Assembly: GCA_002269645.1 (NCBI GenBank) | Contig: NIVC01000732.1 | Span: forward strand, 394,214 to 458,213 | Reading direction: 5' to 3' | From: Macrostomum lignano | Taxonomy: Eukaryota | Length of the DNA: 64,000 bases | Part shown: piece after piece, positions 1-64,000 of the stretch | Layout of the letters: every line of letters starts with the position of its first letter | How positions within the stretch are numbered: position 1 is the first letter of the stretch | Notes under the pieces: generated by a model | Database searches by the model: none | The model's input: only the letters and a program-made list of their open reading frames with translations | Told to the model about the DNA's origin: nothing | Made by a program: the position numbers and the translations under genes

Positions 1-1570
1 AAGAGCTAACTTTCTATAAATATATATGATTCCTTGTATAAAATTAGGGATTCTTTAAAAAATTCATGCTGCAATATGCATATATCACACTCTTGACCCA
101 AGAAAATTATTGAAAGTGGTCAACCAATTAGCACAAAAAATTATAGACGGCTGTAATGGTGCAAGTGGTGTTTCGGCACACCACTTAAATTAAAGTTGAA
201 ATTTTTGGAGCAGTTACACTAAAGAAAATTATTATTTTATAAAATTAAGAGAGGCTAATAAAATTAGTAGGGCTTGAATTGAATAATATGCTGTGAAGAC
301 TCAAACTTGTAAGCCAAGAAGGCTAGAATTAGGGTTAGCAATTAGGCAATTAGGCAAACTATAGACATTAAGGAATGTGTAGGTATTAAATAAATAAATC
401 ATGCAGGTGCTAATAGTAGCTTAAAACCTATCACTTGGTCCCTTAGAATGCCATAATTTTGGACATTAGAATTAAAATATAGTGTTTTACTGATTGGGAA
501 CTTGTTCTTATTGGAAAACTTCTCATAAATATAGAAATATTAATATAAACAATACGAATAAATTTGCCTATTAAAACTTTGTGGCATTTGTAGGATTTTA
601 GAAGAAGGAAGTATACCCTGCAACATATGTGCAGAATATTTATGTGCTAAAGGATTTAGGTCTGAAATAAATGACAATAAATGTTATGTGAAGATGGTTT
701 ATATGTTGTTTTTTCAAAGCGTCACATATAAACTTTCAGTAAAAAGACTTCTTGGTCTGTGAGGTAGATTTTTTACTTATATGCTTGCATTTTTTAACTC
801 ATAATTTAAATGATTAGCACAATTTCTTAAATATCATGACTTGGCAAATTATTCATAATAATGTTTTCTTAAAAGGATTGTATATAAAGAAGAGACTGTA
901 ATTTGAACTTTCACTGAGTAGCTATTCCTTTTTTTGTTGGTTGAAATCATACAAAAAGTAATTGAACTAATAAAAGAAGAAGCTTGGAAATTATTAATTT
1001 AATCATCATCTTACAAAGTAAAAAAAACTTTTTGGGTGCAATTTTTTCATCAAATAATCTGCCAATGTATTAACTTTTTTAATATAGAAATACTTGCAAT
1101 TTGGAATATCCAAAAGTTCGTTCTTCATGAAGTAATCCTAACAAAATAAGTTGTGGTTTTTTTATAAGAGCAGAATGCTTCATCATTTTATGGAAAATTG
1201 AGTTCTGACTATTAGTTTGATCATTTCATATATCAGACATATTTAGCATTAAATCGGTACGCCTGTAGTACAGAACCTTCGGGGTAGTAAAATCACAGTG
1301 TAATAGCATTGCAAGCTGCAGTTTTTGCATGTGCGATTATTTTAAAAAATCGAATGCCAAATTAAACATGTACAAAAAACGATAATACAAAGAATATTTA
1401 ACAAATCATCTATCACGAAAGCAAGGATGTCATTTCTATTATTATCAATTTTTTAAATTATTTAAAAGTATCTCCGCAAGTTTATTCTGCATTTTCATAT
1501 CTAATTTTGTTATAAAAAGGGGTGTCCAATGTGTCCAATGTGCCAGTGCCAGCTTTTATACACACCCCTA

Positions 1571-2930
1571 AACCTGTTTTCTACATTTTGAGACGGTAAT
1601 TTATAACAAATCGTTAAGTGAGAAATATTTGTCAATGCTGCTTCAGTAAATTTCTTTCTACTAGTGTTATTCTTTTAGTGTGAATATTCATTTTAACAAT
1701 AGTAAATATCAGTTTAAATTACTTTATCGATAGGTGTGATGAAGTCCACATGGACATTAAAACACAGCAGTTCATTTTTTTCTCAATACACGATCATTGA
1801 TCGCAAATATAAGTATAGATCAGATGCTTGGGTCTCTACTCGCTAATTGATGCTTTATTATATGGTACAAGTAAATGAAACTCGACTACTGGAATAAACT
1901 AGAAGACACGTTTTCATTCTGTATTTAATCACTATACACCTTGCCATTCTCCAGCTAAAAAAATTAACACTCTTCACGCCTCCATCTGCTTAGCTATTGA
2001 GTTGAAAAATAAAGTACAAACGTCAAAAGTACTTTAATGTGCCCCCATACCCAGTAAAGTTACAACTCTAGCTGTAGGAAGCCAGCTAGGCCCAGGAGAT
2101 TATATAAGAAAAAATGAAAATAAAAAGCATCCTTTCAGCACATCTTGCAATCACAGTAAGAAAAAGACATGTAAATAATCTTCTACAATGTGTATTTGAT
2201 TAAAATGGACTTAGAAATTAATTTTTGGTGGATTTTTACACTACTAATTTTAGCAGTGTGTACTGCATAGTATCGATTATATTTACGAGTTAATAAGTAA
2301 AAGTAGAAATTAAAAGCAGTAAAAATTAAGAATGACAGTTTGGCTGTTTGGGTTGAGAGGAGGGTTAATATTGATTAAAAAACACATTCTCATCATTAGT
2401 AAATGATTCAGAGAACCATCAACAGAACAAAAAAGTAGATTCATGCATGGGGACGAGGAGTTGATGCATAAGCCAGGTATATTTATTTATCACATAGACT
2501 CGCAACTCGTATTTTGCCTTTTACTGAAAATATTCAGTTGCTGCCTTGTGTAAACATATTCTGGCATAAGTCAAAAGAAGCGATATAAGACAGCTTTACC
2601 ATACCAGCTACTATACATAATTACATGTAAAGCTGCTTCCAATATAAACATTATTCAATCAGTGAATACTTAAAATTAGAAACTAGAAAGCGCGGATATA
2701 ATTTTATCACTATTCTTTCGGCCACCGCGTGCTCGAAGAATGCACTGCCAGCTAGACTTGATTATACCTATCAGTAAAGTAATTTAAACTGATATTTACT
2801 ATTGTTAAAATGAATATTCACACTAAAAGAATAACACTAGTAGAAAGCAATTTACTGAAGCAGCATTGACAAATATTTCTCACTTAACGATTTGTTATAA
2901 ATTACCGTCTCAAAATGTAGAAAACAGGTT
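1571..2930. mobile_element. Non-autonomous DNA transposon with ~170-bp terminal inverted repeats and TA flanks (Tc1/mariner-like or foldback)
   Basis: 1569-1740 (taaacctgttttctacattttgagacgg...) is the near-perfect reverse complement of 2761-2932. TA lies on both sides (1569-1570, 2931-2932). No internal ORF of 60 aa or more in the track. Confidence 0.75.
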
Positions 2931-4557
2931 TAGACTGACTATCTACCCATTTAAAATTTTAAACTAGGTTTTTACAACCCTTAAAACATTGTGTATGAAT
3001 ACTTACCGGTTTTTAAAAATGAAATTTTGTCATTTGTTTTGTTTTACTGAGGACGTTAAAATGACGCTTAAACTCATTTTAAGTCATTTTAACTTATTTT
3101 AAGCCACTCGAACGCACCCATTTTATTAATATTAAATATTTTATTAATATATTAATATTATATTATTATTAATTAATAATTAATATTATATTATTTATAT
3201 CACTTATTATTCACCGAATTTTATATTGCATAGTAAAAAAACTAAATTTAATAAAAACTTTGAAGCTTAACAGAAAACGCATTTTGAAGTGTCTTCAGTT
3301 ATAGTCCAATTTGTTTTAATGTGTAGCGCTGCAGGGCGGTGCGGGGCGTGTTTTAGGGAGACCCAAAGCAAGGCATCGCTTCAAGGCTTGCTCGCCAAAA
3401 TTAACAAACTAATGAAACTACAAAGTAGTTACGTACTAATTGGTACTACTGATGAAAAAATAAATTTAAACATTTTTAATGAAAAATATTAAATTATAAA
3501 ATTACTTTTTATTTCTCAGATTTGACTTCCGACAATGAAGCATTTAGCCTCTTCGCATCACCAATTCCAGAACAAGAATCGGTTCGAATCTTCCAAGAAA
3601 AACAGCAGTATAACTATTTAACTCTGTTAATATTTGACTGCCTTTACAGCCTCACTTTGCACAACTTTTCACTTTCTTCTTGGCGATTTTCATTCAATAA
3701 TTAAGAGTTTATAGCAAGTATAATCCCACTAAGTTAAGGAGACAAAGTTATCCTTTACAAATTGGTTCTGGTTCTAGAACCAGAACAAGGAATATGAAGA
3801 GCCTCATTGTAAACTCCAGTACTTTGGCTTACGTCAGAAACTACTGCAGCTGAACTCTAGGTTTCTGGTGAAAGCGCTACTATAACTCGTTAAACTATAT
3901 TTAACCGAGTTCAGCACCACTTACTGGTATGGTCCGGCTTAATGTCTGCAACAAATTGGCAACAAAATCTAGCTTTACTGTTTAGAGAGTTGCATTAGAC
4001 CGCAACTACTGGAAGCAGTTAATATGGTTTCTCAAGTGGATTGAAAAAAATTCTGAATTAGACATGATAATATAAGTCTATAATAATTATGATTATTTGC
4101 ATGACGGCTGCAACCCTGCAAACAAAAATACTATGCTTGCTATTTTAGTGTACGTGGTATTCTATACTGGTGGAACTACTCATTTGCAAATTTAATATGC
4201 AGGTTGGCAGGTATCTCAAACTTTATTACGACTTTGCTTGAGTCGAGCTGGATTAAGTTTGGATTGTCACACTGGCAATCATAAAGTTGCTTCTTAGAGA
4301 TACTGCAGACTAGCGCAGCATCCAGAGTATGATTTGAAATAATTAAATGAAAACAAAGTTTGCAAGCAATCAACTTCTTTTATTCCATGCTTCTGTGCTT
4401 CCACGGATGCCAAGCCGTAAACGCCATGTTTAATATATTTGGATCTAACGCTTTATTATATGGCTATGAATCCAACCAACGTAAAACAGCGCATTCGCGA
4501 GTATGAAGGTAAGTTGAATATTCAATAATTATAGTTAGCATGTACTATTAGCATCCG

Positions 4558-4764
4558 TCAACGCAACCGACGCGCCTCCCGCTCAGACTCTAACAGAGTG
4601 AGAATATCGCCCTCGCGTACTGGGCCCTTCACGTTGCGAATAATCGATCGACTGCTCTCGTCGAGAAATTCAACGCGAACCTGGGTGCACTGGCCTTGGG
4701 ATCCGGTTCGGCCAACTACCTTGGTGACGCGGGCAAGACGGGGCTGTCCGGTTTTTGAGTCCAT
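4558..4764 (-). CDS. RPS28: 40S ribosomal protein S28 (eS28), 68 aa, intronless CDS
   Basis: Translation ...[59 protein letters not shown] is the canonical eS28 sequence. Acceptor tttcag ends 11 nt before the ATG. AATAAA on the minus strand at 4452-4457. Confidence 0.98.
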
Positions 4765-4984
4765 TGTTATTTGAGCTGAAATTTTTTTATATTTTCGTTA
4801 GAAACGTTTAATGACAAAATCTACGCAAAGATTTCAAATTGAGTAGACAAGGTGTAAAATTAGAGTCCTTGCTAACAGAAAATAATTAGTGACATACGAG
4901 TCGTATAAAGAAAGCAAAATCGCTTAAATCAAATTTACAAATATGTATATATAAATACAAAAAATAGATTCAAAGTAGATAAGT

Positions 4985-5455
4985 AGTAGACAGACTGAGA
5001 GTAGACAAATGGTAGACTCAGGGTAGATAATTAGTGGACTCAGGGTAGATAATTGGTAGATTTGGAGTAGATAAATGGTAAGCTCAGAGTAGATAATTAG
5101 CGGACTCAGGGTAGATAATTGGTGGGCTCATAGTAGATAATTAGCGGAGTCAGGGTAGATAATTGGTAGGCTCAGAGAAGATAATTGTAGACTTAAAGTT
5201 GATTAATGTAGATTTAAAGCAGATAATTGGTAGCCTTAGGCTAGATAATTACTGGTAGATTCGGGTATATAATTGATAGGCTCAGAGTAGATAATTGGAC
5301 TCAGTAGATAATTGGTAGACTCAGAGTATATAATTAATAGGCTCAGAGTAGACTTACAGTTGATAAATGTAGATTTAAAGCAGATATTTGGTTGCCACAA
5401 GGTAGATAACTGGTAGATTCAACGTAGATAAATTGGTAGTTTATAAGTAGATAAA
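4985..5455. repeat. Degenerate ~22-bp tandem repeat (agagtagataattggtagactc-like) in the predicted RPS28 5'UTR intron
   Basis: Recurrent gtagataattggtag / gtagataaat cores about every 22 nt. Confidence 0.8.
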
Positions 5456-5482
5456 TGGAAGCCAAAGGTTACGCTTAGATAC

Positions 5483-5516
5483 CTGGATGGAAGCCAAATA
5501 AAATGAAGGAAGAGAA
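5483..5516 (-). promoter_or_regulatory. Putative non-coding exon 1 of RPS28 with 5'TOP-like pyrimidine tract
   Basis: The minus strand reads TTCTCTTCCTTC (5516-5505), then the donor CAG|GTATCT at 5483/5482. This pairs with the acceptor TTTCAG|C at 4776/4775, giving a 707-nt 5'UTR intron. Confidence 0.6.
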
Positions 5517-6390
5517 TGATTACAGCTAAATACAGGGCATCTAAAAACAACCTGCAGAAGCCTATACAAAAAGGTAAATGAATATCGCAAATAAAAGCTG
5601 TTTTTCTATCATTCTCTTATCCAAAATAGGGGCACACAATGCCATGGTGCCAATTGAATTACAGCAAATAGCTGTAATTAGTTACCAATTTACTTGTAGC
5701 AAACTTATACTATGCTGCACTCGGGGACAATGAGTTGGTTTATTGTTGCAATTTTATTAATATTAATCAGACGGCTGATCGCACAAAGAGATGGCCACAA
5801 AAATGTCACGAAACCGCAATTTTAAAAGACAATAAATTTGGAGACAATTTCAAAAGTACAATACTCGTAAAACTGCTGTCAACACACGCCAGTCATCAGC
5901 AACCTTAATAGTAGTTTTTTGCGAAGTTTCAATATCGCCAGCAAATATTTTTGCAGTTTAATTTGACGCACAAATTAAAGAATTCCCAACATAATATTGA
6001 ATGAAATGCGATGGTTAAATATTAGTTTGGAGAGAACAAACGAAAACAGACAAAAAATTACAAATTTTAGCTGGGAATCGTTACGAGACTAGTATTGTTG
6101 GGAACTTGTTACGCCGAAAAAATGTGAGTTTTGTTAAGAATAGAAAAAGTGTCAAATTAGCTCGTAATTAAGAGGTTTTATTATTTAAAAAGCGTATGCA
6201 AACATGAGCCCCTCACCTCCCGTTCTCGAACCCAATAAGCGTCAAAACAAGCAGAAAAAACTACTGACAGAAAAATGCGGACGAAGTCGAAACTGCGCAA
6301 AACTAACTAACCAAGCTTATGACGACTCCGCTTTTTTACCGAGGCCTTCCTTTGCGGCTAAAAATTATTAGTCTAAAATTGACGTCACTG

Positions 6391-7595
6391 TTAAGCCTTC
6401 AGCGCTTGTTTCTTCTGTTGCAGCTTAGCTTTCTTATTCTTGTTCTTATTCTTCTTTTTGTTATTAGTAGTAGCCGGCTGTGACTGCTGCTTAGGGGCGG
6501 CAGGAGCGGCAGGCTGATTAGATGGTTTCTTTGGCAGAGACGGCTGCTGCTCCGGCTTCTGTTTTACGCCAGCAACGTCGCCATTGGCATCGGCGGCCAA
6601 TTTTCGCTGTTTCCTCTCGGCGGCCAGCTGATTCTTATAGCTGGCCGATCGGCCAAACGCTACGCGCAGCTTGCAGCCTCGCACAGCGGCACCCTGGGCG
6701 GATTTCAAAGCTTTCAAAGCGTCGGCAGGCTGTGCGTATTCAGCGAACGCGTAGCCAACCGTTGACTTGTCGCGCAGGGTTGGCACTTTAACACTAGTCG
6801 CGTTCGGGAACAGAGCGGCCAACTCCTCTTTAGTGGCGTCTTTGGCAACATTAGTAATAAATAGTTGGCGCGTATTCAAAGTGGCCACATCAACGCTGCC
6901 AGTTTGTGCCATTTTGGCTACCAATTCAGACCCGTTGAACATTTTGCCATTGAGCATATTCACCCATTTGGCGGCCGTGGTCGAGTCTTTGTATTGAAGG
7001 AAAGCGTAGCTCCGATTTTCCGATTTATTCTTCGGATTGCAAGGAATTCGAGAGGATACAATCTCTTTAGATAGCTCTTTTAGCATAGCCTGGGTGCAGC
7101 CCTTCGGAATCGGGGTGATGAACACAGTGCAGTTAAGCGACTCAGTCATTAGACGCTTGATTTCTTCTACAATATCCGGCGGTCCCGGGTCCGACTCGGC
7201 GACGACAGAAGTGGCTGGTTGCTTTTTCTGCTTGCTGGCGGCTTGAGTAGAAGCTTCTTCGGCTGGACGCTTCTGGCCGCGCTGCTGTTCTTGCTGTTGT
7301 TGCTTTTGCTGCTGCTTGGCAGAAGCGTCAGTCTTTGCTAGCTTAGCAGGTGGCGCAGCCTCTTCTTCTTCATCGTCTTCTTCTTCTTCTTCATCATCGT
7401 CATCATTATCTTCTTCGCTGTCGCTCTCAGCTGGACGCTTCATGCGCGACAAAGCTAGCGGCTCCAGCTTCTGTTGACCTTTCTTCTGGACCGGGAGGGC
7501 AGCTGGCTCTTCTTCGTCGTCGTCTTCATCATCTTCCTCATCGTCCGAGGAGCCTGCGTCGGCCAGCAGCTTGGCAATGGATTCTTCGTTGACAT
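6391..7595 (-). CDS. NCL: Nucleolin-like protein, 3' part of last exon (acidic tract, two RRMs, basic tail)
   Basis: Open frame DVNEESIAKLL...LSRMKRPAES...stop at 6391. RRM1 has RNP2 VFITPI and RNP1 RSYAFLQY. RRM2 (LFITNV...LFPNATSVKVP...VGYAFAEY) resembles vertebrate nucleolin RRM3. AATAAA on the minus strand at 6177-6182. Confidence 0.85.
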
Positions 7596-7608
7596 CCTCG
7601 TCTAGTTC

Positions 7609-10600
7609 TTCTTCTTCTTCTTCAGTCCTTTTCTCGCCTCGCGGCGTGGACGCTCTGCCGCCGACTCACTGGCAGGTCTTTCGATGTCTGGCCATGTTCG
7701 TGCGGGCCAGCATCCTCCCGCAGTCCGGGCACGGAGCTCTGGCGCTCTTGTAGATCCGCGCCGTAATCCCCGTCGTCTGCTGGCCTCTCCCCGTTGGTAC
7801 TGCTGCTTCTTCTGCCCTCTCGTCCGGTGTCGCGCCCGCCTCTGGTTTCCTTCCGTTCTCCTTGCACCGTTTCCTATGCCGCGCGTGGTTGGACTTGCTT
7901 ATCCACTTGTTGCACTCTCCGCAGTGGACTTCTTTCGCCGATCGCTCCTCTCCTCCGCACCTCTTCTGGTGGTTTTTTCTTGTCGCCTCCGTGAAGAAGG
8001 TAGCGTTGCACTTTAGGCACGGCAGCGGTGTCTTCGTAAATTGATGGTGTATCCTCCGTTGGTGTACGGCTAACCCGGCTCTCGACGCGCACACCTTCCC
8101 GCAGTTCTCGTAATTGCACCTGTACCCGGTCAGCTCCGATTCCACTTCTCCGGCTTCTCTTTCCTGTGCTGTTTCTTCCTCAGTCGTCTCTGCTTTCTTT
8201 CCTTTCTTCCTCTCGCTCTCCTCCAGCGCTCTTTCCCTGATGCGTAACTTCTTTCTCCAAGCCTCTCTATCGGTCACCAGCCTTTCGACCTCCAGCTCAT
8301 CGATTTCTGCCGTGCGCAGTAGCTTTCTCCATACCGAGATGATGGTCTGCCTTCTCTTCCGCGCTTTCTTGATGGTAGTCAGCTTCTTGCTCCAGCCGAG
8401 GACACATCTTTTGACGGTGCTGGTATCCGGGAGTCTGAGTACGTGGCCTAGCCTGCGCCAGTGGGCCGATTCGACTTTGGCGCCGATGCTTCGGACCCGC
8501 AGTTCGTTCCGCACGTCCCACATGTTCACTTTTTTTCTCTCCATTTCTTTTAGCGGTGGTTCGGTCTTGCTGCTCCACACGTACCGATAACGACGGTCCA
8601 TTGCCTGCTGCATCCGCTTAATTTCCGACTTGTGGAAGGGCCGGGCGCCTGCATTGAAGAGCATCGTGCTCTCAACACAGGTCTCTATGATCCTAGCTTG
8701 GGTGCGTTTGCTTAGTCGTGTTTTGCGTAGCATGCATTTGACTCCCGCCCACGCTTTGGCAGCTCTCTGCAGCCGCTGGGCGGTGTCCTGCTTTCTGCCG
8801 ATCCAGGTGCCCAGTATCCGGATGTTCTGACTCTCAGGTGTTCCTAGCTTAGCTCGCTCTTCCTTCTCATCGTTCGTCCGTTCTTCTAGGATTCCGATGG
8901 TCTCGATGACGGTTCTCGTCCCTTGCTCGATTTCCTCGGATCCCCCGACAATAGTGGTGTCGTCAGCGAACAGTACTTCTGTGATTGTTATCTCCGCCGC
9001 TTCTTCGTTGTAACCTCCCATCTTTTTAGGCGGTAAGCATTTGCCCGGTCGGCAAACCCACTTGATTCCGCATTCGGCCCCGGTGTTCTTCGCTTTTTCC
9101 ATGCGCCTCTCTTTTGCTATCCGTATCGCCGTCTGGTGATAGATGTTGAAGAGGATAGGCGATGTGGCGCAGCCTTCTCTCAGCCCGCGTTGTGGGTAAA
9201 ATTCGGAACTTGTCTCTGCGCCGCACCGTACCGTGTACGCGGTGTACTCGTGCAGGTCTGCCAGCTTTTTTATCGTGCGCTCCGGCATGTGCTGATGTTT
9301 CAGCAGTTCCCAAAGAGCCGGCTTGTTTACCCGCGGGTAGGCCTTCTTAAGGTCTAGCAAGACTAGGCTGGTATCCATCGACTCTGCCCATTCTGGGCTC
9401 TCTCTGATCTTCTCGGCGTCCTCGTTCAGTCTGAGTATGATCTGGGTCGCATCCATAGTGGACCGGCCGCTCCGGAAACCGAACTGGTTGTCGTCTAGCA
9501 GACCCATGTTCTCCGTCCATGAGCTCAGCCTCGTCGCCAGTATCCGAGCGAGTATCCTGCTTGCGACTGGTAGGAGGCAGATCCCTCTGAAATTATTGAG
9601 GTTCGTCCGATCGCCTTTCTTGTGGAGTGGCATGATTACACCTACTTTCTGGTCCTCCTCCCAGGTGTCCGCTGGGTTGTTCCAGATGTAGTGCACTACT
9701 TTCCGGACCTCCGCTTGGGCCATTGCGCACGCGCTGGTGATGTAGCGCATTCGGATGCCGTCTAAGCCCGGGGCCCCGTCTTTGATCTTTTTGATTTCGT
9801 CGTCGATCTCTTTGTTTGTTAGTGGTCTGGACAGCCGGTCATTGGCTTCCTCTATCGTAGCCTTGTCTACGCTTGGCTTTGGGGCTGACCTAATTAGATT
9901 GAGCATTTCCTCCTGGTCGTTCTCGAACCGTTGCTCCTGGATCTTTGACAGGTGTTCCTTGAAGTCTTCCGCCGTGAACAGTGGTACTGTTCTGCTGTTG
10001 TTCTCATTTTGCTTTGTGTTCCTGCCCATCTTCCGCAAACAGTCGTACATCCCAGCCACGTTTCCCGTGTCGCAGTTCCGCTTGCACTCTTCGGCAATCT
10101 CCATCCACCACTGTTCCATCCACTCTTGGAGTTTCTTCTTCTGCTTTCCCCGCTTCTCTTTCAGCCCTTGTGTGGCTCGGGTCAAGGCCACCGTCCGCTC
10201 TTCTACTGTTAGGGTCCCTTCGGGTGACTTCTTAACTCGGTTGCGGGCGCTCAGGGCGTGCTCCACTTCTTTGTTAAGTTCTGCCAGCTCTTCTTCGTGC
10301 CCTACCATCCACGGGTTCGTCTGTCTCGTCTTTGGGCCGCAGATTTCTCTCGCGGCTTCAAGCATCGTTTGTTTCGTCGTTTCCCAGTCGGTCTCGCCCT
10401 TTCCAGCTAGCACTTCCTCCGTCTTATTTCTGTATAGTTCGCGTACGCCGACATCGCGGAGCCGGTCCCAGGCGATTTCGTTTTTTTGGTTTTTTGGATA
10501 CTTCCTGGTTGGTTCCGCGCATCTCTCCGCGAATCTTCTCTTCATGGTGATGACCTTCGGTAGGTGGTCGGACCTCGTATGGTGATTCGGATCGTGGTCG

Positions 10601-11781
10601 GTCCTGATGCTCCCGATGATCCGGTGTCTCTGCTCTTTCTTGGTGATGAAGCCGTCAATCTCGTACCATTGGTGTGACCTCGGGTTCCGCCAGGTGCCTT
10701 GCTTCTTCTGCCTGTAGAAGGTGCTCGCCCATGCCAGGCCTAGGCTTTCTAGCCAAAGAAGTAGGTCTTCACCCTGTTGGTTCGTTGGTCCGATTCCATA
10801 ACGGCCTGTGCTCGAGAGACGGTGCACTCCGCTCCCAACGCTGGCGTTGAAATCTCCACCGATGATTAGTACAGCCTTCTTTGCAAAGGTGTTCAGCATC
10901 CTTTCGATTTCTTCTCGGATCTCATCCACTTCTTCCTCGTACTCTTTACCCTTCTTGACCGGTTGGTATACGGCTATCAGGATCACTCCGCCTATTTCCA
11001 GCGCAAGTGTTCGTTTCATCGGGTGCATCTTCCTCCCAGTTTCGTTCCACATTGTCCAGGCTGTTTCTCCCAGAAGCATTCCCACCTTCTGGGAGTGGAC
11101 TAGGTGCATCTCTGCTTCTCTGTGATGGTAGCTTCTGATGCCAACGCCAGGTGTGTCAAGTTCGGATAGGAGGGTGACGTCCCATCCCTTTCCTATCGCG
11201 TACTTAACGACCTCGCCGAACCTTCCGCTTCCTACGTTCGCTCTGCGCATATTCCACGTCGCTAGCTTTATGTCGTTATTGTGCCACCTCTCATTTGCCC
11301 TCCTGGCCTTCTCTCTCGCTTTCCTATCTCGTACCTTTTTTCGTCGTGTGGTTCGTCTGAGCTTCCGTGCCGTCTTTTGTGCTGGACGCCTCGGTCCTGG
11401 GTTCTTTTCGATGGTCTCGAGCGCTCTGCTGATTTCAGCCCTTCGCCTTTCCTTGCTTTCTGGGTACGTGCAATTACTCTCTTCCTTGTTCGCTTCATGC
11501 TCCTTCTTTTTTTTGTTTTTTTTGATATTTTCCGCAGCAGTTCCTCACTCTCTCTCTCACTTTCGGCAAAGCTTTCAACCTTACTGTTGTTTCGAGAGGT
11601 GCCTGGGTCGGTTAGGTCCAAGCCACTCTGTTGCGAGGAGGTTTGCCCATAGACCGCGGCTGTTACGCCGAGGCTACGGGCCTCTCTCCCCCCCCCGATT
11701 CTGCTTTGCCAACCGGGTTGCTCCGGTTGCCCGCTTGGCACCGCGTGTTGACGGCACGCTTCGTGGAGGTGCAGAATCTTG
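7609..11781 (-). mobile_element. Apparently full-length RTE-clade non-LTR retrotransposon (~4173 bp) inserted in a coding exon
   Basis: 13-bp TSD cctcgtctagttc at 7596-7608 and 11782-11794. (GAA)5-6 tail at 7606-7623. Very short 3'UTR (~57 nt). One long APE-RT ORF. Confidence 0.95.
7666..11250 (-). CDS. RTE retrotransposon protein: AP endonuclease + reverse transcriptase + C-terminal C2H2/C2HC zinc fingers
   Basis: APE motifs IKLATWNMR (extends upstream of the ATG), GGDFNA, TWRNPRSHQWYEIDGF and RSDH. RT motifs QFGFRSGRST, LDLKKAY, GLREGCATSPILFN and LFADD. Four Cx2-4C...Hx3-4(H/C) motifs. The frame stays open upstream to 11544. Confidence 0.95.
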   Translation of the reverse strand: MRRANVGSGRFGEVVKYAIGKGWDVTLLSELDTPGVGIRSYHHREAEMHLVHSQKVGMLLGETAWTMWNETGRKMHPMKRTLALEIGGVILIAVYQPVKKGKEYEEEVDEIREEIERMLNTFAKKAVLIIGGDFNASVGSGVHRLSSTGRYGIGPTNQQGEDLLLWLESLGLAWASTFYRQKKQGTWRNPRSHQWYEIDGFITKKEQRHRIIGSIRTDHDPNHHTRSDHLPKVITMKRRFAERCAEPTRKYPKNQKNEIAWDRLRDVGVRELYRNKTEEVLAGKGETDWETTKQTMLEAAREICGPKTRQTNPWMVGHEEELAELNKEVEHALSARNRVKKSPEGTLTVEERTVALTRATQGLKEKRGKQKKKLQEWMEQWWMEIAEECKRNCDTGNVAGMYDCLRKMGRNTKQNENNSRTVPLFTAEDFKEHLSKIQEQRFENDQEEMLNLIRSAPKPSVDKATIEEANDRLSRPLTNKEIDDEIKKIKDGAPGLDGIRMRYITSACAMAQAEVRKVVHYIWNNPADTWEEDQKVGVIMPLHKKGDRTNLNNFRGICLLPVASRILARILATRLSSWTENMGLLDDNQFGFRSGRSTMDATQIILRLNEDAEKIRESPEWAESMDTSLVLLDLKKAYPRVNKPALWELLKHQHMPERTIKKLADLHEYTAYTVRCGAETSSEFYPQRGLREGCATSPILFNIYHQTAIRIAKERRMEKAKNTGAECGIKWVCRPGKCLPPKKMGGYNEEAAEITITEVLFADDTTIVGGSEEIEQGTRTVIETIGILEERTNDEKEERAKLGTPESQNIRILGTWIGRKQDTAQRLQRAAKAWAGVKCMLRKTRLSKRTQARIIETCVESTMLFNAGARPFHKSEIKRMQQAMDRRYRYVWSSKTEPPLKEMERKKVNMWDVRNELRVRSIGAKVESAHWRRLGHVLRLPDTSTVKRCVLGWSKKLTTIKKARKRRQTIISVWRKLLRTAEIDELEVERLVTDREAWRKKLRIRERALEESERKKGKKAETTEEETAQEREAGEVESELTGYRCNYENCGKVCASRAGLAVHQRRIHHQFTKTPLPCLKCNATFFTEATRKNHQKRCGGEERSAKEVHCGECNKWISKSNHARHRKRCKENGRKPEAGATPDERAEEAAVPTGRGQQTTGITARIYKSARAPCPDCGRMLARTNMARHRKTCQ

Positions 11782-14700
11782 CCTCGTCTAGTTCGTCGTC
11801 ATCTAGATCCTCTTCGTCTTCGTCGTCTTCTTCCTCCTCGTCGTCGTCGTCTTCATCATCATCGTCGTCCAAATCGTCGTCTTCGTCGCTGTCCTCTTCC
11901 AGCTTGCGCTTGGCCTGCAAGCGAGAAAAAATATTAGCACTTTTTTTAAAAATGGGATGAAAACAACCAGAAATGCATCGAAAAATTGTAAGAGCGGAAC
12001 TCACCGGCAGTTTGACAAGCTGTCCAGCAGGTGATTTATTACTGCCAGCTGTTCCTGCGGCTGCAGCGGTGGCGGGCGACTTAGCAGCGGTAGCAACGGC
12101 GGTAGCTGGCGACTTAGCTGAAGCGGCAATAGCCGGTTTCTTTGAAGGCGGCGGAGCTTCTTCGTCATCGTCATCGTCGTCTTCTTCATCATCCTCATCG
12201 TCTTCGTCGGAGCCGGCAGCGGCTAGCATCTTCTCGATCTTGTCCATGTCCATCTCCTCTTCATCGTCATCATCGTCGTCTTCCTCTTCGTCCTCATCCA
12301 AATCTTCGTCGTCATCATCATCGTCTTCCTGTTCGACCTTCTTCGCAGCCGGTTTCGCCGCGGCGGCTGGCTGGAATAAAATAGGGATTAAACTACTGAG
12401 ATTGTGAGATGGGGAATAAGCTACTGACATTGTGAGATGGGGAATAAGCTATTGACACTGTGAGATGGGGAATAAGCTACTGACATTGTGAGATGGGGAA
12501 TAAGCTTCTGACACTGTGAGATGGGGAATAAGCTACTGACACTGTGAGATGGTGATTAAGCTACTGACACTGTGAGATGGGGAATAAGCTACTGACACTG
12601 TGAGATGGGGAATAAGCTACTGACACTGTGAGATGGGGAATAAGCTACTGACATTGTGAGATGGGGAATAAGCTACTGACACTGTGAGATGGGGAATAAG
12701 CTACTGACATTGTGAGATGGGGAATAAGCTATTGACACTGTGAGATGGGGAATAAGCTACTGACATTGTGAGATGGGGATTAAGCTACTGACACTGTGAG
12801 ATGGGGAATAAGCTACTGACATTGTGAGATGGGGAATAAGCTACTGACATTGTGAGATGGTGATTAAGCTACTGACACTGTGAGATGGGGAATAAGCTAC
12901 TGACACTGTGAGATGGGGAATAAGCTACTGACACTGTGAGATGGGGAATAAGCTACTGACACTGTGAGATGGGGAATAAGCTACTGACATTGTGAGATGG
13001 GGATTAAGCTACTGACACTGTGAGATGGGGAATAAGCTATTGACACTGTGAGATGGGGAATAAGCTACTGACATTGTGAGATGGGGATTAAGCTACTGAC
13101 ACTGTGAGATGGGGAATAAGCTACTGACATTGTGAGATGGGGAATAAGCTACTGACACTGTGAGATGGGGAATAAGCTACTGACACTGTGAGATGGGGAA
13201 TAAGCTACTGACACTGTGAGATGGGGAATAAGCTACTGACATTGTGAGATGAGGATTAAGCTACTGACACTGTGAGATGGGGAATAAGCTATTGACACTG
13301 TGAGATGGGGAATAAGCTACTGACATTGTGAGATGGGGATTAAGCTACTGACACTGTGAGATGGGGAATAAGCTACTGACATTGTGAGATGGGGAATAAG
13401 CTACTGACACTCATACATGCGCAACCTCCAAATTTCGGTCGGCCGTGCGACTTAGTTTTAACAAAAATGCGACGTAGTTTTTGGCCAAAAATGCGACTTA
13501 GATGTAAAAAAACCCAAAAGGAAAATTAACGCAACTTTGGGTAAACGGCAGGAGTAACTATGACTGTCTTATAAAGCCAAAATGCCTCGTCAGCTACTTA
13601 GTACTACTACTCGGTGTTTTTCGGGTCAGCATTTTTGCGACTTCCTTGGTTGGCCGCCAAATCGGTCGGCCGAATCGGCCGACTCGGCCGACTGTTGCGC
13701 ATGTATGCTGACACTGTGAGATGGGGAATAAGCTACTGACACTGTGAGATGGGGAATAAGCTACTGACACTGTGAGATGGGGAATAAGCTACTGACATTG
13801 TGAGATGGGGATTAAGCTACTGACACTGTGAGATGGGGAATAAGCTATTGACACTGTGAGATGGGGAATAAGCTACTGACATTGTGAGATGGGGATTAAG
13901 CTACTGACACTGTGAGATGGGGAATAAGCTACTGACATTGTGAGATGGGGAATAAGCTACTGACATTGTGAGATGGTGATTAAGCTACTGACACTGTGAG
14001 ATGGGGAATAAGCTACTGACACTGTGAGATGGGGAATAAGCTACTGACACTGTGAGATGGGGAATAAGCTACTGACATTGTGAGATGGGGATTAAGCTAC
14101 TGACACTGTGAGATGGGGAATAAGCTATTGACACTGTGAGATGGGGAATAAGCTACTGACATTGTGAGATGGGGAATAAGCTACTGACACTGTGAGATGG
14201 GGAATAAGCTACTGACATTGTGAGATGGGGAATAAGCTACTGACACTGTGAGATGGGGAATAAGCTTCTGACACTGAGATGGGAAATAAGCTACTGACAT
14301 TGTGAGATGGGGAATAAGCTACTGACACTGTGAGATGGGGAATAAGCTACTGACATTGTGAGATAGGGAATAAGCTTCTGACACTGAGATGGGAAATAAG
14401 CTACTGACATTGTGAGATGGGGAATAAGCTACTGACACTGTGAGATGGGGAATAAGCTACAGACACTGTGAGATGGGGAATAAGCTACTGACACTGTGAG
14501 ATGGGGAATAAGCTACTGACATTGTGAGATGGGGAATAAGCTTCTGACACTGTGAGATGGGGAATAAGCTACTGACATTGTGAGATGGGGAATAAGCTAC
14601 TGACAAAGACTAGATGACGTGGACAAAACCTTAAATACTGCCAATGTACGCAAATGTCGAGTCAACGAGACAAAATCTACTAAGCGCTAAAAGAAAGGCA

Positions 14701-17696
14701 AAGTTGAAACTCTCGTTCTAGTTTAAAGACACGACGAACTGCGTTGATAGACGATACTTTGCGCCGCTACGAAAACCGACGCGTTAACTGATTTTTTAAC
14801 TGAACGGACGGTGAGCAATGAGCGGCATTTGGTTTAGTTTCTTTTAACAGACTCAATAGGATTCTTAGGGGCTGTAGCCACGTGTTCTAGCGCGGCGCTC
14901 TGATGTGCAAGAGGCCCAGGCTTGATTCCAAGCGCAGTCACATTAATTTGGGGCTAAATTAGATTATCGTAAGGCACAGTGGTGTACATGCCGAACAATA
15001 AATAAAGTTAGGGGAGTTGTGTACACTCCTGTGTGAGTGTGTGCCTGTGCATTTGACTGTGTTCGTATTCGCGCGCTTATGCGCCTACTCAGGGGAGTCG
15101 GCGAAATGGGCAGTAGTGCCTCTCGCCGGTTGTATGACAATGTCGCTTAAAGTGCACACAGCCCCCTGCCTCTAATAATAAAAACGGGCTCGTAAAACTA
15201 CTTTTAGTAATCTATTATACTAAAAATGAAAATCTTATTCACTAAAAATAAAGTAGGACGAGATGCAAAATGAAAAACTGAATTAAAAAGACCCAGATTG
15301 AACTACTTACTAAGTAACAAGCAGAGCTGATATTAGACAATGAACTAAAACACTTACAGATTTTCCTGCCGGAGATTTGGCAGCCGAAGCAGGAGCAGTC
15401 TGCTTCTGCTGTTTCTGCAGCTGCTTGAGCTTGCCCATCAGTTCCGGACTCAAATCGTCATCATCCTCGTCTTCGTCATCGTCATCTTCGTCTCCGCCTT
15501 CTTCATCGTCGCCGCTGCTGAACTCCAATTCGCTGTCGTCTTCTCCTTCCATGCCTTCTTCGTCCTCGTCCTCGTCTTCCTCGTCATCATCGTCATCGCC
15601 ACCAGACGATGGCTTTTTCTGTTGCGGCCTGTTGCCACCCTGTTAGGTGATTAAATAAAGCAGGTGATATTTGAACATTTTCTGTCGTGTAGAAACAGCA
15701 GACATTGCAGATTCGAAATCTATCTACGACAGGGGTTGGCAAACTCAGGCCCGCTGGCTACTCCCTCTGGCCCCTCTGGCCATTCAGAGTTGTGAATGGT
15801 CCCTCTGGCCATTCAGAGTTGTGAATGGTCCCTCTGGCCATTTACAGTTGTGAATGGTCCCTCTGGCCATTTAGTTGTGAATGGCCCCTCTGGCCATTCA
15901 GAGTTGTGAATGGTCCCTCTGGCCATTCAGAGTTGTGAATGGTCCCTCTGGCCATTTACAGTTGTGAATGGTCCCTCTGGCCATTTAGTTGTGAATGGTC
16001 CCTCTGGCCATTCAGAGTTGTGAATGGTCCCTCTGGCCATTCAGAGTTGTGAATGGTCCCTCTGGCCATTCAGAGTTGTGAATGGTCCCTCTGGCCATTT
16101 ACAGTTGTGAATGGTCCCTCTGGCCATTTAGTTGTGAATGGTCCCTCTGGCCATTCAGAGTTGTGAATGGTCCCTCTGGCCATTCAGAGTTGTGAATGGT
16201 CCCTCTGGCCATTCAAGAGTTGTGAATGGTCCTTCTGGCCATTCAGAGTTGTGAATTGTTCCTCTGGCCATTCAGAGTTGTGAATTGTTCCTCTGGCCAT
16301 TCAGAGTTGTGAATGGTCCCTCTGGCCATTTAGTTGTGAATGGTCCCTCTGGCCATCTGGCCATTCAGAGTTGTGAATGGTCCCTCTGGCCATTTAGTTG
16401 TGAATGGTCCCTCTGGCCATTCAGAGTTGTGAATGGTCCCTCTGGCCATTCAGAGTTGTGAATGGTCCCTCTGGCCATTTAGAGTTGTGAATGGTCCCTC
16501 TGGCCATTTAGTTGTGAATGGTCCCTCTGGCCATTCAGAGTTGTGAATGGTCCCTCTGGCCATTCAGAGTTGTGAATGGTCCCTCTGGCCATTTAGAGTT
16601 GTGAATGGTCCCTCTGGCCATTCAGAGTTGTGAATGGTCCCTCTGGCCATCCCTATCTCTACTGCCCGCAGTCATGCACTAGATTCTCTATCTAATTGAG
16701 GTAAAAAAAAATTGCCAACCCCTGATCCAAGAGAACATAAGGGAAGATCTTGACATTTATTGAAAAAAACGGACAGAGTTAAGATTTAACGTCTAGTGAA
16801 CCTAGACTAAGAATGATCCTATATTCACTTGCGTCGCCCTAAAATTGCTGCCTGTAACACAGGGAAAAATAGGAGAGAAGTGACTCTAAACCGACTTTAA
16901 ACAGACGAGATATCACGATAAAAGTCGCCTAAAACTCAATTTGAGGCACTTTATTGTCTGCGACTCTGTGGCCGTATAGTCGGTCTCTGGGGCGTGCTGG
17001 AGTTGCTGTAAAGTTACTCAGCCCACCTGCGTCATCTTGTAGAACTTAGAATCGCATTTAGCATTTATAAAAACTATAATAAGTTAGTAGACAGTTAAGC
17101 ACCAACACAACGACTCTTGGATGACTCTTCTACGATTCTATAACTCACGTGATTACGTGAAAGTCACAAGAGTCGCTATAGTCACTAATTGGTTGTTTGC
17201 AATAATTCTTTTACCGATTCAAAATTGATCCAACAATAATATCTTATTTGTAGTTGTAGAACATTATTAATTGTTCATATAATTATCTGCGCACCTGAAA
17301 TCCACCACCGCGCTTAAAAGCACTGGCGCTGCCACGATTGCCGTTGAAGCCGCCGCCTCTTCTAGCAACCTGCTGCTTGCCGTCGCCAGCTTTAACGCCT
17401 TTGAACGGCTGAATCTGGGCGAATGGCTTTTTGTCGCCGGGCGTGGCCGGACTGCGGGATTGATCCTTTTGAAAGTAGCGACCGCCGCCACCGCCGCCGC
17501 CGCGGTTGCCGGGGCTGCCTCGACCGCCGCGGTTGCCGGGGCTGCCACGACCGCCGCGATTGCCAGGGCTGCCACGACCGCCGCGGTGTCCCGGGCTGGA
17601 ACTGAATCGGCCGCCGCCGCCGCCGCCACCTCGGTTTCCGCCCCTGCCACCGCCCCCTCTGTTTCCGCCTCTGCCTCTATTGAAATTGCCTCGCAT
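11782..17696 (-). CDS. NCL: Nucleolin-like protein, 5' exons: 17696-17295, 15639-15358, 12370-12005, 11914-11782 (continues at 7595-6391 after the insertion)
   Basis: All junctions are phase-0 GT-AG: CAG|GTGCGC, taacag|GGT, TCT|GTAAGT, ttccag|CCA, CCG|GTGAGT, ttgcag|GCC. Exon 1 is RGG-rich (RGGRGSPGN x3). The following exons are D/E tracts alternating with KSPA-type basic spacers. Joined ORF without the insertion is 2388 nt (795 aa). Confidence 0.8.
12384..14604. repeat. 28-bp minisatellite (tgtgagatggggaataagctactgacac) in a nucleolin intron
   Basis: Clear 28-nt period, about 65-70 units, interrupted at 13412-13707. Confidence 0.97.
13412..13707. mobile_element. hAT-type MITE (296 bp) inserted into the 28-bp array
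   Basis: Perfect 14-bp TIRs CATACATGCGCAAC (13412-13425) and GTTGCGCATGTATG (13694-13707). Perfect 8-bp TSD ctgacact (13404-13411, 13708-13715). Confidence 0.9.
14868..15184 (+). mobile_element. tRNA-derived SINE, copy A
   Basis: Head ggggctgtagccacgtgttctag (A-box-like) and ggcttgattcc (B-box-like, 14919-14929). Body is shared with the inverted copy at 27835-28191. Tail taataataaaaa. Confidence 0.7.
15730..16724. mobile_element. hAT (Charlie-like) non-autonomous element whose interior is a 29-bp tandem array
   Basis: TIRs CAGGGGTTGGCAA (15730) and TTGCCAACCCCTG (16712-16724). 8-bp flanks atctacga / atccaaga match at 6/8. Confidence 0.8.
15770..16652. repeat. 29-bp minisatellite (cattcagagttgtgaatggtccctctggc) with an internal hairpin
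   Basis: About 30 units. ccattca and tgaatgg are complementary within each unit. Confidence 0.95.
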
Positions 17697-18418
17697 CTGG
17701 AAATGTTGAAGGCTTTGAAAATTAATAGAAGTACAAATGCAGTTTCTAAGTGATATGCTCTAGTTCTGATGCAATATTGCAAGCAAGGCACCATCAATTT
17801 TAGTTTCTGGCACTCTAGTGATTTTTAAGCTTGAGAATCTTTTAAGCAAAAAACTACAAAAGGGCAACCAATTTCTTATCTCTCCTGTGGGTCATGATCC
17901 TAATTTTAGTGTGGGGAGAAGGGGGCAGCCCATCTCTTGATCAATGGATCTGCTAGTGTATGCATTAAGTTTTTTTGTTTTTTTGTTAATTTTTGGTAGT
18001 CTATTCTTTTGATCAAAATTTAGCTATTACAGTTTTGCAGATGGAACCAATGCCAAATTTAGACTGTTGTCAGTTTGTTTACCTACGGTCAGTGCTAGGG
18101 TAAACAGTTTGTCTATTATTGTATCTAATGAAAGCAATATCTAGCAAACGTGGTTAAAACATAAATTAGTGCAAAGAGCAATATTTGCTGCAAATAAAGC
18201 ACTTTTATTTTTTATCATATAGTGCTACTTTCATCAAGATAAATGTGGATTCATCTTAAATAAGTTTTAAATCTTGGTAAAAATTTTGCATGAAGTTTGC
18301 AAAATTTTTCATAAAGTTAATGTATTTTCCTTAGGCATTTCTTAGAGCACTACACAATGCAATGAATTGAAATGCATAGCATTGCTAAAGGTTATGTTGT
18401 AGTGTTCTGCTGTAAGGG

Positions 18419-19461
18419 CAGTGTTCCCACTCAGCAACCTTCATTTTTTGCGCCAAGCCATTCATTTTCGCGCCATGGATATTTTTTGCACCATTATCAC
18501 TCTTTACCTTTAAGGCTCTAATGCAGTGTGGTGCCCATTGAGATATTTAAAAAAAACTAACACCCAACATCCAAAATCATCCAATTTTGGACAAGATAAA
18601 ACACTACAACTTAGCAAAAATGGGTTGAAAAATGGCAACGACAGCATGGGCATCAGACTATTAATTTCTTTAAATCAATACTGCAATTATAAAACATAAA
18701 GTTTCTATCTGACACCACCATGGTTGGCTTTGTTATTCTATTGGTACATAAAAAGTATGCTCATTAGTGTTCCTCACACTAGCAAAAAGGAGGTAATGTC
18801 ACAATATAATTATATTATGCTCCTGGCCTTATAAATATCTAATAATTATTACTACATGCTGATAGGCAATTTATGATTGAGGATATGAAAGTTTACTTTA
18901 CTATAAACTGGAAAATGACAAAAATAAAACAAATGGATCTCATATCGCTGTCTTTACTTCAGACAAAACTTCTTGCTCTGCACACTTTCAGGCAACATCT
19001 TGCCTGTTGAGGAAGACAATAGAATGTCACTGGCAGCACACTTAAGTACAGACTCTGTCACATAAAGAATTTCTTCTTCTTTAGAAGCTTTGCATGCTTG
19101 CAGTATAGATGCCTTGCATCCTTGTCCATTGACTGCATAATTTTCTGCGCTTCCTCTTGCATGCAACCTTTGGCTTTTCTCCCTTTTGGCAATCTTGTGC
19201 TCAATTTCACTAGCCCTTGCCTGTAGTGCCTCTTCAGCATTGCAAAATGTCTTGCTAGCCCTCTTTTTTGGTCTGTTTTATTACAAACAATGCCAAACAT
19301 GAAAAGCATACAAAAAAGCATCCAAAAATGTGGAAAAGGTTAAAAAGTAGGTGCAAACTTTCCACATTTTCAGATTTGCATCAAACCTTACTAACCATGC
19401 ATTAGTGCAATATTGCCTCATTTTTAGCATGGCATGAATTTGCGCCAGAGTGGGAACACTA
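18419..19461. mobile_element. Decayed hAT-type element (~1.04 kb)
   Basis: TIRs CAGTGTTCCCACTC and GAGTGGGAACACTA. 8-bp flanks tgtaaggg / cataaggg match at 6/8. Short internal ORF remnants (19058-19321) that I cannot assign. Confidence 0.7.
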
Positions 19462-20402
19462 CATAAGGGGATCCATGTGCTATAGCTATAAACAAAACTA
19501 TGGCTTTTCCAATTTTCTATATTTTGTAATCATAACCCGCATTATATTCCCATAGTTTTTATAGCTATATTTCTAACAAAAAGTTTAAGAAATAAAGTTT
19601 GAATCAGGCAAGATAACTTAATATTTAAAAAATCACAAATAAAGGCAGAAACTCAAGCTAACACTTGAATGTCTTTTGTAATATTACATTTCAATCATCT
19701 ACTACTAAAAGAACCACTACTAAACTTTACTTTAGTACTTTACTTTAGTACTTTAGTACTATTTTGGGTATAATTTTCAAGTTTTTGAATCTATAATGCA
19801 GTTTATACTAAGTATCTTTGTTTTACTTTACCTCTAATATTTATTATGGGAATCTATGGAATGTGAATGCAATTGTTATATTTTTGTAGTCTTAGCCATA
19901 AGAACAGCTATATACAATAGGCATATCTATAGCTATCATGAATTATGACAGCTATTTTACACCATATTTGTCATAGTATCCTATAGCCATAGCCGCAGCT
20001 ATGGTGGAACACTATTGTATTGTCAATTATATTACAAAAGGTTATATTTCAAAATTAAATAAATGCAAGCTAAAATGAAATAAGAGTTAAAAATTATGAA
20101 AGCTAAATATATACCATCTTTTTAAGTCATACCATGCAGCCAATGATATATAGGCCTAAACAAACTATAAATGTATATAACAAATTATTTCCCTTTGTTT
20201 TGAATATTGGCAGCTAAAATAGACAAATTAATTAACTAATCATGTAATTATAGTATATTACTAGCAATCTTCGCCCCCCGATAGGGGACATCTGGATAGA
20301 ATCTCTGTTCTCTACAAGTAACAAAAAGACAGCCAGAAAATCCTTCACAAAGACAACAGACAAACTGCTCAAATGAAGTGAATTGCAATAAGAAATCTTC
20401 CC

Positions 20403-21020
20403 AAGACCACAAGCATCCCCCAGATAGCAAGCATTCCCCAGATAGCAAGCATCCCTCAAATAGCAAGCATCCCCCAGATAGCAAGCATCCCCCAGATAGC
20501 AAGCATCCCCCAGATAGCAAACATCCCCCAGATAGCAAGCATCCCCCAGATAGCAAGCATTCCCCAGATAGCAAACATTCCCCAGATAGCAAGCATTCCC
20601 CAGATAGCAAGCATCCCTCAGATAGCAAGCATACCCCAAATAGCAAGCATCCCTCAGATAGCAAGCATCCCTCAGATAGCAAGCATCCCCCAGATAGCAA
20701 GCATCACTCAGATAGCAAGCATCCCTCAGATAGCAAGCATCCACCAGATAGCAAGCATCCCTCAGATAGCAAGCATCCCCCAAATTGCAAGCATCGCCCA
20801 GATAGCAAGCATCCCCCAGAAAGCAAGCATCCTCCAAATAGCAAGCATCCCCCAGATAGCAAGCATCACTCAGATAGCAAGCATCCCTCAGATAGCAAGC
20901 ATCCACCAGATAGCAAGCATCCCTCAGATAGCAAGTATCCCCCAAATTGCAAGCATCGCCCAGATAGCAAGCATCCCCCAGAAAGCAAGCATCCCCCAAA
21001 TAGCAACCATCCACCAGACA
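20403..21020. repeat. 18-bp minisatellite (ccagatagcaagcatccc)
   Basis: 18-nt period produces repetitive ORFs on both strands (DSKHPP / LGDACY). Confidence 0.95.
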
Positions 21021-21109
21021 AAAAGTAGCTAGAGCGACAATTTCCTTAGCTTTATAGTGGCTCCTTTAAATTGGCATGGCGCTTTATACCTTTACATTTG
21101 AAATTGTAT

Positions 21110-22550
21110 ATCTTGAATGTTTGACATGGTGGCTCTTTTATGTTTGACATGGTGGCTCTTTATTGTTCGACATGGTGGCTTTTTTATGTTTGACATGGTG
21201 GCTCTTGTATGTTCGACATGGTGGCTCTTTTAATGGTCGACATGGTGGCTCTTTAATGTTCTTCATGTTGGCTCTTTTATGTTTGACATGCTGGCTTTTT
21301 TATGTTTGACATGGTGGCTCTTTTATGTTCGACATGGTGGCTCTTTTATGTTCTACATGGCTGCTCTTTTATGTTCGACATGGTGGCTCTTGTATGTTCG
21401 ACATGGTCGCTCTTTTGGGTTTGAAATGGTGGCTCTTTAATATTTGACAAGGTGGCCCTTTAATGTTTAACATGGTGGCTCTTTAAATTTCGAAATGGTG
21501 GCTCCTTAATTTTTGAAATGGTGGCTGTTTTATGTTTGACATGGTGGCTCTTTAATGTTCTTAATGGTGTCTGTTTTATGTTTGACATGGTGGCTCTTTA
21601 TTGTTCGACATGGTGGCTCTTTAATTTTCGAAATGGTGGCTGTTTTATGTTTGACATGGTGGCTCTTTAATATTTGACAAGGTGGCCCTTTAATGTTTAA
21701 CATGGTGGCTCTTTAATTTTCGAAATGGTGGCTCCTTAATTTTCGAAATGGTGGCTCTTTTATGTTTGACATGGTGGCTCTTTAATGTTCGACATGGTGG
21801 CTCTTTAATGTTCGACATGGTGGCTCTTTAATGTTCTTAATGGTGTCTGTTTTATGTTCGACATGGTGGCTCTTTTATGTTCGACATGGTGGCTCTTTAA
21901 TGTTCGACATGGTGGCTCATTTAGGTTTGAAATGGTGGCTCTTTAATGTTTGACATTGTGGCTCTTTAATATTGGACAAGGTGGCTCTTTAATGTTCGAC
22001 ATGGTGGCTCTTTAATTTTCGAAATGGTGGCTCCTTAATTTTCGAAATGGTGGCTGCTTTATGTTTGACATGGTGGCTCTTTAATGTTTGACATGGTAAC
22101 TCTTTTATGTTTGATATGGTGGCTCTTTTATGTTCGACATGGTGGCTCTTTAATGTTCGACATGGTGGCTCCTTTAGGTTTGAAATGGTGGCTCTTTAAT
22201 GTTTGACATTGTGGCTCTTTTATGTTCGACATGGTGGCTCTTTTAGGTTTGACATGGTGACTCTTAAATGTTTGACATGGTGGCTCTTTAATGTTTCACA
22301 TGGTGGCTCTTTAATATTTGACATAAAGTCACATATATGTTTGACATGGTGGCTCCTAAATGTTTGACATGGTGGCTCTTTAATGTTCGACATGGTGGCT
22401 CCTTAATTTTCGAAATGGTGGCTCCTTAATTTTCGAAATGGTGGCTGCTTAATGTTTGACATGGTAACTCTTTTATGTTTGATATGGTGGCTCTTTTATG
22501 TTCGACATGGTGGCTCTTTAATGTTCGACATGGTGGCTCCTTTAGGTTTG
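21110..22550. repeat. ~20-bp minisatellite (atgtttgacatggtggctcttt)
   Basis: About 70 diverged units with a conserved catggtggctc core. Confidence 0.95.
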
Positions 22551-22959
22551 AACCCAGGTCGCTACATTAGCATTCCAGTCTGTTCGCATCAGGGCTATCT
22601 CTTTTCAATTGGAGAACATGAATTGTGGCCCTTATAATTCAATTCTTACAGCAAGTCAATTGGAGTAAAAAGTTATGACATAATCAATTTCTCAGTCAGC
22701 CAGTATCAGTCTCAATTTAAGTTAGCAATATGGTTACGCAATTTAAATCAAGTCGTGTGTGCATTTCTTCGGTACTGTTTTTAACTTGTTGTGATGCAAT
22801 CTTTATCACAATCGGAATTCAGTCAGTCAGTTTTTTTTCTAGCATTCTTACAATGCATTTCAGGTCGAAAGAGCTGCTTGACCTTTGCAAAAAAGCATGT
22901 TTTTCGAATATTTAATCCCTTTAAAATTGAGCAATTTCTTAGCCAAGATGCATGTACCG

Positions 22960-23085
22960 TCCCAGGAAAATTTCTGATCGAATGGTGCAAGTTTGAAGAA
23001 AATCGGTTGAGCCATTTTTTCTGAAATCTATCGCATACCTACCTACCTACCTATCCACAGACAACTCATTTTTAGTATATAGGAT
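22960..23085 (+). mobile_element. Possible 3' end of a non-autonomous Helitron-like (Lep1/HINE-type) element
   Basis: gtgcaagtttgaagaaaatcggttgagcc, then (CCTA)4, then tttagtatataggat. Layout resembles, from memory, microsatellite-bearing Helitron ends in insects. Confidence 0.35.
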
Positions 23086-25374
23086 TATAATGTCATCATG
23101 CTAAAAATAACTTATTATCTATCAATATACCACTAAACCATAGTCAAGAAAATGGCCTTTTTCACGGAAAATTCTAGTGCAAAAGGGGTTAGACATGCCA
23201 GTGCATTCCAGCGTAAAAGCAGGCAAGGAAGAAAAATCTAGTGCAGTATAAAAATTGCCAGAATTTGGTGTAAGAAAAAACTTTTAACAAGACAATATTT
23301 TTGATGGATAAAAAATTAGCATCTATAATTTCTTATTATTAGCACTTTGTTTCCCAGTATATTGATGGCTTTTTAATTAATAAATGATAATATTGCATTT
23401 TTTATAAATCCAGATTCTAATACAAATTTTATTAATATTTTTTAAACATAAAATTATTGATTTTTGCTTTTTCAAAAAGTTGCAGTATACAATGCAAACA
23501 AACTTTTTATATAGTATAGGAATAGTTCTGGTGCATAGCACAAGCAAAATTTTTTGATAAGATTTGTTTCTATACTTAGGATTATGTCATATATGCCAAA
23601 AATTTCTGGCATACATTTGGATAGCTGGCATACATTTCGGGCACAAAATTTTTGAAAGGGTCTTCTAGTATACACCTTGGCGTATAAACAATTGGCACAC
23701 CCTGCATGGTGTACATGCATGGCACACACTGGAGGAGGCTATACCATAGCCATTGCAAAAGACAAAATCAAAGAATATAAAGTATGTAAAGCATGAAATT
23801 TTGCATAAAGTTTAACAATGATTTTGCAAATATATTGTTATGACAATTGACAACCATTACCTTATTTAAAATATTCTTTAAATTGTGTTTTATTTCTCCT
23901 TTTTATTCTTTATTTTTAAAATTAAAAACATAAATCTTCTAATTTTCAATTTATAATCTTTACTTGCAATTATTATACAAAATATTACAACACAATATAT
24001 TGTGATTTTGTATATATTATGCTTTTTTTACATTAGGATTAGGATTTAAGACTGGCACACCTGGCGCACTTATACATTTTGCCTGGCATACCTGGCATAC
24101 ACTAAAAAAATTTGGGATGGCCTCCGGAGCACACATAGGCCTAGCATGCTCCTGACTATGGATTTGTTCTAGCATATGGTGCAATCAAACTTTTTGATAG
24201 GATTCATTCCAGCACAGGCATGCTACGAGCCTATGATCCTGACTAACTGACTATGGCCACTAAATAATCATTTTGGCTACTATATATAGTAGCATAGCTA
24301 GAGGGGGTACATGATATAGGCCTATCCTTTCTTATTTTGATGATTTATAAAAAAATTAGGTTTTTAGTATTTCTAGGGTCTATAAAAAGCAAAATAAAAT
24401 GGCTTGGATTTAGCAAAATTGTAAAAAATTGGTATATTTTACTTGTAAATTACTAGAGCTATATCACTGACAACAAAGTTAAATTCAAAGTGAAGTCTTG
24501 AATAAATGTTAGTCCTAGGCCTAAAGCTTAGATGAACTATGCTATGGATATAGCATATTATGGATATGGATATGAACTATGGTTACGGTAACAGTGCCAC
24601 TGCAATTGCGGCACTGCCACATTATTGGATAAGTTGTTCTATGATAAGTTCTTATCGTCTAACTAACTAGGTACAAATTGCACAGCCATAAGATAGGCCC
24701 CTAGTAAGAAAAAAATAATTTAACTAAAACAACGGGAAAATCTTAACTTCTGGCAGCGCACCAACTGCTTGTAACTGTTAGAAGCAACAACATGTGAATG
24801 CCTGCTGATCATGCGTCATGTGTGAGCCGTAAGTTGCGAAGAGTGAATTTTAAAACTGTTCAAAGTCACTATTGTTTGTGCACTTAAAATCAAAGCAGTT
24901 AAACACCTATGCCTAGTAGATACCATAATTCTGCCATAATTCTTGCAGTGCAAGCATAAAATAATTTTTTTGTTTCTATTGTTAAATAATAAGCATCAGT
25001 TGACTCAAATAAAGCACAAACTTAACGTTTTTGCAGCATCAGTGGGTGGTTTTCACAATGGGCAACGAAATGCAGCGGCAAAAAATCCCATGAGCTAAAC
25101 TGAGTATCAGCAGTCACAATTCTTAATTGTTCGCATGCTTAGAGTATTTTTGTTTTCCTACATGTACACTATAATATCAATAACTAGAATTTAATCTAAA
25201 TCGTTGCCTAAGGCTATAGCTTGCACACACGTCGTCTTTCATAACTCACCGTTTGCTTTCGTTGATAGTTAAAAAGGTATGACTTTCCCCTTAAGTCGTC
25301 GGTCGTTAGTTGATGCTTTTTAATAGCGGTCAGTAAAGAGGTCAGTTTTATCCTCATGGACTTTTTGTTACATA

Positions 25375-26041
25375 ACGGGTGTCCCAAAAAAAGGTAACAC
25401 TTTGTGCGCTCACTGTGAGTGAGCAGTTAGGCCTATAGCACAGTAATTTAACAGGTCCACAGTAAACATTTGTAAGCTTTTCCCACTAACATTTGGTTGC
25501 GAAAAATTGCTCCAGAGGCGAGTTATTGAGCACAGAAGTGTACAGCTTTTCTGTCAAGCTTTGCCATACACAGCTGCCATAGACAATCTTTTGCTTTAAA
25601 AAATCTTAAGGAGCATAGACTCTGAGACGGTGTGTGGTCAAATACCAGTTTATTTGAAAAATCGTTATTGATTTTTTGAGCTTGTAAGTGTACGCTAGCT
25701 TCTCTGCTAAGCTTTGCCATAGACGGAGGCCATAGACAATATTTTTCGTAAGAAAAATGACAGAGCATGCATAGACTCTGAGACTGATCTAACGTTAAAA
25801 TTTCTTAAATTTCTTAAACGCTAAGATTGTCTATTGCAGCTGTGTATGGCAAAGCTTGGCAGAAAAGCTAGCGTACACTTCTGTGCTCAATAACTCGCCT
25901 CGTGAGCAATTTTTAGCAACCAAATGTTTGTGGGAAAAACTTACAAATGTTTACTGTGGACCTGTTAAATTACTGTGCTGTAGGCCTAACTGCTCACTCA
26001 CGGTGAGCGCACAAAGTGTTACCCTTTTTTGGGACACCCGT
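25375..26041. mobile_element. Tc1/mariner-type palindromic MITE (~670 bp)
   Basis: TA|ACGGGTGTCCCAAAAAA ... TTTTTTGGGACACCCGT|TA. Inverted arms of about 200 bp with an additional internal partial arm copy. Confidence 0.85.
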
Positions 26042-26189
26042 TATATGTAGATGACAATCAACTATAAAAATGAAAACTCTGTCTATGGCCAAAGATCCAT
26101 TGCCAATCTTCTTACCTAAAAGGAGATGGAACAGAAGATTAGAGAAGAGCAAACAGGGAAGAGTTCAGAGATGCGACACGAGAAAAGAT

Positions 26190-26640
26190 ATAAGAGAATT
26201 GAGAGAAGGAGAGGAGAGGAGAGGAGAGGAGAGAAGAGAGGAGAATAGAGAAGAGGAGAGGAGAGAGTGTAAAGAAGAGATAGAGAAGAGAAGAGAGGAG
26301 ATAGGAGGGATGAGAGAGGAGAGGAGAGAGAAGACAAGAGAGAGTAGAGAGAAGAAAGGAGCGATAAGAGATAGGAGAGAGGGGGGGAAGAAGAAAGAAT
26401 AAAGATGAGAGAGAAGAGAGGAGAGAGGAGAGATGAGAGATGAGAGAGAGAGGGGGAGAGAAGAGAGAATAAAGAGAAGAAAGAAGAGATGAGAGAGGAG
26501 GGATGAGGAGAGGAGAGAGAAGACAAGAGAGGAGAAAGCTAGGAGAAAAAATATGGTAGATAAGATCAGAAAAGAAAGGAGAGAGGAAAGAGGGGAAGAG
26601 AAGGGAAGGGAAGGAAAAAGAGGGAAAGAAGTTTTAAAGG
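26190..26640. repeat. GA-rich low-complexity tract
   Basis: Almost pure purine (gagag/aagag) on the plus strand. Confidence 0.9.
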
Positions 26641-27416
26641 GCACGAGGGACGTAGAGGCAGAGGCCAGAATTTGCCAAGGCAAGATTTAGACAGACGTTA
26701 TTCTGCCCGGCACCCCAGCCGCGCTTTTGTTTTGCTTTTTTAGTATAACTTCAGGCTTGGGATTGCGATGGGAAACTATCGTGAGTGCTGTATTACATGT
26801 ATATACTCGTATAGGGATAAAGCAGCGCTTATTAATTTTCTACCAATCTTGCAAATCGGTGACATGCAGTCTTAAAAGATGGGCTTTCACCAATTGCTGC
26901 ATTTGGGTGATAACTTTGTTATTGATCTCAAGGCCAAGGTTTACCTAAACCTGTCGCAAAGACTTTCGACATGACTGGCTATATCAGAGAGAGACAATTT
27001 TGTGTCCATGAATGATGTAGGAATGACTTTTAAATTTTAAAATGCATGCAACAATATAGTTCCGAAGATTCGAATTTAGCGGGTTTAAAATATCGGGTTT
27101 CAACAGCTTGTTCGATCTTATATATATTATTAGTTATGTTAGTCATTGATTGTTCTCGAGTCAAAGCAATTTATTCATGGGCGTAATACCCATCTCTCCT
27201 TTAAAAATGAACGAAAAAGCATTGTTAAATCGGCAAAAGAAAGGAATTTACAAATCCATCGGATCTATTTTATTAGCAAAATAATTGGACCCATACACGT
27301 GAACGAAAACCTGAGTCCCGGGGTTTGAAATCTCACCCAAAAGCGTAAAAAAAGTTTTTTTTCCGAAAAAATGAGCAAAGGAGATCGAGAGCTGGAGTTA
27401 AAGTTAAAAAACTTTC

Positions 27417-30400
27417 TTATTCGTCACATTCAGCATAGGCTGCAGACTCTTGTGTTTTCTCTGAAGCAGGAGCCGGGTTAGTCTTTGTTTCAGAGGCATT
27501 CCCCTGTAAACTTTTAATTTTTGTTCTCATCTTCTCTGCTGGCGAATGCTCGAATGATTTCCGGCCGTATACGAACGAATCCAGTTGCGTCGGGAAGGTA
27601 TCAATACGGAAGTTCCTCAGATATAAAACGTAGTCATTTAAGTCTTCGTTGATGCGCCATTGTGTGTACCAGTGAGGTGGCTTAGTTCGCTGGCGCTTTG
27701 GTCTGAAGCCGATGAGGCGTTCAGCATCCGTTGAGTACATCCAAACAAAGTTCCTCTGAGCACAAATTAGACCTATATGTAAAAAATGTAGAAAGCCAGT
27801 CGTTAGATTCAAGGTAGAAAACTCCGCTATTCGAGCCAGTAGGGGCTGTGATTGCACCCTGGCACACTCTAAGCGACAAGCGACATAGGCGCACTCTATC
27901 TTGTCGCACAACCGGCAAGAGGCATTACTGCCATTCCACCGACTCGCCTGAGCAGGCACACAAGCACGTGGATACGTACCCAGTCATACGCACAGGCACA
28001 CACTCACACCAGCGGCCCTACTTTATTATTTATCGTTCGGCATGTACACTTCACTGTGCCTTGGGGGTTGGTCCTCAAGCTGGTTGTTAATTTCAAGAGC
28101 AGAGCCAAGCCGAGATTCCAATTTAGCCTTGAATTAATGTGCCTGCACTTGAAATCGAGCCCGGTCCGCTAGACCACGAGGCTACGGCCCCTTCCAATCT
28201 ATTTGGTCTAATTAAATCCCAATCCAAGAGCTTTCATTCACCAGGCTGATTGACTGGCACGTCGGGCAGATCTAGCCACAGCCCGGCATCTCTCGTGGCC
28301 TTGTCCCGCTGGTTCAATTCGAACACAAGAGCCAGCGATTCGGTCAGCACGGCTGGCAGGACGCGATTCTGCGTGTCAGACCTTGCGTCCGGCTCATCGC
28401 ATCCCGGATAAGTCATCACGTCATGCAGCCAGATCTCTTTATTGGCGTCGAGCATCAGGTCCAGTCCAAACAGCTGCCAGCTGCCTGGCTTGTCACCCAC
28501 AATGCTGTCAATCTGGCTGGCCAAGTTGTTCACAATTCGATGCAAACGACGCAAAAATCGATGCTCCGAATTTGTCGAATCCGAGGTCGACGACGAAGGC
28601 TGATTTGACAATGACGAAGTCGTTGGCCAGAGTGCGGAATCGAGCTCGCGACTATTAGTGATAGACGGCAGGCCGAGAGATTCGCGCGCATCGTCGTATG
28701 GTCGGCAATAATCGGCCGAGCTGTTCGAGGCAGTTTTTTCCCGGCCATATCTCGAATAGTCGGGGTCCCAGGTGAACGGCCACGTGAAGTGACAGCGCAG
28801 ATCATTGCTTTTCTCTTCGTACTCGCGTTGAGCGATGCGAATGTAGCCAGGGTGAAGGAAGGCAACGACCCGTCGGTCAGTGAGGACGGACACGAGTAGG
28901 AACATTCTCAAATCGAAACGTCGGCCTTCTAACAACTGAGGATTGGTTAGGTGTCTGCAAGTGCAAGCGAAGTAGAATGACATATATAGCTGCAATCTTG
29001 ATTCGAATAGTTTTACGCAGCAAAGATCATAGGACACAAGACACCAAGACAACAAAACCAAGACAATTACACAGCCGCTAAAGAGACTAAGACACTAGAT
29101 ACTACGTGTAGGACACTAGGACACTTAAGGCACAAGAACACAACACTTGATAATACACTAGGACCAGAAACCGTAAGATGTTACTAAAACCAAAGGTCCT
29201 ATGAGATTGCAAACTAAAAACAGAGAGGCTATATAAAAGGACACTTAGGACAACTAGGACATTTAAGACCACTAGGACACTTAGGTCCACCAGGACACTT
29301 AGGACAACTAGGACACTTACGACCACTAGGACATATAAGACATATATATGACATATTGACATATAAGTCAATAGGATATTTGGGACCACTAGGACACTTA
29401 AGACAACTATCAATACGACATTTAGGTCAACTAGGACACTTACGACCACTAGGGACACTTATGACCACTATAAATAGGATACTCGGGACTACTAGGGCAC
29501 TTAGGACAACTATCAATAGGACACTTAGGACACCAAGACATTAGGATACAATTTCCATGTAGTAGTTGAAGACACTAAGGACACTAGGCCTATAAGACAC
29601 AAGACACCAAAGCACAAAGACATTAGGTCACTAATGATAGAGGGACAATTGAACACAAAGACGCATAATAGGACACTTGAGCAATAGGACGCGCAGCCAG
29701 TTATCCAATAACCTTTGCAGCACAAAGAACTGTCCTCGCAGCCGCCTATGCAGGTCGTAGCGCACGAAAGTCTCAAGCTCGGCGGCCGAATCGATCAGCT
29801 GAACTCCGTTGCCGCCTTTAAGCGAGGCGGCTCGAATCAACCAGCGCTGCTTGTCGCCATAGGCACCCTCTGAAAAGTGAACCGATTGAACTCAATTGTT
29901 CTACCTTAGAGAGCTCAATTGTCACTAGCTATCTTAACTGTCGGTTTACTTACTGAGCATATTATCGCGAACATATTCAAATTTCTTCTTAGTAGCCAGT
30001 ACAATCGTGTCCGGGATGAACAAATTCTCCTGGAAGCAGGTGCACATCCGTTTGCCACGCTGCGGACAATCTGGTTCACTGCACACCAGACCAAAGTCGT
30101 GCTTCATGTAGATGTGGTGGCACATCTGAAATAGAATCCATATCTAGATCGAGGTGTTAACGAGCATTTAAGAATTTCTTATTTAAGGAATTACGAGCTA
30201 GGTTCATTCAATGGATTTTGAGTTTTTTAGGGGCATTTTTAGGGGTATTCTCCTCATCTGGTTTTCCCTCGTGTGATTTCATAGCTCATTTAATGGTGCT
30301 AACAGTGACTGTTGAACTCTAAGGAACTTTAAGGATCCGCGTAAGGACTGGGACGTCGATTTTCGCTAAAGTCACAACTTAATCGAACCCAACGGTATGA

Positions 30401-32730
30401 AGTTTTGATCTTGAGAAGTGAAATCTGAGCTTGTGTGAAAACGTTTTGCTTTCTTAAAGCTTCCAACATTTTTTTAATATGATATTATGATGATAATAAA
30501 AAGCCTGAAGATCTACTCCCAGCACCCTAATGCGTTTTTAACCGACTTTGTTTCGTCACTTGGAAATGTAGGCTATGCTGGACTTTAGATTTATGCAAAC
30601 CAAGGAGACCAGTACGTAAAACCAGCCATACTAAATTTTCCGAATCTCGGCTAGGATCCTTATTGCAACACAATTCCCAATCGGGTAATGAATATTTTCT
30701 TATCAAAATTCGTCAATCGTACCGACTGCTTTTCAATGAACGCCACTTTGGGCGGCTTGTCACTCGGACCCCGGTGCTGTTCGCGAATTTTCTCCGGATC
30801 GCGGCACCAGTGCCCCGGGTAGCACTGGCCTTCGCTGGCCACGCAGCCACTTAGTCGAGCCACCAGGCACTGTAGATCTGTCAGTACCCGGTCCAGGTTC
30901 ACTTGGTTGATGAAAAACACCTGGCAAGGTGGATTAAGTGCACCCGAATCTCGGTAGCGGGCCCTGGTTGACTGGATCGGATCTCTACTATTCAGAGAAG
31001 CACATTCATTGAATTAGCTCGTACCTGTTCTGGCGACACAGCATCCCTAGCTCCGCCAGTGCCTCCAATATCAGCCAGCATTCGCAGCGCCTGTTCACGG
31101 CTAAGCCACAGAAACATTCGCTCCTGATAGACTGGCAGCCTGCCCGCCTCCATCATGCCCATCCTCTGGCAGAATTCCACGACAAGCCGGTCTAACAGCG
31201 GGTGCACCGCGGCAAGATTTTGATCAGCGGCGTCTTCTTCGCCTTCGACGTTGCTGCCGCTGTCGCCTCGTCCGCGACGCCGCGATCGAGTGACAAGAAA
31301 TCGCAACGACTTTGGTAGTACTCGAGGATTATTCAACCGATAGCCGTCTAGTATTTCTCTGAGGGAGTTCGAGTTCGAGGGGATGCGTGTCGAGCAGCGG
31401 GCTTCTCTATTGTGCGATGAGGACCAACTGACAAGGCAGTGAGTATGTACATGCTCAAGAATGAGAGATTCAGCTATAGACCTTAAAAAACCTTTTTACG
31501 TATCTGTATTCGTGTGCAAGCTCAATATTCAGCGTAAAGGACATGACTGCTTGCCATGACGACATTCCAGACTAGTCAAATGCTTCACAGAGGTTTATCA
31601 CCCTATAGTCTCCAAAACTGACCTACATTTAGGCACACAAATAGCTAGAAGTGAGTAAATTTGTTGTAAAAAAACGTCATTACTTACTGTAGGCTGTAGA
31701 GTTCGGACTCGGTAGTATACAATTTCTCAGCTTTCTTCATCGCCAGAGCGGCCCGAGTCAGCTTCCGTCTGCTGGACGCAGTGCCGGTTGCCGCGCCGCC
31801 TTCGACAGCCGCATTTTCATCGGTTTGGTCATCTTCGGCAGCTTTTTCGCCCGGACCAGCTTCCGCTAAAATCAATGGTATATTCAGTTGGTGGTTTAGC
31901 ATAGAACTTGCCTGAGTTAGCGGCAGTGATCCAGACACTGTACTGAGGCAGTGGTATGCTTAAATGACAATCGAAATTGAAAGTAGTAAGCTTTGAGGCA
32001 AAACGATTCGGGGCAAATTATTTTTAGGGCTCGATTCCCTGGTGGTTTAGGGCTCGATTCCCTGGTGGTTTAGGGCTCGATTCCCTGGTGGTTTAGGGCT
32101 CGATTCCCTGGTGGTTTAGGGCTCGATTCCCTGGTGGTTTAGGGCTCGATTCCCTGGTGGTTTAGGGCTCGATTCCCTGATGGTTTAGGGCTCGATTCCC
32201 TGGTGGTTTAGGGCTCGATTCCCTGATGGTTTAGGGCTCGATTCCCTGGTGGTTTAGGGTTCGTGGTTTAGGGCTCGATTCCCTGGTGGTTTAGGGTTCG
32301 ATTTCCTTGTGGCTTAGGGTTCGATTCCCTTGTGGTTTAGGGCTCGATCCTCCATGGTTCTCTAGTGGGATGGTTTAGGGCTCCCTTCTTAGGTTGTTTC
32401 GGGTGCATTCGTGCGAGAGGTTTTAATTTAAGTTTCATTCATAGTATGCGTGTGATTTAAGAAGGTCACTAACACACAGGTAACCGCGTCACCAAATTAA
32501 AGACTACACTGACCGTTGTGGGCCTCTTTCAGCGAGCCAGAAATACGCAGCAGACCTCCAATTAGCGACTGTTTGAACCTGTCAAGCAATCGATGCACTC
32601 GATGTCCGCTAATGTCGTTATTAATGTTAGCTAATTGTTGAGCACTGTCAGATGGGTCGGCCTCGGAGTTTGTGGCCTCAGCCGTGTAATCAGACACCGC
32701 CTTCAACAGTCTGGGCTCGAGAGATGGCAT
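27417..32730 (-). CDS. Tubulin-tyrosine-ligase-like (TTL/TTLL, ATP-grasp) protein, ~797 aa; exons 32730-32514, 31865-31688, 31427-31025, 30920-30723, 30125-29954, 29869-29713, 28954-28242, 27772-27417
   Basis: Phase-consistent GT-AG junctions (1,2,0,0,1,2,1), total 2394 nt. TTL motifs FIPDTIVL, WLIRA..GGNGVQLI, LQRHLTNPQLLEGRRFDLRMFLLV, GYIR and WQLFGLDLMLD...IWLHDV. Minus-strand AATAAA at 27268-27273. The start codon and the N-terminal exons are less certain. Confidence 0.8.
27835..28191 (-). mobile_element. tRNA-derived SINE, copy B, in the last TTLL intron
   Basis: Minus strand reads ggggccgtagcctcgtggtctag...ggctcgatttc...aaggcacagtgaagtgtacatgccgaac...gtgtgagtgtgtgcctgtgc...tgcctcttgccggttgt...cacagcccc, colinear with 14868-15184. 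Confidence 0.7.
29030..29690. repeat. Degenerate ~9-10-bp repeat (taggacact/taggaccac) in a TTLL intron
   Basis: Recurrent taggacac / actagga cores. Confidence 0.75.
32025..32350. repeat. 23-bp minisatellite (ggtggtttagggctcgattccct) in a TTLL intron
   Basis: 23-nt period, about 13 units. Confidence 0.93.
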
Positions 32731-33519
32731 GCTGTTCACTTTCTTCAGGTTGTGATAGCGATTAAACTAATTAACTTACTGGACCGTTGTATAAAGTGGC
32801 TTAAGTGAGTTATTGTCTCAAATAGGAGTTTAAACCGTATTTGGACCAAATTTAGACCATAGACAGTCAAACTATTGAATTCCTTCATCAATAAACTAAA
32901 CCGGGACTAAGTATAGCAGCTGTAAACCCATCTGTCTTTCGTGCCAAGATCCTTCGAAAGTAACTGCATGCAGCAGAGAATATCGAGAATATTTTCTGCT
33001 GCATGCTTATTTTTCTTTATCGGGACTGCACTGCACTGGATACGATAGGACCAAATAGTAGTAGTTAATATCGCCTTTTATAGAGTTCCACTATGGCTTA
33101 AAAATGAAGCCCTTTTTGTAGTTTCCTAGCTTCGAACTTTTTTAGGTTTGCCCCGATGCATAGCCACGAGTAGAATCGAAAAGACAAGTCAATAACTAAT
33201 TTAGTTTACCAAAGTAATCTTAGAAATCTAGCTTATTCCACGTGTGGAACTTACTTCGTCTTACTCTTACTTCGTCTTGCCGCCTGAGTCATTAATAATT
33301 GGATGGGTACTACAAGATAACTATAGTTTTATCCACACTGATGAATCTGATTAATTATATAGCTAGCTTATGATATTAACTCACTGGTGGACGTTGCCAT
33401 GATTAGGGACTTTTTTAGTTACGAGGGATATCTGACCGGAAATTTGATGCCTACTAGCAAACTTTGTCCCACCGATAGCTGGAGGCAACTAGGAAAGGAG
33501 TAAAAGTTATCAAAGTTTT

Positions 33520-34110
33520 GTCGTTTACATATTTAGAGCAGAAATTTCGGAATAATGTTGCATTATTTTTCAACATCAGTCCCCCTGGCGATCAATGCAC
33601 TTCTGCCCGGATACCGTGAAGTAGTCGGCCGGTTGGTCCTCCAGCCACTGGTTGGCGAGGGTGATGACCTCTTTGTTGGACTCAAAATAGTGCCCACGGA
33701 GTGGCCGCTTGAGCTGACGGAATACATGTAGGTGGAAATTGGAGGGTGCCTGCAGGTCTGGTGAATAGACCGGATGGGGGAGGATTTCAAACCCCGCAGT
33801 GGTGGCAGCATTCACCGCAACCTGGGCGGTGTGAGCTGGGGCATTGTCGTGAAGCAGCAAGGGCACTCAGCTTCCCCCGCATCTTCTGGGCAACTGCCTG
33901 ACGAAGCCGGCCCAGCTGTTCAGCGTACCGGACACCTGTGACAGTATGCCCAACAGGCAGGTACCCGGCGAGCAGGATCCCCTGACAGTCCCAGAAGAAA
34001 CAGCCCAAGATCTTGCCAGCTGACTTCGCTTGCTTGAACTTGCGGGGGGGGGGGCTTACCCAGGGCGCCGCCACTCCATGGAATCTCGCTTAGACTCGGC
34101 CGATCGGGGT
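33520..34110 (-). pseudogene. Decayed mariner (DD34D) transposase, C-terminal half
   Basis: Frameshifted pieces GKILGCFFWDCQGIL...YAEQLGRLRQAV and LLHDNAPAH...LPHPVYSPDLQAPSNFHL...GD-VEK. Third catalytic Asp is replaced (APSN). Confidence 0.9.
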
Positions 34111-34199
34111 CATAGTGGTAGATTCAGCACTTATTCCCAGTTAAGAGCATTTTAACTGAAGGGCCAGATAGAGAATCTATCAGAAGACTGTGGGTCAGA

Positions 34200-34702
34200 G
34201 AGAGGAGAGTGGAGGGGAGAGAAAACAGATGGGATAGAAGAGAGATGGGAGAGAAGGGGAGAGAGGAGAGAGGTGAGAAGGGAGCGAAGGGGAAGAGGGG
34301 GAGAGTAGGAAAGAGGAGACAGGGGAGAGAGAAAAGGAGAGAAGAGAGAAGAGGGAAAGGAGAGGGGAGAAAGGAGAGAGGAGGGGAGAGAGGAGAGAGG
34401 AGGGGAGAGAGGAGAGAGGAGGGCATAGAGGTGAGAGGGGAGAGAGGAGATAGGAGAGAGGTGGGATGAGAGATGAGGGATGAGAGATGAGAGAGGAGAA
34501 GGCTGGAGATGAGAGGAGAGAGGAAAGAGGGGAGAGGGGAGATTAGTAAAGAGAGGAGATTAGGAAAAAAGGAAAAAAACTGAGAGGAGACAAACCTTGA
34601 ACGGGCCGCAATGCTACTGTGAAGTTTCAAAGGACCCGAGGGCCGGATCGAGAGGTTTTTCGGGCCGCATGTGACCCGTGGGGCAGAGTTTGCCGACCCC
34701 TG
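34200..34702. repeat. GA-rich low-complexity tract ending in a solo hAT/Charlie-like terminus
   Basis: Purine tract 34200-34590, then cgggccgc subterminal motifs and TTTGCCGACCCCTG (34689-34702). No matching left end found. Confidence 0.6.
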
Positions 34703-35159
34703 CCCTGCTAAAGAGCAAATGTAGCTAAGTCCTAGTAAACAAGAAAATTGTCTCTAACTATATGCTCGAAAATATTACTATAACTACGAGCGTACCATGC
34801 AATTTACCTGTTTTTTGTCCAATGCCCGACCTAAGCTGCACAGGTGCAAGTGATTTACAGATTTTCTTAGGTTATTTTTGCTCAACTACCAACATTTAAT
34901 AGAAGCGCTCTCTACAGTCTCTTTTTGCGTCCACCAGCTAGAAAAAAGACAAATGCGCTCGTACAGCAATTAACGTTGATTGCTTTAATTATCCATTTTT
35001 TCGCAAAACATTTTTGGTCAATCTTTTTTTGAAGTCGCAGATGTTTGAGCAACGATTCAGCAATTTGAAGGAATAGACTCTTTCTAACTTTGTCTAACGC
35101 TGCAGAGTTGGAAGGCATGCAGACTGCCGACCTCGCAAAAAATCAGATCTGCGTCATCC

Positions 35160-36270
35160 TGAGGCCGTCCGTCGTTCCCACTTTCCTCGGCACCTGGGAT
35201 GGACGAAGCGCTTCAGTAACTCGATGACCCCGTCATGAAGCAAGAGACAACTGGAAACCCCATTAAATCCACTGCTTTACTGATGGGTTCCAAATCAACT
35301 CCGCCTCTGGCTACGGCTACTGCATCGTGTCTGGAGGGAGAACTGTGGCGACCTTCTCCCAGCACACCGGCACCTGCTCTACCGAAGTTCTCGCCATCAG
35401 TTCCTGCGCCATGGACCTGTGCAATCAGTGCGTCTGGGGGAAGGAGATTATCCTCCACTCGGACAGTCAAGCGGCGATCCACGCCCTTGAGCGCACCACC
35501 ACCTGCTCGCGCACAGTCCTCGACTGCATCGGGCAGCTCAACCGCTTAGGCGCCTCTAACAAGGTGTCCCTATGGATCCCTGGGCATTCGGGCCACCCCG
35601 GCAACGAGCTGGCCGATCGCTTGGCCAAGGCTGGCTCGACCGGTTCTTTTACTAGTCCCCTGCCCGTGGTCCCCACCCCCACCGCCGTTGTCACCACTCG
35701 GATCAACCAGTGGGTGGCTTCAAAGCACAGGGAGAGGTGGGCTGACGCCCCCGACTGCCGGCAATCCCGCGCGGCTGTCCCCTATCCTTACTCCCTCCGC
35801 CCTGCGCAGGGCCCTGCTTGGACTCAACCGTAGGGACATCAGGGCGGTGACCATGGCCCTCTCGGGTCATGGCTGTTTTGCCAGGCATCGTCACCTCCTG
35901 GGAAAAATACTCAGTGAGGAATGCCATTCTGCCTCTCCGGTGTCGAGAATGCTCTACCGTGCTCTACCACTTTATCTGTGAATGCCCCGCCTTTACTCAG
36001 GACAAGCTCACCTACCTCGGCCCAAACCCGGACTTCTCCGACGTTTTCAGGTTCGAGAATCTCTGCCTGCTCGTCCGCTACATAAGGGCTACCGAGCGAG
36101 CGACAATCCACCTCCTGGACTCTCCGAAGGGGGACCGCGCTGCGGACACCGGCACCACCGGAACTCCCTGCGCGACACCGCAGCACTAGCTGCCCGTTGT
36201 CGCCAGGGCTTAGCGAAATGGGCGGCAACGCCTCGTCGCTGTTTCCGGACGCACGGAGCCCCCTGCAGCT
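35160..36270 (+). mobile_element. 5'-truncated, frameshifted non-LTR retrotransposon fragment (RNase H + C-terminal Cys/His region; R1/LOA/I-group-like)
   Basis: FTDG/SK across a frameshift at ~35280, then [34 protein letters not shown] and HFICECP. Confidence 0.85.
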
Positions 36271-37056
36271 AAGTCAAGCTGTCAACTCGATGACAAGGGC
36301 GCCATACTTGATCCTCCGACCTGTAGCTATTGGGGCATTTTGGTCATCTATGAATAGTATGCCGTACAGTGTGCATAGTCTGCTATGCCGTGTAGAATAG
36401 CTCGTACAAGGCAAACATACACTGTACGAACGAGCGTACATAAGTTGAAAGCATTGGCAGAATGCTAATATTGGATTTTCTCTCACTGCAGCTCTTCCTC
36501 AAACGAGTTCTTCGCTGGTGGGTCGCTTGTACATCAGGATTGCTGCAAACAAACTCTTTCTTTTGCAACAGAATCGACCTGTCAATTGCGACGCTAGAAC
36601 CCCTAACGCAATAAATTTTAATTCAATGTCGACAAAATTATGACTCGGGACTCAATGTACTTTTGAAGTATAGCGTTTTTGGTGTTTACACAATTTAGTC
36701 TGAAATTGAACTGCTTGTTTCCGTCTCCCATGAGAGCTTATTACATGTACTCTCAGTTACGACTCATTTTGAGTTGACCTGCATATGTCACTCTTGATCT
36801 GCAGCCAATTGTGGATTTAAACCAAATACCAAGTGTACTACAGCTGCATAACTGTTATACAACGGCTCAAAGTAAAAGTTCAAGTAAAAGGGTAAAAAAA
36901 AATTTTTACTTGTAGTTGATTCAGCGGGACTTAAGAAAAGGTTGGCGCAATCATTTTAATTTGAGCAAGCAAAAGCCAGCCGGCGTCTTTGTTTCCCCAA
37001 CAGCTCTTTGAGCCAGCATGCAGCTGGTGCTAGCCCAGCTGGGTCCATGCGAATCA

Positions 37057-37359
37057 CCCGCAGATGAATTGCCCGCCGAGATTTGCCCGCAGTGCTTTTT
37101 TGCTGCAGCGCATTTTGCCAAACGGCAGATTTTGTCTGCGTTGCCCTCCTCCCATTGCTTTGTAAGTCTTAATAAAGAGATTTCGGGGGCATATGCATGA
37201 ATTTATAGCTCACAGATGTTACCCCTGTATGTAAATAGAAATGAAAACCTACAAGAAAAAATATGCATACCATCGAAACGTTTAATTGCTCGGGTGAATC
37301 ACTTTATTAAGACTTACTAAGCTTTGAGGACAAATCTCGGCGGGCAATTCGTCTGCGGG
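37057..37359. mobile_element. MITE-like element (303 bp) with 29-bp inverted repeats
   Basis: cccgcagatgaattgcccgccgagatttg (37057-37085) versus caaatctcggcgggcaattcgtctgcggg (37331-37359), 28/29 match. No clear TSD. Confidence 0.6.
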
Positions 37360-37361
37360 CT

Positions 37362-39708
37362 CCCATCAACAGTCAAGAAGGGAATTCTGTAATCAACACT
37401 CAAGAGGGAATTCTGATGTATATATTCTGATGTATTCTGTAATCAACAGTCAAGAAGGGAATTCTGTAATCAACACTCAAGAGGGAATTCTGATGTATAT
37501 ATTCTGATGTATTCTGTAATCAACACTCAAGAGGGAATTCTGATGTATATATTCTGATGTATTCTGTAATCAACACTCAAGAGGGAATTCTGATGTATAT
37601 ATTCTGATGTATTCTGTAATCAACACTCAAGAGGGAATTCTGATGTATATATTCTGATGTATTCTGTAATCAACACTCAAGAGGGAATTCTGATGTATAT
37701 ATTCTGATGTATTCTGTAATCAACAGTCAAGAAGGGAATTCTGTAATCAACACTCAAGAGGGAATTCTGATGTATATATTCTGATGTATTCTGTAATCAA
37801 CACTCGAGAGGGTAATTCTGATGTATCAACACTCACGAGGGAATTCTGTAATCAACACTCAAGAGGGTAATTCTGATGTATCAACACTTAAGAGGGAATT
37901 CTGAGGTATCAACACCCAAGAGGGGAATTCTGAGGTATCAACACTCAAGAGGGGAATTCTGAAGTATCAACACTTAAGAGGGAATTCTGAGGTATCAACA
38001 GCCAAGAGGGGAATTCTGAGGTATCAACACTTATAAAGATGGACTTCTGAGGTATCAAAACTCAAGAGGGGAATACTGATGGATCAACACTCAAGAGGGG
38101 AATTCTGATGGATCAACACTCAAGAGGGGAATTCTGATGGATCAACACTCAAGAGGGGAATTCTGATGGATCAACACTCAAGAGGGGAATTCTGAGGTAT
38201 CAACACTTATAAAGATGGACTTCTGAGGTATCAAAACTCAAGAGGGGAATACTGAGGTATCAACACTCATGATGGAATTCTGAGGTATCAAAACTCAAGA
38301 GGGGAATTCTGATGGATCAACACTCAAGAGGGGAATTCTGATGTATCAACACTCAAGAGGGGAATTCTGATGTATCAACACTCAAGAGGGGAATTCTGAT
38401 GTATCAACACTCAAGAGGGGAATTCTGATGTATCAACACTCAAGAGGGGAATTCTGATGTATCAACACTCAAGAGGGGAATTCTGATGTATCAACACTTA
38501 AGAGGGAATTCTGAGGTATCAACAGCCAAGAGGGGAATTCTGAGGTATCAACACTTATAAAGATGGACTTCTGAGGTATCAAAACTCAAGAGGGGAATAC
38601 TGAGGTATCAACACTCATGATGGAATTCTGAGGTATCAAAACTCAAGAGGGGAATTCTGATGGATCAACACTCAAGAGGGGAATTCTGATGTATCAACAC
38701 TCAAGAGGGGAATTCTGATGTATCAACACTCAAGAGGGGAATTCTGATGTATCAACACTTAAGAGGGAATTCTGTAATCAACACTCAAGAGGGTAATTCT
38801 GATGTATCAACACTCAAGAGGGAATTCTGATGTATCAACACTTAAGAGGGAATTCTGAGGTATCAACAGCCAAGAGGGGAATTCTGAGGTATCAACACTT
38901 ATAAAGATGGACTTCTGAGGTATCAAAACTCAAGAGGGGAATACTGAGGTATCAACACTCATGATGGAATTCTGAGGTATCAAAACTCAAGAGGGGAATT
39001 CTGATGGATCAACACTCAAGAGGGGAATTCTGATGGATCAACACTCAAGAGGGGAATTCTGATGTATCAACACTCAAGAGGGGAATTCTGATGTATCAAC
39101 ACTCAAGAGGGGAATTCTGATGTATCAACACTTAAGAGGGAATTCTGTAATCAACACTCAAGAGGGTAATTCTGATGTATCAACACTCAAGAGGGAATTC
39201 TGATGTATAAACACTCAAGAGGGGAATTCTGATGTATCAAAACTCAAGAGGGGAATTCTGATGTATCAACACTTAAGAGGGAATTCTGAGGTATCAACAC
39301 TTAAGAGGGAATTCTGATGTATCAACACTTAAGAGGGAATTCTGAGGTATCAACACCCAAGAGGGGAATTCTGAGGTATCAACACTTATAAAAATGGACT
39401 TCTGAGGTATCAAAACTCAAGAGGGGAATTCTGATGTATCAACACTCAAGAGGGGAATTCTGAAGTATCAACACTCAAAAGGGAATTCTGTGATCAACAC
39501 TCAAGAGGGTAATTCTGATGTATCAACACTCAAGAGGGAATTCTGAGGTATCAACACCCAAGAGGGGAATTCTGAGGTATCAACACTTATAAAAATGGAC
39601 TTCTGAGGTATCAAAACTCAAGAGGGGAATTCTGATGTATCAACACTCAAGAGGGGAATTCTGATGTATCAACACTCAAGAGGGGAATTCTGAGGTATCA
39701 CGACTCAA
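37362..39708. repeat. Complex 28-29-bp satellite (tcaacactcaagaggggaattctgatgta) with a 50-bp variant block and higher-order duplications
   Basis: 29-nt period in the core, 50-nt period at ~37450-37780. The variant cttataaa(g/a)atggacttctgagg recurs six times. Confidence 0.95.
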
Positions 39709-41376
39709 GGTAGAGATTCTAAGATGGCATCCAAGGCTAAATGGAGAATGCTGAGATATACCATACTAAGGACGCAAAAAAAGTTTTTGAGATATTAACA
39801 GTTTGAGTGGGAGATTCTAATGCTCAAGTTGCTATGTTCTAATTCTATGATTCTAATGCTCAAGTGACATTCTAATGCCAATGTCAAAAAGCTTCACGAC
39901 ATCGACTGACGTCAGATTTTTAAGGGTTGCTTACAAGATTTGACCTTCCAGATTTCGCAGTCTCAGTCTCACTATATAGTTCTGTAGCTATACGCTGCAA
40001 TGCTCATCGGACTTAGCATACCGATCAGATTATACTAGATAGGGATAAAAGAACCCTATAATTTCGAGACAGAATAAGAAAATCCGAGCATTCCAATCTC
40101 TCAGAGGATTTTTTCGGTCGCAGCATAAATTTGAATCCCTTTTAGTACAGGCGAAAACGTATTGCTTTTGATGAGGAAGTCTCTAGTTTGCTTTGAGAAC
40201 TCAAGACACAGCTTATACAGTAGGAAGGGAGAATGTTGCTGTCCGGTCTAAAAATAGAAGCCAAATTTATTCCTCCCAAAGTCCCAACCACGCCTTCCCT
40301 GCTCAAACCACCTACGCGCTTGATACGTCTAGCCCAGCTGAGACTGCAGGGGCTGTGGGTGGCGAGTGGGGGTGGTCGGTTGAAACTGGAATTGGGACAC
40401 TCGGGTGGGAGGCTCTTCTAAAAGACGACTCTTGAGTATTGAGTGAGAGCGGGTGTAATAAGGTATGAGGGCCGAGGGCGAGGCGACTTGAAATAGGAAA
40501 ACTGAATGGCCATGGCTATTGCATTCATTTTTAAGTTCGCTGGTACTTATATTAGGCACCTAGAAATTTTATGATTTATGACCAAAAAAATCTGAGGCAC
40601 TCGATGCGAGTCTTCATTCATCTTCTCCAATTCTAACGAAATGGAAAGAGTGCCTTTGAAAGCAAGAAAGCTATACATAGCAAGCAGCCTATAAACTATC
40701 AATAACTGTTTGGATTAACGCTTAGTTCGAGAGTTATTCGTATTTTCTCCTTTGCCTGCCCGGAGGCAATTTTTACCTTAGTCACGCACGAACAGGGCAG
40801 AACACGCTAGCAAGCACGCACAAGGAGAGTCGCATGTTTTTGCTTGATAAATCGTCACTCTTCCTTTAGTTAGCTTTACTAGAAAATAACACTGAACATT
40901 CCTCATTCCTCGATTCCTACAAACCTACGGAAATAGGGAAGCAGGAATGGATGGCGGCAGTTCGCATTAATTTGAATACGAGGGCTTGCCTAGCTGTCTA
41001 TATGAATTTTTCTGCTCTAGGACTTCCTATTTGTTTTAGCTTGTGGGCCTGGGCCCGCCTGCCGGCCTCAGACTCTCGTGACTCTGCGGTCCTCGCTCGC
41101 CCCAGGCGGAGTTCCTCCGGCTGATGTAAGCGAATCTATTTTTAGCGCAGGTCGTCTATGCAATAATCAGCATCCCGTCCCGTGCCCCCCACTTCTACAC
41201 GCTTTATCCATATGCTTTCTAACCTCATTATCGACTTCATTCCGATCCGACAAGCAGGGGACCACTCGGAGTAGAGCTTGGCAGAGCTATGCCGTTAGCC
41301 CTTCTGCCCCCTCCCCACTCCTCAGTCTGGCTATTTCAAACAACTTTCTGGAAATTTCTCAGCAAGGGGGGTTGCG

Positions 41377-41570
41377 CCAATGATCGGATTGAAGGACGCG
41401 GCCTCTCATTGGCTGGCTTGCAAAGGACGGGGTTAAGATTGTACGCACTGGTCCCGTTGAATGTACACTGAAGAGTGAAGAAGGTCGTGTGGACAGAGAG
41501 AACTAGTGGTTTCGCTTTAGAGTGAAGCTTGTTGCGTGTATAAATAGAACAGCCAAGCCCACTCAGACCT
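41377..41570 (+). promoter_or_regulatory. Candidate TENT5 core promoter (two CCAAT boxes, TATA box, Inr-like site)
   Basis: CCAAT 41377-41381, ATTGG 41408-41412, TATAAATA 41539-41546 and tcag ~25 nt downstream; the ATG is at 41766. Confidence 0.4.
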
Positions 41571-41765
41571 ATAAGGCCTTTTTCAATAACTTGTGCAACC
41601 AATCAATTTTATTAATCTTAGATTTTTGTCTTTGGCCAAAAGCTACTTGAAACTAGAATTATTTCTAAAAGCCTAACCAGCTTTTTCAACTAAATTCGAC
41701 TGTCTCGCAACAACGCAAGTTATAGTAAATTTTCCACTGCCAACCTTGCGTGATTCGAGTTAATA

Positions 41766-44700
41766 ATGACTTGCATAGCGAGCAATAATAACAACAATGC
41801 CAATGGCAAGGTCAAGGAGAAAGTGACGGACAACGGCAACAACAACCGCTATAGCGTGCTCTGCTACGAGCAGGTACTTCGACTGCACGAGTTCATGGAG
41901 AAGGAGGTGACAATACACGGCCGAGGGCACTGCTGTCCTAGTGTCAAGCTGACATTGCGCGACATGATTCAACGTGTGTGCCAACAGTTGGAGGCCAGTA
42001 ACATCGGGCTCAGGGATCTGCGATTGAACGGCGGCGGCGCCACTTTTATTATTGGTAAGCTAGCTAGCGTTTCAATGTTTAAATATTGTTTAACAGTGTA
42101 TTTAATTTTGGTGCAGGACAGATTTGGGTTTTAACGAACGGCATTCAACTGGTAATCCAGTTAAGCCAGATTTTCGCAGAATCTGTCATTTAAAAAATTA
42201 GCTAGTCACATGATATACTATACTATTAACTATAACCTGTCATGCCTGTGTTCCCACCCAAATCTAAGCACGCGCTGTTTTGTTTATTTTATATTTGTAT
42301 AATTTGTATACTCTAACTTGGAGGTCAGATTTTTATCTCGATTTTTGACTATGACAATTTTTTGGCACATTTTGGTTGCTCTGACCATCGTTCATCCATC
42401 CAGTCACCAGTGTCAATTGTTCTGATTTAGAGGCCAAATAATGATAGGCAAGATACCGAGACAAGAAAACAGACTGGGGCGCGGACGTAGGAAAGAAAAT
42501 CTTAGAAATCAATCACTGCCCGCCTCCAATCCCCTGACTCAGACAGCATTTCCTGCGTGTGTTCCTTCTTAAATGTGACTACCTCTGCAACATTCTGCCT
42601 ACACCACTAGAGAATGAAACAGAGGGTGGATAAGAGAAGTAGAAAGTGGATATTGAGATGGAATGAGGCAGATAGAGACTAGGTGGCTAGAGAAGTAGAT
42701 AAGGAGATGGAATGAGGGAGTTAGAAGTAGATCTAGGGAGATGGAATGCGGCAGAGGGAGAGAGAGAAGTAGATCTAAGGAGATGGAATGAGGGAGATAG
42801 AAGTAGATCTAGGGAGATGGAATGAGGCAGAGGGAGATAAAAGTAGATAGTGCGATGGACTGAGGCAGAGGGAGATAGAAGTAGATCTAGGGAGATGGAA
42901 TGAGGCAGAGGGAGAGAGAAGTAGATAGTGAGATGGACTGAGACAGAGGGAGAGAGAAGTAGATAGTGAGATGGACTGAGACAGAGGGAGAGAGCAGTAG
43001 ATAGTGAGATGGAATGAGGCAGAGGGAGAGAGAAGTAGATCTAGGGAGATGGAATGAGGCAGAGGGAGAGAGAAGTAGATCTAGGGAGATGGAATGAGGC
43101 AGAGGGAGAGAGTAGATAAGGAGATGGAATGAGGCAGAGGGAGATAGAAGTAGATCTAGGGAGATGGAATGAGGCAGAGGGAGATAGAAGTAGATCTAGG
43201 GAGATGGAATGAGGCAGAGGGAGATAGAAGTAGATCTAGGGAGATGGAATGAGGCAGAGGGAGATAGAAGTAGATCTAGGGAGATGGAATGAGGCAGAGG
43301 GAGAGAGAAGTAGATAGTGAGATGGACTGAGGCAGAGGGAGATAGAAGTAGATAGTGAGATGGACTGAGGCAGAGGGAGATAGAAGTAGATCTAGGGAGA
43401 TGGAATGAGGCAGAGGGAGAGAGAAGTAGATCTAAGGAGATGGAATGAGGCAAAGGGAGAGAGAAGTAGATAAGGAGATGGAATGAGGCAGAGGGAGATA
43501 GAAGTAGATAAGAAGATGGAATGAGGCAGAGGGAGAGAGAAGTAGATAAGAAGATGCAATGAGGCAGAGGGAGAGAGAAGTAGATAAGAAGATGGAATGA
43601 GACAGAGGGAGAGAGAAGTAGATAAGAAGATGGAATGAGGCAGAGGGAGATAGAAGTAGATAGGGAGATGGAATGAGGCAGAGGGAGAGAGAAGTAGATA
43701 AGGAGATGGAATGAGGCAGAGGGAGAGAGAAGTAGATAGGGAGATGGACTGAGGCAGAGGGAGAGAGAAGTAGATAAGGAGATGGACTGAGGAATACTGA
43801 GACACACTGGGAACAGAAATGAGGATGAGGAGTTTATTTATTGCATCAGGTCAGGAGGTCGGAGATTCGCTGCCAAGTAAAAGCCGAACTAGTTAGGTCA
43901 GTCTAATCAATACAAATCAGTCTAAATTTGTGTTGCATTGTAAAACGCAATGTCAATTTAAGATCACACAGTTATTTAATTGTTATTGCGCGCGAATTAT
44001 ATCTGTTACATTTATAAATGCAAGCTTAAGTAGAGATAAAAGTTTCAGTTTCAGTTTAATTGCCTTCAGAGGTTTTTATAATCTGGGTTCTCATAAAATT
44101 CTCCGCTGCATTAATAAAAATCGATTTTGCCCACGCGGCTATTTTTAGACCTCGCCCAGTCCTCCTCCCCGGCAGTTGGGTGAGAATTGAACGAGTTTTA
44201 AGGAGATGAAAAATAAGTGTTCAAGGGAGTAGCGATGTTCCTACCTACTATTACTGCCAGTTTGTGTACTGAGGCACAGGTACTACAGGTGTGCCTTTGC
44301 CAGGAGAGAAAACTGGACCGATTTCTTTATAAGGAAAGTTATCACTCGCCAAGTTCAATCTGAGAGGGGTGGGGAAAGAGGGACTTTCTTGGTTCTTTCG
44401 TACTCTCAGAGTCTCATCGTGTCTGACAGTGGCTAATAATTGAGGAAAAGTCCTATAGATCTGCAGCTGATGTACACTGCTCACGCTAGCTCAGAGTTCC
44501 GCCGCCGCCCGCTACCGCCCACGCACTGCTGCAGCAGAGTCTGAGCTTAGTAGCGCGTCTAAGGGATGCAGTTGGCTTTGAAGGATGGGATGGATGGCCT
44601 CCTCAAGAATGAGGAGAGAAAGGGGGAAGAGAGAAGGAAGGAATGAGGAGGGTGACGACTGAGCCCTGCTGAAAAAACAGGAGAAACGGAGTAGGCCTCG

Positions 44701-47260
44701 CCCTTACCCCTGCCTCCCGACTACAGCTCAGTAGTTTTCCATACTTCGCCCGTCCGCTATAGAATGTCATGTGATCCGCGCATAAACTATATATATATAT
44801 ATATATGTGGCTATTTATAGAGCACAGCACCTCTTCCAGTCTCCAAATCAATTTCCCGACATTGCAAGTCACGTGCTTGCTGCTAGAGAGCTTTTCTTAA
44901 TCTCTCTCTCTCTCTCTCTCACTCTCACCCTACTGCTACTCCTAGTTCTGTCCCCCTCTCATTCGCTAGAATATTTAAAGATCTGATAATGGCATAGCAT
45001 AGCAGGAGTAACTTGATCTGCCCATAGCTTAGCACATAAGCCGTTAGGGATTTTCTTTAAAGCATTCAAATTTATTAATCAATTCAATAAAATTTCCTTA
45101 AAGTAAGAAAACCTTACAATTGAAAATATAAATTTTGTTAAATTCTTTCATGTTGAAATGTGTGTGTTTGTGTGAGCTTGTTTATTTTATAATTGTTTTT
45201 AATCAAGCTAATCAAGTGAAGTGATATGCAACATCATCAATACAGGGTAATTGTCGTGCATGCGATTCACCTCACTACCGTTAGCCGTGAGAGGCAACCC
45301 CGAACGTACAGAGAGTGTATACATACCTTACAATGTACAATGAGCTAGTGTGTATGTGCCGGAATGGGCAGAATTGCCTCAGCACTGCAAGCCGAGCTGC
45401 ATGGGAGCTGGCACTAGAGAGTTTATTTTACCGAGAAGGGTTGTTGGTTTTTTTGGCCCAGATATCGATCGAAAAGCATTAGCTAGGGCCCATAGCAAGC
45501 AATCGGCTATTTTATTAGTCTGCCACCAAATGTGCCCACAAAAAATTCCGCTTTAAAGATTGCAGATAGCAGTGCATTCTAATGCTAGCTAAAATGTCTA
45601 GGAATTTTTTTTTTACTATTCATGTTCTGCATCGAAGCGTGTGCAACGCAGTTAACCTTACTGAGAAGGCGCTGGAGTCCATTAAGTAGGTAGGTAGGTG
45701 GGTAGAGAAGAGGGAGAGACGGGTTAGGCCCTTACTTCCTTTCCGCTCAATTTGTCTTGCCATTAGGATTTCACCAACCTCACAAAATCCTTTGCAAAAT
45801 AAATCAGCATTCTATTTACTCTCTAGCCTCCTGAATTTCCTTTGCAGATTAGAATCAAGTGTTATGCAGTTATTACATTCCATTCCCCTGCTGGTCCTTC
45901 AGATGGCGCCACCATCCCCCTGCTGGTCCTTCAGATGGCGCCACCATCCCCCTGCTGGTCCTTCAGATGGCGCCACCATTCCCCCTGCTGGTCCTTCAGG
46001 TGGCGCCACCATTCTCCCTGCTGGTCCTTCAGATGGCGCCACCATTCCCCCTGCTGGTCCTTCAGATGGCGCCACCATTCCTCCTGCCGGTCCTTCAGTC
46101 AGATGGCGCCACCATCCCCCTGCTGGTCCTTCAGTCAGATGGCGCCACCATCCCCCTGCCGGTCCTTCAGTCAGATGGCGCCACCATTCCCCCTGCTGGT
46201 CCTTCAGTCAGATGGCGCCACCATTCCCCCTGCTGGTCCTTCAGTCAGATGGCGCCACCATCCCCCTGCTGGTCCTTCAGATGGCGCCACCATTCCTCCT
46301 GCCGGTCTTTCAGATGGCGCCACCATTCCTCCTGCTGGTCCTTCAGTCAGATGGCGCCACCATTCCTCCTGCTGGTCCTTCAGTCAGATGGCGCCACCAT
46401 TCCCCCTTCTAGTCAAATTTAGCTAACAGAAAAAATCGAGGTAGACTTGAGTTTTAAGAAAATTTGCCAGGTGTTTTCTAATTAAATGCGTGTTGACAAA
46501 GTCACTCAATTTTATTAGATACATTTAGCAAAAACTAGTCCATTGGCGTCGAGATTTAGCGGCTGTTCTTACGTATTTAAATAGTACATAGCTACCATAA
46601 GCCATAGTGTGTATATAGTGCTTATATTTTATGCAACTTGAAATACTTTTATTTACTTTGCTTCAAGAGCTAAGGGGAAAAAATTTCCACACCTGTCTTT
46701 TCTCGGAGTTCCAGGTGGACCAGGTGTCTGCACTCTTATAACTATACGGTGGGATCTTACTCCTAAGCCTTAGTATTATGTAGATTTGAGCTTATCGCTA
46801 AGGCGATATGCGTGTTTGCGCGTCAGGTTTTTAGACCGCAATATTTTTGAGTAGCCAGTTAAATATGCTCGTATATTGATTTCAATGAATTGGCGAGTTT
46901 TTCTATGAAAAGGACATGCTTGAAAATATTTCTAAAATGTTAGCAAAAACGTACGAGTAGTTGAAAAACAAACAACAGGTTGGTTGACCTTTGCGGGTTG
47001 TGAATCAGGTGACATAACAGAGTTCCCCCCAGCTAACGTGACGACAATTAATGCCACGTTAACTCGCACACGCACACAAAATAACAGGCATGGACTCGGT
47101 GCACACCTACAACGACTTAGACTTACTCTTCGGCGTTGATTTAAGCTCATCCGGGACAGTGGACGAAATCAAACGAGTGGTGTTGGATTGTCTGCGTTCG
47201 TTTCTACCGGAAGGTTCCAGCGCTTCGTCGGCTGCTGTTGCGTTGGAAGCGCCGCAGCAT

Positions 47261-47291
<31 letters not shown>

Positions 47292-49863
47292 CAGTTCGCA
47301 GACGCCAGTACTCGTCTGGCGGCCGCCACGGTCCAGCTGATCCAATTGAAGGCTACGTTCGAAAGCTGGTGCGCATTCAGAACACTGACAGCTGGTACCT
47401 CATCAGCCTGGGCGACTCGGCCGCCCACCAGACCGACGGCGTCACTGTCGAACTAAAATTTGTCGATCGAATGCGTCGGAAATTCGAATTCACCGTCGAC
47501 AGTTTCCAGATTATTCTGGACTCGCTGCTGACATTTTATCGGCTTCAGCCGAGGCCTACGGCTATCACTGAGCACTTTTATCCTACGGTGATTGCCGAGT
47601 CAGTTAGTGGCAGCTTTGCCGAGGCCTACGCTCACCTGGTCCGGAAGGAGATCTGCACCCGCAATCCTGAAGAAATTCGAGGCGGCGGTCTGTTGAAGTA
47701 CTGCAAACTGCTAGTTGAAGGCTTCCTACCTGCTCAAGGTCTGGACGTTGTCCACCTGGAGAAGTACATGTGCTCCAGGTTCTTTATCGACTTTCCCGAC
47801 TTGAGGAAACAGCGAGCTAAGATTGAGTCTTATTTGACTTCGCACTTTCCGTCTGACAAAGATTTGGAACTGAGTGCTCAGTATCTGCAGGTGAGGCATT
47901 GCGTGTACGATGAGTCTTCTATATTTATTCCTGCTGGCACTCAAATCTGAGCATGGGTTCTGAATGCAGAGATTTTCGGGTTCCGAATGCAGATTATCGG
48001 GCTCTGAATGCAGATTATCGGGTTCTGAATGCAGAGATTATCGGGTTCCGAATGTAGATTATCGGGTTCTGAATGCAGATTATCGGGTTCCGAATGCAGA
48101 TTATCGGGTTCTAAATGCAGAGATTATCGGGTTCTGAATGCAGAGATTATTGGGTTCCGAATGCAGATTATCGGGTTCCGAATGCAGATTATCGGGTTCT
48201 GAATGCAGAGATTTTCGGGTTCTGAATGCAGAGATTATTGGGTTCTGAATGCAGATTATCGGGTTCTGAATGCAGAGATTTTCGGGTTCTGAATGCAGAG
48301 ATTATTGGGTTCCAAATGCAGAGATTATCGGGTTCCAAATGCAGATTATCGGGTTCTGAATGCAGAGATTATCGGGTTCCGAATGCAGAGATTGTCGGGT
48401 TCTGAATGCAGAGATTATCGGGTTCTGAATGCAGAGATTATCGGGTTCTGAATGCAGATTATCGGGTTCTGAATGCAGAGATTTTCGGGTTCTGAATGCA
48501 GAAATTAACAGGTTCTGAATGCAGAGATTATCGGGTTCCAAATGCAGATTATCGGGTTCTGAATGCAGAGATTTTCGGGTTCTGAATGCAGAGATTATTG
48601 GGTTCTGAATGCAGATTATCGGGTTCTGAATGCAGAGATTTTCGGGTTCTGAATGCAGAGATTATTGGGTTCCAAATGCAGACTATCGGGTTCTGAATGC
48701 AGAGATTATCGGGTTCTGAATGCAGAGATTTTCGGGTTCTGAATGCAGAGATTAACAGGTTCTGAATGCAGATTATCGGGTTCTGAATGCAGATTATCGG
48801 GTTCTTGATTATCGGGTTCCGAATGCAGATTATCGGGTTCTGAATGCAGAGATTATCGGGTTCTGAATGCAGAGATTTTCGGGTTCTGAATGCAGAGATT
48901 AACAGGTTCTGAATGCAGATTATCGGGTTCTGAATGCAGATTATCGGGTTCTTGATTATCGGGTTCCGAATGCAGATTATCGGGTTCTGAATGCAGAGAT
49001 TATCGGGTTCTGAATGCAGAGATTATTGGGTTCCGAATGCAGATTATCGGGTTCTGAATGCAGAGATTATCGGGTTCTTGATTATCGGGTTCCGAATGCA
49101 GATTATCGGGTTCTGAATGCAGAGATTATCGGGTTCTGAATGCAGAGATTATTGGGTTCCGAATGCAGATTATCGGGTTCTGAATGCAGAGATTATCGGG
49201 TTCTGAATGCAGAGATTATTGGGTTCCAAATGCAGATTATCGGGTTCTGAATGCAGAGATTATTGGGTTCCAAATGCAGATTATCGGGTTCTGAATGCAG
49301 AGATTTTCGGGTTCTGAATGCAGAGATTATGGCGATAACTATCACAACTGAACAGTTGTTGCAAGATAAATGAATTCCAATACGTACATCTGCAGGTGCT
49401 GCACGAGGTTGTGAAGAGCTCCACCGTGTGTCTGATGCAGCAGGAGCGTCGCAGCACCCTGTATTTGATCTCAGATCTGCTTGGCGAAATCTGCCTACAA
49501 ATTGAAGCGCGCAGCAATGTGATCGCATTGGAACCGTTTAATGGCGACAACTGGGTGCTGGACCAGGTGTTCTATGGCACTCGGTACTTTCCGACTCATC
49601 TGACAGCCGGCATAGCGGCAGTGCGGGTGGCGGCGACATCTGCTGGCTCATCGCCGACTAGCGCTGACGAACTGTTTGGCTACAGCTGCATCGTGTCCAC
49701 CAGCGACGGTCACGTGAGTTATCTGTCTAACGCGGCTGCCGCTGCAATGGTTGCCGCTCAATCATCTTCGTCGACAACAATGTCGCCTTCGTCGTCGCGG
49801 CCTCAATCGCCGGAATCTCTGTCGCCGCCACTGCCGACTCTGGCTGAGTCTACCGCTAATTGA
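41766..49863 (+). CDS. TENT5: Terminal nucleotidyltransferase 5 (FAM46) non-canonical poly(A) polymerase, 519 aa; exons 41766-42054, 47088-47890, 49396-49863
   Basis: FAM46 motifs VLCYEQVLRL...IHGRG...DLRLNGG, YNDLDLLF (catalytic DxD), YVRKLVRI..TDSWYLISL, VELKFVDRMRRKFEFTVDSFQI, EEIRGGGLLKYC, YMCSRFFIDF and STVCLMQQERR. Junctions G|GTAAGC, aacag|GC, CAG|GTGAGG and tgcag|GTG are phase-consistent. Confidence 0.95.
42640..43805. repeat. GA-rich ~40-43-bp minisatellite (agaagtagatctagggagatggaatgaggcagagggagat) in TENT5 intron 1
   Basis: About 28 units. Confidence 0.95.
45882..46408. repeat. ~31-36-bp minisatellite (ccccctgctggtccttcag[tcag]atggcgccaccat) in TENT5 intron 1
   Basis: About 16 units; length variants keep ORFs open in three plus frames. 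Confidence 0.95.
47955..49330. repeat. 21/23-bp minisatellite (gggttctgaatgcag[ag]attatc) in TENT5 intron 2
   Basis: About 60 units filling almost the whole intron. Confidence 0.96.
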
Positions 49864-49971
49864 TGCTTTGTGTGGTTCTGGGCTGTCAACTCGTTTATTG
49901 ATTCACTCACTATTATAGGAACGTTTTGGTCTGCAGGTTGTTTAATTTAGATCTAGTTGTGGCCTATGAAT

Positions 49972-52880
49972 TGTAATCTGTAGATCTATGGGTCAGTGTA
50001 ATATCCCAAGGTTTGTAATCTGTAGATCAATGGGTCAGTGTAATATCCCAAGGTTTGTAATCTGTAGATCAATGGGTCAGTGTAATATCCCAAGGTTTGT
50101 AATCTGTAGATCAATGGGTCAGTGTAATATCCCAAGGTTTGTAATCTGTAGATCTATGGGTCAGTGTAATATCCCAAGGTTTGTAATCTGTAGATCTATG
50201 GGTCAGTGTAATATCCCAAGGTTTGTAATCTGTAGATCAATGGGTCAGTGTAATATCCCAAGGTTTGTAATCTGTAGATCAATGGGTCAGTGTAATATCC
50301 CAAGGTTTGTAATCTGTAGATCAATGGGTCAGTGTAATATCCCAAGGTTTGTAATCTGTAGATCTATGGGTCAGTGTAATATCCCAAGGTTTGTAATCTG
50401 TAGATCAATAGGTCAGTGTAATATCCCAAGGTTTGTAATCTGTAGATCAATGGGTCAGTGTAATATCCCAAGGTTTGTAATCTGTAGATCAATGGGTCAG
50501 TGTAATATCCCAAGGTTTGTAATCTGTAGATCAATGGGTCAGTGTAATATCCCAAGGTTTGTAATCTGTAGATCAATGGGTCAGTGTAATATCCCAAGGT
50601 TTGTAATCTGTAGATCAATGGGTCAGTGTAATATCCCAAGGTTTGTAATCTGTAGATCAATGGGTCAGTGTAATATCCCAAGGTTTGTAATCTGTAGATC
50701 AATGGGTCAGTGTAATATCCCAAGGTTTGTAATCTGTAGATCAATGGGTCAGTGTAATATCCCAAGGTTTGTAATCTGTAGATCAATGGGTCAGTGTAAT
50801 ATCCCAAGGTTTGTAATCTGTAGATCAATGGGTCAGTGTAATATCCCAAGGTTTGTAATCTGTAGATCAATGGGTCAGTGTAATATCCCAAGGTTTGTAA
50901 TCTGTAGATCAATGGGTCAGTGTAATATCCCAAGGTTTGTAATCTGTAGATCAATGGGTCAGTGTAATATCCCAAGGTTTGTAATCTGTAGATCAATGGG
51001 TCAGTGTAATATCCCAAGGTTTGTAATCTGTAGATCTATGGGTCAGTGTAATATCCCAAGGTTTGTAATCTGTAGATCAATGGGTCAGTGTAATATCCCA
51101 AGGTTTGTAATCTGTAGATCAATGGGTCAGTGTAATATCCCAAGGTTTGTAATCTGTAGATCAATGGGTCAGTGTAATATCCCAAGGTTTGTAATCTGTA
51201 GATCTATGGGTCAGTGTAATATCCCAAGGTTTGTAATCTGTAGATCAATGGGTCAGTGTAATATCCCAAGGTTTGTAATCTGTAGATCAATGGGTCAGTG
51301 TAATATCCCAAGGTTTGTAATCTGTAGATCAATGGGTCAGTGTAATATCCCAAGGTTTGTAATCTGTAGATCAATGGGTCAGTGTAATATCCCAAGGTTT
51401 GTAATCTGTAGATCAATGGGTCAGTGTAATATCCCAAGGTTTGTAATCTGTAGATCAATGGGTCAGTGTAATATCCCAAGGTTTGTAATCTGTAGATCAA
51501 TGGGTCAGTGTAATATCCCAAGGTTTGTAATCTGTAGATCTATGGGTCAGTGTAATATCCCAAGGTTTGTAATCTGTAGATCAATGGGTCAGTGTAATAT
51601 CCCAAGGTTTGTAATCTGTAGATCTATGGGTCAGTGTAATATCCCAAGGTTTGTAATCTGTAGATCTATGGGTCAGTGTAATATCCCAAGGTTTGTAATC
51701 TGTAGATCTATGGGTCAGTGTAATATCCCAAAGTTTGTTATCTGTAGATCAATGGGTCAGTGTAATATCCCAAAGTTTGTTATCTGTATATCAATGGGTC
51801 AGTGTAATATCCCAAGGTTTAGTAATCTGTAGATCTATGGGTCAGTGTAATATCCCAAGGTTTAGTAATCTGTAGATCTATGGGTCAGTGTAATATCCCA
51901 AGGTTTAGTAATCTGTAGATCTATGGGCCAGTGTAATATGCCAGGGTTTGTAATCTGTAGATCTATGGGTCAGTGTAATATCCCAAGGTTTGTAATCTGT
52001 AGATCTATGGGTTTGTGTAATATCCCAAAGTTTGTTATCTGTATATCAATGGGTCAGTGTAATATCCCAAGGTTTAGTAATCTGTAGATCTATGGGTCAG
52101 TGTAATATCCCAAGGTTTAGTAATCTGTAGATCTATGGGTCAGTGTAATATCCCAAGGTTTAGTAATCTGTAGATCTATGGGCCAGTGTAATATGCCAGG
52201 GTTTGTAATCTGTAGATCAATGGGTCAGTGTAATATCCCAAGGTTTGTAATCTGTAGATCAATGGGTCAGTGTAATATGCCAGGGTTTGTAATCTGTAGA
52301 TCAATGGGTCAGTGTAATATGCCAGGGTTTGTAATCTGTAGATCAATGGGTCAGTGTAATATCCCAAGGTTTGTAATCTGTAGATCAATGGGTCAGTGTA
52401 ATATCCCAAGGTTTGTAATCTGTAGATCAATGGGTCAGTGTAATATCCCAAGGTTTGTAATCTGTAGATCTATGGGTCAGTGTAATATCCCAAGGTTTGT
52501 AATCTGTAGATCAATGGGTCAGTGTAATATGCCAGGGTTTGTAATCTGTAGATCAATGGGTCAGTGTAATATCCCAAGGTTTGTAATCTGTAGATCAATG
52601 GGTCAGTGTAATATCCCAAGGTTTGTAATCTGTAGATCAATGGGTCAGTGTAATATCCCAAGGTTTGTAATCTGTAGATCAATGGGTCAGTGTAATATCC
52701 CAAGGTTTGTAATCTGTAGATCAATGGGTCAGTGTAATATCCCAAGGTTTGTAATCTGTAGATCTATGGGTCAGTGTAATATCCCAAGGTTTGTAATCTG
52801 TAGATCAATGGGTCAGTGTAATATGCCAGGGTTTGTAATCTGTAGATCAATGGGTCAGTGTAATATGCCAGGGTTTGTAG
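49972..52880. repeat. Highly homogeneous 42-bp satellite (gggtcagtgtaatatcccaaggtttgtaatctgtagatcaat) starting ~110 nt after the TENT5 stop
   Basis: About 69 units. The 42-nt period explains the MGQCNIPRFVICRS pseudo-ORF. Confidence 0.98.
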
Positions 52881-53366
52881 TCTTGTAGATTTACGAGAAG
52901 ATTCGTATGGGGGATGTAATATCCCAATTCTGAATCCCTAGACCAGGGATCTGTAAATAAAGATTCTCATTGGCTTACATAATCCATAAGCATGATATAA
53001 TCAAGACTCAATTTATCATTGCAAACAAATTATCCGGTGTCTGCTCATTCACGACTATATATATGTGTTTAATATTTTCGTTATTTTGTGATTGCGTCAT
53101 CTCCGCTCCTAAACTGTTGAAAAACTATGCGTTTAATAAAGTTACTATGGCAATAATTCTTTGCACAAGTATTCAATTACTTGGGTGACTATAATTTTAC
53201 CTTTTTTGTCCACCATTGGTTCGTGCGCGTGTTCACTACAAAATTAGTCTCTTGGCGTAATTTTTCTGTACTTGGTTTTTTTCCTGTTCGTTTGCAAGCT
53301 CTGCGTTTCTTTTTTGCCGTTTTTTCAGTTTTTTATATACAGTTGGTACTTGTATTTTTCTTGTGT

Positions 53367-53895
<529 letters not shown>

Positions 53896-54799
53896 GCAAC
53901 TGTTGTCATTCCATTTTTGCGCAATATGTTTTCCAGAATAGAGAGTTGTACATACTTACAGATAAATATGACTATTATCAGTCCTGATTCATTCTTATTA
54001 TAATTGTGTCTTTCGTCCGTTACACAAGTCTTTTTTGTTAACGACCTTGTCATTTACTTGACGTGCTGACCCGTGTTTCAGTTGTCTACCAGTTTTGTTT
54101 CGTATTTTTTCCTTGTTGAAAGAGTTGCTATTTTCATTCTGTTTGTGCGGATTTCTTTGTTAAATGATTATATATTATAAATATTTTTTGAAGTTTTTTT
54201 GTATTAACTTAGTTTTGCAGATAATTGGAAGCTTCGGTGTCCAAAACTTGTCACATCTTAATCTCACGCTTTCGCTGTTCCACTTTGATCGTTTTTGTGC
54301 GTTCGTTTGGCCAAGTCGTTGGAACATTGTGTAGCTAGTTAATGTGTTTGAATTTTGAAATCATATCTAATTCCTATATTGTCAGGCTTCTTAAAATCGG
54401 CAATCCAATACATTCGCAGCAACTGTTTAACCTTTTTTGTCATCTATCAAATATCATTATTAATCTCTAGCGGCGTTTGCACCATCTGAAGGTGTGAAAA
54501 TTTCACAAGAACTACTTTATTGTTGTTATAACTAATTAAGTTTGCTTCTCCTCATATTTCTCGGTATTTTTTAATGTTAACTACTGATAGTAATTCAAAT
54601 GAATGTATATTCTATTTTGCGTTATGTGCGTTAATTGTTTTTTCAGTGGGTCGCTGTTGCTGTGTTCCAATAACAATTAAAATTAGGTGTTTAATAAATA
54701 TAAATACCAAAATTACCACTCTCGCGCTGTTAAAGCTTATTTATTACTCATTATATGTCATAAATTCTCTCACAACGCGCTTAACTCTATTTTTTAATA

Positions 54800-55030
54800 T
54801 AATAATAATAATATAATAATAATAATAATAATATATTACACCTGTCCTAATCGGCAGACGTGCAACCGACAGCTCAGCCGCAGCTATTGCGCGGCTCATC
54901 TGAAGGCTGCGTATGGCTGTTCTATCCAAGGGCTGGGAGGTCGCCACACAGCCTCAATTACCCCAGCTAATGCTGGCACCCATTTTACAGCTGGGTGAAC
55001 TGAAGCAATGCAGAGTTAAGTGTTTTTACT
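54800..55030 (-). mobile_element. CORE-SINE-like remnant with (ATT)n tail
   Basis: 54979-55021 cccattttacagctgggtgaactgaagcaatgcagagttaagt resembles, from memory, the MIR/CORE consensus cccattttacagatgaggaaactgaggcacagagaggttaagt. (AAT)n at 54800-54835 would be the 3' tail. No tRNA head is recognisable. Confidence 0.55.
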
Positions 55031-55114
55031 ATGCTTATTTTGATATTCTGATTCCTAATAGTTTAAATAAGCGTACGAGTTATTGTGTCCTAGTAACCAG
55101 GGGTAAAGCATTTT

Positions 55115-56548
55115 GAATGGATTGCTAGCCTAGCCTGCATGGTTAAAGGAGTAGAATGGATTGCTAATCTATAGCCTAGACAAACAAGAGAATAGAATGG
55201 ATTGCTAATCTATAGCCTAGATAAATGAGGGAATAGAATGGATTGCTAATCTATAGTCTGCATAAATGAGAGAATAGAATGGATTGCTAATCTATAGCCT
55301 AGATAAATGAGAGAATAGAATGGATTGCTAATCTATAGCCTGCATAAATGAGGGAATAGAATGGATTGCTAATCTATAGCCTGCATAAATGAGGGAATAG
55401 AATGGATTGCTAATCTATAGCCTGCATAAATGAGGGAATAGAATGGATTGCTAATCTATAGCCTGCATAAATGAGAGAATAGAATGGATTGCTAATCTAT
55501 AGCCTAGATAAATGAGAGAATAGAATGGATTGCTAATCTATAGCCTGCATAAATGAGAGAATAGAATGGATTGCTAATCTATAGTCTGCATAAATGAGAG
55601 AATAGAATGGATTGCTAATCTATAGCCTAGATAAATGAGAGAATAGAATGGATTGCTAATCTATAGCCTAGATAAATGAGAGAATAGAATGGATTGCTAA
55701 TCTATAGCCTGCATAAATGAGGGAATAGAATGGATTGCTAATCTATAGCCTGCATAAATGAGGGAATAGAATGGATTGCTAATCTATAGCCTAGATAAAT
55801 GAGAGAATAGAATGGATTGCTAATCTATAGCCTGCATAAATGAGAGAATAGAATGGATTGCTAATCTATAGCCTGCATAAATGAGGGAATAGAATGGATT
55901 GCTAATCTATAGCCTGCATAAATGAGGGAATAGAATGGATTGCTAATCTATAGCCTGCATAAATGAGGGAATAGAATGGATTGCTAATCTATAGCCTGCA
56001 TAAATGAGAGAATAGAATGGATCAATCTATAGTCTGCATAAGTGAGGGAATAGAATGGATTGCTAATCTATAGCCTGCATAAATGAGAGAATAGAATGGA
56101 TTGCTAATCTATAGTCTGCATAAGTGAGGGAATAGAATGGATTGCTAATCTATAGCCTGCATAAATGAGAGAATAGAATGGATTGCTAATCTATAGCCTG
56201 CATAAATGAGAGAATAGAATGGATTGCTAATCTATAGCCTAGATAAATGAGAGAATAGAATGGATTGCTAATCTATAGCCTGCATAAATGAGAGAATAGA
56301 ATGGATTGCTAATCTATAGTCTGCATAAATGAGGGAATAGAATGGATTGCTAATCTATAGCCTAGATAAATGAGGGAATAGAATGGATTGCTAATCTATA
56401 GCCTGCATAAATGAGGGAATAGAATGGATTGCTAATCTATAGCCTGCATAAATGAGAGAATAGAATGGATTGCTAATCTATAGCCTAGATAAATGAGAGA
56501 ATAGAATGGATTGCTAATCTATAGCCTAGATAAATGAGAGAATAGAAT
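55115..56548. repeat. 41-bp satellite (gaatagaatggattgctaatctatagcct[gc/ag]ataaatga[g/a])
   Basis: 41-nt period, about 34 units. Confidence 0.97.
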
Positions 56549-57174
56549 AAGATTGCCTAGAAAAAAGTAGGGACTGTACAAGTAGTCATTGTCTTGCCTA
56601 ATTATTACAAACCGTATTAAATGCTACTAAATTCTAGTAAATTTAAATATTATCAGTATAATCAACTTCAAAACTTTAACGGTAACAATATTGATTCTAC
56701 TTCTTAGTAGCAATGCTAGCGAATATTTTTTGTCAATGGAGATGCAGAGTACTGAATCGCCTTTATTATTTTAATAAAGTTGAGCTAAATTTAAAGTTAC
56801 TTAATATAAAGGCTCTTATTTGTGTACTTCTAATATGACAGGGTACTTTGCATGCTTATAGCTAACATAGTCTCAGTCATAAGTTTTATGTTTGAGCTAA
56901 GCTATCTAAAATCGGAAATCCAATCCTTGCAATTAACGCATGCCCAGCTGGTCCGGCTGATCTGCGCACTAAAACTCTTTGTTGGATCAGCGCCTTCCGG
57001 TGCTTGAGTCCACACAGACAGGCTGTTTCTATTTTTGTCCCGCTAATGGACAGCCGGTTACGGGGGATGAAGGAATTTTTTAAAACTTGGCTGTAAAAGT
57101 AGACTTAATAAACACGTTTCTAGTAATCTACAGTGTACTATCAAATCATGTTTTGTTATTCTTATCTGGACTAA

Positions 57175-57472
<298 letters not shown>

Positions 57473-59239
57473 TCTACTGTCTGTGTGTTTACGTGGACTT
57501 TTTGGAAGTTCAGTAGCCTCGTTAGCTGGACCAACCGGTGTAGGTAGACCACTTAGGTGGACCACCAAATAATTTTGTCTCTGGTGGGGTTAAGACGTTG
57601 ATGAGGATCTCACATTAATGTCAGGCGGGTCAAGAAAGGCTTAAGCAATTTTGGGATGTCTAGCATGGATTTTTCCAAAGTTATTTGCATTTCAGTTTAG
57701 CTGGACCTCCAGCCTGGTCTACCTAAACCGAGCGAGTCTGGTCCACGTAAACCGAAAAATTTTAGAAAATTTTTCGAAAATCGTCTGTTTGTGTCTGTTT
57801 GTGTCTGTTTGTGTCTGTTTGTGTATAGCAGTTATTAAGCATAGATTCAATGCAAAACTGAATTTTTTACAGATCATTACCTTACGAACAAAGGGCTATG
57901 TTGGCATCATATTATGACCGCTACTGGCTTTAAAACAATATGCGTTCAGTTCTTTGACATTCAAGTAGGTGCGCAGGTTAATTAAAAATTCTGAAACCTC
58001 GTATGCGAAATGAATTTGATACAGTAAACTTTAAACTCCATTTAATTAGCTCAGTTCCAGCAATTCCGGTATCGTACTCTGAGCACAGACTCACAGAGTA
58101 AGACACCAACGTAAAGAAATCCAATTCGCTAACCATATCAAACGATAAAGACTCCGAGACAAGAAAGATATTTAAGTGAAGCTTAAATAGTATTCTTCAA
58201 TGACTTCTCAAGAACTCCCAGTGGTCCTTGATAGCCACACTGTGTAAATGCGAATTTCTGAGGCTCTACCATTACACAAGAAGAAAATAGCAACTTCATG
58301 AATTAAGTGCTTGCCAATTCTATCCTAAACACTATGGGATATCCTGTTCTATCCTCCTCCAATGTTGGAAGAAGAAGATCCTAAGCTGCAGCCTTTCAAG
58401 TGCAAAGTTGAAGATGCAATTTACCTAATTGAAAAGGACAATTCATACATGTACATGCAAAAGATTTGATCAAGAGGACGCAATTAAGAAGGGCCTTTTA
58501 GCTAGCGATCGGGTCTCTGACTCTCTAGCAAAAGGTCGACTTGATTGCGGTCCCAGTAAAACTAAGAACGCATTAACAGTCAGCCTAACACTCACTGTCT
58601 GTTTGGTCCACGTAAACACATGTGCAGGAGTATAGGGTTGGAACAGACAGACAGACAGACCTCCCTTTCTATAATTGGCTGGTTAACACTTAGGAGGATA
58701 GATCCACCCCAACAATGGGACCGACCGCAGCCAATAGGAAACCCGCAAGCGTTCTGAAGGTAAGACAGTGGAGAGAGGGATATATAATGTCTAAGCGGGT
58801 GGTCCACGTAAACCATGGCGTAGTGAGACCAGACACAGACAGTTTAAAAGAAAGTACTTATAATCCATACTATACAACTCTAAAGGATTGCAATTGTATA
58901 GATTAGAACGGTTTTTTAATACTTAATACTTAATACTTAATACTTAATAGGTCTAATGTTAATCCTTACTCCAAGTTTCATCCATATATAAATTTATTGT
59001 GCCAAAAACTGTAATCTACAACCAAGATATGATGACCCGCAAAAAAGGACGCCAAGCCTAAAATAAAAACTAAAAAACACCGTCGCAAAAAGCCACTGCG
59101 AAATCGAAGAAGCCGCATCGCCTGGTGAAAATCATCAGTCTGCTCGCAAATCCGTCGACACCAAGTCCAGAAAAGTGAGTTTCGTTTGATGATCTCAAAG
59201 TAGCTAGCTGCAGGGCCTGCAACTCAATTGCTGTAGAGA

Positions 59240-62200
59240 AGCTGGTCCACCTAACCTACAGACACAACCGAATCAGCTCTCTCAGTCTGTTTGAGGCTTT
59301 GGCTCTCAGAAGGTGGTCCACCTAACCTACAGACACAACTCGAACAGATTTCTCTGTCTGTTTGAGGCTCTGGCTCTCAGAGCCGCCGAGAAAGTTTAGT
59401 GCCGAGAATGCTTCAGTTTGTTAGAATGCAATCAGAACAGATTCCTAGAAAGTGAGCTAGTCCAGCATCGAGGTAGAACATCTGGATGTGTAACGAGAGG
59501 CTCTCGGAGATTCCTGGCTCAGATTATCGCCTAGAAGTGCTGTGGAGTAGCTGGTCCACCTAACCTACAGACACAACTCGAACAGATTTCTCTGTCTGTT
59601 TAGGGCTCTGGCTCTTAGAGCCGCCGAGAAAGTTTAGTGCCGAGAATGCTTCAGTTTGTAAGAATGCAATCAGAACAGATTCCTAGAAAGTGAGCTAGTC
59701 CAGCATCAAGGCAGAACATCTGGATGTGTAACGAGAGGCTCTCGGAGATTCCTGGCTCAGATTATCGCCTAGAAGTGCTGTAGAATAGCTGGTCCACCTA
59801 ACCTACAGACACAACTCGAACAGATTTCTCTGTCTGTTTGAGGCTCTGGCTCTCAGAGCCGCCGAGAAAGTTTAGTGCCGAGAATGCTTCAGTTTGTTAG
59901 AATGCAATCAGAACAGATTCCTAGAAAGTGAGCTAGTCCAGCATCAAGGCAGAACATCTGGATGTGTAACGAAAGTCTCTCGGAGACTCCTGGCTCAGAT
60001 TATCGCCTAGAAGTGCTGTGGAGTAGCTGGTCCACCTAACCTACAGACACAACTCGAACAGATTTCTCTGTCTGTTTGAGGCTCTGGCTCTCAGAGCCGC
60101 CGAGAAAGTTTAGTGCCGAGAATGCTTCAGTTTGTTAGAATGCAATCAGAACAGATTCCTAGAAAGTGAGCTAGTCCAGCATCAAGGCAGAACATCTGGA
60201 TGTGTAACGAGAGGCTCTCGGAGATTCCTGGCTCAGATTATCGCCTAGAAGTGCTGTAGAATAGCTGGTCCACCTAACCTACAGACACAACTCGAACAGA
60301 TTTCTCTGTCTGTTTGAGGCTCTGGCTCTCAGAGCCGCCGAGAAAGTTTAGTGCCGAGAATGCTTCAGTTTGTTAGAATGCAATCAGAACAGATTCCTAG
60401 AAAGTGAGCTAGTCCAGCATCAAGGCAGAACATCTGGATGTGTAACGAAAGTCTCTCGGAGACTCCTGGCTCAGATTATCGCCTAGAAGTGCTGTGGAGT
60501 AGCTGGTCCACCTAACCTACAGACACAACTCAAACAGATTTCTCTGTCTGTTTGAGGCTCTGGCTCTCAGAGCCGCCGAGAAAGTTTAGTGCAGAAAATG
60601 CTTCAGTTTGTTAGAATGCAATCAGAACAGATTCCTAGAAAGTGAGCTAGTCCAGCATCAAGGCAGAACATCTGGATGTGTAACGAGAGGCTCTCGGAGA
60701 TTCCTGGCTCAGATTATCGCCTAGAAGTGCTGTAGAATAGCTGGTCCACCTAACCTACAGACACAACTCGAACAGATTTCTCTGTCTGTTTGAGGCTCTG
60801 GCTCTCAGAGCCGCCGAGAAAGTTTAGTGCCGAGAATGCTTCAGTTTGTTAGAATGCAATCAGAACAGATTCCTAGAAAGTGAGCTAGTCCAGCATCAAG
60901 GCAGAACATCTGGATGTGTAACGAGAGGCTCTCGGAGATTCCTGGCTCAGATTATCGCCTAGAAGTGCTTTGGAGTAGCTGGTCCACCTAACCTACAGAC
61001 ACAACTCGAACAGATTTCTCTGTCTGTTTGAGGCTCTGGCTCTTAGGTGGTCCTCATAACCTACAGACACAACTGAAGCAGCTCTCTCAGTCTGTTTGAG
61101 GCTTTGGCTCTCAGAAGGTGGTCCACCTAACCTACAGACACAACTCGAACAGATTTCTCTGTCTGTTTAGGCTCTGGCTCTTAGAGCCGCCGAGAAAGTT
61201 TAGTGCCGAGAATGCTTCAGTTTGTTAGAATGCAATCAGAACAGATTCCTAGAAAGTGAGCTAGTCCAGCATCAAGGCAGAACATCTGGATGTGTAACGA
61301 AAGTCTCTCGGAGACTCCTGGCTCAGATTATCGCCTAGAAGTGCTGTGGAGTATCTGGTCCACCTAACCTACAGACACAACTCGAACAGATTTCTCTGTC
61401 TGTTTGAGGCTCTGGATCTCAGAGCCGCCGAGAAAGTTTAGTGCCGAGAATGCTTCAGTTTGTTAGAATGCAATCAGAACAGATTCCTAGAAAGTGAGCT
61501 AGTCCAGCATCAAGGCAGAACATCTGGATGTGTAACGAGAGGCTCTCGGAGATTCCTGGCTCAGATTATCGCCTAGAAGTGCTGTAGAATAGCTGGTCCA
61601 CCTAACCTACAGACACAACTCGAACAGATTTCTCTGTCTGTTTGAGGCTCTGGCTCTCAGAGCCGCCGAGAAAGTTTAGTGCCGAGAATGCTTCAGTTTG
61701 TTAGAATGCAATCAGAACAGATTCCTAGAAAGTGAGCTAGTCCAGCATCAAGGTAGAACATCTGGATGTGTAACGAGAGGCTCTCGGAGATTCCTGGCTC
61801 AGATTATCGCCTAGAAGTGCTTTGGAGTAGCTGGTCCACCTAACCTACAGACACAACTCGAACAGATTTCTCTGTCTGTTTGAGGCTCTGGCTCTCAGAG
61901 CCGCCGAGAAAGTTTAGTGCCGAGAATGCTTCAGTTTGTTAGAATGCAATCAGAACAGATTCCTAGAAAGTGAGCTAGTCCAGCATCGAGGTAGAACATC
62001 TGGATGTGTAACGAGAGGCTCTCGGAGATTCCTGGCTCAGATTATCGCCTAGAAGTGCTGTGGAGTAGCTGGTCCACCTAACCTACAGACACAACTCGAA
62101 CAGATTTCTCTGTCTGTTTAGGGCTCTGGCTCTTAGAGCCGCCGAGAAAGTTTAGTGCCGAGAATGCTTCAGTTTGTAAGAATGCAATCAGAACAGATTC

Positions 62201-64000
62201 CTAGAAAGTGAGCTAGTCCAGCATCAAGGCAGAACATCTGGATGTGTAACGAGAGGCTCTCGGAGATTCCTGGCTCAGATTATCGCCTAGAAGTGCTGTA
62301 GAATAGCTGGTCCACCTAACCTACAGACACAACTCGAACAGATTTCTCTGTCTGTTTGAGGCTCTGGCTCTCAGAGCCGCCGAGAAAGTTTAGTGCCGAG
62401 AATGCTTCAGTTTGTTAGAATGCAATCAGAACAGATTCCTAGAAAGTGAGCTAGTCCAGCATCAAGGCAGAACATCTGGATGTGTAACGAAAGTCTCTCG
62501 GAGACTCCTGGCTCAGATTATCGCCTAGAAGTGCTGTGGAGTAGCTGGTCCACCTAACCTACAGACACAACTCGAACAGATTTCTCTGTCTGTTTGAGGC
62601 TCTGGCTCTCAGAGCCGCCGAGAAAGTTTAGTGCCGAGAATGCTTCAGTTTGTTAGAATGCAATCAGAACAGATTCCTAGAAAGTGAGCTAGTCCAGCAT
62701 CAAGGCAGAACATCTGGATGTGTAACGAGAGGCTCTCGGAGATTCCTGGCTCAGATTATCGCCTAGAAGTGCTGTAGAATAGCTGGTCCACCTAACCTAC
62801 AGACACAACTCGAACAGATTTCTCTGTCTGTTTGAGGCTCTGGCTCTCAGAGCCGCCGAGAAAGTTTAGTGCCGAGAATGCTTCAGTTTGTTAGAATGCA
62901 ATCAGAACAGATTCCTAGAAAGTGAGCTAGTCCAGCATCAAGGCAGAACATCTGGATGTGTAACGAAAGTCTCTCGGAGACTCCTGGCTCAGATTATCGC
63001 CTAGAAGTGCTGTGGAGTAGCTGGTCCACCTAACCTACAGACACAACTCAAACAGATTTCTCTGTCTGTTTGAGGCTCTGGCTCTCAGAGCCGCCGAGAA
63101 AGTTTAGTGCAGAAAATGCTTCAGTTTGTTAGAATGCAATCAGAACAGATTCCTAGAAAGTGAGCTAGTCCAGCATCAAGGCAGAACATCTGGATGTGTA
63201 ACGAGAGGCTCTCGGAGATTCCTGGCTCAGATTATCGCCTAGAAGTGCTGTAGAATAGCTGGTCCACCTAACCTACAGACACAACTCGAACAGATTTCTC
63301 TGTCTGTTTGAGGCTCTGGCTCTCAGAGCCGCCGAGAAAGTTTAGTGCCGAGAATGCTTCAGTTTGTTAGAATGCAATCAGAACAGATTCCTAGAAAGTG
63401 AGCTAGTCCAGCATCAAGGCAGAACATCTGGATGTGTAACGAGAGGCTCTCGGAGATTCCTGCTCAGATTATCGCCTAGAAGTGCTTTGGAGTAGCTGGT
63501 CCACCTAACCTACAGACACAACTCGAACAGATTTCTCTGTCTGTTTGAGGCTCTGGCTCTTAGGTGGTCCTCATAACCTACAGACACAACTGAAGCAGCT
63601 CTCTCAGTCTGTTTGAGGCTTTGGCTCTCAGAAGGTGGTCCACCTAACCTACAGACACAACTCGAACAGATTTCTCTGTCTGTTTAGGCTCTGGCTCTTA
63701 GAGCCGCCGAGAAAGTTTAGTGCCAGAAATGCTTCAGTTTGTTAGAATGCAATCAGAACAGATTCCTAGAAAGTGAGCTAGTCCAGCATCAAGGCAGAAC
63801 ATCTGGATGTGTAACGAAAGTCTCTCGGAGACTCCTGGCTCAGATTATCGCCTAGAAGTGCTGTGGAGTATCTGGTCCACCTAACCTACAGACACAACTC
63901 GAACAGATTTCTCTGTCTGTTTGAGGCTCTATCTCAGAGCCGCCGAGAAGTTTAGTGCGAGAATGCTTCAGTTTGTTAGAATGCAATCAGAACAGATTCC
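59240..64000. repeat. 238-bp satellite with ~2.5-kb higher-order structure, running off the window end
   Basis: ctggtccacctaac at 59551, 59789 and 60027 gives a period of 238. Diagnostic variants recur 2517-2518 bp apart. Confidence 0.97.

What the first reader, a model, noticed from the sequence alone, without database searches (positions are those of the whole stretch)
6391..11914. Intact RTE retrotransposon inserted inside the last coding exon of the nucleolin-like gene
Seen: the 13-mer cctcgtctagttc occurs at both 11782-11794 and 7596-7608. Deleting the 4.17-kb element plus one TSD copy joins ...GAC GAA CTA GAC GAG|GAT GTC AAC GAA GAA... (DELDE-DVNEE) into an unbroken frame running through both RRMs. 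With the element present, translation stops at 11663, before the RRMs. The host halves are stop-free and the element ORF is intact, so the insertion is probably very recent or polymorphic. Inference: loss of a nucleolin-type ribosome-biogenesis gene would need a second allele or homeolog, or removal of the element from the mRNA.
Basis: partly seen in the sequence, partly recalled or inferred. Interest (0 to 1): 0.85.

Follow-up and report, generated by a model that had tools for sequence, protein, structure and literature searches.

The report
Young LINE insertion splitting a flatworm gene
A 4.2-kb retrotransposon has recently inserted into the last coding exon of one copy of a nucleolin-like gene in a Macrostomum flatworm. 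A second, uninterrupted copy of the gene exists, and the element is not a typical RTE: it has the same layout as L1Tc of Trypanosoma cruzi.

Summary
A 4,173-bp non-LTR retrotransposon (7609-11781, minus strand) is flanked by a perfect 13-bp target-site duplication. Removing it restores one reading frame through both RRMs. With the element present, the host frame stops at 11663.

A colinear copy of the locus in the public Macrostomum lignano assembly (L003) carries exactly the predicted empty site. This rules out an assembly chimera and two separate genes, and shows that an uninterrupted copy exists.

The interpretation needs two corrections.
- **Not a typical RTE.** The element has the remnant of a 5' HDV-like ribozyme, a 2A-like NPGP motif, APE, RT, four C-terminal zinc fingers, a 42-nt 3' UTR and a (GAA)5 tail. 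This matches the L1Tc/Ingi layout, except that it lacks RNase H and a poly(A) tail.
- **"Intact" is only partly true.**
  - The 1,292-codon frame is open and its catalytic residues are conserved.
  - The copy lacks the P1 5' strand of the ribozyme.
  - Ribozyme loop L3 carries an 18-nt insertion.
  - No ATG lies upstream of the 2A motif or of the APE catalytic Asn.

Relatives of the element sit next to sense-strand GAN-triplet runs. One of them also splits an acidic coding tract. The acidic exon may therefore be a preferred target rather than an accident.

The parts
7609..11781 (-). Inserted non-LTR retrotransposon, 4,173 bp, in the same orientation as the host gene.
   Evidence: It lies between identical 13-bp TSDs. 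It is single-copy in the window. It is absent from the colinear locus L003.
11782..11794 (-). Upstream (5') copy of the target-site duplication, GAACTAGACGAGG in gene sense.
   Evidence: The terminal GG could also be microhomology with the element's missing ...GCTTGG 5' end.
7596..7608 (-). Downstream (3') copy of the target-site duplication. It begins with GAA, in register with the (GAA)n tail.
11697..11781 (-). Remnant of a 5'-terminal HDV-like ribozyme. Present: P2 GAUUCUGC/GCAGAAUC, P3 ACC/GGU, P1 3' strand GCCAAGC, the GG of P1.1, P4 AACCGG/CCGGUU and J4/2 GGCAAA. Missing: the P1 5' strand. L3 carries an 18-nt insertion.
   Evidence: The relaxed descriptor hits only here in 64 kb on both strands, and 0 times per 128 kb in 30 shuffles. 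The full fold is found in relatives, with covariation. Rfam gives no hit on the window copy.
11545..11696 (-). 5' leader. It is similar to the leaders of relatives at nucleotide and peptide level (..ATEWLGPNRPRHLSKQQ*). It has five in-frame stops, and a TTG where relatives L002/L010 have ATG.
   Evidence: plus sequence comparison.
7666..11544 (-). Long open frame of 1,292 codons plus the TGA stop. The first ATG (11250) lies after the APE catalytic Asn.
   Evidence: It aligns end to end with four 1,270-1,359-aa relatives at 38-39% identity.
11392..11424 (-). 2A-like motif ALETIEKNPGP.
   Evidence: NPGP is invariant, and L-x-[TD]-[IV]-[EH]-x-NPGP is conserved in all relatives.
10555..11268 (-). 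APE-type endonuclease domain. TWN, SELD, GGDFN and SDH are all conserved.
   Evidence: Pfam PF14529. Invariant columns N98, E128, D231, N233, D326 and H327.
8806..9624 (-). Reverse transcriptase domain with an FADD box.
   Evidence: Pfam RVT_1, E=1.8e-21. Invariant F859-A860-D861-D862.
7669..8118 (-). Four C-terminal C2H2/C2HC-type zinc-finger motifs.
   Evidence: The Cys and His columns are invariant in the alignment. Pfam zf-C2H2 scores 21.9 bits, below the 25.2 cut-off. Relatives carry precomputed PF00096.
7609..7665 (-). 42-nt 3' UTR (7624-7665) followed by a (GAA)5 tail (7609-7623).
   Evidence: Relatives have 30-45-nt UTRs ending in (GAA)4, (TAGTG)4, (GATAC)4 or (GAAGT)3.
6391..7595 (-). 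Distal part of the host's last coding exon: acidic tracts, two RRMs, a Lys-rich tail and the stop codon.
   Evidence: RRM_1 x2, E=9e-22. It is 98% identical to M. lignano BOX15_Mlig031596g1.
11795..11914 (-). Proximal part of the same exon, an acidic tract. The splice acceptor is at 11915-11916.
   Evidence: The intron 11915-12004 has GT..AG ends.
11663..11665 (-). Premature stop for the host reading frame inside the element.
   Evidence: ORF 11663..12430.

Best explanation
**Shown**
- One copy of a nucleolin-like gene (acidic tracts plus 2 RRMs) in a Macrostomum genome was hit by target-primed reverse transcription of a single-ORF LINE.
- The element entered in sense orientation at GAC|GAACTAGACGAGG|ATG within a run of GAN (Asp/Glu) codons and made a 13-bp TSD.
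- The element's layout is: 5' HDV-like ribozyme, leader, 2A-like NPGP, APE endonuclease, reverse transcriptase, four zinc fingers, short 3' UTR, (GAA)n.
- The insertion truncates the host protein 38 codons into the element, before the RRMs.
- A second gene copy (L003) has the empty site.

**Inferred**
- The bottom strand was nicked so that the (GAA)n RNA tail could pair with the 3'-CTT end of the primer.
- In relatives, the ribozyme probably frees the element RNA from host co-transcripts, and the 2A motif trims the N-terminus.
- This copy lost about 6 nt at its 5' end, which is the P1 5' strand. It probably cannot cut itself out of the host transcript and is likely a dead end.
- The second gene copy makes the loss tolerable.
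- The insertion is younger than the split between the two gene copies.
For: - **Insertion event:** TSD and frame restoration.
- **Empty site:** exact match in colinear L003 at 92-94% nucleotide identity.
- **Domains:** APE and RT. Full-length alignment to four relatives with catalytic residues invariant and 2A and Zn-finger columns conserved.
- **Ribozyme in relatives:** the full HDV-like fold lies at the 5' end in L002, L006, L008, L010 and L011, with different but complementary P1 and P2 helices. Of the paired cells, 95.6% form standard pairs, 8 pairs show double changes, and 0/500 shuffles reach this.
- **Independent Rfam support:** the best Rfam hit across the relatives is an HDV ribozyme model at the same coordinates, L006:120-197 (E=0.16, below the family threshold).
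- **5' end definition:** two independent L002/L010 insertions begin exactly at the first nucleotide of P1.
- **Window copy:** it matches every part of the fold except the P1 5' strand. This match is unique in the window and absent from shuffles.
- **Truncation pattern:** the window copy starts at the same point as L004/L007, one nucleotide upstream of L005.
- **Age:** the open frame implies under 1.7% neutral divergence. dS against L003 is 0.02-0.05.
[quoted passage not shown] L1Tc has ribozyme, 2A, APE, RT, RNase H and C2H2 (PMC5814959).
Against: - No reads or transcripts were available, so zygosity, expression and ribozyme or 2A activity are untested.
- No second copy of this exact element was found. 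The best protein identity was 55% or less. I therefore cannot tell which oddities were inherited from the source copy and which arose at or after insertion: the missing P1 strand, the 18-nt L3 insertion and the absent ATG.
- Relative L011 also lacks an ATG before its 2A motif, so the missing ATG may be normal for the family.
- Rfam finds nothing on the window copy.
- L003 could be a homeolog, a paralog, a divergent haplotype or the ortholog in a sibling species. The window's source assembly was not identified.
Confidence: 0.85

Rival explanations
1. Assembly chimera: the element was spliced into the exon by misassembly of repeats.
For: No read-level data could be checked. The flanks are low-complexity GAN repeats.
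Against: The hallmarks of target-primed insertion are all present and precise: a perfect 13-bp TSD, the element's microsatellite tail abutting the TSD, and a 5' junction at the point where other family members are truncated. The element is single-copy in the window, so there is no repeat for an assembler to collapse. The empty-site copy matches to the base.
Confidence: 0.03
2. The insertion is old and fixed, and this gene copy is an established pseudogene.
For: The leader has five in-frame stops. The ribozyme is incomplete. There is no ATG before the 2A motif.
Against: There are no stops in 1,292 codons, compared with five in the 79 leader codons. Uniform decay would not produce this contrast, so the leader stops were probably already in the source copy. 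The TSDs are identical. Both host halves are open, with dN/dS of 0.3-0.4 against L003. The element is absent from a copy only 2-5% diverged at synonymous sites.
Confidence: 0.08
3. The copy is fully functional. In this lineage, translation starts at a non-AUG codon or by ribozyme/IRES-like initiation, and P1 is not needed or forms with other sequence.
For: Relative L011 also has no ATG before its 2A motif. All catalytic residues are conserved. In relatives the frame is open from the element's 5' end.
Against: The expected P1 5' strand GCUUGGC is absent. The host sequence at that position offers only a 3-bp stack (4 of 7 positions pair) with GCCAAGC. Full-length relatives keep a 6-7-bp P1. No HDV-like ribozyme I know of (from memory) carries an 18-nt insertion in L3.
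Confidence: 0.12
4. The element is a canonical RTE-clade member.
For: It has a single long APE+RT ORF, a very short 3' UTR and a short tandem-repeat tail. HDV-like ribozymes are reported in RTEs (PMC6765202; PMC3774820).
Against: It has four C-terminal zinc fingers and an N-terminal 2A-like motif. The 2A survey found 2A only in Rex1, Crack, L2, L2A, CR1 and Ingi (PMC3708506). More distant relatives include RNase H-bearing and C2H2-bearing elements. At 4.17 kb it is longer than the roughly 3.3 kb I recall for classical RTE (from memory).
Confidence: 0.2

Closest known systems
L1Tc / Ingi clade of Trypanosoma (and metazoan Ingi and Vingi elements)
   Same: The order of parts is the same: HDV-like ribozyme in the first ~80 nt, N-terminal 2A-like NPGP, APE, RT, C-terminal C2H2-type fingers, a single ORF, and a TSD of about a dozen bp (PMC5814959; PMC3708506).
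   Different: There is no RNase H domain: Pfam gives no hit, and only about 230 aa separate RT from the fingers. The tail is (GAA)n rather than poly(A). There are four finger motifs rather than two. Phylogenetic membership was not tested.
RTE clade (RTE-1, BovB)
   Same: APE+RT in one ORF, a very short 3' UTR and a short tandem-repeat tail. Some RTEs have 5' HDV-like ribozymes and depend on host co-transcription (PMC6765202).
   Different: C-terminal zinc fingers and a 2A motif are present here. The element is about 0.9 kb longer than classical RTE (from memory).
R2 elements with a 5' HDV-like ribozyme
   Same: Co-transcription with a host gene, self-cleavage at or near the 5' junction, and imprecise 5' junctions (PMC3774820). 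As I recall, R2 ORFs also lack a clear AUG; I did not check this in a paper.
   Different: R2 uses a restriction-like endonuclease and one specific 28S rDNA site. This element has an APE endonuclease and dispersed GAN-rich targets.
Exonic LINE insertions that truncate genes (for example disease-causing L1 insertions)
   Same: Sense-orientation insertion in a coding exon, with a TSD and a premature stop.
   Different: The host genome here carries a second, uninterrupted gene copy, so the loss is probably buffered.

Membership tests
RTE clade non-LTR retrotransposon | Single long ORF with an N-terminal APE endonuclease followed by RT | tested here: met
   Pfam PF14529 and PF00078 in one 1,292-codon frame.
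RTE clade non-LTR retrotransposon | ORF ends after the RT/thumb region, with no C-terminal Cys/His nucleic-acid-binding domain (from memory of Malik & Eickbush 1998) | tested here: not met
   Four C2H2/C2HC motifs with invariant Cys and His occupy the last ~150 aa.
RTE clade non-LTR retrotransposon | Very short 3' UTR ending in short tandem repeats | tested here: met
   42-nt UTR plus (GAA)5. Relatives are similar.
RTE clade non-LTR retrotransposon | RT domain groups with RTE references in a phylogeny | not testable with these tools
   No clade-labelled reference sequences were available. The Repbase/RTclass1 papers and supplements are not held.
Ingi / L1Tc (and Vingi) group | HDV-like ribozyme at the extreme 5' end | tested here: inconclusive
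   The full fold with covariation is present in five relatives. The window copy has every part except the P1 5' strand, plus an 18-nt L3 insertion. Cleavage was not assayed.
Ingi / L1Tc (and Vingi) group | 2A-like NPGP sequence just upstream of APE | tested here: met
   ALETIEKNPGP lies about 45 aa before the TWN motif and is conserved in all relatives. Activity was not assayed.
Ingi / L1Tc (and Vingi) group | RNase H domain after RT (Ingi/L1Tc; from memory, reported absent in Vingi) | tested here: not met
   No RNase_H hit. A more distant relative, P0032, does have one.
Ingi / L1Tc (and Vingi) group | C-terminal C2H2 zinc fingers | tested here: met
   L1Tc description in PMC5814959.
Ingi / L1Tc (and Vingi) group | Poly(A) 3' tail | tested here: not met
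   The tail is (GAA)5.
Ingi / L1Tc (and Vingi) group | RT domain groups with Ingi/Vingi references | not testable with these tools
   No reference set was available.
HDV-like self-cleaving ribozyme | Nested double pseudoknot: P1, P1.1, P2, P3 and P4 in the canonical order | tested here: inconclusive
   Met in relatives with a sub-threshold Rfam RF02682 hit. In the window copy P1 cannot form.
HDV-like self-cleaving ribozyme | Catalytic C in J4/2 and two L3 Cs pairing with GG (P1.1) | tested here: met
   Window: GGCAAA before the P2 3' strand, UCC in L3, and GG after the P1 3' strand. The P1.1 pairs are invariant in relatives.
HDV-like self-cleaving ribozyme | Self-cleavage 5' of P1 leaving a 5'-OH | not testable with these tools
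   This needs an in vitro transcription and cleavage assay.
Nucleolin family | N-terminal acidic stretches | tested here: met
   Several D/E runs occur in exons 12005-12370 and 11795-11914 and in the distal part of the last exon.
Nucleolin family | Four RRMs followed by a C-terminal Gly/Arg-rich domain (from memory) | tested here: not met
   Only two RRM_1 domains and a Lys-rich C-terminus. The best PDB match is nucleolin, E=1.6e-19. It is nucleolin-like only in a loose sense.

The most novel reading that the evidence does not exclude
This LINE family (5' HDV-like ribozyme, 2A, APE-RT, zinc fingers) integrates preferentially, and in a fixed orientation, into GAN-triplet runs. Those runs include the Asp/Glu-coding acidic tracts of protein-coding exons. 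The element would then land in sense inside transcribed genes, be co-transcribed from the host promoter, cut itself free with the ribozyme and trim its N-terminus with 2A. Acidic-tract genes such as nucleolin-like genes would be recurrent victims.
Probability: 0.3. Interest if true: 0.65.

Novelty: new member of a known kind. Interest (0 to 1): 0.42.

Why it matters
- **For the genome.** This is a clean, datable example of a retrotransposon knocking out one copy of a ribosome-biogenesis-type gene in a flatworm genus. From memory, that genus is known for recent genome duplication. A second copy shows the empty site, so the locus could serve as a marker for copy-specific or haplotype-specific analysis.
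- **For mobile-element biology.**
  - The element belongs to a little-described family. Its closest relatives come from metagenome assemblies (one from a marine sample), and others from the acoel Convolutriloba.
  - The family combines two recoding and processing devices, an HDV-like ribozyme and a 2A peptide. As far as I know, these were previously documented together mainly in trypanosome L1Tc.
  - The flanks suggest an orientation-specific preference for GAN repeats. If that holds, acidic coding tracts would be hot spots for this family.

Tried and rejected
- **Rfam on the window's element 5' end:** no ribozyme hit, only chance snoRNA matches in the GAN tract.
- **Plain MFE folding of the 5' end:** z = -2, uninformative for a pseudoknot.
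- **Upstream frame-1 ORF (11268-11741):** no Pfam hit.
- **Programmed -1 frameshift at A AAA AAA sites (element nt ~255-280) or homopolymer (G9, A8) assembly errors** as a way to join frame 1 to the main frame. I set these aside for two reasons. Frame 1 has no ATG upstream of the slippery sites. The leader peptide that matches relatives lies in the main frame and is broken by five substitution-type stops, not by indels.
- **Host-element fusion translation:** rejected. The host frame enters the element in a frame that stops after 38 codons.
- **Clade assignment by references:** failed. Kojima 2011, Kapitonov 2009 and the Odon 2013 supplement are not held. Names of database relatives were uninformative.
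- **Identifying the window's source assembly by exact look-up of its RPS28 protein:** not on record.
- **3' UTR stem-loops:** not more stable than shuffles, so not used as evidence.
- **MAFFT alignment including the window ribozyme:** it misaligned because of the 18-nt insertion. Covariation was therefore counted on relatives only.
- **Covariance model of the ribozyme:** not built, because the P4 columns were not in register.
Full report
**1. The observation**

The 13-mer CCTCGTCTAGTTC occurs exactly twice in the window, at 7596-7608 and 11782-11794. Chance expectation is 0.03. The 4,173 bp between the two copies are single-copy in the window.

On the minus strand, the host frame enters the element after ...DDDELDE. 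It reads 38 foreign codons and stops at 11663-11665. Removing 7609-11794 gives one frame...DLDDDELDE|DVNEESIAKLL..., that runs through two RRM_1 domains to the stop at 6391. Every factual statement in the finding checks out.

**2. Independent proof of the empty site, and the host**

The RRM half is 98% identical to a Macrostomum lignano protein, BOX15_Mlig031596g1. That protein's locus is L003, from GCA_002269645.1 contig NIVC01001974.1.
- L003 is colinear with the window's minus strand over about 18 kb, at 92-94% identity around the gene and 85-91% in some outer blocks.
- It reads ...GACGACGAACTAGACGAGGATGTCAACGAAGAA..., which is the predicted empty site to the base, inside a continuous ORF.

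This rules out a chimera and rules out two separate genes. It also shows that an uninterrupted copy exists.

In the last exon the two copies differ by dS of 0.02-0.05 and dN/dS of 0.3-0.4. L003 may be a homeolog, a paralog, a divergent haplotype or a sibling-species ortholog. I could not settle which, because the window's own assembly was not found.

The insertion is in the last coding exon:
- last exon 6391-11914
- GT..AG intron 11915-12004
- upstream exons at 12005-~12370 and ~15349-15640, the latter preceded by a splice acceptor, so the gene continues further upstream

"Nucleolin-like" is fair only loosely. The gene has acidic tracts, and its best PDB match is nucleolin (E=1.6e-19). But it has two RRMs and a Lys-rich tail, not four RRMs and a GAR domain.

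**3. Anatomy of the element (sense strand = minus strand)**

A frame of 1,292 codons (7669-11544) is open. It holds an APE endonuclease and an RT.

It aligns end to end, at 38-39% identity, with four proteins of 1,270-1,359 aa encoded on 4.3-4.7-kb metagenome contigs. The following columns are invariant:
- APE catalytic residues: N98, E128, D231/N233, D326/H327
- the RT FADD box
- the Cys and His of four C-terminal C2H2/C2HC fingers
- an N-terminal ...L-x-T-I-E-x-NPGP motif, which is a 2A-like sequence

The 3' UTR is 42 nt and ends in (GAA)5, directly abutting a TSD that itself starts with GAA. There is no RNase H.

**4. A 5' HDV-like ribozyme in the family**

The 5' ends of the relatives share a motif that threads onto the HDV-ribozyme fold. 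A descriptor requiring P1, J1/2, P2, P3, L3 (UCC...), the P1 3' strand, GG (P1.1), J4/2 (C[AG]AA) and the P2 3' strand finds it at the 5' end of L002, L006, L008, L010 and L011. Their helix sequences differ but stay complementary:

| Loci | P1 | P2 |
|---|---|---|
| L002, L010 | GCUUGG/CCAAGC | UGGUC/GACCA |
| L006 | GCUUGCC/GGCGAGC | GGGUGCG/CGUACCC |
| L008 | GCUUGCC/GGCGAGC | GGGUGC/GCACCC |
| L011 | GCUUUC/GAAAGC | UCUGGUUCG/UGGACCAGA |

On an alignment of five relatives:
- 95.6% of cells pair, against 80% in shuffles and 36-55% when partners are slid
- 8 of 19 pairs show changes on both sides
- 0/500 shuffles reach the observed values

Independently, the best Rfam match in 20.5 kb of relatives is the HDV-ribozyme model RF02682 at exactly L006:120-197. 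It scores 27.5 bits (E=0.16), covers the full model, and is below the family threshold.

Two independent insertions, L002 and L010, begin exactly at the first nucleotide of P1. That is what a self-cleaved RNA template would produce.

Such ribozymes are known at the 5' ends of R2, R4, L1Tc, Baggins and RTE elements. There they release promoter-less elements from host co-transcripts (PMC3774820; PMC6765202).

**5. The window copy is not quite intact**

It carries most of the fold:
- P2: GAUUCUGC/GCAGAAUC, 8 bp
- P3: ACC/GGU
- P1 3' strand: GCCAAGC
- the GG of P1.1
- P4: AACCGG/CCGGUU
- J4/2: GGCAAA

This combination is found nowhere else in the 64 kb and in none of 30 shuffles.

It has three departures from the relatives.
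- **Missing P1 strand.** The copy starts C-AA-P2, so the expected P1 5' strand (GCUUGG) is absent. Copies L004/L007 are truncated at the same point and L005 one nucleotide further in. The host sequence at that position gives only a 3-bp stack (4 of 7 positions pair).
- **L3 insertion.** L3 holds an 18-nt insertion, UCCAC[GAAGCGUGCCGUCAACAC]GC.
- **No upstream ATG.** The first ATG of the long frame follows the catalytic Asn (TWN|M). Upstream, the frame is open for only 50 codons before NPGP and contains no ATG.

The leader that matches relatives (ATEWLGPNRPRHLSKQQ*, compare PTEWRDTSRVKHLLKQ in L004) carries five in-frame stops. It also has TTG where L002/L010 have ATG.

Five stops in 79 leader codons against none in 1,292 ORF codons is not uniform decay. 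The leader state was therefore probably inherited from the source element. L011 also lacks an ATG before its 2A motif, so non-AUG or structure-driven initiation is possible.

My reading, which is an inference, is that the protein-coding body is intact but the copy cannot free itself from the host transcript.

**6. Age**

The TSDs are identical. Under neutral decay, a 3,876-nt frame stays free of stops with P<0.05 once divergence exceeds about 1.7%. The element is absent from a gene copy only 2-5% diverged at synonymous sites. The insertion is therefore young. Whether it is polymorphic cannot be tested here.

**7. What kind of element**

The order of parts is ribozyme, 2A, APE, RT, C2H2 fingers, and then the element ends with TSDs of about a dozen bp.
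- This is the layout of L1Tc/Ingi (PMC5814959).
- 2A sequences were reported in Rex1, Crack, L2, L2A, CR1 and Ingi; RTE is not mentioned in that survey (PMC3708506).
- More distant relatives (25-30% identity) include an RNase H-bearing element and one with C2H2 fingers.
- Against Ingi: no RNase H, and a (GAA)n tail rather than poly(A).
- For RTE: a short UTR and a repeat tail.

No clade-labelled references were available, so phylogenetic membership is open. I put the RTE label at about 0.2.

No protein above about 55% identity exists in the searched collections. The only named relatives are uncharacterized proteins of the acoel Convolutriloba.

**8. A possible reason for the exon hit**

In 8 of 11 loci of the family, the flanks within 90 nt carry in-phase GAN runs of at least 9 nt on the element's sense strand. 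None of the 11 does so on the antisense strand, and 0/2000 shuffles reach this count.

L002 also sits in the D-rich tract of a host gene's last coding exon, in sense orientation. Its frame is restored (...ALDDDD|AHNNGKNYFDTDIP*) when a 4-nt TSD is removed.

This suggests an orientation-specific preference for GAN repeats, of which acidic coding tracts are one instance. The sample is small, and some metagenome contigs share flanks, so this remains a hypothesis.

**9. Verdict**

This is a real and young LINE insertion that truncates one copy of a duplicated nucleolin-like gene. As a gene-disruption event it is ordinary and buffered by the second copy. The element itself is the more interesting part.

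Noticed in passing
window 12384-14605: A 28-bp minisatellite (GGGAATAAGCTACTGACACTGTGAGATG, about 80 copies) fills the intron upstream of exon 12005-12370. It is interrupted by about 300 bp of unique sequence at 13412-13707. The same array is present in L003.
   Followed up: partly
window 15768-16650: A second minisatellite (29-bp unit TGGTCCCTCTGGCCATTCAGAGTTGTGAA, about 30 copies) lies just upstream of exon ~15349-15640.
   Followed up: no
window 17283-17696 (minus): An ORF encoding an RGG/GAR-rich protein (MRGNFNRGRGGNRGGGGRGG...) lies upstream on the same strand as the nucleolin-like gene. It could be a separate nucleolar-type gene or 5' exons of the same gene.
   Followed up: no
L003 ~9930-10210: The uninterrupted M. 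lignano copy carries an in-frame 141-bp tandem duplication (EEPAALLDIFGQHSGQQKLEPLVLSRMKRPAESDSEEDDDDDDEDD twice) that the window copy lacks. The public gene model starts at an internal Met and splices out one repeat, so it annotates only the C-terminal 350 aa.
   Followed up: partly
window 11545-11696 (minus) and the 5' leaders of L004, L002, L011: The leader between ribozyme and 2A is more conserved at nucleotide level than 38% protein identity would predict (for example CAACAGAGTGGC...GGCACCTCTCGAAACAAC against L004 CAACGGAGTGGC...GCACCTCCTAAAACAAA). An apparent compensatory change (GGAG/CUCC to AGAG/CUCU) hints at an RNA structure.
   Followed up: no
L001 159, L002 653, L010 174: In these relatives the first in-frame ATG of the long ORF lies inside the ribozyme, in the P4 3' strand just before J4/2. 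In most relatives the frame is open from the first nucleotides of the element.
   Followed up: partly
L001 4300-4463: The 3' flank of this relative encodes the start of another RT-like protein (..KSPGPDQVTNFWMKQL..), so it is a nested insertion into a different retroelement.
   Followed up: no
window 4558-4764 (minus): A ribosomal protein S28e gene lies downstream of the nucleolin-like gene, in the same order as in L003. There it is followed by an ELAPOR1-like gene.
   Followed up: no
window 11688-11696 and 11502-11527 (minus-strand G9 and A8-C-A8 runs): Long homopolymers sit in the element's leader, where reading frames switch. If the assembly comes from long reads alone, their lengths deserve checking.
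   Followed up: no
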